The notes beneath the pieces were generated by a model that searched no databases, had not been told where the DNA came from, and worked only from the letters and a program-made list of their open reading frames with translations. Source: a virus. Taken from it: 44,863 nucleotides of DNA. Every line of letters begins with the position of its first letter. Within the stretch, counting starts at the first letter, position 1. Shown here piece by piece: positions 1-44,863 of this stretch. The position numbers and the translations under genes are program-made. The DNA is taken from the UHGV virus genome UHGV-0368231, one strand, 5' to 3'.

Positions 1-1835
1 ACTACACTTCGAGGATCTACTGCAGCAGAACCTGTTGAACCTGCACTTAAGCCACCTTTTAATACGGTAGGTACTGTTTTATACTTTTCATTTGCAATAA
101 CTGCAGCATTTGAATAGTCATCTGCAGTAATACCACTTATCACTGTTGTATTGTTGTATGTTTCAATACCGTTACCTGTGCCACGCCCTTTTAAATTGCC
201 ATTGATAATTTTTAAATCGTATATTCCACCACCACTCGCAATACCAACTTTAGGTGATGAATTGTAGATGTTAACATTACTTAAGATAAAACGCTCGCCT
301 CGATTATCTCCACCAAAGAATTTGATATCTTGACCGGCAGTTGTAAAACCAGTAACTGTAATATTGTTAAGAATGACATTTTCAGCCATAAACTGAACCG
401 CGATAGCAGGTAAATTACTGTCAGTTTTACCGTTTGCTAATTTACTAAAATCACTATCGCCAATCGCGGTAAAATTATTAACCGATACGTTTTTGTAAGC
501 ACTAATTAACAATGCTCTAGGCGTTGTACCTGGATATACGCCGTTGTATTTAGGTCGTAGAGCCACGCAGTTGTTTAATGATACATCATAGGCTGTTTTA
601 GATTTAGCGTCCGTTTTTGCTCTGTGGTGGCCAATATGTCTAATGTTATAAGCTCTTGTATCCTCAATTGATAAATGATTATTTACAAACACGCATCTTG
701 ATGCACTTGCAGGTGCATGGGCTTTGATTTCAACACCACCGAAGTTACCTTCTGTTCTATTATCTGATAAGAACACAAATTGTGAACCGTCATCAATTTC
801 AATACCGTTGTTATTCCCACCAGTAATTGTTGGATGATGAGCATAACAATTAGTAATCGTGATATAACGTGAATGATGGGTAGTGATAGAGTCATCACCA
901 CAAGCGTATGTTTCACAATTATCAATATGAATATGTTTACTTTCTAATGCGTATGGAACTCTATTTCCATCACCTTCATAATAGTAATCATCATTTGCAT
1001 AAGTTACGTCAATACAATGTAATAAAGCGCTATGCGATTTAACGTTGTAAATGTAACCATTCGTTACACCAGCAAATCGAATATTGCTTGAACGTGAACC
1101 ACCAGTAGGTTTGAGTTTTTTATCTTGTCTAAACTTATTACCGTCAAATGTAAAGTTCTCTAAACTAATATTTTTAGCATTACCACTCATTTTTAAGTTA
1201 GTGATACCAATGTTCTCAGCTGGTGTACTATCCATAAATTTAATAGTGGTAATATCTTTACCTTGTCCGACTAATCTTGAGTTGTTAGGCATTTTGATAC
1301 CAGTTGTTAAATATGTACCTGCACTCATCGTTACAAGTACATTACCAGTACCTAACGCGTCTTGAAAAGCTTTTGTACTGTCTTTTTGGCCAGTTGGATC
1401 ACCACCGAAGTCATCTACATTTACAATACGTTGTATCTTTTTGAGCAATTCGGCACGTAACTTTTCTCTTTCGTTATTCTCGCGTAAAAAATCGTGATAT
1501 AAACGATTGGATAGGTCATCAAAGTTTTGTGCGTCCATCGATGTTCTACTCGCTCTCAACTCTTGAACTCCATCACCGTTATGTCCAAGCACTAAATTTG
1601 TAATTTGCTCGTCTTGATAACGTTCATGGTCCTGTAAGTTAACATCTTGCCCGCTTTTTATTGTGTGCTTAATTTGTGATGATTTGTGAGCGTTCTTTTG
1701 ATTTGTAACATGGTTTTGGTACTCGTTATCTTTTTTGTCAGCCCATGATTTTATTGTTTCAAAGTTTTGTTCGACTTGAGATATAAAATCAGAACCAAAT
1801 AACGAATGTAGTTTTGTTTTCAATTCGGATAACAT
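1..1835 (-). CDS. Tail fiber / receptor-binding protein, N-terminal part (start ATG at 1835). It has a coiled-coil N-terminus and a pectate-lyase-like right-handed beta-helix domain, and runs off the window start.
   Basis: Manual translation gives MLSELKTKL... and the motif FGGDPTGQKDSTKAFQDAL, which is typical of pectate-lyase / tailspike folds. RBS ATAAGGAGG lies 6 nt upstream. There is no stop before position 1. The ORF is missing from the ORF track because it is truncated. Confidence 0.7.
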   Translation of the reverse strand, partial: MLSELKTKLHSLFGSDFISQVEQNFETIKSWADKKDNEYQNHVTNQKNAHKSSQIKHTIKSGQDVNLQDHERYQDEQITNLVLGHNGDGVQELRASRTSMDAQNFDDLSNRLYHDFLRENNEREKLRAELLKKIQRIVNVDDFGGDPTGQKDSTKAFQDALGTGNVLVTMSAGTYLTTGIKMPNNSRLVGQGKDITTIKFMDSTPAENIGITNLKMSGNAKNISLENFTFDGNKFRQDKKLKPTGGSRSSNIRFAGVTNGYIYNVKSHSALLHCIDVTYANDDYYYEGDGNRVPYALESKHIHIDNCETYACGDDSITTHHSRYITITNCYAHHPTITGGNNNGIEIDDGSQFVFLSDNRTEGNFGGVEIKAHAPASASRCVFVNNHLSIEDTRAYNIRHIGHHRAKTDAKSKTAYDVSLNNCVALRPKYNGVYPGTTPRALLISAYKNVSVNNFTAIGDSDFSKLANGKTDSNLPAIAVQFMAENVILNNITVTGFTTAGQDIKFFGGDNRGERFILSNVNIYNSSPKVGIASGGGIYDLKIINGNLKGRGTGNGIETYNNTTVISGITADDYSNAAVIANEKYKTVPTVLKGGLSAGSTGSAAVDPRSV

Positions 1836-1846
1836 ACACAACCTCC

Positions 1847-3688
1847 TTATTCATCATAAAATTGATAGTAATCTTTAATTAATTCGTACATAATCACTTC
1901 ATGCCCTTTATCGTTAAAATGAAGACCGTCAGGCATGCTAGATTTTCTAAAAGCTGGACTGTATGGTTTAAAAGCTTCATATCGGTAAGCATCGAATACA
2001 GGTATATCTAAGTCGTTACAAACATCTACTTGTAAGTTAACGTAATCAACCAAAGTTTTACCTTTATCATTCTTATCAGTATCTTTACGTTTAACTTTAG
2101 AACCTTCCATATAACACTGTCTTGCAGGTGTCATTACCAATAATTTCGCTTTAGGGTTATTCTTTTTGATAATTTCTACTGCACTATAAAAGGCACCGTA
2201 AAACGTTTTAGTATCCGTTTTATCAGTGCCTATATCTATGTTATTGACCCAATCATCATCAGTACCTTGTATGATAATTAAATCGCCTTTGATTTTGGTA
2301 GCTTGTTGGTAAATATCGCTCATGGTAGCGCCACTTTCAGCAAGATTAGTATATTTTGCTTTAATCTTTTTGGCTAACTGTTGGGTAAAATTACTTTTAG
2401 CCAATGACCCTTTAGCAATACTATCGCCAATTGTACCTATGGTTTTAACTTTTTTGATACTAGACTTACTTGAGAAATCATGTACAATCGTTCCGTTCGA
2501 AGTAGTTACGCTTTTAGCATTCGCTTTATCGAGTTTCGCCTGTAAATCATCTGTTTTACCCAATAAATCTTGTGTAGTTTTTGTATTGGCGTTTGTCTGA
2601 GATTGCATTTCTTGTTGTGTTTTAGCAGGGTTATTTGTTTTTAGGTTAGTAACATATTTAGCAGCTTTACCAACCGCTTTTACATATCTATCTTGCAATC
2701 TAAATTCACCTAGTACCAAGTCCATTTTTATGATATTTCCATTTATGTCACGTTTGGTTGTGATTTCGATAATTCTTAAATCAACATTCAAACCTATTAA
2801 ATCATCAATCACTTTAACAACATCGCCGACCCTAGGTATAGCGTTTTTAAAATATTTTTTTAACAATACAAAATCGAGTGTTACAGATGTTTTGATACTA
2901 TCATTAATAACCTTTTCCATACTCTTTTTTAAAGTATCTTCTTTTGTAATTCTTCCGTCTTGAACAGGTGGCGCATGCCTTTTTCCAATAACATCAGCTA
3001 ACGGTGATGTATATTCAAATTGCAAACTTGCCTCATTGTAAGTTTGTTGATCTGTATAACCACCAAAACCTTTTATAAACGTAAAACATTTAGTAGCATC
3101 TTCTTGAATTTTGATATTATTAGCGTTTACACCTGCTTTTATCCAATATTCTGGTTTATATTCGATGTAATCGTATAAATGGAATGTTTTAGTTTTTGCA
3201 TCATATTCATACTCTAGTGAATATCGTTCCAAACCTTTTTTAAATAAATCGAGGTTTGTATCGCAATTACCAAGATTTTCAAATCTCGAAGATGATACTT
3301 TAGCGTGTAAGTTATATTTGTATCCTGTACCTTTAAAAACTAAATCGAAATATGCTTTGCCAGTAAAACTACCGTTATAAATTTCGTACACACGATTATT
3401 ATTTAGGTCATCAATTTCTACTGGTCTAGCTTTTATCGTTAATCTACTTTTTTGACCTCGAGCTTCTTTATCGAGCATTACAATACGATACTCGTTTTCA
3501 TCTTCAGGTCCAGCAACGCCTGTTATCGTCCACATTTTTGTGATTGCACCAATAGCATCAAACGTACCTTTATTTTCGTCAATTACAATCGTTAACGTGC
3601 TATCTGTGTCAGATAATTTAGTGTTCAGTTCAGTCTCAACAGGTAAATTTTGACCGTAACCTTGTAATGTTTTTAGTAATACCGTCAT
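1847..3688 (-). CDS. Tail-associated protein (Tal-like, N-terminal prophage tail endopeptidase-type domain) with a C-terminal SGNH/GDSL hydrolase domain
   Basis: 613 aa, in the position after Dit. The C-terminus carries GDSIAKG ... DGLHFN, which matches the SGNH catalytic Ser and DxxH motifs. Confidence 0.7.
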   Translation of the reverse strand: MTVLLKTLQGYGQNLPVETELNTKLSDTDSTLTIVIDENKGTFDAIGAITKMWTITGVAGPEDENEYRIVMLDKEARGQKSRLTIKARPVEIDDLNNNRVYEIYNGSFTGKAYFDLVFKGTGYKYNLHAKVSSSRFENLGNCDTNLDLFKKGLERYSLEYEYDAKTKTFHLYDYIEYKPEYWIKAGVNANNIKIQEDATKCFTFIKGFGGYTDQQTYNEASLQFEYTSPLADVIGKRHAPPVQDGRITKEDTLKKSMEKVINDSIKTSVTLDFVLLKKYFKNAIPRVGDVVKVIDDLIGLNVDLRIIEITTKRDINGNIIKMDLVLGEFRLQDRYVKAVGKAAKYVTNLKTNNPAKTQQEMQSQTNANTKTTQDLLGKTDDLQAKLDKANAKSVTTSNGTIVHDFSSKSSIKKVKTIGTIGDSIAKGSLAKSNFTQQLAKKIKAKYTNLAESGATMSDIYQQATKIKGDLIIIQGTDDDWVNNIDIGTDKTDTKTFYGAFYSAVEIIKKNNPKAKLLVMTPARQCYMEGSKVKRKDTDKNDKGKTLVDYVNLQVDVCNDLDIPVFDAYRYEAFKPYSPAFRKSSMPDGLHFNDKGHEVIMYELIKDYYQFYDE

Positions 3689-3698
3689 ATCATCACCC

Positions 3699-4640
3699 CT
3701 ACATATAATATTCTTTGTGTTTGAACACGACTTTTTGCATCAACTTGGTACTTCTAAACGTGTTCCAACCAGGTATTAAAGTAGGGTTGCGTCGGCTCAC
3801 ATTATAAGCATCAATGTTTAAACCGTTTCTGAAAGTGTGAATACCATCAAATTTGATAGTATCGCCTGCTTTTAACTCTAAGCCTTTGATATTAATAACA
3901 TCACCACTTTCAACCATATAAAAAGTAGTACCGTTTTTATCATTTTTAGATACATTTTCTGCTAAAGTCACTTCAACTGTGCTATCTTGATTAATTTGAT
4001 TGATTTCAACCGTACCTGCATAATAAACGTTGCATATTTTTGTATCGTGGAAAGTATATTTACGTTTATTATCATTAACATTAAACGGTAAGCTATCCGA
4101 TACCGCCCATTTTTCAACACTTCTACTTTCACTTTCTAAATCAGTACTATATGCGATGCTTTCAAAATAAGGTAGCTCAATGGTTTCAAATTCAAGTTCA
4201 AACTCACCAGCTGTTTGTGTGGTATCAATTGAAATCGCACTAACTAGACCGACAAAAATCTGCCTACCGTCTACATAATCAAGTTCAAACTCTTGAGGTT
4301 TTGTGTTGAATATATCTTCATATTTAATAGATGTATCAGGTGTAGATAATTCACGCAAATAATAATGACCACGTAATAATGCTTGTAAATTTGACTTAAG
4401 ATGTGTCACTTGAGCCATTTTGTCTACTTGATATCGCAATCTAAGACTAACTGTTTTCTTTTCTTCATAGACAGAGTTAAAAAATCTACCTTGCGCGCCA
4501 TTAACTGTACTGTATTCACGATCATATCCTGAACCTTTAACGTCATAGGATACTACTTCTAAAACTGAGCCAGTAAAAGTGTTATTACTGACTTTATACT
4601 TTTTATTATCTTTAATTATTTCTATGTCGTGAGCAATCAA
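3699..4640 (-). CDS. Distal tail protein (Dit, siphovirus tail component)
   Basis: It lies between the tape measure and Tal. The start is probably TTG at 4640, after RBS AAAGGAG and just downstream of the TMP stop, rather than the overlapping track start at 4721. Confidence 0.6.
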   Translation of the reverse strand: MIAHDIEIIKDNKKYKVSNNTFTGSVLEVVSYDVKGSGYDREYSTVNGAQGRFFNSVYEEKKTVSLRLRYQVDKMAQVTHLKSNLQALLRGHYYLRELSTPDTSIKYEDIFNTKPQEFELDYVDGRQIFVGLVSAISIDTTQTAGEFELEFETIELPYFESIAYSTDLESESRSVEKWAVSDSLPFNVNDNKRKYTFHDTKICNVYYAGTVEINQINQDSTVEVTLAENVSKNDKNGTTFYMVESGDVINIKGLELKAGDTIKFDGIHTFRNGLNIDAYNVSRRNPTLIPGWNTFRSTKLMQKVVFKHKEYYM

Positions 4641-4653
4641 TAATAACACTCCT

Positions 4654-7600
4654 TTACAAGCCCATACTACTGTTTTTACCGTTTTGTTCTTCAATGTAAG
4701 ATTTAATGTAATCAACATCACCCTCGTTACGCACAGTTATATTAACGATAGGTCGATTATTTTCTTGCATGCTGTGTTGTACATCTTTAGTCATGTGAGC
4801 GTCCACACTACCATTTAACGAACCGCCTAAACCGTCTGTTAGGTCCGTTGATAATTCTGGGGCAAATGCCTCAGTTAAATTACTAGCTACACTACGGACT
4901 GCATTTACTGCTTTGTGTTGGTCAGCTAAGATACCCATTCCTAAGCCTTGAGATACATATTGGCCTATACCTCTAAATACTCGAGAAGGTGAGTGTATAC
5001 GTAAAACGCTTTTTGCTGCATTTACTGCGCTTTGTGCTACATTACGCGCAGCATCAACTACCCAAGATAAACCACTCTTGATACCGTTAACTAAACCACG
5101 CATTAAATCTAAACCAGCAGACACGAATTGACCAATAAAGTTTCTAACAGTGTTAACCGCTCTACTCATTCCTGATTGTACTTGACTAACCACATTGACA
5201 AAGCCACTTATTACACTTTGTACAAATCTAGCCATTGCATTAATAATTGAAGATACCCATTGTGCGCCTCCAGATATCACTCTTGATAACGCTTGAGCCA
5301 TATATGATGCAACAGCTGATACCACTCTGATAAAACCACTAATCACAGATGATACAAATCTTGCTAAAGTGCTTATGATAGAACTTACCCATTGCGCACC
5401 AGTTGATACAACATAGTTATAGGCTTGTACCATTTTGTTCCAAACGGACTGTGCCATTTGTCCAAACCATTGCGTTACACTATTCCAAATTTGAGTGACA
5501 TATTGAACGATTGCCGACCAAATTTGAGACCAACTTGTGATATTCGTACCGAGTATAGAATTTAGCGTGTTGAATATAAATTCGGAAATCTGAGTGAAAA
5601 TTGAAACAATCGCATTCCAAATGGTCATCATTACGTTTTGTATTGTAGTTTGTAAAGTTAACCACGCGCCACTAAAGTCGCCAGTTAACAATTGAATAAA
5701 CGCAGTAAACAAGCCGACGAGCAATTGAACTACTGAAGAAACAATTGCACCTATCGCAGTAAATATCACTGATACGGCAAGCCATAAAGACTGGAACGCA
5801 CCTATCACTAATTGAATGGCACCCATAACCAAACCACCTAGAACTTCCATAAACATTTGACCTAGTTGTTGTAAAATTGGCATAATCGGTTGTAATGTTT
5901 GTTGGATAGATGCCCACAATTGAGCAAACCAGCCAACGATAGAACTGATTGCACCAGAAACAGCATCTTTGATACCGTTCCAAGCACCTATAATCATATT
6001 TCTAAAGTCTTCGTTCGTTTTCCACAAGTATACGATAACGCCGACTAAAGCTAATATAACGCCAATAACTATGCCAACTGGACCAGTTAAAGCACTAAAT
6101 GCAGTGCCTAATAATGGTAATAATCTGCCTATATTAGCTATTGGACTAACTAATAAGCTAAACGCACCACGTAAGATGTTTAATACGCCTTTTAGTATGT
6201 TGCTAGAAGCCATAAAACGTGCTATTTTGCCGATTGCTTGTAGTAAACTAACACCAAAGACGTTTGATAATACTGTTCCAACTGCAATAATTGGTGCTAG
6301 TAACGCCCACATAATGCCGGCTAGTATCATACCAATACCAACCATCTTAGCAACTGCTGGGTGTGTTTCAAATAACTTAGCGATAAACCCAGCAAACGCA
6401 GTTACCACACGTAAAATCACACTTGCAATAGGTGCCATAGCAGTGCCAAATGCAATTAATGCACGTACAATATTGCCAATTAATTGCATAATCACTGGAC
6501 CATTTTGTTGTACATATTTAACGAATTGTTTAAAGCCTTCCGATTTACCAACTTGTTCAGACCATTCTCTGAATTTGCCGGTCATTTTAACTAACCAATC
6601 GAAGATGCCTGCACTATTTTGCGCAAATGCGACCATTAAATTACCGATACCGGCAAACACATTACCAAATATCTGACCAATTTTAGGCAAGTTTGTTTTT
6701 GTATACTCGATAAATGCTTTGATAGCGTTTTGACCAGCTACGCTATTAGCCCAGTTTTGAAACTTTTTACCTAGACTGTCTAAGCCTTGCGCTACCCATA
6801 AAAACAACGGTCCTAACTGTGTAAATACATTAACCAAACCGTCACCAAAACGTCCAGCAGCACTTAATAGAGTATTGAATGTTTTAACGCCTGTTGTGTT
6901 CATCATATTGAAGAACTTACTAGCCGTTTGACTGTTCTCAGCCCATTTTAAGACACTCTTAGAGGCTTGTTCCATACCTTTAGAAACGCCTGCAAGGAAT
7001 GGCTTCATACGGCTTAAAGCAACATTTACTGTGTTTAAACCGTTAGCTAAAGTATTAAATATCTGCGCTTGATTTTGTTTGATGATACTTTCCCATGTTG
7101 ATTTAACTTGATCTAAAGACGCTTGATATCGTCTAGTTTCTGCGGTAGCTTGCAGTGTGCCGTCTTTAAGCATTTTCAAAGCACTAATTGCCATACCACC
7201 AAACGCAAAGGCGCCTGCACCTGCGATACTAAACGCACCTGCCAAACCTAATATACCGCCTGCTAACACGCCAACTGCATTTAATACAGCCATTAACGCT
7301 GGTACTAAACCAGCAATAACAGGTATTAATCCTTGAATACTAGCTATCATTAGCCCTCTGACTTGTTGACTAAAGACAGTGCCAAACGTTCTTATTTTGG
7401 TAGCTAAAGCGTCCATTTTATTGCCATATTCATCTAAAGACTTACCTAACGCTTTAGTTAATACTTGCGCTCTTGTCATGCCCCGTGTTTCAAAGTTAAC
7501 GTGTACCGTTTTATCATGTAATGATGCCAACATTACTTTAGCGTTTATTACTGCACGCTTTAAATTGTCATTATCACCTTTGATATCGACTTGCTTATCG

Positions 7601-7866
7601 CGTAATCTTTGCAATTCTGCTTTGGCAAAAGATATCGCATGTTTAATAGGGTTGGTGTCTCCATCGATTTCCACCTTATGCTCTCGCCAACGTTGCGCCA
7701 TTGCTTTGGCTCTTTGGAGATTACGTTGAAATTGATTGATGTTAGCTTTTATATCAGTTTCAATCTCATCTGGAATAGATGTTTTGGCTAAACTTTGCGC
7801 TTTTCTAACGTTGTTCTGAAAATCACGTATATTAGCCATGATGCGAACCATAAAGTTTTTATCCAC
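4654..7866 (-). CDS. Tail tape measure protein
   Basis: 1070 aa. It has a coiled-coil N-terminus, long hydrophobic and Gly-rich segments, and repeated ...QWVSSII..ARFV.SVISGF... units in the C-terminal part. It sits between the chaperone pair and Dit. Confidence 0.9.
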   Translation of the reverse strand: MDKNFMVRIMANIRDFQNNVRKAQSLAKTSIPDEIETDIKANINQFQRNLQRAKAMAQRWREHKVEIDGDTNPIKHAISFAKAELQRLRDKQVDIKGDNDNLKRAVINAKVMLASLHDKTVHVNFETRGMTRAQVLTKALGKSLDEYGNKMDALATKIRTFGTVFSQQVRGLMIASIQGLIPVIAGLVPALMAVLNAVGVLAGGILGLAGAFSIAGAGAFAFGGMAISALKMLKDGTLQATAETRRYQASLDQVKSTWESIIKQNQAQIFNTLANGLNTVNVALSRMKPFLAGVSKGMEQASKSVLKWAENSQTASKFFNMMNTTGVKTFNTLLSAAGRFGDGLVNVFTQLGPLFLWVAQGLDSLGKKFQNWANSVAGQNAIKAFIEYTKTNLPKIGQIFGNVFAGIGNLMVAFAQNSAGIFDWLVKMTGKFREWSEQVGKSEGFKQFVKYVQQNGPVIMQLIGNIVRALIAFGTAMAPIASVILRVVTAFAGFIAKLFETHPAVAKMVGIGMILAGIMWALLAPIIAVGTVLSNVFGVSLLQAIGKIARFMASSNILKGVLNILRGAFSLLVSPIANIGRLLPLLGTAFSALTGPVGIVIGVILALVGVIVYLWKTNEDFRNMIIGAWNGIKDAVSGAISSIVGWFAQLWASIQQTLQPIMPILQQLGQMFMEVLGGLVMGAIQLVIGAFQSLWLAVSVIFTAIGAIVSSVVQLLVGLFTAFIQLLTGDFSGAWLTLQTTIQNVMMTIWNAIVSIFTQISEFIFNTLNSILGTNITSWSQIWSAIVQYVTQIWNSVTQWFGQMAQSVWNKMVQAYNYVVSTGAQWVSSIISTLARFVSSVISGFIRVVSAVASYMAQALSRVISGGAQWVSSIINAMARFVQSVISGFVNVVSQVQSGMSRAVNTVRNFIGQFVSAGLDLMRGLVNGIKSGLSWVVDAARNVAQSAVNAAKSVLRIHSPSRVFRGIGQYVSQGLGMGILADQHKAVNAVRSVASNLTEAFAPELSTDLTDGLGGSLNGSVDAHMTKDVQHSMQENNRPIVNITVRNEGDVDYIKSYIEEQNGKNSSMGL

Positions 7867-7870
7867 TTAT

Positions 7871-8179
7871 TCACTCTCCTTTCTGTTTTTGTTGTTCTAG
7901 CCAACGTTTAGTACCTGATTTGAATAATTCACGTCTACGTTTTTCATGTTCAAGTTCTGCACGTTTAATACGTTCATAACTACCAGGGTTGCGTATTTCA
8001 AATCGTTGACGTTCAATATCTCTAGTCATTCGTTTTAATGATTTACCAGCTTGTACAAGGCCGTTAGCTTGAGCAACTTGTATCATTAACTCCTTCTGAT
8101 CTAAATACTTATCTTGACCACCTATTATCCAATCTTTCCATTCGTTAGGTGTCATCATCATCAATTCGTTTTCAGGCAA
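7871..8179 (-). CDS. Tail assembly chaperone C-terminal extension (T part of a G/GT pair)
   Basis: An ORF in the -1 frame relative to the upstream chaperone. It stays open for >100 nt upstream of its annotated start, which is the usual layout for programmed frameshift fusion. Confidence 0.5.
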   Translation of the reverse strand: MPENELMMMTPNEWKDWIIGGQDKYLDQKELMIQVAQANGLVQAGKSLKRMTRDIERQRFEIRNPGSYERIKRAELEHEKRRRELFKSGTKRWLEQQKQKGE

Positions 8180-8208
8180 ATAACCTATAAACCTACTCGT
8201 TAATTGTC

Positions 8209-8712
8209 TTATTTCTGAATAGTTGAGTAAGGTTCCACGTTCATGATTTCTTTGTAGTTCTCTTTCATGAACTCGATACCAGCTTTCGTTGTTTCTTTGT
8301 CCTCGCCCTTCGCCATTTGAGGTGCTTTGTTCATTTGCGTCCAGAACCCTCGAGATTTTTGCTTGAAAAAACCACTATTATTTAATACGTCTAAAGCGCC
8401 TTGTAATAATTCGAGTGTGTCTTCTTTTTCTTCAATGATTTCAATTAAAGCTGTTTCAATTTCATCTCTAGAAGGTGCATTTTTACCTAGATATGCAGTA
8501 GCGCACTCCCAAAAATTAGCAATTGCAACCGTGTCGCGTTCCAAAATACCGTTGTAAATCACATTAAAACCAGGTGTAGTAACCGTTTTGCCGTCCTTAT
8601 CTTTCGTATCTTCTGCAAACTTCTTTGCTTTAATGTCAAACGCAAATAATGCTTTAGCTTCTACTTCATTATCATTGATTGTAAGCGTTGTAATTGGATT
8701 AAATTCAGTCAA
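8209..8712 (-). CDS. Tail assembly chaperone (G-like)
   Basis: 167 aa acidic protein between the major tail protein and the tape measure. Confidence 0.6.
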   Translation of the reverse strand: MTEFNPITTLTINDNEVEAKALFAFDIKAKKFAEDTKDKDGKTVTTPGFNVIYNGILERDTVAIANFWECATAYLGKNAPSRDEIETALIEIIEEKEDTLELLQGALDVLNNSGFFKQKSRGFWTQMNKAPQMAKGEDKETTKAGIEFMKENYKEIMNVEPYSTIQK

Positions 8713-8741
8713 AATGTATACCTCTTTTCAAATTTTATATA

Positions 8742-8766
8742 AAAAATAAGGGGACACACGCCCCCT
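8742..8766 (-). terminator. Rho-independent terminator after the major tail protein gene
   Basis: GC stem AGGGG-acacacg-CCCCT followed by a T-run on the minus strand (the plus strand shows ataaaaaataa upstream). Confidence 0.6.
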
Positions 8767-8770
8767 AATA

Positions 8771-9304
8771 TTAAGAACTCGTTGTTTTAGCTTTAGATTG
8801 GTCCTCAAAGCTACCAACTTTTTCAGCAAAACTTTCATATTCGACAGTAGGTGCGCCTGCTGCTTCAAACCATTCTGGTGGTAGATTAGCTTCAGTTCCT
8901 TCTGCTGAGTTCCATTTAACTTTTAACGTTAATTCAATTTTGTTATCTTCATCATCGAACGACATTTCGTAACTTTCCGGCACTGTGTAGGCAAATACAC
9001 CATGATATTTACCGTCATCACGTTTGTTACGTTCATACAACCATACACGCAGTTGTTCGCCATTTTTAATTGCTTTTTTAACTTGTTCAATTCCTTTGTC
9101 ACCAGGAATATTACCGATAGTGAGTTTAAACTCTTCAGAAACGGCATTTACACCATAATCTGTTTTACCGCCACGAATGATTTCAGCCAAGTCATTCTCA
9201 ATTGTGTGGCCACCTTCTTGTAAGTCAGCTAATAGCAAAGCATCAGTTGGATCTAATTTATCTTTAGCTGGTCTAACTACTGCTAAGTAATTCTTTTGAG
9301 CCAT
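8771..9304 (-). CDS. Major tail protein
   Basis: 177 aa, placed before the chaperone pair and followed by a terminator. The acidic C-terminus fits this class. Confidence 0.7.
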   Translation of the reverse strand: MAQKNYLAVVRPAKDKLDPTDALLLADLQEGGHTIENDLAEIIRGGKTDYGVNAVSEEFKLTIGNIPGDKGIEQVKKAIKNGEQLRVWLYERNKRDDGKYHGVFAYTVPESYEMSFDDEDNKIELTLKVKWNSAEGTEANLPPEWFEAAGAPTVEYESFAEKVGSFEDQSKAKTTSS

Positions 9305-9306
9305 GC

Positions 9307-9729
9307 TTACACTTCCTCTCTCTTAGTTTTATGTCTGAAATTAAATAAAAGTCGAATTGTGCCGTGCTTAGTAAACCTATCTATATCAGGAAATACTGAT
9401 TGGCTATCAATTCGACTGTATCTAAATTCGTAATTATCTATTTCAATTGGTTTGTTCAACACATAACCAATCGCGCTAATTAATAGCTTGGCCTCGTACT
9501 GCGTTGGATATTGCGAATATACATGAAAGACGATACCTACCGTCTCACGCATATTTGCACTACTTTCGTTATTAGTGACGTTGCTCTCACCCACAACAAT
9601 ATATGGGTATCGCACATCATCTTGAACGACATCAAAAACCCTATCACCGACTAATTTGTTAATGATAGGGTCTGTTTTTAATGTTTCGTATAATCTACTT
9701 GTAAGTTCAGGTTCAACCGATACCCACAT
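9307..9729 (-). CDS. Tail completion / tail terminator family protein
   Basis: 140 aa, in the head-tail joining gene block. Confidence 0.5.
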   Translation of the reverse strand: MWVSVEPELTSRLYETLKTDPIINKLVGDRVFDVVQDDVRYPYIVVGESNVTNNESSANMRETVGIVFHVYSQYPTQYEAKLLISAIGYVLNKPIEIDNYEFRYSRIDSQSVFPDIDRFTKHGTIRLLFNFRHKTKREEV

Positions 9730-9744
9730 ATTTTTAACCGCCTT

Positions 9745-10158
9745 TTATGAAAAATACTTATTGAATGTTTCTCTACCTGCGTCAATAGCAGGGTTCCAAA
9801 AAGGTTGAGCCTCTTGACCGTAAGTTAAATGACCTTCACCGTCAGCGTCTTCATAAAACCACGGTATCTTTTTAGCACGAGAACCCCCTGGACCTGTCGC
9901 ATAAATACCTGTACCATATTCAACATATATAGCATAATCGGCACCCACACTAACAACACCGGTCAAACCGCCATTAGTGAACTTGAAATCAATACTTTCT
10001 TTCAAAAATCCTAAGTCAACTGGCGCTAATGCTACGGCAGTGTTATATATCTTCATTGTGGTTTTAGCTATACCTTTTTTCGCCCACTTCTCGACATCTT
10101 TTTGATAACGTTCAAACTCAACGACTAAACTATCTGCACCATATTTCACTTTAGCCAT
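9745..10158 (-). CDS. HK97 gp10-like head-tail joining protein
   Basis: 137 aa, in the conserved position. Confidence 0.5.
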   Translation of the reverse strand: MAKVKYGADSLVVEFERYQKDVEKWAKKGIAKTTMKIYNTAVALAPVDLGFLKESIDFKFTNGGLTGVVSVGADYAIYVEYGTGIYATGPGGSRAKKIPWFYEDADGEGHLTYGQEAQPFWNPAIDAGRETFNKYFS

Positions 10159-10489
10159 AAGGTGCCTCTTTAAGTCGAATTAACTTAATTTCATGTTGGC
10201 CACCTTGATCTACAGGTTCACCTACAATACCAAAGATTTTACCCTCGTATTTAAAATAATCGTTATTGTTTATTGGTAGGTCATAAGGTACATATAGATT
10301 TCTGTCGTATTCAGATGACATTTGATGATATTTAAGTTGTTCTGAAGTTGTAGGTGTATCCATAAAGCCTTTTATAATTTTTTCGCTCTTGTAGCGCTCT
10401 TTTTTAAACTTGAAATCACCTATTACTTCAATTCGACCTTTTGAAATAGCATGCGGAAACTCATCGTATGGGTTAAACATGGTAACCAC
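10151..10489 (-). CDS. Head closure / head-tail adaptor protein
   Basis: 112 aa, in the conserved position. Confidence 0.5.
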   Translation of the reverse strand: MVTMFNPYDEFPHAISKGRIEVIGDFKFKKERYKSEKIIKGFMDTPTTSEQLKYHQMSSEYDRNLYVPYDLPINNNDYFKYEGKIFGIVGEPVDQGGQHEIKLIRLKEAPYG

Positions 10490-10787
10490 TCCATCTTAGT
10501 TTTCTGAATGGTTTTAAATGGTTATATGTCGCTTCAGGCATTTCAGTTACAAAAGTATAGCTAACCGTACCCATAGAACGTGATGAGATATTGCCGTTTG
10601 CACTATATTTAATACATTCAGCAATAAATTTCTCAACGCCAGTAGGCAAATGTTTAATGTCAAAAGTTTGGTTGCAATATTCTTCCGCTAACTTCAAATA
10701 CTTTGGGATAAGCATATCTATTTCATCATCATGTGAAGTGTCATCAACAGGCGTTTGGTTGAGCATTTTTACATCAAGTGCATCCAT
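10473..10787 (-). CDS. Head-tail connector (gp6/gp15-like DNA packaging protein)
   Basis: 104 aa acidic protein that follows the capsid genes. Confidence 0.5.
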   Translation of the reverse strand: MDALDVKMLNQTPVDDTSHDDEIDMLIPKYLKLAEEYCNQTFDIKHLPTGVEKFIAECIKYSANGNISSRSMGTVSYTFVTEMPEATYNHLKPFRKLRWSGYHV

Positions 10788-11080
10788 TATTCTGCACCTT
10801 CTAATGCGTCGATAAGTTCAGACTTTTTCATATGAGAAAAGCCTTCAATATCACGCTCTTTAGCCAACTCTTTCAACTCTGATGCTTTCATATCAGAATA
10901 GTTAGTTTGCTCTTCTACGCGCTCTATTAAAGGCTTGTTTTGACGGTTATTATCAGTGGATAATTCAGTTAATCGTTCTTTACTTACGGTTAACCCTTCG
11001 CGCGGAAATGGGTCACCTACATTGTAGGCATATTCGTTATCCTGTAAGTCTGTAAAATACTTGATTACTTTATACGTCAC
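10787..11080 (-). CDS. Head protein with Rho-N-like C-terminal domain
   Basis: The C-terminal KASELKELAKERDIEGFSHMKKSELIDAL resembles the Rho termination factor N-terminal / SAP-like motif. Confidence 0.5.
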   Translation of the reverse strand: MTYKVIKYFTDLQDNEYAYNVGDPFPREGLTVSKERLTELSTDNNRQNKPLIERVEEQTNYSDMKASELKELAKERDIEGFSHMKKSELIDALEGAE

Positions 11081-11093
11081 TATTAATCACTCC

Positions 11094-11915
11094 TTATGCT
11101 CCAGTGCCAGCACCTTTAGTAATCTTAACTGCTTTACTTTCATCGTAAAGGTAAGCTACATAATGTTTATCACTGTATAAATAAGTTGTTTTAGTTGAAG
11201 GGTCACGGTCTGGTTCTAAGAAGAAATCACGTTTAGTGATTAGTTTAACAGCACCTTTTTTAGCTAAAATAGCTTCTCCTTCGTTTAATTTTTTAGAACG
11301 TACAATGATAGCACCTAAGGCCTCACCAAACGCACCTTTAACGATAATATCGTCACCTAATTGTGTTGCGCGAGTGAAGTTTTCAGATGCACTAGCACGT
11401 AATTTACCAGCATCTTTAGGATTTACAAATAAAACCATTGGTTCTAAATCTTCATCTTCAAATTTATCAATTGCAGTTTCTAAACCAGCCAATGTACCCA
11501 CATCTGCACTAACTGTTAATTTTGTACCTCTTAAAGCTTCTAGCACATCGTCATCAACTTTGTTTGCAATAGCCAAACCATGTTGACGTACTGCCTCGCC
11601 TTGAGGGTCTCCGTAACCTGATAGTAAAGCCTCATCTGTGATATGTGTACCTTTACCAATTTTATGAATTTTAGCCTCACGTTTGTTTGTTTCGATTTTG
11701 TCTACTGGAATTTTTTCACCTTCCGGTACGACTGTTGCATCTCCACTGTATACAAACGCAGGGAATGTGATTGTATCTCCGGGTTGTCCTACTAATGTAT
11801 TATCAATTTCTGCAAAAGATGCTAAACGTAATTTTTTATCTAATTCAGCTTGCATCATTGGCGCTAATACTTCAGGTACGATTTGCGTACTTAATGTTGT
11901 TGTTCCTTGAGCCAT
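11094..11915 (-). CDS. Major capsid protein
   Basis: 273 aa after the scaffold gene, with a strong RBS. Confidence 0.85.
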   Translation of the reverse strand: MAQGTTTLSTQIVPEVLAPMMQAELDKKLRLASFAEIDNTLVGQPGDTITFPAFVYSGDATVVPEGEKIPVDKIETNKREAKIHKIGKGTHITDEALLSGYGDPQGEAVRQHGLAIANKVDDDVLEALRGTKLTVSADVGTLAGLETAIDKFEDEDLEPMVLFVNPKDAGKLRASASENFTRATQLGDDIIVKGAFGEALGAIIVRSKKLNEGEAILAKKGAVKLITKRDFFLEPDRDPSTKTTYLYSDKHYVAYLYDESKAVKITKGAGTGA

Positions 11916-11936
11916 GTTATAACCTCTTTCTTAATA

Positions 11937-12527
11937 TTATTCGACTAATTTGTCGTAAGTAGCACGATCGTTAATAAACAATTCGGTACGTTCCGCGACG
12001 CTCATGCTGTCGAATTGTTCTTTTGTAATGCCTGTTTGCATCGTTTCGCCGTCTGCAGGTTTATTACCTACCGGCTTGTTATCGGCAAATAAATAAGGTT
12101 TAGCCTCTTTAAGCGTTTCAATAGCTTTATCTAAACCTTTTACAGTGCCATCGTCTTGCAATTCCAACTCATCTTTGTTGATGAAAGCTAGAATGTCGTC
12201 AGCATCATTTGCCTCTTTAGCAACGGCCAACTTAACAGCGTTATTCAGTTGTGATTGTTTGTACTTATCCTGCCACTCTGCATTACTTTGTTTTACTTCT
12301 TCGAGTTCTTTTTGCAACTCGCTATCATCTTTCACAGAGTTTTGTAATTCGACAATTTGATTGTCACGGTTAGTAATTTCGGCTTTAAGTTCCTCGATTT
12401 CTGCGTTTTTATCATTTAAACGTGAACGTGGAACCATTCCAGATTTACTTTCATCAATAGCATCAATTACTTTTTGTTTATCGATTTCACCGTCTTTAAA
12501 TTGTCCTAACAATGCGTATAAATCCAT
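11937..12527 (-). CDS. Scaffolding protein
   Basis: 196 aa, highly charged coiled-coil protein immediately upstream of the capsid gene. Confidence 0.8.
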   Translation of the reverse strand: MDLYALLGQFKDGEIDKQKVIDAIDESKSGMVPRSRLNDKNAEIEELKAEITNRDNQIVELQNSVKDDSELQKELEEVKQSNAEWQDKYKQSQLNNAVKLAVAKEANDADDILAFINKDELELQDDGTVKGLDKAIETLKEAKPYLFADNKPVGNKPADGETMQTGITKEQFDSMSVAERTELFINDRATYDKLVE

Positions 12528-12624
12528 GTCTAAATACTCCTTTTACGTTTTTAACGTGTTACGACACGAAAGATTTGTATAAAAAAAGAAGCCTTTTAAC
12601 GACGGTGCTAAGGTCGAGTGATTA

Positions 12625-13581
12625 CTATTTGCGTTTATTCTTCTCCCACTCACGATATGTCATGAATGGTATAACGCCTTCTTCTTTCGTTCTCATGACG
12701 GTAGGTAATTCATCTTCATCAAAGTAATATAATAATTTACATCGACAATTAATATTCTCTTTGGCACTAGCCACACCTACAAACAATTTAGGCGCTTGTC
12801 CGACACAACCAGATGAATGAAAGTTATCATCAATATCAACCGCTTTTCCATCTAAATGACGATGTGTATCACGTGTGCGTGTATCTTTTGTAGCAGACCA
12901 ACGTTTCTTCATGTCTAATCCGTTATCTTTAGCAACTAATGCACTATCTAGTCCGGCTTGTGACATTGCTCTACCTGCCTCTGTACGTGCTACACGTTGT
13001 GATTGTGCTTTCGTCATACCTATATCATCACGTAACGCTTTAGCTATCTTAGAATAACCTTCACCACTCATAATGCCTTGTGTGATGTGTATACGTATCT
13101 TTTTAAGCACTTCATCGCGATGCTTTTGTAATGTAGGCACCAATTTAATAAACTCAATTGGTTGCTCGATTGCTTTGTTGATTACAGACGCAGTAGGCAC
13201 ATCAAACTGCATAGATGTTTGACTAGCCATTTCATATAAATAAAGGCTCATCAAAAACTTTTCAATATAAGCGTTTTGTTGTGTCTGACGGATAGTTTTA
13301 GCAACTTCTCTGTAATCTTCCGTCAACATCTCGCCTATTCTGATAAGTTCTTTATTGAGCCTGTTGTACTTATTAAATTCAGTCCACGTAACATGTACGT
13401 CGTCTGATTGATACTTTTCAAACATATCTGCTATTTCTTGTTGTATTTGTTTTAATCTACGTGAGAATAGTATTTCTAATTCGCTTTCTGCTCGTTTGAT
13501 TAGTTGGTCGATATAGTTATCAATGTCATTCTGGTTGTTTATCTTCGGATTGCTTTTGTTCTGGTTGTTCTTGCTCGCCAT
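12625..13581 (-). CDS. Minor head protein (Mu F / SPP1 gp7-like head morphogenesis)
   Basis: 318 aa following the portal. It overlaps the portal 3' end. Confidence 0.7.
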   Translation of the reverse strand: MASKNNQNKSNPKINNQNDIDNYIDQLIKRAESELEILFSRRLKQIQQEIADMFEKYQSDDVHVTWTEFNKYNRLNKELIRIGEMLTEDYREVAKTIRQTQQNAYIEKFLMSLYLYEMASQTSMQFDVPTASVINKAIEQPIEFIKLVPTLQKHRDEVLKKIRIHITQGIMSGEGYSKIAKALRDDIGMTKAQSQRVARTEAGRAMSQAGLDSALVAKDNGLDMKKRWSATKDTRTRDTHRHLDGKAVDIDDNFHSSGCVGQAPKLFVGVASAKENINCRCKLLYYFDEDELPTVMRTKEEGVIPFMTYREWEKNKRK

Positions 13582-14962
13582 TCACAGCACCTCCGTCATC
13601 GATATCTGGCAACTGTCGGTTATATTCCATTTGCTCTTGGTCAATGCGTTCCAATTCAGCTGTTGGATCATCTACCCACGGGTGGTGCTTAACAATCGTT
13701 TCTTTAGACAATATACCAGTCGATTGTACGGCAATTTGAGAGCTTTCTAAATCGTTCATCATTCTGTTAAGACTAAACGTAATTTCGATGTCTTTCGGAT
13801 CTATCTTCAATTTGTAAAAATCGACGATAAACTCAATCAACTCTTGAATAGCAACAGTGGCTTTATTCTTTAGCTTGTTCGCTTTCAAATCTAAATTACC
13901 GTATAAAAATTTGAGCGCTATACCACTAGGTGCAGAGCCGAATTTATCTGTTTGGAAGTCGACCCCCTGGCCAAACTCCATAATATTCTGACGCATCATA
14001 TCAAGATATTCTTTTGTACTAGCGACTGGCACCTCAACTTGTATCGTTTCAACACCACCTTCGCTATCTACATTGATTGCTTTGTAGTATTTTAAGCCTT
14101 GCATAAACTCTTTAAGGTTCTCGCCCTCGTAACCACGTAAAATGTAGATTAACTCTGCACTCTCATCAAACATGTTTTGCGTATCAGATAAACGTTTATC
14201 GATAGCATCAATAATCGTTTTGTATTGCCAAATATCAGATACCTCTTCTGAGTTATTTTTGAATGGAATAAATGGCACGCGACCCCAACTGCCAGTTGAG
14301 AAGTGCGTTTGCTTGTTGTTCTCACCATAGTAGTAATCGTTGATTAATGACCCATTCTCATACACATAGTATGTAACATCAGTATCGGTCCAATACTCTA
14401 CTTTAGTTTCATCATTTAATTTAAACACACGTATAAAAGCTTGTAGTGTATCTCTCTTGCTATCAGTCCAAATCGGTATAGATTGCTCGGCAGGTACTCT
14501 GAACAGCTTAAAATCACCATTCTCATCAATATATGGTTGGACCCACTCAACGCCTTTATTGCTTGCAGCGGTGAGTACATCGATCAATTCATTATCCCAA
14601 CGATTATCTAGCACCTGGTGTATCGTATCTAGTACCTTTTCGTTCTCGCATGAGTAACTAACTGGGTTTGTAACAAGATATGCTACTTTTTGGTCAACTA
14701 AATTTTGATGATAGTTAGTAGTAATACGCCAATCTGGTTTATCTATGTCGAGATTACCGTCTAAGTCATATTTATACTTTTGTCTGTAAATGTCATTATC
14801 TTTATCGTAATAGCGTTGTCCTGTTGATATGCGTTCAATATCCTTCTGATGATTTTGTACTAATCGCACAATCATCTCTTCCTGCGTTTCAACTTTAGGC
14901 GCTAACTGTTCTGTTATTTCTTCGTAATATGGTTTTTCCCATGGCCAACGAATAGTAATCAC
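13526..14962 (-). CDS. Portal protein
   Basis: 478 aa immediately after terL, with an acidic C-terminal tail. Confidence 0.85.
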   Translation of the reverse strand: MITIRWPWEKPYYEEITEQLAPKVETQEEMIVRLVQNHQKDIERISTGQRYYDKDNDIYRQKYKYDLDGNLDIDKPDWRITTNYHQNLVDQKVAYLVTNPVSYSCENEKVLDTIHQVLDNRWDNELIDVLTAASNKGVEWVQPYIDENGDFKLFRVPAEQSIPIWTDSKRDTLQAFIRVFKLNDETKVEYWTDTDVTYYVYENGSLINDYYYGENNKQTHFSTGSWGRVPFIPFKNNSEEVSDIWQYKTIIDAIDKRLSDTQNMFDESAELIYILRGYEGENLKEFMQGLKYYKAINVDSEGGVETIQVEVPVASTKEYLDMMRQNIMEFGQGVDFQTDKFGSAPSGIALKFLYGNLDLKANKLKNKATVAIQELIEFIVDFYKLKIDPKDIEITFSLNRMMNDLESSQIAVQSTGILSKETIVKHHPWVDDPTAELERIDQEQMEYNRQLPDIDDGGAVNGEQEQPEQKQSEDKQPE

Positions 14963-16234
14963 CTACCTTAATATATTCATATGGTTTTGACGCATATCAC
15001 GTTCTAATGCGTAACGTGTAGCATCAATCGTATGGTTGTCTTTATCTTCTAATCTTGGTTTGACGTTACCGTCTTTGTCTGTTTCGTAATCAATATTTTC
15101 AAATTCTCTTGCTATATTAGGTGTACGTGTTGGATCAATCACAATAGCGTCTAAATCATCAAGCCATTGTTCCCCATGTTCCACGCTATCCGGACCTTTC
15201 TTAACACCTTTAATACGTCTGATGCCATGTTCTTGCTTTAACTCTGCAATCGACTTAGGCTCTGCACTATCTGCGTATATCTCATCAGATTGATAACCTT
15301 TCTTCTTCAACCAATTACCAAACTCCCTATTGCTTATCTGCACGCCATAGTGTTCATCAACTGCGTAGATAATACGTTTCTTTTTATCATAATGCCAACG
15401 TACAAAAGCTAAAGGGTCAGTAGCATAACCAAAGTCGACTGCGTTACGGATATTATCGAATGAGTTATATAAGTCGTCTGGTATCTTTTCGATACGCAGA
15501 TTGTTAAACGGTACAACACCACTACCAATCGCCTCACCTAAATACTCCCAGCGATACCTTAATTCATTACGTTGTTTAGCACTCTCTGCCTCTTGTATAA
15601 ACTGTTTAGATATAAAAGGGTTATTCAAGTAAGTTGAGTGATGTACAAAGGTATTATCTGGTTGGAATGACGTTTCATATTTCTTGTTTGCCCAGTGTTG
15701 TTTACGCTTTGCCGGGTTATACGAGAAATAGAATTTGTAGAATAAGCCTTCGTCTAACTCTCCACGTAACATTGAGTTGGTAATAGTAGTCACTTCATCT
15801 TCTGTTTTAAATTCGCCCAATTCTTCTATCCACATAATAGAAAAAGGGAACCGACTATCTTTTAACGATTTTAATCGTTCAGGGTTCTGCGCCCCTCTGA
15901 AGATAATTCTGTTCCCTCTTGGTATAAATGTGATTTCCATTGGCGATACTTTAATTTTGAACAAGTGAGATACTTTCTGTTCTTCTATCGCCCATTTTAT
16001 CTGTTCAAATACAGATGTTGCTAATGTGTTATCTGTTTTACGCACAACTACGGCATTCATTGGATAACGCATAATCAGTTGAGTAATGATGATGGATATA
16101 TCAGACGACTTACCACTACCACGCCCACCTTTCGCTACTACATTGAGTATGTTAGGGTTCTTAGTTGCTCGCCATAAATCATGAAAGTGCTTAGGTATCA
16201 AATCTGCAATATCTAAATTAATTGGTGCTGTCAT
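14963..16234 (-). CDS. terL: Terminase large subunit
   Basis: Walker A motif KGGRGSGKS, with the nuclease acidic motifs in the C-terminal half. 423 aa. Confidence 0.9.
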   Translation of the reverse strand: MTAPINLDIADLIPKHFHDLWRATKNPNILNVVAKGGRGSGKSSDISIIITQLIMRYPMNAVVVRKTDNTLATSVFEQIKWAIEEQKVSHLFKIKVSPMEITFIPRGNRIIFRGAQNPERLKSLKDSRFPFSIMWIEELGEFKTEDEVTTITNSMLRGELDEGLFYKFYFSYNPAKRKQHWANKKYETSFQPDNTFVHHSTYLNNPFISKQFIQEAESAKQRNELRYRWEYLGEAIGSGVVPFNNLRIEKIPDDLYNSFDNIRNAVDFGYATDPLAFVRWHYDKKKRIIYAVDEHYGVQISNREFGNWLKKKGYQSDEIYADSAEPKSIAELKQEHGIRRIKGVKKGPDSVEHGEQWLDDLDAIVIDPTRTPNIAREFENIDYETDKDGNVKPRLEDKDNHTIDATRYALERDMRQNHMNILR

Positions 16235-16598
16235 GGAAAATTACCGTCGCATTCGTTTCAATTTCTTGTTTATCAACTGGGTTATAACCAGAACGATCAA
16301 GTATATCTTTTGCAGCTTGAAATCTTACCAATTCACTTCTGGCATTTAGCAACTTTGTCATGGTTAAAAGTGCTTGTGGTGTTTTCTCGCTAAGATAGTA
16401 AGCTTGATAACCTTTCAAACCTAGCTGATACTCTTCTTTTTTCTTCCATCTGCTAATCGTAGTAGTGTCAATGCCGATTTTTTTGGCGATAGTTTTATCT
16501 GTTTGCCCTGTTTCGTTCTTTATTTCTATATACTTCTGCTGTTTTTCGCTCAACTTTAAAAAGTCGTCAAAATTAGCATTGTTTAGCATTTTCGTCAT
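16218..16598 (-). CDS. terS: Terminase small subunit (HTH)
   Basis: 126 aa, overlaps terL. HTH-like KTIAKKIGIDTTTISRW. Confidence 0.8.
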   Translation of the reverse strand: MTKMLNNANFDDFLKLSEKQQKYIEIKNETGQTDKTIAKKIGIDTTTISRWKKKEEYQLGLKGYQAYYLSEKTPQALLTMTKLLNARSELVRFQAAKDILDRSGYNPVDKQEIETNATVIFHDSTN

Positions 16599-16910
16599 CT
16601 TATGCTACCACCTACTTTACGTTAAATACTCTTTAAATTTGTAATAAAAAAAGACTACCAGAGTTTCTCTCGAATAGTCATATGGGAGGTAATTAATAAT
16701 GCAAAATCAAGTTTATCCAGAAAGGAGAAAAGTACCTACCCAACGGATAGGCACTCAAGCAATCAGTGGATGGCCACTACGACCATTACCAAACTTAATC
16801 ACTTTTGTTGAGAACTAACCAGCTACCTCAAAACGAGGGTTCGTGTGGAAAGTTCTTACAGTATCATAATAACGACTTTTCGCGCGGACTTATACGTCTT
16901 TCAAGTCCAT

Positions 16911-17327
16911 CTACACGTAACCAATTAATTCAGCTAACTTATTAATCATTGCGTTACGTCGTCTTAATATGCTCGATTTACTTGTCCCAAAGTATTCAGC
17001 TAAGTCTTCCCACTCGTAACAACCAATAGGACATTCCCAGTATCGTTTGTTAATCATATCAAGCGTATCTTCATCAGCTTCTTCTACTAACTTATCAACG
17101 CCATTAACAATATTACTCAACATGACATATCGTTTGTTACTCAACTTCTTAATCGTCTGACGTTCAATCGGATTACCGGGTAGATTACTTTTCCCGGCAC
17201 CTACATTCTCTGGTTCATGGTTTTCTAGCAATTCATACTCACAAACCTTTAATTCCTTACGATAACGTTCTACATGTTGGATATATTCTTCTAACTTTCT
17301 AATATCATGACGTTCAATCGTTATCAC
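16911..17327 (-). CDS. rinA: Late-gene transcriptional activator, RinA/ArpU family
   Basis: 138 aa. The C-terminal SSILRRRNAMINKLAELIG resembles the RinA-family C-terminus. It sits just upstream of the packaging module. Confidence 0.6.
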   Translation of the reverse strand: MITIERHDIRKLEEYIQHVERYRKELKVCEYELLENHEPENVGAGKSNLPGNPIERQTIKKLSNKRYVMLSNIVNGVDKLVEEADEDTLDMINKRYWECPIGCYEWEDLAEYFGTSKSSILRRRNAMINKLAELIGYV

Positions 17328-17397
17328 TTCCGTTCCCCCTTACTCTTTATACATATCCATACTAGGTATACAATAGGTATTAATACTATCCACCAAG

Positions 17398-17844
17398 TCA
17401 TTCAACCACCTCTAAATTAGGTTTGTGTTGTAATACTTTCCCACCCAAAATACGCGCATCTTCTTTAGCTGATCCTAAATTTTTATACGATAAAGCTTCA
17501 AATACATTATCAGTTATAATATATGTGTCTCTATAAGAATTTATATGTTTTTTTGCTAAATATACTTCGTCTTTTAACTCAACCACGTATTTTCCTAAGG
17601 TGCGTTTATTATCTTTATCTTCCATTTCAACTGACTTTCTTTGTATGTGCGTCCTATCATCTATCAAGTCTGTCTTTCGATTGTTACGCAATTGATTATT
17701 TATCCGTGTATTCTCATTCCACGTTTTTATCATGATGTCATAATATCTTTTCGCTTTCTGTTCTGCCCTTACCCATTTATACGTTGATACCGCCCACATT
17801 ATAGACAAAATAGTTATTGCAATTAATAGTGGCCATTCCATCAT
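17398..17844 (-). CDS. Membrane-anchored hypothetical protein
   Basis: 148 aa with an N-terminal TM helix. Confidence 0.4.
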   Translation of the reverse strand: MMEWPLLIAITILSIMWAVSTYKWVRAEQKAKRYYDIMIKTWNENTRINNQLRNNRKTDLIDDRTHIQRKSVEMEDKDNKRTLGKYVVELKDEVYLAKKHINSYRDTYIITDNVFEALSYKNLGSAKEDARILGGKVLQHKPNLEVVE

Positions 17845-18023
17845 TCACTCACCTCATCGTTCAAATGGGTATGATCATACTCATTAAAATCTTGTGGCGC
17901 TTGTTCCACCTCATCTTGCTTATATTTGTAGTAATCAATAACTACATTAGTGAGATACTTCCCTAACTCGTACATAGCGATGGTAAACCAAATCTTTAAT
18001 ATGCGTTTAATCATTCTGTTCAC
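17841..18023 (-). CDS. Hypothetical protein
   Basis: 60 aa ORF, overlap-coupled to its neighbours. Confidence 0.3.
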   Translation of the reverse strand: MNRMIKRILKIWFTIAMYELGKYLTNVVIDYYKYKQDEVEQAPQDFNEYDHTHLNDEVSE

Positions 18024-18343
18024 TCACTTTCTTCTTAGCTTCTTCCTTATCCTCTGCCTCTACCAACGTCATACGCTCATTCTCTCTAGGTTGTTCTACA
18101 TTTATATGCACATGACCTGTGCTATCTGTGAACTCTCTGATTAGGAATTGTGGCATAGTATCACCAACTCACTCTTTCTAATCGTTTCTGATAATATGGC
18201 AAAGTATCATAGAACTCTCTAGCCTCTGTTTTCCAATAAAATCTTTTACCATGTGATTTACCGTCATCATCAACCCATAAGACGTTCCACTCGCTCATAC
18301 TAAATGTATCTGAGATATCTTGAATTAGTCCTAACATTCCCTC

Positions 18344-18583
18344 TCACTCCTTAAGAAACATTTTAATTTTGCCTATAAACATAAATGCCAATAACACCAT
18401 CAAGGTAGATAACAAATGATATTTTAGTGCCAACCCTGTAGTTGTAATAAGAATGAATAACAATATTATTTTATAAATGGCTTCATGCTTCGCTTTATCA
18501 GTTTCCATATATCTATCAAACACTGCACTAAAAACCCCGTATGCAAGTCCTATAAAAATTAAGATGTAAAAGTCTTCGCTCAC
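18344..18583 (-). CDS. Small membrane protein (2 TM)
   Basis: 79 aa hydrophobic protein. Confidence 0.4.
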   Translation of the reverse strand: MSEDFYILIFIGLAYGVFSAVFDRYMETDKAKHEAIYKIILLFILITTTGLALKYHLLSTLMVLLAFMFIGKIKMFLKE

Positions 18584-18619
18584 TTCCCCAACACTTCCTT
18601 TACACGTTCTAGAATATCT

Positions 18620-19141
18620 TTAGTACCCTGTACTTCCGAAGCCGTCTGTCCCTCTCTCTGACACATTGCTAAACTCCTTTACTTCTTTTAATTCCGGCGT
18701 CCAAATAGGTACGATAACGAGTTGTGCGAGTTTGTCGCCTTTTTTAATTTTGTAACAGCTAGGTTGAAAGAATAAACCTATCTCTTCCCCTTTAATATTA
18801 TTCAATCCATACATATAATTTGTAGTAAACGCTTTAGGTTTAACTTTTATAGATTTTTCTATATCATTCTTAATATTAATCTTCATATTACCTTGAAAAC
18901 CTGCGTCTATCTTGCCTGTTTCAATCACTAAATGTGTTTTACTACTTACACCACTTCTTGATGTTAATAGCCCTACATACCCCTCTGGAATGTTCACAGC
19001 AATATCTGTTCTAATCGTTGCTTTCTCCTGTGGCTCAAGTATCACTGTTTCTGCTGCGAAGATGTCATACCCTGCATCTAAACGTCCACGTTCTGGTTCA
19101 GTTGCGTCTTTTGATAACATTTTGAATTCTAATGTGTTCAT
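18620..19141 (-). CDS. dut: dUTPase (trimeric Dut)
   Basis: Motifs RSGVSSK, ETGKIDAGFQG and the C-terminal FGSTG. RBS GGAGG. Confidence 0.9.
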   Translation of the reverse strand: MNTLEFKMLSKDATEPERGRLDAGYDIFAAETVILEPQEKATIRTDIAVNIPEGYVGLLTSRSGVSSKTHLVIETGKIDAGFQGNMKINIKNDIEKSIKVKPKAFTTNYMYGLNNIKGEEIGLFFQPSCYKIKKGDKLAQLVIVPIWTPELKEVKEFSNVSERGTDGFGSTGY

Positions 19142-19376
19142 TTATTGTTCCTCCAATATTTGAATTAATTGAACGTTGTACCATTCTTGAAAAACGTTCA
19201 CTTTCTGCTTTTGTATCAACTATTTGATATCTGTAATTCAACGCAGGTGCTACTGGTGGTTTAAGTGGCGACTGCTTAATAACTACTTTTTGTTCGCCGA
19301 CCAATGTATAAAAACTACCACCATTCAATAAGCTGAGTAAGTCATTTTCATCTAGGTATATAGTTTCTTCACTCAT
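19098..19376 (-). CDS. Hypothetical protein
   Basis: ~92 aa from an internal start after RBS GGGAG. It overlaps the dut start by 44 nt. Confidence 0.35.
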   Translation of the reverse strand: MSEETIYLDENDLLSLLNGGSFYTLVGEQKVVIKQSPLKPPVAPALNYRYQIVDTKAESERFSRMVQRSINSNIGGTINEHIRIQNVIKRRN

Positions 19377-19632
19377 CACTACCACGCTCCCTAATAATGT
19401 CCAAATAGCGTTCATAAACTTTAGCTGCACCATTAAAACCATGTTTTCTATTTGCATTAGCCGAAGTTTCAAACATTTCTTCTAACTTATCTAATATTTC
19501 TGCCTTCCTTTTCACATTCCGCATATCATTGATGAGTTCATCACGTTGTTTCTTGTAAGCGTCGCGTTCTCTTTTTGCTTTCTTCAATCTAGCATCCATA
19601 ACATCAGCTACAAACTTAGCTTCTGCGTTCAT
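19369..19632 (-). CDS. Hypothetical coiled-coil protein
   Basis: 87 aa, charged. Confidence 0.4.
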   Translation of the reverse strand: MNAEAKFVADVMDARLKKAKRERDAYKKQRDELINDMRNVKRKAEILDKLEEMFETSANANRKHGFNGAAKVYERYLDIIRERGSDE

Positions 19633-19989
19633 TTAATCGTCCTCATTCCATTTAGAATTCTCTTTCAATAGCCCTGCGTCCCTTAGATCATCATTCAAAC
19701 TACGTTGCCCGTCCTCGTACCATACATTAGCAAGATACCTACCAAATACATCGCTCTTGTACGTCTGAACGTAGATATCTTTATGTTCTACACATTCTCT
19801 AGTGAACGCTGTTGCCTCTTTAAACTTATCCTGTCCTCTCTCTGGCGTATCGACACCTAGCAAACGTACACGACGTTTAGCGTAGGTATCAAAGCCATAG
19901 TCAAGTAAGATATCCAAAGTGTCTCCATCCACAACATTGGTGCATGTTGCTTTGTAGGTGTATAGATTGTTGATGTCTATCGTAAACAC
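19633..19989 (-). CDS. Staphylococcal-nuclease (SNase/thermonuclease)-like protein
   Basis: VVDGDTL ... RLLGVDTPE matches SNc catalytic-site motifs. Confidence 0.6.
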   Translation of the reverse strand: MFTIDINNLYTYKATCTNVVDGDTLDILLDYGFDTYAKRRVRLLGVDTPERGQDKFKEATAFTRECVEHKDIYVQTYKSDVFGRYLANVWYEDGQRSLNDDLRDAGLLKENSKWNEDD

Positions 19990-20019
19990 TCCCTGTTTAT
20001 TGATTTAGTAGTTTTGCAC

Positions 20020-20283
20020 TCAACTTTTTAACTCATCTATATGTTTTTTTACATCTTGAGGAGATAACCCATCTTTTTCAGGTATCCATGCAAGCGTTCC
20101 ATGTCCTCCAAAATGCACTACTGTCTTTTTGTTTCCAATAAACCATTCAGCAGCTGCTTTCATAACATCATCAGTAGCAATACGTCTATTTCTTAGATTC
20201 ATAGTCCCATCATCATTTATACGTGCCATATAAATATCTCCACTCATTAATGCATATACTAATTCGATTTTTTCATAAGCCAT
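20020..20283 (-). CDS. Hypothetical protein
   Basis: 87 aa. Confidence 0.4.
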   Translation of the reverse strand: MAYEKIELVYALMSGDIYMARINDDGTMNLRNRRIATDDVMKAAAEWFIGNKKTVVHFGGHGTLAWIPEKDGLSPQDVKKHIDELKS

Positions 20284-20467
20284 TTCTCATACACTCCCTA
20301 TTTTTTCTTGTATTTTCTTTTTCTACTTTCATCGTCACTCTACTTCCTGCTACCTTAACCACAAAACCTTTGACACCTAACTCACGTAACTCATGCTGTA
20401 TTTGTGTAGGTGTCTTGCCTTGTGTAGCATAGCGATAGCGTTGGTTGATTGTATCGCTAAGTATCAT
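20273..20467 (-). CDS. Hypothetical protein
   Basis: 64 aa. Confidence 0.3.
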   Translation of the reverse strand: MILSDTINQRYRYATQGKTPTQIQHELRELGVKGFVVKVAGSRVTMKVEKENTRKNRECMRNGL

Positions 20468-20928
20468 GAGACTAACTCCTCACATATCTCATCAAATGTT
20501 TGGATACCTCTACCGTCTGTAATATCCATGATTACGCCATACACATATTGATTGATACTGAACTCTGCACGATCTTGTTCATCTGAAATATGTCCTGTGC
20601 CTTGTCTAATGTCGGTGCATTGAACATAAATCTTAATGTCCTTCTCACTTGCTCTTTTGAGATGCTGTGCATACCCCATTTCGCAAATTGTACCTTGTGC
20701 ATGTGGTAAGTAGTCGAATATCATAATACTGCTAGTTTCCATGCCTAATGTGTCATTAAACACAATGCGTTCTGCTAATTTATCTTGATTAGCATTTGCT
20801 TTATCATTTATGTCTTTGTCGTCATGTGGTGCGTAGACTTTAAAGCCTAATCGTTGCAACTCTTGTTTCTCCCACTCACGACGCATTTGTTGTCCTATAC
20901 TTAGCATATCGCCACCTAAATAGATCAT
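20464..20928 (-). CDS. Nucleoside 2-deoxyribosyltransferase-like protein
   Basis: N-terminal MIYLGG ... KVYAPH and TICEMGYA resemble the nucleoside 2-deoxyribosyltransferase family. Confidence 0.5.
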   Translation of the reverse strand: MIYLGGDMLSIGQQMRREWEKQELQRLGFKVYAPHDDKDINDKANANQDKLAERIVFNDTLGMETSSIMIFDYLPHAQGTICEMGYAQHLKRASEKDIKIYVQCTDIRQGTGHISDEQDRAEFSINQYVYGVIMDITDGRGIQTFDEICEELVS

Positions 20929-21503
20929 TGTTCGGCCTCCATTTTTTCAATCAATCTATCTGCATAATCTCTAGCTTTTTTGAAATCTGCTAGCTCATCA
21001 TCTTTTCGACCTGCACGAACTGGATATTTAATCATATTACCTTTCATAAAGCCTTTGAACTGTTCGAATGGTAATTGTTGATACAAGAAGTCGATAACAT
21101 CTATATTTTCACTACCTTTATAATGGTCAGGTATATTATTGTCTTGTTCTTCTTTATAAAAAGGAGTGTTACTAGAAATATCAACTTCTCGTTCTTCTAC
21201 GTCTGTTGTAAATTTTGAGCCTGTAATTTTATCTACTACATCTATTTTCATTTCTGCATCTCCTGAGTATTTAATCTTACGTGTGAAAGGCTCGTTTACT
21301 TTCACGAAATCGTCATTGTCAGTAAGTGTAAATTTAAAGCCAGCTTGGTTTTCCACTTCTGCTTTCCAAATTGTTTTTAACATAAATTCTTCTGCATACA
21401 CACGATTGACTATGGCCGTTTGCATAGCAGTAACACCTTTAAATGTTGCTTGGAACTGAACAATATTATCTACTTTCAAATCAATTATTCTTACATTTTC
21501 CAT
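20925..21503 (-). CDS. Hypothetical protein
   Basis: Start re-assigned to ATG 21503 (MENVRIID), after RBS GAGGGGG. Confidence 0.4.
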   Translation of the reverse strand: MENVRIIDLKVDNIVQFQATFKGVTAMQTAIVNRVYAEEFMLKTIWKAEVENQAGFKFTLTDNDDFVKVNEPFTRKIKYSGDAEMKIDVVDKITGSKFTTDVEEREVDISSNTPFYKEEQDNNIPDHYKGSENIDVIDFLYQQLPFEQFKGFMKGNMIKYPVRAGRKDDELADFKKARDYADRLIEKMEAEQ

Positions 21504-21507
21504 TCCG

Positions 21508-22068
21508 CTACCCCCTCTGTACATTGCCGTATTGATCTGTTTTGACTTTGGCAAATACATTGTTTTCGAATAAGTGAACGCAATATTTATCAAATACATG
21601 TTTTTGTGGTGTACCGTTAAATAAATGTGGCTTGCGTTCTTTTAATCTGTTTAATTCACGTGCTTTGATACGTTCCTCACGCTCTCTCTGTTCCGCTAAA
21701 TAATTCATATCATCATCGCTTTCCTTTTCATAAATTGTGTATTCTTCCGGTATAACTTCTTCGATAGGTTGTTTTCTAACTCTTGAGAATATTTTTTGTG
21801 TGCTTAGATTATGTTTTTGTCGCATATCTTCGAAATCTGACCTTTTAATGTAGTAAGTATCATTAAATACTGGTACTGCTAGATACACACCATTCTTAAA
21901 CGGTACAAAGTTATGATTTAAATAAATCGCATCTTTAATGTTCCAACCCTTTGCGATACGTTCATCAAATGCATCGGCCGTTACCTTACCTTTACGCATT
22001 TGATTAATTTCGTCTTTCGATAATGTGTATTCTTGACCTTTGTACATAATTCTTTTCGCTTTCGGCAT
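21508..22068 (-). CDS. Hypothetical protein
   Basis: Start re-assigned to ATG 22068 (MPKAKRIMYK). Confidence 0.4.
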   Translation of the reverse strand: MPKAKRIMYKGQEYTLSKDEINQMRKGKVTADAFDERIAKGWNIKDAIYLNHNFVPFKNGVYLAVPVFNDTYYIKRSDFEDMRQKHNLSTQKIFSRVRKQPIEEVIPEEYTIYEKESDDDMNYLAEQREREERIKARELNRLKERKPHLFNGTPQKHVFDKYCVHLFENNVFAKVKTDQYGNVQRG

Positions 22069-22072
22069 GGTG

Positions 22073-22267
22073 TCACTTCCAATCTGCATAACTGACACTA
22101 ACGTCAGTAATGTTTTTGATATTATCGAGTAAATTGTCAGGGTCATTTTTATATCTATTAGCGTAATGTTCGATATAGTTTTCTCTGTCTGCTTGTTTGT
22201 TTATCCAAATAGGTTGTTCTACTTCGACGGTTAGATCGAATGTAAGTCTTAGTGTTTCTTCCTGCAT
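22073..22267 (-). CDS. Hypothetical protein
   Basis: 64 aa, coupled to rusA. Confidence 0.3.
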   Translation of the reverse strand: MQEETLRLTFDLTVEVEQPIWINKQADRENYIEHYANRYKNDPDNLLDNIKNITDVSVSYADWK

Positions 22268-22692
22268 TACACTTCCTCCACTTCTAAAATAATTTTCGGT
22301 TCCTCTGCATATTGCTTAAAACTGTGTATTTCAACGATTTGATTATCGTCTTTCCATAGGTGATCATTCGCTGCATCTAACACAGTTTTGATTAAGTTAT
22401 CTATATCTGGTTTAGTACGTTTGTACTGACCAATTGCTAATAACTTTTTACGATTACTCCAGCTTTTTGGTACCTTGAAATAAAACGATAATGTCACTTT
22501 CAAATTTCCATTGAGTAATACATTCGGCATCTGCTCTCTGATGAAGTCCTTATGCTTTGTATAAGACGCTGGCATGTATGTTTGAACATATCTACCTGTA
22601 TTTCTGAAACGTGGACGAGGCGAGCCAATAGGTGCCTCATACGTTTCGTTAAAGTTAATTTCTATCTGCACGTTGTCACTCCTAGATATCAA
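22267..22692 (-). CDS. rusA: RusA-family Holliday junction resolvase
   Basis: 141 aa with KPDIDNLIKTVLDAAN and acidic catalytic residues. Confidence 0.75.
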   Translation of the reverse strand: MISRSDNVQIEINFNETYEAPIGSPRPRFRNTGRYVQTYMPASYTKHKDFIREQMPNVLLNGNLKVTLSFYFKVPKSWSNRKKLLAIGQYKRTKPDIDNLIKTVLDAANDHLWKDDNQIVEIHSFKQYAEEPKIILEVEEV

Positions 22693-22906
22693 ATATCGTT
22701 GATTGCAAGCCTAGTTCTTCTTCATACAGAAGCTCATATACGCCTTTGAAATGTTTTAGCTCACTATCTGTCATCTCTTTGTATTCTTCGCTAAAATGAG
22801 CGCCTGTGAGCGTTTTAACGATATTTAGATTAGGCTCATTTTTCTCTACCTTTATTTCTTCTGTTCCGTCAGGTCTATAAAGGTAATACTTTTCGATAAT
22901 TGCCAT
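22682..22906 (-). CDS. Hypothetical protein
   Basis: Probable start MAIIEKYY after RBS GGAGGTG. A separate 52-codon ORF (23067-22909) precedes it. Confidence 0.35.
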   Translation of the reverse strand: MAIIEKYYLYRPDGTEEIKVEKNEPNLNIVKTLTGAHFSEEYKEMTDSELKHFKGVYELLYEEELGLQSTIFDI

Positions 22907-23060
22907 TAGTACACCTCCACGATTGCTGCTCGTTCTTCTTTTTCTTTTAACTTTTGATTGATTAGGTCGACTAATGCTTTTTCGTCCCCGTTTGCCCATC
23001 TAATTAATTTCTCAGCGTACATATCTGAACACTCAAGTATTCGCTTAATGTTGTCCATCG

Positions 23061-23831
23061 TCACCATGCGTCACGTCCTCTAAAATCATCACCAAGCACC
23101 CGAACCGTTCTCGCATTTTGTTTCATGCGTGAATTGATCCGTTGCCAGTTCATATTTTGATTTAATTCTTTGTCACTAAAGTTAGTAGTAAAGATATTAT
23201 TCTTACCTACTCTGTTATCTACAATTGAAAATAGTTTGTTTAATGTGTGTTCAGTGTTTTCTACGCCTATATCATCAAGTACAAGCAAATCTATGCTGCT
23301 TAGTAACTGAACTAACTCATCTGTCGTTTCAGTAGCATTACGATTGTATGTTGCTTTAATGCGTTCCATTAACATTGGTATGTGCATGAACGCTACCGAA
23401 TATCCTTGTTGCTTAATTGCCTTTGCTACGGCATAGGCTAAATGACTTTTTCCAGTACCGTATGATCCTTGTAGTATTAATGACTTGGGTTCATCTATCG
23501 AAAAACCTTTAACGTACTCAATAGCCGTACTCTTTGCATGTACTTGGTGTTCGTTTTGTGGTTGGTAACTGTTAACTGTTGCATCACTTAAAGACGCATT
23601 CACATTAGATTGGTTAAAGATACGATTGAGATATTTCTCTTTTCTTTCCGCTCTTTCTTTTTTTCCTATTTCAATCAATTCACATTCACAACCATGTCTG
23701 AACTCTTGTCCATTACTGAATTTGTAATAGTCGTAGGTGTTGCCACATCTTTCACATTTAAGATTATGTTCTTCTTCTACAATGTTTTGATTAGGCTTGA
23801 TATTTCTTGCTAAACTTCCTAATGATTGCAT
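23061..23831 (-). CDS. DnaC/IstB-like helicase loader ATPase with N-terminal zinc finger
   Basis: Walker A GSYGTGKSH, Walker B LLVLDDIG, and an N-terminal CxxC...HGCEC. Confidence 0.85.
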   Translation of the reverse strand: MQSLGSLARNIKPNQNIVEEEHNLKCERCGNTYDYYKFSNGQEFRHGCECELIEIGKKERAERKEKYLNRIFNQSNVNASLSDATVNSYQPQNEHQVHAKSTAIEYVKGFSIDEPKSLILQGSYGTGKSHLAYAVAKAIKQQGYSVAFMHIPMLMERIKATYNRNATETTDELVQLLSSIDLLVLDDIGVENTEHTLNKLFSIVDNRVGKNNIFTTNFSDKELNQNMNWQRINSRMKQNARTVRVLGDDFRGRDAW

Positions 23832-23843
23832 TACTTACCACTC

Positions 23844-24611
23844 CTAGTCCCAATAACTTTCGTCATACTTCATTCTGTTAAGTTGATCCATGCCACTAGG
23901 TTGTGTTTCTTGATTAAGATATCCTTCAAATTTAGTACCAAATAACGTTTCAGGTCGTAGATACTTTTCCATGTCTGTGCCTTTCCATTCGACAACCTTG
24001 TTATTAATAACTTGTTTGAAGTCATCTAATGTAAAACCTTCATCTGTTCTAGCACGTATGACTGTTTGATTTTTCTTAGTCGTTGATTTGTAGTGCTTAC
24101 CAGTTTTTTTATTAAGGTAATCAATCACGTCTTTGTAAGGATATGCAGTCGACGAAGGAGACAATATATTATTGTTAGTAGTCTCTGTTGTAATCTCTGT
24201 GTAGTCTCTGGTATTGGTCGTATCATTTTGATACGCTCCATCGTATCTTTTTGATACACTCGTCGTATCATTTTGATACGATGGTCGTCTCATACCTTCC
24301 AAAGTTTCATAATTAATGCTGTACCACTTCGTTTTGTCGAATTTCGCTTTATTATAATTACCTACGTAAAGTAGATTTTGTTTTTCTAAACTGTATACAG
24401 TACGCTTGATTGTTATTACCGACCAAAAAGGAAAGTGCTTTTGCCATTCAGGAAATGAGTTGTATATCCAGCGTCTACCATCGTAGTTATGGTTACTTTT
24501 CTTTAACCAGTAGTGCATTTGCTGTAATACAATTGCTTCATTCAAGCCTATTTCAGTAGCTAAACTAGGTAGTACGAGTATTGGATAATCGTCAATTAGT
24601 AGATTGCTCAT
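23844..24611 (-). CDS. Phage replisome organizer / DnaD-like replication initiator
   Basis: 255 aa, with an N-terminal replisome-organizer-like region. Internal iterons lie at 24216-24284. It is followed by the DnaC-like loader. Confidence 0.7.
   Translation of the reverse strand: MSNLLIDDYPILVLPSLATEIGLNEAIVLQQMHYWLKKSNHNYDGRRWIYNSFPEWQKHFPFWSVITIKRTVYSLEKQNLLYVGNYNKAKFDKTKWYSINYETLEGMRRPSYQNDTTSVSKRYDGAYQNDTTNTRDYTEITTETTNNNILSPSSTAYPYKDVIDYLNKKTGKHYKSTTKKNQTVIRARTDEGFTLDDFKQVINNKVVEWKGTDMEKYLRPETLFGTKFEGYLNQETQPSGMDQLNRMKYDESYWD
24216..24284. repeat. Three tandem ~22-bp iterons (CGTCGTATCATTTTGATACG-like), putative replication origin inside the initiator gene
   Basis: Near-identical copies at 24216-24235, 24241-24259 and 24261-24280. 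Confidence 0.6.
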
Positions 24612-24617
24612 GTTTTA

Positions 24618-24848
24618 TCACTCCCCGTACAATATCCATTCAGGCGTTGTATTAAATTCTTTAGCTAACTTTCTAATGGCTTCCATTTTTGGTAGTTGCG
24701 CTCTATTTTCCCAACGTGTTACAGCAAGTCTCCCTACACCTACACGTTTTCCGAATTCAATTTGTGATAGTTCAGCATCAAGTCTTAGCGTGTTAATTCT
24801 ACGAGCAATGTGCATTCTATCTTCATACGTGATCATTCTTGATTTCAT
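24618..24848 (-). CDS. XRE-family HTH DNA-binding protein
   Basis: 76 aa, LSQIEFGKRVGVGRLAVTRWENRAQLP. Confidence 0.7.
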   Translation of the reverse strand: MKSRMITYEDRMHIARRINTLRLDAELSQIEFGKRVGVGRLAVTRWENRAQLPKMEAIRKLAKEFNTTPEWILYGE

Positions 24849-25516
24849 TGTTTAACTCCTTTCAACATGGCATTGAGTCTGTCATCAACTTTTATCCAAC
24901 TGTTTTGTAACTGATAGTAATTATTAAAACTTTTTATCCCCATTTGATGCTGCGTCGTATGATGTTTACGACATAATGCTAAAACATGTTTATCATAGTG
25001 ATTCATCTTATTTCTGTTCATCCCTCTACCTACTGCTTCTAGGTGTGCTAGGTCTGAATTAGGTTTGCCACATATGACACAATGTCTAGTGATAGTTGCC
25101 CAATAAAGATAATTTTTATCTTCTTTCATCATTTCGCTTGTTTTGTAATTTAGTGGTATTCCATTAGTGAATATCCATTCGAACATTACATCTATAATTT
25201 GTTTGGCAATCGTTCTTGTACAATCGGCTAATGAAATTCGCTGTTCATACCCATGTAAGAACTTCACATAATCTTGGAACATTTGCCTCATATAATCTCT
25301 AGGTTGTCCTGTATGTGCTTCTATATCGTTACATAATGCGAATATCAACCTACGTTGTTTGTCGGTAATTCTGAAAGGGTCAACAACTTGCACATCTACC
25401 TCTACTTCAAACCCGTTATCGAGTAAAAGTGAAGTTTTGTTATCTAGTTCTACACCCTCAATGACAACGGTAGTTGTACCGTCGTCTTGAGTGATGTAAT
25501 TTTTAATAATTGGCAT
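24845..25516 (-). CDS. Phage protein with C-terminal HNH-like zinc-finger nuclease motif
   Basis: HCVICGK...AHLEAVGRGMNRN...LCRKHH. Confidence 0.5.
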   Translation of the reverse strand: MPIIKNYITQDDGTTTVVIEGVELDNKTSLLLDNGFEVEVDVQVVDPFRITDKQRRLIFALCNDIEAHTGQPRDYMRQMFQDYVKFLHGYEQRISLADCTRTIAKQIIDVMFEWIFTNGIPLNYKTSEMMKEDKNYLYWATITRHCVICGKPNSDLAHLEAVGRGMNRNKMNHYDKHVLALCRKHHTTQHQMGIKSFNNYYQLQNSWIKVDDRLNAMLKGVKQ

Positions 25517-25530
25517 CTACATCAGTCCAA

Positions 25531-25950
25531 TCAGAACGGCAAATCTGAGTTATCGATGTCTGTACCATTATCAAATGGGTTATTTCCTACTGGTGCTTGT
25601 CCTCGTTGCTGTTGAGGTTGGTTGTTTTGTTGATTGTTATTCTTTGGTTCTAAAAATTGAACGCTGTCAGCCACGACTTCCGTTAAATATACACGTTGGC
25701 CGTCTTTTTCATAACTGCGCGTCTGAACACGGCCGTCTACTCCAGCAAGTTGTCCTTTTGATAGATAATTATTTACGTTTTCTGCTTGTCGTCTGAAAGC
25801 TACTACGTTTATAAAATCAGCCTCTTGTTCTCCATTTTTATTTTTAAACGGTCTATTTACTGCTAATGTAAATCTTGCATTCGCTACATTACCTTCATTA
25901 AAGTTTGGATCTTTCGTTAATCTACCTATTAAAACTACTCTGTTTATCAT
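25531..25950 (-). CDS. ssb: Single-stranded DNA-binding protein
   Basis: OB-fold consensus and a C-terminal acidic DLPF tail. Confidence 0.9.
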
Positions 25951-26585
25951 TGGTCATTCTCCTTATCTAATTGTTTTAGTCCTGCATCTAATTTTTGATG
26001 CGCAATTGCTATATCTTTTTGAGTTACATTGTTAATATTTTGAATACCTAACCAACGCATTGTTTTATCAAGTGTTGCATCTCTACCTTTTTCTTTTGAT
26101 AGTGTTACGAATTGTTTAATACGTTCTTCTAAATCTGCAACATCACTATCACTTACATCTGGTCCTTCTTCGCCTAAATATAAATAGTTGCCTAGCCCAA
26201 ACTTAGCTGCACATTTAACCATGCATCTTTTAGTTGCTTTGTTAATATCAAATATTGCAGTAGCACTTCCTACGGTTACTGGTTTGTTTCTAAAATCTAA
26301 TACTGGTAGCCATTCACGTTTAGTTACACCAAATACTGTTAATTCGACGCATACCATGTAACCTTCGTTGGTTTTGAGATAGGGAACAAAAAAGTTTTCA
26401 TTTGTGCTATCTGGATAAGGGAATTCAATTACTCTTTCTGTATAATTTGGATCTTCTTTAGTTAATTCTTGTTGTACATACGCCCACGATAAATAATTCA
26501 AGTTTTGTTTTTTCTCAACATGCGCACTTACATCTCTACTGTTTAATTCTCTAAACTTGTCTGAGAAGTTAGGTTGTTCAGCCAT
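25947..26585 (-). CDS. Putative single-strand annealing / recombination protein (Rad52/Sak-like)
   Basis: 212 aa immediately upstream of ssb in a recombination-module position. The family assignment is from context and weak motif memory. Confidence 0.35.
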
Positions 26586-26835
26586 CGTTTACCTCCTCCA
26601 AATCTTCAAAATTGTATACTTTACGTGTTTCTTTCGTTTCAATTCTCGATACTTCAATCAGGTGTTTATCCCAATCTATATCGATTTCGTCTAAACCGTT
26701 GAATTTACGAGCATTACTTCTTAAAGCATTGTAATTAGCATATTCTTGAGCAGTAGGTTTATTAGTGATCCAACGTCCAAAGTGATTATCTTTAATGCGA
26801 TACTCTACTTCACAATTTAATATTGGCTCTTGCAT
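26578..26835 (-). CDS. Hypothetical protein
   Basis: 85 aa. Confidence 0.4.
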   Translation of the reverse strand: MQEPILNCEVEYRIKDNHFGRWITNKPTAQEYANYNALRSNARKFNGLDEIDIDWDKHLIEVSRIETKETRKVYNFEDLEEVNDG

Positions 26836-27061
26836 TCACGTACTCCTCCAATCGTTTACCTGCTCTGTCCGCTCTAGCATCTGCGCTTTGGTACAATTCC
26901 ATATAAAACTTGATGTCGTTTTGCAATTCTTCAATATGGTCCTGAGCAGTTTGATACTGGCGTTCTAAAAATTTATAATCATTAGCAAGTAAAACTAAGT
27001 CGATACTGTCTTTACAATATTTGTTAAAATCCTTTTTACTTACCTCTATTGTTTCGGCCAT
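26810..27061 (-). CDS. Hypothetical coiled-coil protein
   Basis: 83 aa. Confidence 0.4.
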   Translation of the reverse strand: MAETIEVSKKDFNKYCKDSIDLVLLANDYKFLERQYQTAQDHIEELQNDIKFYMELYQSADARADRAGKRLEEYVNARANIKL

Positions 27062-27123
27062 AGTTGACCTCCTTCGTGTATTTTGGTTAAATTAAATTGT
27101 GTGTTTTGGTTAAATTTTGACTG

Positions 27124-27318
27124 TTACTCATTGGCGTGGGTATCAGTCTTTTTTTGTGCGTAAAATAATTTGTCGAAAAACAGATACGTTAGCATTGATG
27201 CTAATAATGCAATTGCAGCTGCATTAGTGATAAACACATTTAATGCGATTAATAATAGAAAGAACACTGCAATAAACATAAAACCTGTTAGTACAAACGT
27301 TTTATCGTCATTCGTCAT
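27124..27318 (-). CDS. Small membrane protein
   Basis: 64 aa, two hydrophobic helices. Confidence 0.4.
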   Translation of the reverse strand: MTNDDKTFVLTGFMFIAVFFLLLIALNVFITNAAAIALLASMLTYLFFDKLFYAQKKTDTHANE

Positions 27319-27636
27319 TTCTTCATCCCCTTGTGAATTTCTTCAAAATGTTCTTCGATAAATTTATTCATCTTTCTTGCGTTGAATCTCCAACGATTTA
27401 AACTTTCATCTGGATAGTGTGCGATACCTTGTTGTTTAAGTAACTTTTCGAATTTTGGATTGAATAATAATCTGTCTTTAATAGTGTCGTCAGATGACAT
27501 TTTGAGTTTCTTTTTCAATTCTTTTAAGTCCCAAACTGGATCAAGTGAGTAGCTTAATAGTTCTTCGTATTCATCTTTAGCGACAAGTACGTGTGTGTCG
27601 GGTATTGGTACAGATACGGTTAATGTTTGTTCCATC
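27315..27636 (-). CDS. DUF771-like phage protein
   Basis: Start at MEQTLTVSV after RBS AAAGGAG. Confidence 0.45.
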
Positions 27637-27680
27637 TTAGATACTCCTTTCGTGTATAATTTATTTATCAACCTAAGGAG

Positions 27681-27872
27681 GTGGATATGATGAGTAAAAC
27701 TAATAAAGAACTAGCGACAGATTTGGTAATCGCAATGTTGGAGCATAATGCGAAACTTACTAAATTTGCAGCAAGTAGTAATCCTGTTAGTAGTACTTCT
27801 GTAGTAAATGGCAAAGTAATTGTAGAAAACTTGAATTACATCAAAGCTGCATTGGATGAGATGGACGATTAG
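27681..27872 (+). CDS. Small hypothetical protein on the opposite strand (63 aa)
   Basis: Strong RBS AAGGAGGTGG 6 nt before ATG. Confidence 0.5.
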   Translation: MDMMSKTNKELATDLVIAMLEHNAKLTKFAASSNPVSSTSVVNGKVIVENLNYIKAALDEMDD

Positions 27873-28258
27873 AATCGACAATTATTTCTACATTTATACT
27901 TTCAACACTTTGTGAGCGAATACTTTCAATTTGCTCCAGAGTGTTTTTTAATTCTGCAATATCATTTAATACAATATGAATTTTTAAATTCATGGTTAGT
28001 CCTCCTTTAAATATCTTTTAGATCGTGACTAGCAATATCCAATAATGATTTGCTTTGAGTGTTATTAATTTTTGGATAATCAAAATTTCTAAGTTTAAAT
28101 CTTGTATTTTTCTCAATCTTTACAACCTTCCACGTCACAACCGACATTGTGATGAGGAGGGTTGTTTTGTATAGAATGTTCATGTTATGCCTCCTTAATT
28201 TGTTTGTTCTATATTTGGTATAATTTGGTTATCTCCTTATAGAAAGGAGGTGTTGCCT

Positions 28259-28429
28259 ATGGCTAAGAACCCACCTAAAGACGGACGCCGTAAAGGTGCG
28301 GTGAAAAGTCGTTCTCAAGTTAAAAACCCTAAAACAAAACGTTACGTCAAACGTAATTCTGAAACTGGTAGATTTATGGATATGAAATCAGATTCAAAAC
28401 CGTTTAAGGGAGTTCGTAAGGAACATTAA
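28259..28429 (+). CDS. Small, highly basic protein (56 aa) on the opposite strand
   Basis: MAKNPPKDGRRKGAVKSRSQVKNPKTKRYVKR... RBS AAAGGAGG 8 nt upstream. Upstream promoter with extended -10 TGgTATAAT at 28217-28224. Not in the ORF track because it is <60 aa. Confidence 0.5.
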   Translation: MAKNPPKDGRRKGAVKSRSQVKNPKTKRYVKRNSETGRFMDMKSDSKPFKGVRKEH

Positions 28430-28731
28430 CTTGATGAAAGCTGCTCTAATTCATTTAGAGTGGCTTTTAAATTGTTTTGATTTAAAACTTGGTTAAACAC
28501 TATTGATAAGTTTTTTACTTGTTCTTCATCGTGTTCGTCATAACCAGCTTCATACAACATTGCATGTAACATCTCGTGCACTAAAACTTGCTTCTTACGT
28601 TCGGTTGACAAACTTCTTTTAATTTGTATTACGCTTTCTCTATAGATACACAAACCTAAGCAACTTGGATCATTGTCAACTTCTTCAATTTGAAATACAT
28701 TGTATTTCACACCACATACATCGATATTCAT
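28426..28731 (-). CDS. Small HExxH zinc-metallopeptidase-like protein (SprT/ImmA-like motif)
   Basis: 101 aa with VLVHEMLHAMLYEAG. Confidence 0.5.
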   Translation of the reverse strand: MNIDVCGVKYNVFQIEEVDNDPSCLGLCIYRESVIQIKRSLSTERKKQVLVHEMLHAMLYEAGYDEHDEEQVKNLSIVFNQVLNQNNLKATLNELEQLSSS

Positions 28732-28766
28732 AGCGACCTCCTTTAAGTTGTTTGTTCGATTGTGGG

Positions 28767-29540
28767 TTATAGTTCAAATTGACTTACGTCTACGCCATAT
28801 TTGATTGCCATACTCTTAATCACTGAAATATAAATTTCAATCAATCTTGGTTCATCAGTAATTACATCTAATTTTGAAAGTTTATTAATCTGTGACTTAG
28901 TCGCACCTTGTGAAAGCATTTTTGCTTTGCGATTATTTAATCGTTGTTCTAGCTTGCAACGTCCTTTTTCTTCAAGTAACTTGTAAGCCTCAATTCTTAC
29001 TTTCTGATGCTTCTCTCCGCCACCTAAATGTTGTGCTATTGCACCTAGCATTTTGTTAGTATCATTACGCCAATTTTTAGTTTCGATACCTACGATATTT
29101 CTAATACCTGTGATTTCACGTTTCATTTCTTGGTTGAATTGTTCTTGGTCTTTTTGAACCTTGAACATCATTTCTAATGCTTGCATTGGTGTTTGTGGTA
29201 CATTCAGTTGAGACTGTTTGATGTGTTCGTCCATTTTATGGAATGCGTCAACATACATTGCTGTGAATAATACACCTTTTGAACCAGTCATTTTGTTTGC
29301 TACCATGTCGCAACCTTTTTTAGTGAGTAGGTAGCAAGGTTGAACTTTATTTTGATTTGTAATGTAAGTACTTTCTTCAAAGAATTGACGTGTCCCCAAA
29401 TTTGGGTTCTCCTCTAAAACATCGATATAGCCTTTAATATCTCTGATTAAATGGTCGTGTCGCTTTCCTACCATTTCTGCTACTTCTCTACTGTCTACAT
29501 AAAATTCATTGTTTTGTTCTACTACTTGTAAATCTTGCAT
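28767..29540 (-). CDS. Phage antirepressor (Rha-like N-terminal, KilAC-like C-terminal)
   Basis: VDSREVAEMVGKRHDHLIRDI is the Rha regulatory-domain signature. 257 aa. Confidence 0.75.
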   Translation of the reverse strand: MQDLQVVEQNNEFYVDSREVAEMVGKRHDHLIRDIKGYIDVLEENPNLGTRQFFEESTYITNQNKVQPCYLLTKKGCDMVANKMTGSKGVLFTAMYVDAFHKMDEHIKQSQLNVPQTPMQALEMMFKVQKDQEQFNQEMKREITGIRNIVGIETKNWRNDTNKMLGAIAQHLGGGEKHQKVRIEAYKLLEEKGRCKLEQRLNNRKAKMLSQGATKSQINKLSKLDVITDEPRLIEIYISVIKSMAIKYGVDVSQFEL

Positions 29541-29552
29541 TTGATTTTCTCC

Positions 29553-29999
29553 TTATTCGAAATCATCGATAGTTAATTTTTCAATTCTTCTTTGGTACTG
29601 ATATAAATAGAAACCTTTTATCAATTCATACATTCTCGCTGCTTCTTCATATTCTTTCTCACTTAAATCAGAGTTAAGTGTCACACCGAATGCTGATAAT
29701 GTTAGTTTTCTAATGTGATCATGTATTTCACTAGCATATGCTTTGTAATGTTCGTGACAACCTAGCCCGTGTTGATATTTCTTCAAGGATAAAGGGTGTC
29801 CTAATCCAAGGATTTTTGATTCGATTAAATTTTTTGTGAAATCAAACTGATTATTAATTTCATTAAAGTCTGTATGTTCAATCTTGACTTCGTTAAAAAT
29901 TGAACCTGAACTAATTCGTTTTCTACCGTCTAACCTTTTACTTATTTCTTGTTGAACAATTTCAGCAAGTTCTTGTTTAGTTAATGTGATTTGTTCCAT
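29553..29999 (-). CDS. Hypothetical early protein
   Basis: 148 aa after cro. Confidence 0.4.
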   Translation of the reverse strand: MEQITLTKQELAEIVQQEISKRLDGRKRISSGSIFNEVKIEHTDFNEINNQFDFTKNLIESKILGLGHPLSLKKYQHGLGCHEHYKAYASEIHDHIRKLTLSAFGVTLNSDLSEKEYEEAARMYELIKGFYLYQYQRRIEKLTIDDFE

Positions 30000-30009
30000 A
30001 GTGTCTCCT

Positions 30010-30252
30010 TTAGCTTAAAATTTTATGAATTCCCGTTTTCGGGACATCAGGGTTATAAAAAAACTCATTCATATTTAAATCAAGTATATAACATAATAAA
30101 CTAGCCTCTTGTAATGTGAAGTCACTTTTATTTCTGTTGATTTTCTGACTAAATCTATTTGTTGTCATTCCCATAGCTTTTGCAACTTCTTTATGTTTTA
30201 TACCGTGTTTATCTAAATACAAACGGAGTTTAGTATGCTTTTGTTGTACCAT
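30010..30252 (-). CDS. Cro-like HTH repressor
   Basis: Start at MVQQKHTKL after RBS AGGAGGTGG. HTH: KEVAKAMGMTTNRFSQ. Confidence 0.7.
   Translation of the reverse strand: MVQQKHTKLRLYLDKHGIKHKEVAKAMGMTTNRFSQKINRNKSDFTLQEASLLCYILDLNMNEFFYNPDVPKTGIHKILS
30031..30044. promoter_or_regulatory. Operator-like palindrome TCCCGTTTTCGGGA, 4th copy, inside the cro 3' end
   Basis: Exact copy of the operator motif found in the cI/cro intergenic region. Confidence 0.5.
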
Positions 30253-30269
30253 ACTTCCACCTCCTTTTA

Positions 30270-30378
30270 TCCCGTTTTCGGGATTACACATAGTATATTA
30301 CATGCCTATATATTCAAAGTCAATGAAAAAATTCCGTTTTCGGTAAATTTGTTCAAAATAATCGTTGCGTTTCCGGGA
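30270..30378. promoter_or_regulatory. Divergent cI/cro control region with three operator copies: O1 30270-30283 (TCCCGTTTTCGGGA), O2 30332-30345 (TTCCGTTTTCGGTA), O3 30365-30378 (TTGCGTTTCCGGGA)
   Basis: Repeated inverted-repeat motif CCCG-TTTT-CGGG read directly from the sequence. O1 lies just downstream of the cro -10. O3 overlaps the cI -35. Confidence 0.65.
30295..30323 (-). promoter_or_regulatory. Putative cro promoter (-35 TTGACT, 17 bp spacer, -10 TAATAT)
   Basis: Minus-strand hexamers are the complement of 30318-30323 and of 30295-30300. Confidence 0.5.
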
Positions 30379-30401
30379 TACAAATATTATAATAATATTT
30401 G
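30365..30401 (+). promoter_or_regulatory. Putative cI promoter (-35 TTGCGT 30365-30370, -10 TATAAT 30388-30393) inside the 21-bp perfect palindrome CAAATATTATAATAATATTTG (30381-30401)
   Basis: Hexamers with 17-bp spacing. The palindrome was read directly. Confidence 0.5.
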
Positions 30402-30430
30402 TAAAATATGAACTTAGGAGAAAAAAAGAT

Positions 30431-30763
30431 ATGGAAACTTTCGAAAAGAATTTAAAAACATTAAGAAAAAGTAGAAATTTATCTTTACAAGAATTAGCAA
30501 CCAGACTTAATAAAAATTATAATGTTAAATTTTCAAAAACTTCCATTGACCGTTGGGAAAAAGGAGAATCAAGTCCTTCTATGGACCATGCGAGTGCATT
30601 AGCGCATTTTTTTGACATTTCATTGGATGAATTAAGTGGAATTAAAGAAATGAAACAAAAAGAACCACAAACTCTAGCAGCACATCTAGAAGGCGAATTA
30701 AAACAAGAAGATGTTGACTATATTATGAGTTTAATAGATAGATTCAAAAATGAAGACAAATAA
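30431..30763 (+). CDS. CI-like XRE-family HTH repressor (no peptidase domain), ImmR-like
   Basis: Start METFEKNLKTLRKSRNLSLQELA after RBS AGGAG. 110 aa. Followed by the ImmA-like gene. Confidence 0.75.
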   Translation: METFEKNLKTLRKSRNLSLQELATRLNKNYNVKFSKTSIDRWEKGESSPSMDHASALAHFFDISLDELSGIKEMKQKEPQTLAAHLEGELKQEDVDYIMSLIDRFKNEDK

Positions 30764-30777
30764 AGGGATTGATTTTA

Positions 30778-31242
30778 TTGTCACGTTATGAGCAATTACT
30801 AGCAGAAAATGGACACATTAAAATAAGGGATACTCATTCATTACCTAACGGATATAGTGGTTTTTATAAAGATGGTGTAATTCTTATAGATAAAAATTTA
30901 CCCGAAACTCGTAAAGCTGAAGTGTTATACGAAGAATTAGCACATCACAAACTTACATATGGGAACATATTAGACCAGTCTAAATGGATTAATCGCAAAT
31001 TTGAAAACTACGCTAGGCGTCACGGGTACGAGGCAGCACTTCCCCTACGCATTATTGTGGAGGCACATAACTATGGAGTAAGTAACTTATATGAACTAGC
31101 AGAGTATGTTCAATTAAGTGAAGAACACTTATTAGAAATATTAGAACATTACAGAAATAAACATGGTATTTACATACATTATGGAACTTACTTAATTCAG
31201 TTTGAACCATTACGTGTGTTTAAATATGAAAATATTAATTAA
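30778..31242 (+). CDS. ImmA/IrrE-family metallopeptidase-like protein (putative anti-repressor protease)
   Basis: Sits directly downstream of the HTH repressor. Contains EELAHH. The start codon is ambiguous (TTG 30769 or 30778). Confidence 0.5.
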   Translation: MSRYEQLLAENGHIKIRDTHSLPNGYSGFYKDGVILIDKNLPETRKAEVLYEELAHHKLTYGNILDQSKWINRKFENYARRHGYEAALPLRIIVEAHNYGVSNLYELAEYVQLSEEHLLEILEHYRNKHGIYIHYGTYLIQFEPLRVFKYENIN

Positions 31243-31257
31243 AGGGGGACATTTTTT

Positions 31258-31944
31258 ATGTCTGAAAAAAAGAAGTGGTATAAATCCACATGGTTTACTA
31301 TTTTAACTCTAATCTTTATTTTCCCCTTAGGATTGTTTCTAATGTGGAAATACATGGATTGGAAGCGTTGGGTTAAAATTTTAATTACTGTTTTAATTAT
31401 TATAATAGCTATCACCAATCTTACAAGCTCACCCGAATCAAATAACGAATCTTCAAAGAAAGAAGTAACAACTGAAGAGAAAAGTTCTGAATCAAAAGAA
31501 GAATCTAATGACGAATTAGATACCGAAGAAGAGACTACTTCTGAAGAAAGCACATTTGAAGAATCTAACGATGACTTAGATTCTACTGATGAATCTACAG
31601 AAGAAGAATCTACAGAAGAAGAAACTTCTAGTAAACCAACTAGAGAACGGAAAGCTGCATTAAACAAAGCTGAGACGTATTCTGAAATGATGCATATGTC
31701 TAAAAGTGGTATTTATGAGCAATTAACTTCAGATTATGGTGAAAAATTCCCTGCTGATGCAGCTCAATACGCTGTGGATAATCTAAAAGTTGATTATAAA
31801 AAGAACGCACTAGAAAAGGCTAAAGATTATGCAGAGCAACAAGATATGTCTACTGATGCTATTTATGATCAATTAACTTCGGATTATGGTGAGAAGTTTA
31901 CCGCAGAAGAAGCTCAATATGCAATTGATAACTTAGATAATTAA
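31258..31944 (+). CDS. Ltp-family superinfection-exclusion-like protein (TM-anchored, acidic Ser/Glu linker, two Ltp repeats)
   Basis: Two repeats: IYEQLTSDYGEKFPADAAQYAVDNL and IYDQLTSDYGEKFTAEEAQYAIDNL. There are N-terminal TM helices but no lipobox Cys. Confidence 0.65.
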   Translation: MSEKKKWYKSTWFTILTLIFIFPLGLFLMWKYMDWKRWVKILITVLIIIIAITNLTSSPESNNESSKKEVTTEEKSSESKEESNDELDTEEETTSEESTFEESNDDLDSTDESTEEESTEEETSSKPTRERKAALNKAETYSEMMHMSKSGIYEQLTSDYGEKFPADAAQYAVDNLKVDYKKNALEKAKDYAEQQDMSTDAIYDQLTSDYGEKFTAEEAQYAIDNLDN

Positions 31945-31950
31945 ACTATT

Positions 31951-31979
31951 AGGGTACCTAGTACCCTTATTATTTTTTT
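31951..31979 (+). terminator. Rho-independent terminator between the ltp-like gene and int
   Basis: AGGGTAC-cta-GTACCCT followed by TTATTATTTTTTT. Confidence 0.7.
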
Positions 31980-31999
31980 ATCTTTTTAGGAGGGATAGC

Positions 32000-33025
32000 A
32001 TGCAAACACGATGTTATGACGGTAAAAAATGGCAATATGAGTTTAAATATGATGGTAAGAGGTATCGAAAGAAAGGTTTTAGAACGAAACGTGAGGCAAA
32101 CTCTGCAGGGTTAGATAAGTTAAATGAATTAAAGCAAGGTATTGAATACGAACCTAATTTAACGTTGTACGACTATTTTAAAACTTGGTGTGAAACCTTT
32201 AAAAAATCGACGGTAACACCTAAAACATATAAGTCCTATATCTCTGCAATTGAACATATCAACAATCATCCTATCGGCAAAAAGAAACTGAAAGACTTAT
32301 CCAGGTACCACTATCAAGATTTTATTAATGAGTTTTCAAAACATCATTCGAAAGAATCTATTAGAAAGCTAAACGGCTATATTAGAACATCTTTAGATGA
32401 TGCAGTTTATGAAGGACTTATAGTAAAGAACCCTACTTTTAAAGTTAGTTATAGAGCTAGTAACCCAAACAAAAGTGAAGGTAGTAAGTATATAAATCTA
32501 AAAGATTATGAAGTGTTAAAACAGCATTTGATGACTAAAGACAACGCATCATCACTCGTACTATTCATCATGATTTGTACTGGTTGTCGCATAAGTGGTG
32601 CTTTGAATCTAAAACGTGAATATATCAATCAAATTAAAAGTGAAATATATATTGATGAGCATAAAACAGATTCGTCTCCTCGTTATGTGTCTATTAGTCA
32701 AAAGGATATGAACCATATCATTAAGTCTATTGATCAATTACCTAGAACAATCGACGGTACTATTTTTGGCGAATTAACAAACAATGCGGTTAATAAACGT
32801 TTAAAAGTATATTGCAACAATCTAGGTATCAAAGAGATTACTTCGCATGCACTACGTCACACTCACTGTTCATATTTATTAGCCAAAGGCATTTCTATAT
32901 ATTACATTTCGAAAAGGCTAGGACACAAAAATATATCTGTAACCACAGAAGTTTATTCACATTTACTTGAAGAAACTTATAAAGAAGAAGATGAAAAAGC
33001 AACACAGATTATAAGTGCAATGTGA
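32000..33025 (+). CDS. int: Tyrosine integrase
   Basis: 341 aa. C-terminal HALRHTHCSYLL...LGH...Y catalytic signature. The N-terminal arm-binding-like domain is basic. RBS AGGAGGGA. Confidence 0.9.
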   Translation: MQTRCYDGKKWQYEFKYDGKRYRKKGFRTKREANSAGLDKLNELKQGIEYEPNLTLYDYFKTWCETFKKSTVTPKTYKSYISAIEHINNHPIGKKKLKDLSRYHYQDFINEFSKHHSKESIRKLNGYIRTSLDDAVYEGLIVKNPTFKVSYRASNPNKSEGSKYINLKDYEVLKQHLMTKDNASSLVLFIMICTGCRISGALNLKREYINQIKSEIYIDEHKTDSSPRYVSISQKDMNHIIKSIDQLPRTIDGTIFGELTNNAVNKRLKVYCNNLGIKEITSHALRHTHCSYLLAKGISIYYISKRLGHKNISVTTEVYSHLLEETYKEEDEKATQIISAM

Positions 33026-33234
33026 TTTTTAGGGACCCATTAGGGACCCAAAACCCCATGAAACCCGTTGTTATAAGGTTTATAGTATCCCTCCCAGGAC
33101 GCTATTAGCCGAAAATTAAACACTTTTCCAAATCAAGAATCCCATAACGACGGGGTTCTTTTTATTTTGTCTATTAATAACACACCATATAAAACTAATT
33201 TTTAGGGACTTTTTAGGGACCCGAGTCCCTAAAT

Positions 33235-33263
33235 AAAAAACCACGCTCATAAGAACGTGGTTT
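33235..33263 (-). terminator. Hairpin AAACCACG-ctcataagaa-CGTGGTTT with a T-run on the minus strand
   Basis: The minus strand reads stem + TTTTTTATTT. The plus-strand side has only a weak U-tract. Confidence 0.5.
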
Positions 33264-33317
33264 AACCTCATAAATAAATCTTAAAAATCTCTACTATCAC
33301 AAATTGGGCATGTATCT

Positions 33318-33359
33318 ATTATAACATAAAAAAGCCACCCAGTGACATGTGTGGGTGGT
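33318..33359 (-). promoter_or_regulatory. Terminator-promoter module: hairpin CCACCCA-(10)-TGGGTGG (33335-33358), T-run, then extended -10 TGTTATAAT (33318-33326) on the minus strand
   Basis: Read directly. It is a near-copy of the module at 34681-34721. Confidence 0.55.
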
Positions 33360-33508
33360 GTAGGCTTACATAAGCGCTTGCTTACAACTACTTTTTAAAG
33401 ACACTGGATTGAAAGGGTATCAACAATCGGGATTAGTTATTGCTCACGGTGTCTCTCGTGTTATGCGTATATTATAGTATAAAAATAGACGTTCATTAAT
33501 AAGTATGT

Positions 33509-34081
33509 TTATTTAGAAGAATTTTCATTAAATATTTTTATAGGACATAATTTATTTGTCATTACATCTTGCTGGTTGTGTTTAGTGCTAGGATGTATTA
33601 AATGATGAGAATCTATAAACAATGGGTGGACGTTATTGTTCGCTTGATCGTATAAACAAATAATTCTAATTCCTCCGGCAATACCATATTGCCATAGTTT
33701 CTTTTCTTCATCACTGAAGATGTCTAATTTTTTATCATTAATTTTATCAACAATTGTTTGTACTAGTTGTAATTTATCTTCATTTACTAAATGACAATGC
33801 GTTTTTCTTGAATGCCATATCCCCTGTTTATTAAATATATCATAACCATATTTTTCAATATCAGGTAACAATACAGTCATTACTTTGGTCAGAGTTTTCG
33901 CCATAGATTGATAGTCGTTATACATATTAGTAAATTTATAACTATCAATTTTACATGATCTAAGCCAATTTTCATTTTCTAATATAATCTTGAATTCTTC
34001 TTTTATTCCTTTTCTATTGGCAACATTTGGATGAACCGGTGGAATATTCTTATTTACTTTTTTCTTTTTTTGTTTCGACAT
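33509..34081 (-). CDS. Unknown-family 190-aa protein, candidate toxin / effector partner of the Panacea antitoxin
   Basis: Its ATG lies 1 nt after the PanA-like stop (...GAATAAaATG...). Lys-rich N-terminus MSKQKKKKVNK. His-rich C-terminal motif VHPLFIDSHHLIHP. I could not assign a family. Confidence 0.6.
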   Translation of the reverse strand: MSKQKKKKVNKNIPPVHPNVANRKGIKEEFKIILENENWLRSCKIDSYKFTNMYNDYQSMAKTLTKVMTVLLPDIEKYGYDIFNKQGIWHSRKTHCHLVNEDKLQLVQTIVDKINDKKLDIFSDEEKKLWQYGIAGGIRIICLYDQANNNVHPLFIDSHHLIHPSTKHNQQDVMTNKLCPIKIFNENSSK

Positions 34082-34082
34082 T

Positions 34083-34538
34083 TTATTCCGCTTGCTTTAC
34101 ATAGTACTCAAACATATCTTTTTCAGAAATTACATTTTGACAAAGTTCTAAACTTGAAAAACCTGCTCTAGCTTTTTGCCACGGTTCTTCTTGGTGAGTA
34201 ATATTTTCTAGCTCATTTCCATTATAGCCACCATAAACTTCAAAAACTTGTTCTAATATATTCTCAATATCTTCATCAAATTCAATGTTTTCATTTATTT
34301 GAGGTATGTTAGAGTATCCGAAATGTTTATATTCATGATATACAACTGGTATCACTGGACCATGTACCCACGCTTCAAAATTCTCTCTAAATAATCTATT
34401 TTTTATATTACTAGCATTTTCATTTTCTAACGTAATTGTCCAAGATTGAGCATAATATAACATTTTTTGTAATTTTTTAGGAGACATCTCTTTTTTTGAC
34501 AGGAACCATTTTATGACTTTTTGTAATTCATCACTCAT
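34083..34538 (-). CDS. Panacea-domain (DUF4065; PanA / SocA / GepA-like) antitoxin-type protein
   Basis: KLQKMLYYAQSWTITL...FEAWVHGPVIPVVY matches the conserved DUF4065 core (KLQKLLY.AQ ... F.AW..GPV.P.VY). 151 aa. RBS GGAGGAG. Confidence 0.6.
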   Translation of the reverse strand: MSDELQKVIKWFLSKKEMSPKKLQKMLYYAQSWTITLENENASNIKNRLFRENFEAWVHGPVIPVVYHEYKHFGYSNIPQINENIEFDEDIENILEQVFEVYGGYNGNELENITHQEEPWQKARAGFSSLELCQNVISEKDMFEYYVKQAE

Positions 34539-34562
34539 AAATAATCTCCTCCTTCAAACACA

Positions 34563-34574
34563 TTATATAACATA
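34563..34574 (-). promoter_or_regulatory. Proximal putative promoter for the accessory operon (minus-strand ATGTTATATAAT, -10 TATAAT ~25 nt upstream of the RBS)
   Basis: Third degenerate copy of the ATGTTATAAT motif, preceded by GGTGGC as in the 33334-33359 copy. Confidence 0.4.
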
Positions 34575-34680
34575 AGCCACCATTTTTATACGAAAAAATC
34601 ATCATAACAAAAAAAGAGGCAACCGTCAGCAACAGTTACCTCAAGTACACTCCGCAGATGTGTACCGCAATTTCTATTTG

Positions 34681-34721
34681 ATTATAACATAAAAAAAGAG
34701 GGCAGTCGCTAGGACTACCCT
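34681..34721 (-). promoter_or_regulatory. Terminator-promoter module after the endolysin: hairpin AGGGCAGTC-gctag-GACTACCCT (34699-34721), T-run, then extended -10 TGTTATAAT (34681-34689)
   Basis: Read directly on the minus strand as AGGGTAGTCctagcGACTGCCCTCTTTTTTTATGTTATAAT. Confidence 0.55.
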
Positions 34722-34765
34722 AATTTGGAGATCTTTGTATAATGTCGTACTATTACTATAACATA

Positions 34766-36475
34766 TTAATACACTTTTGTTATTCTTAAACGTTCATGCC
34801 AAATATAACCATTGTTATTTTTAGAATAAACACGACACCAACCGTCTTTGATTTCAAACACATAGAATTGGTTATAGCCTGCTCTATATACGTCGTTTGT
34901 CGTATACCATTTCTTGCCTTTAAACTTCACTAAAGTGGCTCCGTAATGGTCAACTCTTGCTCTAAATTTAGCTTTAGATGATTTCTTCATCGTTTTAGGT
35001 GGAATGTTGCCTACTTTTAAGCCTTTTGTTTCATTCAATTTATTTTTCTGGTTAACTATTTGTTTATTCGGTTTATTCGCTAATTTACTTCCGCCTGAAG
35101 TTTTATAAATATCTTTAACGATAAGACGTTCATACCATACAAAACCGTTATTACTAGCACTGTATACTCTAGCCCAACCATCACGAATTTCATATACATA
35201 GAATACGTCGCCCGGTTTATATTCTTCATTTGTTGTAACCATCACATTATTGTGGTTAGGTCTACAAATAGTGACACCTGCGTTATCAGCAATTGCTTTG
35301 AAATATGGTTGGTTACTCCAAGTTAGTTTTTTAGGAGGACGTTTGTTAACTGTAATTGAACTGTTAGATTTACGTTTTGTTGCTTTAACTTCTTTAATAT
35401 CCGTTAAATCTACGCTATCATCAGCAAAGTCTGGAACAATGAAGTGGGTTAATCCTGTATAATCATCTTCACGCAATTTAGCTGGTGTATTGGCATTTCC
35501 ATCATAGTTTTGCTCTAAGATTGTGAATGTATTTGTACCACCTGAATTATCCCAAACTAAGCCTGTATGCCCCCATTCTCTATAAATACCTTCAGTATAT
35601 ACTGCAATAGCGCAAATAGGAGGAACATAATTCCTTGTATTTTTAACTACTTTCCAACCTTTAGGCATAGCATTTAAAGTATGCAATTCTTTGGCATTAC
35701 CATAGAAACGAACGCCACCTGTCACATGATAGATGAAGTCTACACTTAAATCTGCGCATTGATAAGCATACATATGATCAAAGTCTACAAACTGACCTTT
35801 CAAGCTGTGCATGTATTCAATTGCTTGTTTATACTTAACCACACTTTGTGGCGAAGGTGTCGGCTTTTTGTTTGTTTTCGTTGATAGTTTCTTACTTGGT
35901 GAGGACTTAACACCATTGATGTATTTAGAGATTTGTTTATCTAAATGTTTAACATTACGTGAATAACCACAAGCCTCCAATAAGTTACCAGGATCAATTT
36001 TATCAGCTTGAATATCTTGGTGTCCTGGCACTTCTGTTTTGTAATCAATTCCCCAATAGTTACATAAATACGCCAATACACGCGCCATATTATCTAATGA
36101 CTTACGTGAACGTTCAATATTACCTGGGAAGTAACTACCTTCTACACCAAATGCTACATCGTTAGCGTCAGCATTGTACCATTGATTATCAGTAGGTGTG
36201 TTATATAATACATGCCACGCTTTTTCTGTTACTGGAATACATACGATACACTCTTTGTCGTCAACAAAAATATGAGCGCTTGCGACGATTGACCAATCAA
36301 TCATATACGTATTTTTATAATAATTCACGTTTGTTTGTGCTGTTGTGTGAGGGTTTCCAGTGTCATGTGCTACTGCAAACAAAGGTTTCTTACTTGTTAA
36401 GGGTTGCCCGCTTCTACGTGTCCCAATCGGTAAAAAATCATACTTAACTGGGACGCCATTCCATTTTTCTGCCAT
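34766..36475 (-). CDS. Endolysin: N-terminal amidase_2 (PGRP-like N-acetylmuramoyl-L-alanine amidase), central CHAP domain, two C-terminal SH3b-like repeats
   Basis: AHDTGNP...GHQDI..DKIDPG (amidase_2 zinc ligands). YQCADL...GHTGLV...EQNY (CHAP Cys/His/Glu). Duplicated ...FYV(Y/F)EI(R/K)DGW.RVYS..NNG..W.ERL at the C-terminus. Confidence 0.8.
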   Translation of the reverse strand: MAEKWNGVPVKYDFLPIGTRRSGQPLTSKKPLFAVAHDTGNPHTTAQTNVNYYKNTYMIDWSIVASAHIFVDDKECIVCIPVTEKAWHVLYNTPTDNQWYNADANDVAFGVEGSYFPGNIERSRKSLDNMARVLAYLCNYWGIDYKTEVPGHQDIQADKIDPGNLLEACGYSRNVKHLDKQISKYINGVKSSPSKKLSTKTNKKPTPSPQSVVKYKQAIEYMHSLKGQFVDFDHMYAYQCADLSVDFIYHVTGGVRFYGNAKELHTLNAMPKGWKVVKNTRNYVPPICAIAVYTEGIYREWGHTGLVWDNSGGTNTFTILEQNYDGNANTPAKLREDDYTGLTHFIVPDFADDSVDLTDIKEVKATKRKSNSSITVNKRPPKKLTWSNQPYFKAIADNAGVTICRPNHNNVMVTTNEEYKPGDVFYVYEIRDGWARVYSASNNGFVWYERLIVKDIYKTSGGSKLANKPNKQIVNQKNKLNETKGLKVGNIPPKTMKKSSKAKFRARVDHYGATLVKFKGKKWYTTNDVYRAGYNQFYVFEIKDGWCRVYSKNNNGYIWHERLRITKVY

Positions 36476-36774
36476 TATCCACGACCTCCGCCAATTTTAT
36501 TATTTTTATCTTTAGTTGAACCTGTACGTGGTCGAACTGTTTCCCAAATACCAGTAGCCATTAGTCCGCTTATTAAACCAGCAAGCAAACGACCACCAAT
36601 CGATAATTCGGTAACAATTTCAGGGATAAACGCTGTAATGCCACCTAAAACGATACCAATACCGATAGCAATTAAAGGCACAATATTTTTTGATACGCCA
36701 GCTTGCTTAACTAATTGTGTTAATGCAATTGTTATAACTGAAATTACTGTTGCAAATGCAATAATACTTTCCAT
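36475..36774 (-). CDS. Holin
   Basis: 99 aa, 2-3 TM helices, charged C-terminus, immediately upstream of the endolysin and overlap-coupled to it. Confidence 0.8.
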   Translation of the reverse strand: MESIIAFATVISVITIALTQLVKQAGVSKNIVPLIAIGIGIVLGGITAFIPEIVTELSIGGRLLAGLISGLMATGIWETVRPRTGSTKDKNNKIGGGRG

Positions 36775-36794
36775 TTATTCCACTCCTTATTCAA

Positions 36795-36824
36795 AATAAA
36801 AAGCCGACCTAAAAAGGTCAGCTT
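36795..36824 (-). terminator. Hairpin AAGCCGACC-taaaaa-GGTCAGCTT plus T-run, immediately followed by the holin RBS
   Basis: Minus strand reads AAGCTGACCtttttaGGTCGGCTTTTTATTTTGaataAGGAGTGG...ATG. Confidence 0.55.
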
Positions 36825-36828
36825 TAAC

Positions 36829-39174
36829 TTATTTATATGTGATTTTCATTTCTATATTTTTATATACTTTTTTGCCGTCAGACTCAGTGGTATCGAGTGT
36901 TAAACTTCCAACAAAATCTTTTACTTCACTCGTCCTGTTAAAAGAGGACAAACTGTCATATGTTGGCACTGTGTACCAAAAGAAGTAACCATCTTGTGTA
37001 CTACTTGCGTTTTTCAATGTTTTTCCGTTCGCTTCTAGTTTTACAACTTGCTTACCACTTAAACTAATAGCGCTAGGGTTAAAGTTAATTAAAAATGATT
37101 GATCTTCCTTCCAAGATATTTTGGTCGGAGTTAAAGTCACTGAATACGTACCGTCTTTATTATCTGTCGGAGTAATTGGTTGGGTTGAACCAGTTGGTGC
37201 TGTCGAGCCACTAGTGTTTAAAGGTGTTTTGCTATAAGTCACTTTTAATTCTACTTGCTCGTAATCAATTCTACTCTCACTAGAAGATGCGATTGGCAGA
37301 TTTTTAGTGAACTTTGTTATCTCTGACAACCTATTATAAGTGGTTCCATCGTCAAAATCTTTAACTTGATAATAAGCTGGTGTATTGACTGAAACACTAT
37401 TAGGTATACCAATTTTTGCATCTTTATATTCAATGCTTGATATATACACTTCTTCAAAATCTTTGTCAAACGGGTCAAAATTAATTGCAAAACTTTGCCC
37501 TTTTATCCAAAAGATACGTTTTGGATAAAGATAAGTAGCAATTTTACCGTCCTTTAACACTTCATCTGGTTTGTCCGACTTAGGCGTTCTATAAGTCGGA
37601 CTATCGACGTCTTCACTTGGTTTATAAGAAGGTTGTACTATATCTATACCGTCGTCTTTTGAATAAGAACCTGTTAGATTACTCTTTGCATCTACATATG
37701 TTATTTTAAACAACTGTGGTAAGTATTCATATCCACGTCCACTTGAATAGTCAACTTCTTTTAATGTCTTCATAAATTTTTCGACTTCCGAAGTTCTGTT
37801 GTATTGGGTGCCGTCGTTAAATTGGGTGTTTGTAACGTAATATGGTGAATTTACAGAAACACCATTAGAGTTTATTAGTGCACCACCGTTACTTTCTATT
37901 TTTAATACTTTCTTATTAGTTAAATCAATTTCTGATGTTTTGAAATTCATTATCATACTTTGATTTTTCTTCCAATAAATCTGATAAGGTATCGCATAAG
38001 TCACTTTAGCACCATTAGATAGTGTTTCTGTTTCTGGTCTATTTAAATTGTATAAAATTTTAGGTTTAACAATCGCATATTCTTCGTAAAATGATTGAAT
38101 GCTATAACTTATAAACTCGTGACCCTTAGCGTTAGGGTGTAGTCCGTCTTCTTTTCCGGGTTCATAAGCAAACATTTCTTTGTTAACGTTATAGTCCCAT
38201 ACTTTTAAATTAGAATTATGGTAAAGATCTAACACTGGGAGCGAAAAACTCGACGCTATTTTTTTAATAACTTCGACTAATTCACCTAAAGTATACCCCG
38301 CTTTATTTGCCACTTCATTGTTAGGGTTACATTCAATTCTAGGCAAAGGTGTTAGTACAACTATTGGTGTGTATGGATAACGTTCAGTTAATTGTTTATA
38401 CAGATAATAAATATTACTTGCAACTGTTCCATTTTGTATATTATCCGCATCCCCTAATTCTCTCAACTTATTACCTACAAGTCCCCAGTCATTAGTGCCT
38501 AAAAAAACAGATATAAAATCCGGTTGCTTAGCTATTTCATATGCAACATTACGTCTATCTTGATATCCGGTTCCACTTATCCCCATATTAACAACGTTTA
38601 ATCCTGTACGTTCTGCGATAAATTTATGATAGTTTTTTGTTGTTCTAAAGTTAACCTCTGTAATACTGTCACCTATAAAAACGCCTGTTAGCCCTTTGAG
38701 AGAAGAACCTGTTTCACCAACCACATTTCCTTTTTTAAGTATGTCGTTAATCATAGTTTGCAATTTGTTCGTTTCTACTTCTTTTGCTACTGCGTTTTCG
38801 ATACCACTATCAAAAATTTCAAAATAAAAATTTGCAACGTGTATAGATTTAGTATTACTTTCCAAAAATAATTTGCAATTCACTTTACCAACATGTTTTG
38901 TAACATTTTCTGGTACATTATATTGAAGTAGGCCCTTTTCTGGCATCAAAACGTCAATAGGCTGATTTAATAGAATAGAACCGTCTTGCATTAATAAATC
39001 TAGCCTAGGTGTCATGTCAATTGCATTTAGATCAATACGTTCGCCATATTGATTAATACCTATTCTAATAAAAGCAGTGTTTTCATCTTTTGTATATAAA
39101 TGGTAACCAATATCTCCAATGTTTATATTTTTAGGAGAGATACTCGTTTCAATATCTGTCATTTTAAATAACAT
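36829..39174 (-). CDS. Tail fiber / minor structural protein with SGNH (GDSL) esterase domain
   Basis: 781 aa. VFIGDSITE (GDSL block I) and DGLHPN (block V). C-terminal beta-rich repeats. Confidence 0.7.
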   Translation of the reverse strand: MLFKMTDIETSISPKNINIGDIGYHLYTKDENTAFIRIGINQYGERIDLNAIDMTPRLDLLMQDGSILLNQPIDVLMPEKGLLQYNVPENVTKHVGKVNCKLFLESNTKSIHVANFYFEIFDSGIENAVAKEVETNKLQTMINDILKKGNVVGETGSSLKGLTGVFIGDSITEVNFRTTKNYHKFIAERTGLNVVNMGISGTGYQDRRNVAYEIAKQPDFISVFLGTNDWGLVGNKLRELGDADNIQNGTVASNIYYLYKQLTERYPYTPIVVLTPLPRIECNPNNEVANKAGYTLGELVEVIKKIASSFSLPVLDLYHNSNLKVWDYNVNKEMFAYEPGKEDGLHPNAKGHEFISYSIQSFYEEYAIVKPKILYNLNRPETETLSNGAKVTYAIPYQIYWKKNQSMIMNFKTSEIDLTNKKVLKIESNGGALINSNGVSVNSPYYVTNTQFNDGTQYNRTSEVEKFMKTLKEVDYSSGRGYEYLPQLFKITYVDAKSNLTGSYSKDDGIDIVQPSYKPSEDVDSPTYRTPKSDKPDEVLKDGKIATYLYPKRIFWIKGQSFAINFDPFDKDFEEVYISSIEYKDAKIGIPNSVSVNTPAYYQVKDFDDGTTYNRLSEITKFTKNLPIASSSESRIDYEQVELKVTYSKTPLNTSGSTAPTGSTQPITPTDNKDGTYSVTLTPTKISWKEDQSFLINFNPSAISLSGKQVVKLEANGKTLKNASSTQDGYFFWYTVPTYDSLSSFNRTSEVKDFVGSLTLDTTESDGKKVYKNIEMKITYK

Positions 39175-39222
39175 GCATACACCTCTTTTAAAATTAAAAG
39201 GTTACCCACTGTCAGTGAATAA
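39175..39222 (-). terminator. Hairpin GGTTA-(15)-TAACC with downstream T-run ahead of the RBS of the GDSL fiber gene
   Basis: Minus strand reads GGTTAttcactgacagtgggTAACCTTTTAATTTTaaaagaGGTG..ATG. Confidence 0.4.
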
Positions 39223-39224
39223 CC

Positions 39225-41159
39225 TTACTTATATTTATCTTGGATAAAATAAAGCCCTTTTAACCCTATTTTTTTGTAATAACTGTATATCGTGCTTGCT
39301 TGATGACTGCACCAACGAATGTCTGTCGCATATTGATGTGTACCTGGATTTTTAGGGTTCCAACGCATACGATACAACGTATTTTGACCTTTGTTGATGT
39401 AATCTTGTCTAACAAATTTAGCCCCGCCTATTATCGCTTTAGCAGGCGTAGTCCAACCACGATTTTTAGCAAATGCTATCGCATTATTAGGGTTGTTATC
39501 ATATGCACCTATGCCGAAGTAGTTGTACATACCATAACGCCCACTAGCAAAGTTACTTGTACCATTCCCACTTTCTAATAAAGCATGAGCGATCAAGTAT
39601 ATCTCATTGATATTATGTTTTTTACATCCTTCCGCAAAGGCCTTACCCTGTCCTGCAAGTGTACCTTTACCTTTTAGAATAACATTCAATTTATCTACGC
39701 TAATACCTTGATACTTGCCTAAATTAAGCATTTGGTATCTTTGTGATGAGCTATTCCATATAGATGTAGGGTTCATTGCTGCACTTACGGCTGAACGGCT
39801 AGGGAAGTACCAACTATAACCATTACTTTTTTGTGGATACCCTCTACTCATTTGTAAGTTGAGCGCTTGAGTAAATGTAAAACCACTCTTTTCTACTGTA
39901 ACCTTAGCCTTAGTTTGTTTTGATGGCGTAGTTTTTTTAGATTTAGAAGTAGATGGTGTAGTAACTGTCGGTTTAGTCGTTTTTGCCTCTTTGTCAGATT
40001 TAATTTTGATTATTTTTGTGCTTGTAGTTGTTACTATTTTTTCTTTTAGTAACTTATCTTTTTTGAGGTACATCTCAATAATCTTACTTTCGACTTCTTT
40101 GTACTTACTTTCATCAGGAATGCCGTTTTTTATCATGTCGTAATTGATTAAATCTTTCATTGAGCGCCAAATATTAGGGTCTGCTTTGATTGTACTTTCT
40201 GATAATTTGATTTTTGACCAACTCATCAACCATACACCGTATATCAATGCTTGTAATTGGTTTAGCATGAATTGACGCTTACTTTCTGTTTGTGCGCCAC
40301 AAACTTCTATCACTAACCAACCTGGATGTGAGGGTGCCTCTGTGTCAGGTGGTCTAGGCGTCCATATTTGCTCACGGTCAATATAAACGTGTGGATATTC
40401 ATCTTTGCTGACAAATCTATTACGTTGCAGATACAACTCTTCAACATCGCGCAAATGAGGACATTCTTTGATATATATACCTTTAGGTTTAGTCATCAAA
40501 TTGCCGTCATCTACGATTAAATGGTCGTTATATTCTAACTCTTTATCTAGAGAATATAAAAAGTCAGTATATTGGACTTTTTTAACCTTTTTGGTAGTTG
40601 GCTTTGTTTGTTCGGTGGTATTTTTGTCTGGTGTGGGCGATGTACTAGGTACAGGTTTAGTAGGTTTAGTAGGCTTAGTTGTTGGTTTAGGTTTCTTTTT
40701 AACTTCTTTTTGATATGGTGGTCTAACAAACCCACTAATACCGTAATAACTATGTTTTTCTAACGAACCAGGAGAACCTGTATAGCCGTTGGCATTTCGC
40801 CAATTTTGGTCAACGCTAGTAAAATAATTGCGGTTACTTGGTCCTACAACTACAGCTGTGTGGCCTGTACCGTTGTTAAATGAACCTGTCCCCCAAACAG
40901 CAAAATCACCAGGCTTGGGAACAAATGACGCTGTATTTCTGTAAAATTTAAACCCTCTAGGATAGCGATACCATGCCATAGCGATAGCGTTACCTGTTGT
41001 AAAAAAATTCCAATACCTTTTGAAAATGAAGTTAGGTAAGTCCCAACATTGCGCGCCATAATAACCATCGACATCTAGCCTTTTACCTATCCTGCTTCTT
41101 GCCCATGCCGCAACCTCTGACGCTGTAGGTTTTCGTTTTTTCGGGTTTGGTAATCCCAT
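39225..41159 (-). CDS. Virion-associated peptidoglycan hydrolase: N-terminal CHAP peptidase plus C-terminal glucosaminidase (mannosyl-glycoprotein endo-beta-N-acetylglucosaminidase) domain
   Basis: YGAQCWDL...GHTAVVV (CHAP). C-terminal KHNINEIYLIAHALLESGNGTS (glucosaminidase). Central TKPTKPTKP linker encoded by 9-bp tandem repeats (~40650-40695). Confidence 0.8.
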   Translation of the reverse strand: MGLPNPKKRKPTASEVAAWARSRIGKRLDVDGYYGAQCWDLPNFIFKRYWNFFTTGNAIAMAWYRYPRGFKFYRNTASFVPKPGDFAVWGTGSFNNGTGHTAVVVGPSNRNYFTSVDQNWRNANGYTGSPGSLEKHSYYGISGFVRPPYQKEVKKKPKPTTKPTKPTKPVPSTSPTPDKNTTEQTKPTTKKVKKVQYTDFLYSLDKELEYNDHLIVDDGNLMTKPKGIYIKECPHLRDVEELYLQRNRFVSKDEYPHVYIDREQIWTPRPPDTEAPSHPGWLVIEVCGAQTESKRQFMLNQLQALIYGVWLMSWSKIKLSESTIKADPNIWRSMKDLINYDMIKNGIPDESKYKEVESKIIEMYLKKDKLLKEKIVTTTSTKIIKIKSDKEAKTTKPTVTTPSTSKSKKTTPSKQTKAKVTVEKSGFTFTQALNLQMSRGYPQKSNGYSWYFPSRSAVSAAMNPTSIWNSSSQRYQMLNLGKYQGISVDKLNVILKGKGTLAGQGKAFAEGCKKHNINEIYLIAHALLESGNGTSNFASGRYGMYNYFGIGAYDNNPNNAIAFAKNRGWTTPAKAIIGGAKFVRQDYINKGQNTLYRMRWNPKNPGTHQYATDIRWCSHQASTIYSYYKKIGLKGLYFIQDKYK

Positions 41160-41171
41160 TTATCCACCTCC

Positions 41172-41202
41172 AAAATAAAAAGCCGACTAATTAAAGTCGA
41201 CT
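41172..41202 (-). terminator. Hairpin AGCCGACT-aattaa-AGTCGACT plus T-run, then RBS GGAGGTGG of the tail hydrolase gene
   Basis: Shares AGTCGGCTTTTTATTTTGGA with the module at 36795-36824. Confidence 0.55.
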
Positions 41203-41597
41203 TAAAAAAAGACTTGTGCAAATGCAAAGGCAGCGCCGACTAAAGTACCAGCTAAACCTATGAGTGCTACAATGATTTGAACACTACCTTTTTGTTTTGT
41301 TTCTATTGTCCCTTGAATAGTTTCTATTTTTTCGTCATGAGACATGACTTTGTACTTAATATCAGTCATTTCATTACCTACGTTAGTCATGACTTTAGTT
41401 AAGTCTTTGATGTTGTGATTGGTCTCTTTTTGAGCCTCATAGGTTTGCCGTTGTAATGTTGTTTGTGTCTCAATTTTCGTTTTTAATTCACCTATTTCTT
41501 TGATGTTCTTTTTATCATTTTCGTTAATCTTTTCGTAAATATCGCCGTTTGATTTAACCCATTCGTGGCGTAGTACATACTTATTTTCGTCTGGCAT
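41202..41597 (-). CDS. XhlA-like (coiled-coil plus C-terminal TM) lysis-associated / membrane protein
   Basis: Start at MPDENKYVL after RBS GGAGGTG. C-terminal TM helix IIVALIGLAGTLVGAAFAFAQVFF. Confidence 0.45.
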   Translation of the reverse strand: MPDENKYVLRHEWVKSNGDIYEKINENDKKNIKEIGELKTKIETQTTLQRQTYEAQKETNHNIKDLTKVMTNVGNEMTDIKYKVMSHDEKIETIQGTIETKQKGSVQIIVALIGLAGTLVGAAFAFAQVFF

Positions 41598-42015
41598 ATA
41601 AGTCAGCACCTCCAACAAAGGACGCAACAAAACCTGTTGCTGACATTAGCCCCATATGTACAGTGGTTAACCAGTTGATTGAGTGATAAATACTTGCACT
41701 GGTCATCAAAAAATAAAGAATAGCCGACAAAAAACCACCAAATGTAATAAGTTTGCTAAATTTAGTGTTTTGATCACTTGATGCGAGGAATATAGATGAA
41801 ATCATTACGATTAAACCTGCAAACATCACAACAATTCCCCAACCCCAAATAGGCATAATATGATGTAACGCTAGATAAAAAGAACTATCATCTAAAACGT
41901 CATCTTGTTCTTTGAACCAAAAGAAACCTCTTAAAAACTCTCTAAAACCATAACTAAAAACCATTATTGCTGCTATGGTTTCGGCCAGTGTCAAATCTTT
42001 CATATTGTTTTTCAT
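41581..42015 (-). CDS. Four-TM membrane protein (holin-like or accessory)
   Basis: Start re-assigned to ATG 42015 (MKNNMKDLTL). Confidence 0.45.
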   Translation of the reverse strand: MKNNMKDLTLAETIAAIMVFSYGFREFLRGFFWFKEQDDVLDDSSFYLALHHIMPIWGWGIVVMFAGLIVMISSIFLASSDQNTKFSKLITFGGFLSAILYFLMTSASIYHSINWLTTVHMGLMSATGFVASFVGGADLYARRK

Positions 42016-42036
42016 ATAACACCTACTTTTATCCAA

Positions 42037-42065
42037 AATAAAACCACCAGCTATTCAGCTAGTGG
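42037..42065 (-). terminator. Hairpin CCACCAGCT-attc-AGCTAGTGG plus TTTTATTTTGGA, then RBS
   Basis: Third copy of the hairpin-TTTTATTTTGGA architecture. The XkdX-like stop codon lies in the stem. Confidence 0.5.
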
Positions 42066-42194
42066 CTCGTAATCTTGACCGGTAATTTTTTTATATTCAT
42101 CTACTGTTATCCATTTAACTGTAACAGATTGCTTAACCTTTTCTAACGGGAATAACCCCATTTTATAGTATCGTTCAACTATTCTGTACATCAT
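42051..42194 (-). CDS. XkdX-like small phage protein (47 aa)
   Basis: MMYRIVERYYKMGLFPLEKVKQSVTVKWITVDEYKKITGQDYEPLAE. RBS GGAAAAGGAAG. Not in the ORF track because it is <60 aa. It overlaps the 3' end of the upstream gene by 20 nt. Confidence 0.5.
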   Translation of the reverse strand: MMYRIVERYYKMGLFPLEKVKQSVTVKWITVDEYKKITGQDYEPLAE

Positions 42195-42519
42195 CAACAC
42201 TTCCTTTTCCAACCAATAATTTTAATACGGTAGCCATATCTTTTTTGACGTTTTCGATTTCTAATTGCGTGCTTAGTAATTGCTCCGATAAATTAGAGAT
42301 AAGAACATCTTTATCGTCAATCGGTTCAGGTGGCAATTCTTTTTCAAAAACCTCTTTTGACTGACCTATCCATTTTTGACCGTCAAAGTAAATCGGCGTG
42401 TACATACCGTCATCTGGTTTGTTTTCCGTCCATTTCTCAGAAGGGTACTCATATTCACCCTCTTCATTCAATGTTACAATGACTGGTTGTCCGTTTTTCC
42501 ATAAATAAACTATTTTCAA
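42175..42519 (-). CDS. Hypothetical tail-module protein
   Basis: 114 aa, between the RBP-like gene and xkdX-like. Confidence 0.45.
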   Translation of the reverse strand: MKIVYLWKNGQPVIVTLNEEGEYEYPSEKWTENKPDDGMYTPIYFDGQKWIGQSKEVFEKELPPEPIDDKDVLISNLSEQLLSTQLEIENVKKDMATVLKLLVGKGSVDDVQNS

Positions 42520-42529
42520 AATATCACTC

Positions 42530-44032
42530 CTAATTTATCCAACTTACTTGAGTGTAGATATAATCTTTTTCTGTCCAATCTCCAGTAACTGATGATTTAT
42601 AAAACAAGACGTCGCCAGTAGGGTTAATAACTAAAAAACAACCCGGTTTACCTGTCGGCGTTCTGACAGAAAATGATTGCGCGTTTTTAACCATATCTTG
42701 TGGCAATCTTGCAAATATTTGACCACTAAAAAGGTTACTAGCGTTGATACGTAAATGGTTCGTTGTTACACCATTCTGAGTTACTATTCTGTATGAGCAA
42801 GGATAACCATTTCTATCTGTATATTCAGTGTTAGCATACGCGCCATTAACTAAAGGTAAATTTATCCAACCCGTATCTTTAAAATCGTTTATCGATTGCC
42901 ACGGTAACCAGTCTCCTGCTTTCGTGCGCACGTGTACCTCATTTGAAAAATATGGAGTGTATATAAATTTCATATAATTTGCATTAGTATAAATTACGAT
43001 AAGCATGCCATTTCGTATAGTTGTCGGTCCGTTTGTAGCGTTATATAAGTAATAAAAGCCGGATTTAGTAATCTGAGTAGGGTTGTCAAAATCTAAATCA
43101 GAAACTGAGATAGTTGTGCCATCACTATTTGTCAACGCAGCCTTTTGCCAATCATAACTACCCATAAGGTTATCTACATCGCTTTTAGTTAAAGCACCAT
43201 TCGTTTGAAAGTCGTTTACTTTTTTATCAATCAAGTTATTAGCGTCTGTTACCTTTGTATCAAAAGTTTGTGTGTTTTGATCTACTGAGTTTTGAAACGC
43301 GGTTTTAGCGATTTCAAAACCACTTTGTACATCATTCTTTTTACTATCAATTTGTGCTAAAGATAACGTTGTTTGCTCTTCTATGTTATTTAAAGCATCA
43401 GTTTTATTTGTATTGATTGAATTGATGCTATCGTCTTTAGCTTTTTGGATAGCTTGTGTTGCACTTGCAGATAGTTGTTTGATTGTGTCTATCAAACTTT
43501 GAGTGCTGCCAATATCTTTTTTGAGTTGTTCTACTTTCTTTTCTAATTCGTCACGCAAATCATCAAACATGCGAATGTAACTCACTTTGATATCGCTACT
43601 GATTTGATTAACCAAACTATCTTTCACTTCAAATTGGAAAGTACCTAAAACGACTGTATCGTCTTTATCTTCGTTTTTATAATCATTAAGCGATAAATAA
43701 ATCTCTCCTAAAACAGTTGAGTTTGTAACACTTTTCAAAAACCAAGATGGTACCGTTACACCAATTAAACCTGTCATAGGGTCGATAAATTCAACATCTA
43801 AAACACCAGACGTGGAAGGTCTATCGCCATTTTTTACAGTATTCTGTTTAAAAAAGGCATACCCTTTAACGTTGTTTGTGCTGATTAGTAAGGGCAGATT
43901 ATCTTTTGTTACCCTAAATTGGAACTGCGCTGTATTTTTATCTAAATTATAAAAACCGATACCCCTATCAGATATCGGTTTTAAATACGCTTCTTCTTCT
44001 AAATCAATTTTAGCCACTTTTTCTAATTCCAT
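42530..44032 (-). CDS. Baseplate upper / receptor-binding-type protein (BppU-like N-terminus, coiled-coil stem, C-terminal beta domain)
   Basis: 500 aa. ATG overlaps the upstream stop (TAATG). Confidence 0.55.
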   Translation of the reverse strand: MELEKVAKIDLEEEAYLKPISDRGIGFYNLDKNTAQFQFRVTKDNLPLLISTNNVKGYAFFKQNTVKNGDRPSTSGVLDVEFIDPMTGLIGVTVPSWFLKSVTNSTVLGEIYLSLNDYKNEDKDDTVVLGTFQFEVKDSLVNQISSDIKVSYIRMFDDLRDELEKKVEQLKKDIGSTQSLIDTIKQLSASATQAIQKAKDDSINSINTNKTDALNNIEEQTTLSLAQIDSKKNDVQSGFEIAKTAFQNSVDQNTQTFDTKVTDANNLIDKKVNDFQTNGALTKSDVDNLMGSYDWQKAALTNSDGTTISVSDLDFDNPTQITKSGFYYLYNATNGPTTIRNGMLIVIYTNANYMKFIYTPYFSNEVHVRTKAGDWLPWQSINDFKDTGWINLPLVNGAYANTEYTDRNGYPCSYRIVTQNGVTTNHLRINASNLFSGQIFARLPQDMVKNAQSFSVRTPTGKPGCFLVINPTGDVLFYKSSVTGDWTEKDYIYTQVSWIN

Positions 44033-44863
44033 TATTTAACACCCCACAATACTAATGCGATTGCAAAACCACGTTCTTCATTATATGGCGTTGTAATGGC
44101 CATTACACGCCCTTTACCGTTCACGTTATCTTTATATCCAATTCCAGCTTTACCATTGATTAAATCGCCTGCTATGACGTCTTTTTCGACGTTTGTATAG
44201 ATTTGACCAATCAATCCTACTGTATTCCATTCTGGACGTTCAGAACGTGATACGTAAGGTAAATTTTCATTATAATTAGGGTTCTCGATTGGTTCATCTC
44301 GCCATTCAAAAACAGGGTTACCGTCTACATCTTCAAACTCTCTTTGAACACGCTTAGTCAACGTCATACCGTACTCATTTTGTAAATACCTATCTTTATG
44401 ATGATATGTTTTATCATTAGCCACGAGTGCTGCAGTACCTGATATAACACCAATCGGTTCATCGTTCGGTTGCGCTTTTCTGATTTTATCGCCATCTAAA
44501 GTGACTATGGTACCTAACTCAATAGGTTGACCACTTTGACTTTCAAACAACTCTGCGATATCGGCGTTATTTTGCGTTAGTTTACCAGCTAAGTTAAGAT
44601 TACCGTTTAACGTGTTAAGATCTACTTTGATGTTTGCAGTAGAAGGTTTACCTGTACTAGAATAACCTGCAACCACTCTATAACTTCCAGGTGATTTTAC
44701 ATTTCTACTATTAAATACAGTTTGTGTGTGGGCTTCTTTGTCAGTTTCAGATGAAAGTGAATTAATTATACCACTTCGTGACCCATAAGCTTTAGAACTC
44801 ATTCCAGAACCTAAAACGAATGAACGTGGACTATACGCTCTACTATTACCAGTTGTTGCTAAA
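44032..44863 (-). CDS. C-terminal part of the tail fiber gene that starts at 1835 (joined across the window ends)
   Basis: The frame stays open upstream of Met-44802 to the window edge. There is no RBS before ATG 44802. It is in frame with the ORF leaving at position 1. The combined ORF is 2667 nt / 889 aa. Confidence 0.6.
   Translation of the reverse strand, partial: LATTGNSRAYSPRSFVLGSGMSSKAYGSRSGIINSLSSETDKEAHTQTVFNSRNVKSPGSYRVVAGYSSTGKPSTANIKVDLNTLNGNLNLAGKLTQNNADIAELFESQSGQPIELGTIVTLDGDKIRKAQPNDEPIGVISGTAALVANDKTYHHKDRYLQNEYGMTLTKRVQREFEDVDGNPVFEWRDEPIENPNYNENLPYVSRSERPEWNTVGLIGQIYTNVEKDVIAGDLINGKAGIGYKDNVNGKGRVMAITTPYNEERGFAIALVLWGVK

Follow-up and report, generated by a model that had tools for sequence, protein, structure and literature searches.

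A two-gene cassette between the endolysin gene and attP

The window analyzed here is the complete 44,863-nucleotide stretch of the virus genome UHGV-0368231, which had been annotated previously from its letters and open reading frames (hereafter the sequence-only reading). On the minus strand, two open reading frames were read from the sequence at the coordinates given earlier: panA (34083..34538) encodes a 151-aa stand-alone Panacea (DUF4065) protein, a putative antitoxin or sensor, and panT (33509..34081) encodes a 190-aa basic protein, a putative toxin of the cluster T1 defined by Kurata et al. The TAA stop codon of panA (34085-34083) is separated by a single base (34082) from the ATG of panT (34081), in agreement with the 1-nt gap reported before. 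The lysin (endolysin) gene is located at 34766-36475 and the integrase gene at 32000-33025 on the plus strand. The attP core, which marks the end of the accessory slot, was assigned to 33087..33109 (minus strand) by homology to the annotated attP-R of phage IME1365_01; the match is exact over 21 nt (33087-33107), with 0 such matches expected by chance. The cassette thus lies between the lysin gene and attP, as had been proposed.

The further proposal that it is a self-contained accessory insert is borne out by the comparison with other phages. Phage 37 has the same flanks and a slot empty of the pair, IME1365_01 carries other genes in this slot, namely a 71-aa open reading frame and a DUF2335 membrane protein, and the slot of PH15 contains ph29/ph30. 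The slot is bounded by terminator and promoter junctions, and the GC content is 27-30% for the cassette versus 33-37% for the lysin gene. Lysin- or integrase-adjacent pairs were also found in S. kloosii, Priestia, Virgibacillus, Fructobacillus and Tetragenococcus and on one metagenomic contig, and at three loci (L022, L031 and L032) the pair is located in chromosomal surroundings that show no obvious phage genes. At moron slots of the lysin-attP type, temperate phages frequently bring along cargo for superinfection exclusion or defence. Judged by these sequence comparisons, the cassette is cargo that can be exchanged in the variable lysin-attP slot. Its carrier, a temperate Staphylococcus phage, is related to S. 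haemolyticus phages and absent from the phage collection at the DNA level.

Predicted transcription and translation signals

All signals described in this section are on the minus strand. Downstream of the endolysin gene, a terminator scan identified an intrinsic terminator (34699..34721) consisting of a 9-bp stem with five GC pairs followed by CTTTTTTTAT. A T-run with an extended -10 (TTTTTTATGTTATAAT, 34681..34696) was read from the sequence and constitutes the left copy of an exact 16-nt direct repeat, whose right copy (TTTTTTATGTTATAAT, 33318..33333) was found by a repeat scan and by reading the sequence. The two copies bracket the insert and are 1363 nt apart; phage 37 contains two instances of this junction motif. 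The segment 34600..34680 is a structured leader or sRNA-like segment of about 80 nt with two hairpins, the second of which is an intrinsic terminator (34642-34616) whose T-run is overlapped by an extended -10 (TGTTATGAT, 34609-34601). Its fold has a free energy of -28 kcal/mol (z=-4.67; 0/200 shuffles were as stable), and positions 34611-34691 are 97.5% identical to unannotated DNA of the S. epidermidis phages PH15 and E72. Proximal to panA, a promoter-like -10 (ATGTTATATAAT, 34573-34562) and a strong Shine-Dalgarno sequence (GAAGGAGGAG, 34555-34546) were read from the sequence.

Terminator-like sites are enriched in the region (7 found versus 0.8 expected). Promoter-like matches are no commoner than in shuffled sequence (10 found versus 11.1 expected), and the predicted promoters are therefore plausible at most. 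This qualifies the earlier claim that the pair has its own promoters: both motifs invoked are present, namely TGTTATAAT at 34689-34681 (within the left repeat copy) and ATGTTATATAAT, the latter shifted by one base, but such matches are not enriched over shuffles.

The terminator that had been ascribed to the cassette calls for a similar qualification. A hairpin (33358-33335) followed by a T-run is indeed present about 150 nt downstream of the panT stop codon, but it ends a separate conserved element of about 130 nt (33334..33481) with its own TATAAT (-10 TATACTATAAT, 33481-33471). This element shares 89% identity with the stretch between the lysin and integrase genes in phage 37, which is without panAT, and the terminator is therefore not specific to the cassette; panAT transcripts probably read into the element. 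An assignment of the element as an sRNA was considered and rejected, because an Rfam scan of 32900-34900 yielded only sub-threshold SprX/SprD matches, its fold (z=-1.2) is no better than that of shuffled sequence and phage 37 is its sole occurrence in the phage collection.

PanA is a stand-alone Panacea protein that is inherited together with PanT

The sequence of PanA contains KLQKMLYYAQSW...FEAWVHGPVIPVVY and matched the Pfam family SocA_Panacea (PF13274) with E=2.9e-18 and 67.3 bits (cut-off 25.7) over positions 1-113 of the 113 positions of the profile, as well as phrog_1281 with E=1e-41. The sequence-only reading had recognized the protein as a member of the Panacea family and had named the lack of a DUF4065 hit as the outcome that would speak against it; the match to PF13274 above the gathering score settles this point in its favor. 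In comparison with the NCBIfam SocA equivalog NF047745, PanA scored 48.5 bits, below the cut-off of 190. PanA is therefore not a SocA orthologue and has only the Panacea domain in common with it, and filing the pair as a SocAB-type (type VI) system was rejected. Among the defence-system protein models of PADLOC-DB v2, 0 families matched PanA or PanT at E≤1, so that a defence role is ascribed by analogy only. Stand-alone Panacea proteins neutralize toxins directly, according to the accessible part of a published study (PMC10440598); in the proposal of Ernits et al., sensing is the primary role of Panacea.

A PanA homologue (E≤1e-30) is encoded directly upstream of the PanT homologue in 18/18 evaluable loci, which together with the PF13274 match upholds the proposal of a module made of a Panacea antitoxin and a partner, and the pairwise identities of PanA and PanT co-vary (r=0.84). 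The pair was found in Staphylococcus, Streptococcus satellites, Priestia, Virgibacillus, Fructobacillus, Isobaculum, Tetragenococcus and MAGs. A near-identical copy is present on another Staphylococcus contig, and further copies were seen in Priestia, S. kloosii and four metagenomic contigs; in the Streptococcus satellite Javan219, the PanA and partner genes overlap by 4 nt. Nine further genomes with the pair came from a scan with a hand-made degenerate DNA pattern, whose 19 matches comprised 10 true family members and 9 chance matches. Among 50,697 phage records, the cassette is absent at the DNA level, and PanT homologues were detectable at the protein level only in two Streptococcus satellites (Javan218/219). 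panA and panT are inherited as a pair across Bacillota, their phages and their satellites. According to the accessible part of Kurata et al. (SI Fig. S1; PMC8832971), a PanAT system consists of two genes no more than 100 nt apart that occur in at least two species and outside of a longer operon; here, the gap amounts to 1 nt, the pair is kept across genera and the flanking genes are variable.

PanT has a predicted RelE/ParE-like core

PanT is a basic protein (pI 9.3) with a Lys-rich N-terminal tail, and PanA is acidic (pI 4.9). Searches with PanT gave no significant match in Pfam, NCBIfam or PADLOC, and the sole match among the Pfam, NCBIfam, PADLOC and PHROG searches was phrog_24206 (E=2e-15), a family of unknown function. 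The earlier statement that the 190-aa protein cannot be placed in any family is thus accurate for Pfam, NCBIfam and PADLOC but does not hold in general, since the PanT family comprises at least 171 clusters at 50% identity, with members of about 170-200 aa. R139 and D157 are invariant in this family, and conservation reaches at least 90% for F50, N52, H95, H97, H160 and N169; the conserved polar constellation consists of N52, H95, H97, Q131, R139, D157, H160 and N169.

A Pfam scan of 141 PanT family members revealed no shared family, and the Pfam models for RelE, ParE, YoeB, HigB and Gp49 matched neither PanT nor any of the 141 family members at E≤1. Searching the PDB sequences with the PanT family profile returned noise only (E≥0.17), and a second word-index homologue search, based on a large alignment, brought in just nine further proteins, all distant. 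The structure of PanT was modeled by AF2 with the 141-sequence family alignment; ten Staphylococcus sequences alone resulted in an unusable model (pLDDT 41). The model predicts an alpha-alpha-beta-beta-beta RelE/ParE-like core at about residues 57-160 plus a conserved C-terminal extension, and in a fold search with the predicted model the core was superposable on solved members of the RelE/ParE superfamily. By this model, the core of PanT falls in the RelE/ParE superfamily, a known toxin fold. R139 is predicted at the start of beta3 and D157 at the end of beta4; the positions of these two residues and of the near-invariant H95, H97 and H160 are compatible with an active site, and all five are candidate catalytic residues.

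Relation of PanT to the published cluster T1

The accessible part of Dataset S1 of Kurata et al. (2022, PNAS; PMC8832971) contains the S. kloosii ATCC 43959 proteins WP_103295454.1/WP_103295453.1 as PanA and T1 toxin, in the order A|T and with a gap of 2. In the S. kloosii assembly GCA_900458805.1, an orthologue of PanT (P0005; 72% identity by alignment, 75% by BLASTP) lies behind a 151-aa PanA at a distance of 2 nt. Species, layout and gap lead us to infer that P0005 corresponds to the S. kloosii T1 entry, and through this entry PanT would belong to cluster T1. The T1 label has at least 217 occurrences in the accessible part of Dataset S1; by row count there, no other set of predicted Panacea-associated toxins seems to be as large. 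The same part of the dataset holds no Staphylococcus phage entry and no HHpred annotation accounting for the 'mRNase' label of T1, and the accessible part of the NetFlax supplement holds no entry for the accessions of the S. kloosii pair.

According to the accessible part of the study (PMC8832971), three T1 members, labelled as predicted 'mRNase', were tested in E. coli: the member from C. cadaveris was toxic and PanA did not neutralize it, and those from E. coli MOD1 and Salmonella phage Emek were non-toxic. As far as could be checked, none of the three belongs to the narrow PanT family. When the PanT family profile was compared with the published T1 member Emek gp16, hhalign returned a probability of 0.5%. 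This profile comparison suggests that T1 is heterogeneous and broader than the PanT family, with Emek gp16 outside of the profile, and the results obtained with T1 members in E. coli may for this reason not transfer to the PanT family. It also leaves T1 unsupported as a single homologous family, so that the membership of PanT rests on the S. kloosii entry. The sequence-only reading had further envisaged a new toxin domain, which finds no support here: the PanT family is already part of the published PanAT catalogue as T1, and its modeled core is a known toxin fold. The PanT family is thus a putative toxin family that is already catalogued, and the phage copy adds a member to it.

Proposed mechanism and alternative explanations

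In our view, the best explanation (probability of about 0.6) is a prophage-borne PanA-PanT pair of type II toxin-antitoxin (TA) architecture, in which a RelE-like, mRNA-cleaving PanT is held by PanA; we infer a TA or abortive-infection function by analogy. In a lysogen, sigma-A-type promoters beyond the lysin terminator would drive transcription of the pair, and translation of panT would be coupled to that of panA. PanA would bind PanT directly via its Panacea domain and keep it inactive, as published for stand-alone Panacea antitoxins. PanA could be lost or displaced through a stop of transcription, through proteolysis or through a trigger that an infecting phage supplies. PanT set free in this way would cleave mRNA under translation, like the endoribonucleases RelE, YoeB, YafQ and HigB, with R139, D157, H160 and H95/H97 forming a putative active site at the sheet's edge. 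The ensuing growth arrest would exclude other phages (abortive infection) or stabilize the prophage.

Several observations weigh against this explanation. In the accessible record of the E. coli experiments, the sole toxic T1 member was not rescued by its PanA, and the members from E. coli MOD1 and Salmonella phage Emek lacked toxicity. With regard to the RelE-like activity, the 141 family members have no sequence profile link to RelE, ParE, YoeB or HigB and no PDB sequence was matched, about 85 of the 190 residues of PanT lie outside of the RelE-like core, and the His/His/Asp/His pattern might coordinate a metal, and RelE-type RNases work without one.

A possible, though less probable, explanation is that the pair is a genuine TA serving to stabilize prophages and satellites, by post-segregational killing or as an addiction-type selfish element, and not a system for anti-phage defence. 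The occurrence of the pair on the satellites Javan218/219 and at chromosomal loci that show no obvious phage genes is as expected for a selfish mobile module, and no known defence-system model was matched, but the recurrent lysin-attP moron slot fits the view of defence cargo on general grounds and the literature increasingly ties TA modules to defence. Stabilization and defence roles are not mutually exclusive.

We consider it unlikely that the conserved module is something other than a growth-arresting TA, with PanT as a non-toxic effector and PanA as its regulator or sensor; such a PanT could be, for example, a nuclease or modifier acting against foreign nucleic acid, or a lysogeny or lysis factor of the phage itself. 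The outcome for T1 in E. coli, as far as the accessible part of the study reports it (2/3 non-toxic, the toxic one unneutralized by PanA), the view of Panacea as primarily a sensor (Ernits et al.), the consistent position of the module at the lysis-module end of prophages and the conserved His/His/Asp/His set, possibly a metal site of a kind absent from RelE toxins, are in line with such a role. It has to contend, however, with the hallmarks of type II TA systems: the antitoxin gene comes first, the two genes overlap or lie 0-4 nt apart, one partner is acidic and the other basic, both are small, the predicted fold is of a toxin type and the distribution is patchy and mobile. The non-toxic T1 members may represent another subfamily or require the native host.

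Similarly improbable, in our estimate, is a more far-reaching explanation in which PanT has developed the RelE/ParE scaffold into an enzyme of its own kind and Panacea senses a protein of the invading phage. The pair would then be a prophage abortive-infection system that has escaped recognition and is common at the lysin-att junction in phages of Bacillota. The double-sized PanT with its H-x-H...R...D-x-x-H constellation may in this case have a co-evolving stand-alone Panacea protein as its only partner, and the constellation could bind metal or target tRNA, rRNA or phage nucleic acid and not ribosome-bound mRNA. Least probable of all is a PanAT pair in which PanT, on the same modeled RelE/ParE scaffold, would be a ParE-like gyrase poison or another non-nucleolytic binder.

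Comparison with known systems

Concerning the fold and target of T1, the accessible part of Kurata et al. offers nothing beyond the label 'predicted mRNase'. The present analysis adds a sharply defined PanT subfamily with its at least 171 clusters, a confident PanT model with a RelE/ParE-like core and a short list of candidate catalytic residues, and the finding that prophages and satellites of Bacillota repeatedly carry the pair at the lysis-module/att end. The staphylococcal phage copy would serve as a native Gram-positive system in which to ask if T1 PanAT pairs are real TA or abortive-infection systems and what Panacea senses; if the pair is an ordinary RelE-like TA, the finding amounts to routine annotation of a phage moron.

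The closest likeness is to the PanAT T1 systems of Kurata et al., which share the stand-alone Panacea/DUF4065 gene with the partner gene directly after it (A|T) and whose published 'mRNase' prediction, in the accessible part of the source, agrees with the RelE/ParE-like fold of the PanT model. The copy described here differs in its carrier, a Staphylococcus phage akin to S. haemolyticus phages; among the tested T1 pairs, the accessible part of the study reports that 0/3 passed the toxicity-neutralization test in E. coli. RelE/ParE toxins (RelE, YoeB, YafQ, HigB, ParE and BrnT) comprise 85-115 aa, whereas PanT with 190 aa is about twice that size and has, in contrast to them, a conserved N-terminal extension of about 55 aa (W39, F50-T51-N52) and a C-terminal extension of about 30 aa (N169, D172, C179-P180). 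The antitoxins differ as well, being RelB, YefM, DinJ, HigA and ParD for the RelE/ParE toxins and a Panacea protein for PanT. With SocAB, a type VI TA system of Caulobacter, the pair shares the Panacea domain, SocA being the founding Panacea antitoxin. We know of no PanA protein besides SocA for which neutralization as a ClpXP adaptor has been described. The toxins are unlike each other, as PanT has a predicted RelE-like fold and SocB is assigned to a separate cluster, T10, in the accessible part of Kurata et al. (PMC8832971). Finally, the cassette resembles the moron cargo of staphylococcal phages in occupying the same lysin-attP slot, which is variable among close relatives, and differs from it in that the cargo is a PanAT pair.

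The panA-panT pair and its conservation

Gene order in the window runs from the holin (36475-36774) and endolysin (34766-36475) to panA (34083-34538) and panT (33509-34081), all on the minus strand, with non-coding DNA between panT and the plus-strand integrase (32000-33025). The TAA stop of panA, a 151-aa ORF, and the ATG of panT, a 190-aa ORF, are separated by one base, and panA is preceded by a strong Shine-Dalgarno sequence (GAAGGAGGAG, 34555-34546). The coordinates and motifs which the sequence-only reading had given for both ORFs were correct on rereading, and its assignment of the 151-aa protein to DUF4065/Panacea was confirmed: PanA matched Pfam SocA_Panacea (PF13274) across the entire profile (E=2.9e-18) as well as phrog_1281 (E=1e-41), and its 48.5 bits against the NCBIfam SocA equivalog fell far short of the cut-off of 190. 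PanT, which the same reading had been unable to place, gave no significant match in Pfam, NCBIfam or PADLOC and matched only phrog_24206, a family without known function.

Nine Staphylococcus homologues of PanT (54-98% identity) were returned by a word-index search. An exhaustive profile search covering 1.84 billion cluster representatives yielded a family of 171 proteins at E<=1e-3 (86 at E<=1e-10) with lengths of ~165-230 aa, fragments aside. At the protein level, matches in the phage collection were confined to the Streptococcus satellites Javan218 and Javan219 (32% identity), in which the homologue again lies 3' of a Panacea gene, here with a 4-nt overlap. Distant family members were sampled over the whole E-value range, and a SocA_Panacea gene was located directly upstream of each (P0013 from Priestia; P0029, P0052, P0087 and P0125 from metagenomes; P0005 from S. 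kloosii; and P0001). When 185,579 species genomes were scanned with degenerate DNA encoding the motif LF[IV]DxHHLx[YH]P, 19 loci came up, 10 of them with family members (Virgibacillus, Fructobacillus, Isobaculum, Tetragenococcus, five Bacilli MAGs and one Tenericutes MAG); a homologue of the window PanA lay immediately upstream in all nine evaluable loci (E=1e-31 to 1e-60). Overall, PanA and the partner were paired in 18 of 18 evaluable loci and their pairwise identities were correlated over 17 loci (Pearson 0.84, Spearman 0.41), showing that panA and panT are inherited together. Their adjacency reflects a conserved two-gene module rather than chance.

Adjacency to lysis genes or an integrase recurs across genomes. 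PanAT follows holin and a CHAP/amidase lysin in S. kloosii and XhlA, holin and amidase in Priestia; upstream of it lie an M15 peptidase in Virgibacillus (with a host NO-synthase gene beyond) and Amidase_2 in Fructobacillus, and an integrase adjoins it in Tetragenococcus and on contig L006. Three loci (L022, L031 and L032) have ordinary chromosomal surroundings.

The lysin-attP slot as a site of variable cargo

A temperate Staphylococcus phage, the window has its nearest relatives in the S. haemolyticus phages IME1365_01, IME1318_01 and IME-SA4 (88-92% identity in parts of the genome), and at the DNA level the cassette was found in no record of the phage collection. IME1365_01, the relative nearest to it in the tail and lysis region, has ~91% DNA identity to the window in the late region and an equally long lysin (569 aa). 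Its lysin-attP slot (3980-4640 of locus L015) holds a predicted DUF2335 membrane protein of 151 aa and, overlapping it, a 71-aa ORF. Homology restarts at the hairpin at 33263-33238 and continues through attP, the annotated attP-R of IME1365_01 corresponding to window 33087-33109. In S. aureus phage 37, which is devoid of the cassette, the lysin terminator and a TATAAT are followed by a ~130-nt element (89% identity to window 33317-33489), after which come attP and the integrase. These two comparisons delimit a variable insert at ~33264-34765 and bear out the proposal, made from the sequence, that the pair is accessory cargo. GC content is lower in the cassette (27-30%) than in the lysin gene (33-37%). 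In the same slot PH15 carries ph29, a zinc-ribbon protein, and ph30. The attP core, placed at 33087-33109 by homology to the IME1365_01 attP-R, lies between the two copies of an imperfect 32-nt direct repeat (33025-33056 and 33198-33229, 81% identical) holding TTTTTAGGGAC(C/T) motifs, and these are possible arm-binding sites of the integrase. A 228-aa ORF (31258-31944, plus strand) adjoining the integrase on its upstream side encodes a hydrophobic N-terminal segment, a low-complexity stretch that is acidic and rich in Ser, Glu and Thr, and a ~35-aa repeat present twice (…YEQLTSDYGEKF…AQYA(V/I)DNL…).

Four parts make up the insert, which is itself a mosaic. First stands the lysin terminator (34721-34699), followed by an 81-nt piece (34611-34691) that shares 97.5% identity with unannotated intergenic DNA of the S. 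epidermidis phages PH15 and E72 and folds into a pair of hairpins, of which the second is an intrinsic terminator (z=-4.67). Next comes panA-panT and finally the phage-37-like ~130-nt element (33334-33481, minus strand) with its own -10 (TATACTATAAT, 33481-33471) and terminator (33358-33335). The only counterpart of this element in the phage collection was the lysin-integrase gap of phage 37; its fold was no better than that of shuffles (z=-1.2), and Rfam matches to SprX and SprD at 33212-33379 were far under threshold (24 bits vs 80-100). A 16-nt sequence (TTTTTTATGTTATAAT on the minus strand, ATTATAACATAAAAAA on the plus strand) is repeated exactly and in direct orientation at 34696-34681 and 33333-33318, 1363 nt apart. 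It consists of a terminator T-run and an extended -10, and its two copies bracket the PanAT pair along with the small elements flanking the pair. The same junction motif is present twice in phage 37. Such terminator-promoter junctions look like module boundaries for cargo exchange, and the 16-nt repeat may be a recombination or boundary sequence in this process.

No hairpin follows the panT stop, and transcription of panAT probably continues as far as the terminator at 33358-33335, which is therefore shared and, sitting in the phage-37-like element, not the cassette's own as had been claimed. Promoter-like matches were not enriched compared to shuffles, and the panAT promoters stay candidates. 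The two-hairpin stretch, a highly structured ~80-nt segment at 34600-34680 (minus strand), is situated 3' of the first promoter-like site and 5' of panA; it might function as a small RNA or attenuate the transcription of panAT. A third mini-unit (33238-33326, minus strand) comprises an extended -10 (TGTTATAAT, 33326-33318), ~60 nt and the strong terminator hairpin at 33263-33238; it overlaps the beginning of a 51-aa ORF (33116-33271), probably a spurious one.

Structure model of PanT and proposed mechanism

AlphaFold failed when run on ten close PanT sequences alone (pLDDT 41) and produced a confident model with 141 family members (pLDDT 88, pTM 0.80). The model starts with a disordered Lys-rich tail (residues 1-30), followed by short strands and turns bearing W39 and F50-T51-N52, a helix (57-83), a loop and short strand bearing H95-C96-H97, a second helix (101-115), three strands (127-133, 139-145 and 150-157) and a C-terminal segment bearing H160, N169, D172 and C179-P180. 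Foldseek ranked families of the RelE/ParE superfamily at the top, all with E of 0.2 or above, and BFVD contained one significant viral relative, unnamed. At the sequence level, no family member matched the RelE, ParE, YoeB or HigB Pfam models, and the family profile found nothing among PDB sequences. Across the 141 sequences R139 and D157 are invariant, and H160 (99%), H97 (97%), N169 (95%), N52 (94%), H95 (92%), F50 (91%), Q131 (88%) and D172 (85%) are conserved. By strand register, Q131 (end of β2), R139 (start of β3) and D157/H160 (end of β4) are grouped at one sheet edge, the region in which the catalytic residues of RelE, YoeB and YafQ are located. PanT is basic (pI 9.3; family median 9.0), with a median net charge of +6 in the first 25 residues, and PanA is acidic (pI 4.9).

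Taken together, these features point to PanT as a putative toxin of the RelE/ParE fold that carries N- and C-terminal extensions and most probably acts as an endoribonuclease. It could instead poison gyrase in the manner of ParE, or be a metal-dependent variant using the His/His/Asp/His set. The best-supported reading of the window pair is a type II-style PanAT module, in which the acidic stand-alone Panacea protein PanA would bind and silence basic PanT. Translational coupling, suggested by the 1-nt gap and a weak internal ribosome-binding site, would keep PanT sub-stoichiometric; upon a trigger, released PanT would arrest translation through RNA cleavage. The data establish the domain identity, the pairing and co-inheritance of the two genes, the fold class, the conserved residues and the status as cargo, while binding, toxicity, RNase chemistry, the trigger and the biological role are predictions. 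A prophage-encoded exclusion or addiction function would fit the position and mobility of the module.

Relation to published PanAT systems

In a survey of the genes next to DUF4065 genes, Kurata et al. 2022 (PMC8832971) distinguished 88 toxin clusters. Entries of their Dataset S1 include Staphylococcus kloosii ATCC 43959 with PanA WP_103295454.1 and the partner WP_103295453.1, a 'hypothetical protein' of toxin cluster T1 (order A|T, gap 2), as well as T1 pairs of S. schleiferi and S. gallinarum; the T1 label occurs at least 217 times. P0005, the sole S. kloosii protein returned for the PanT family, is 72-75% identical to the window PanT and lies exactly 2 nt 3' of a 151-aa Panacea gene in assembly GCA_900458805.1. 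We infer that P0005 is WP_103295453.1, which makes the PanT family part of T1. Since this uncharacterised family is thereby already catalogued, with its toxin-antitoxin role a prediction, the 'new toxin domain' of the sequence-only reading was overstated.

Three T1 members were assayed in E. coli (PMC8832971): the one from Clostridium cadaveris was toxic and its PanA 'failed to neutralise', and those from E. coli MOD1 and Salmonella phage Emek were not toxic. All three carry the label predicted 'mRNase', a basis for which was not found among the Dataset S1 entries searched. These mixed results are a real caution for the toxin-antitoxin reading. At the Emek locus (L011, 14764-15637), gp16, a published T1 toxin, did not match the PanT-family profile (hhalign probability 0.5%) although Emek PanA is clearly related to the window PanA (E=7e-24), so that published T1 seems heterogeneous, with at least two partner families lumped together. 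Ernits et al. 2023 (PMC10440598) describe direct toxin neutralisation by stand-alone Panacea and propose a sensory role for the domain. The window pair is of moderate value: it brings a large, still predicted PanT cluster within experimental reach in a phage of Gram-positive bacteria, and it belongs to the known, computationally catalogued PanAT kind.
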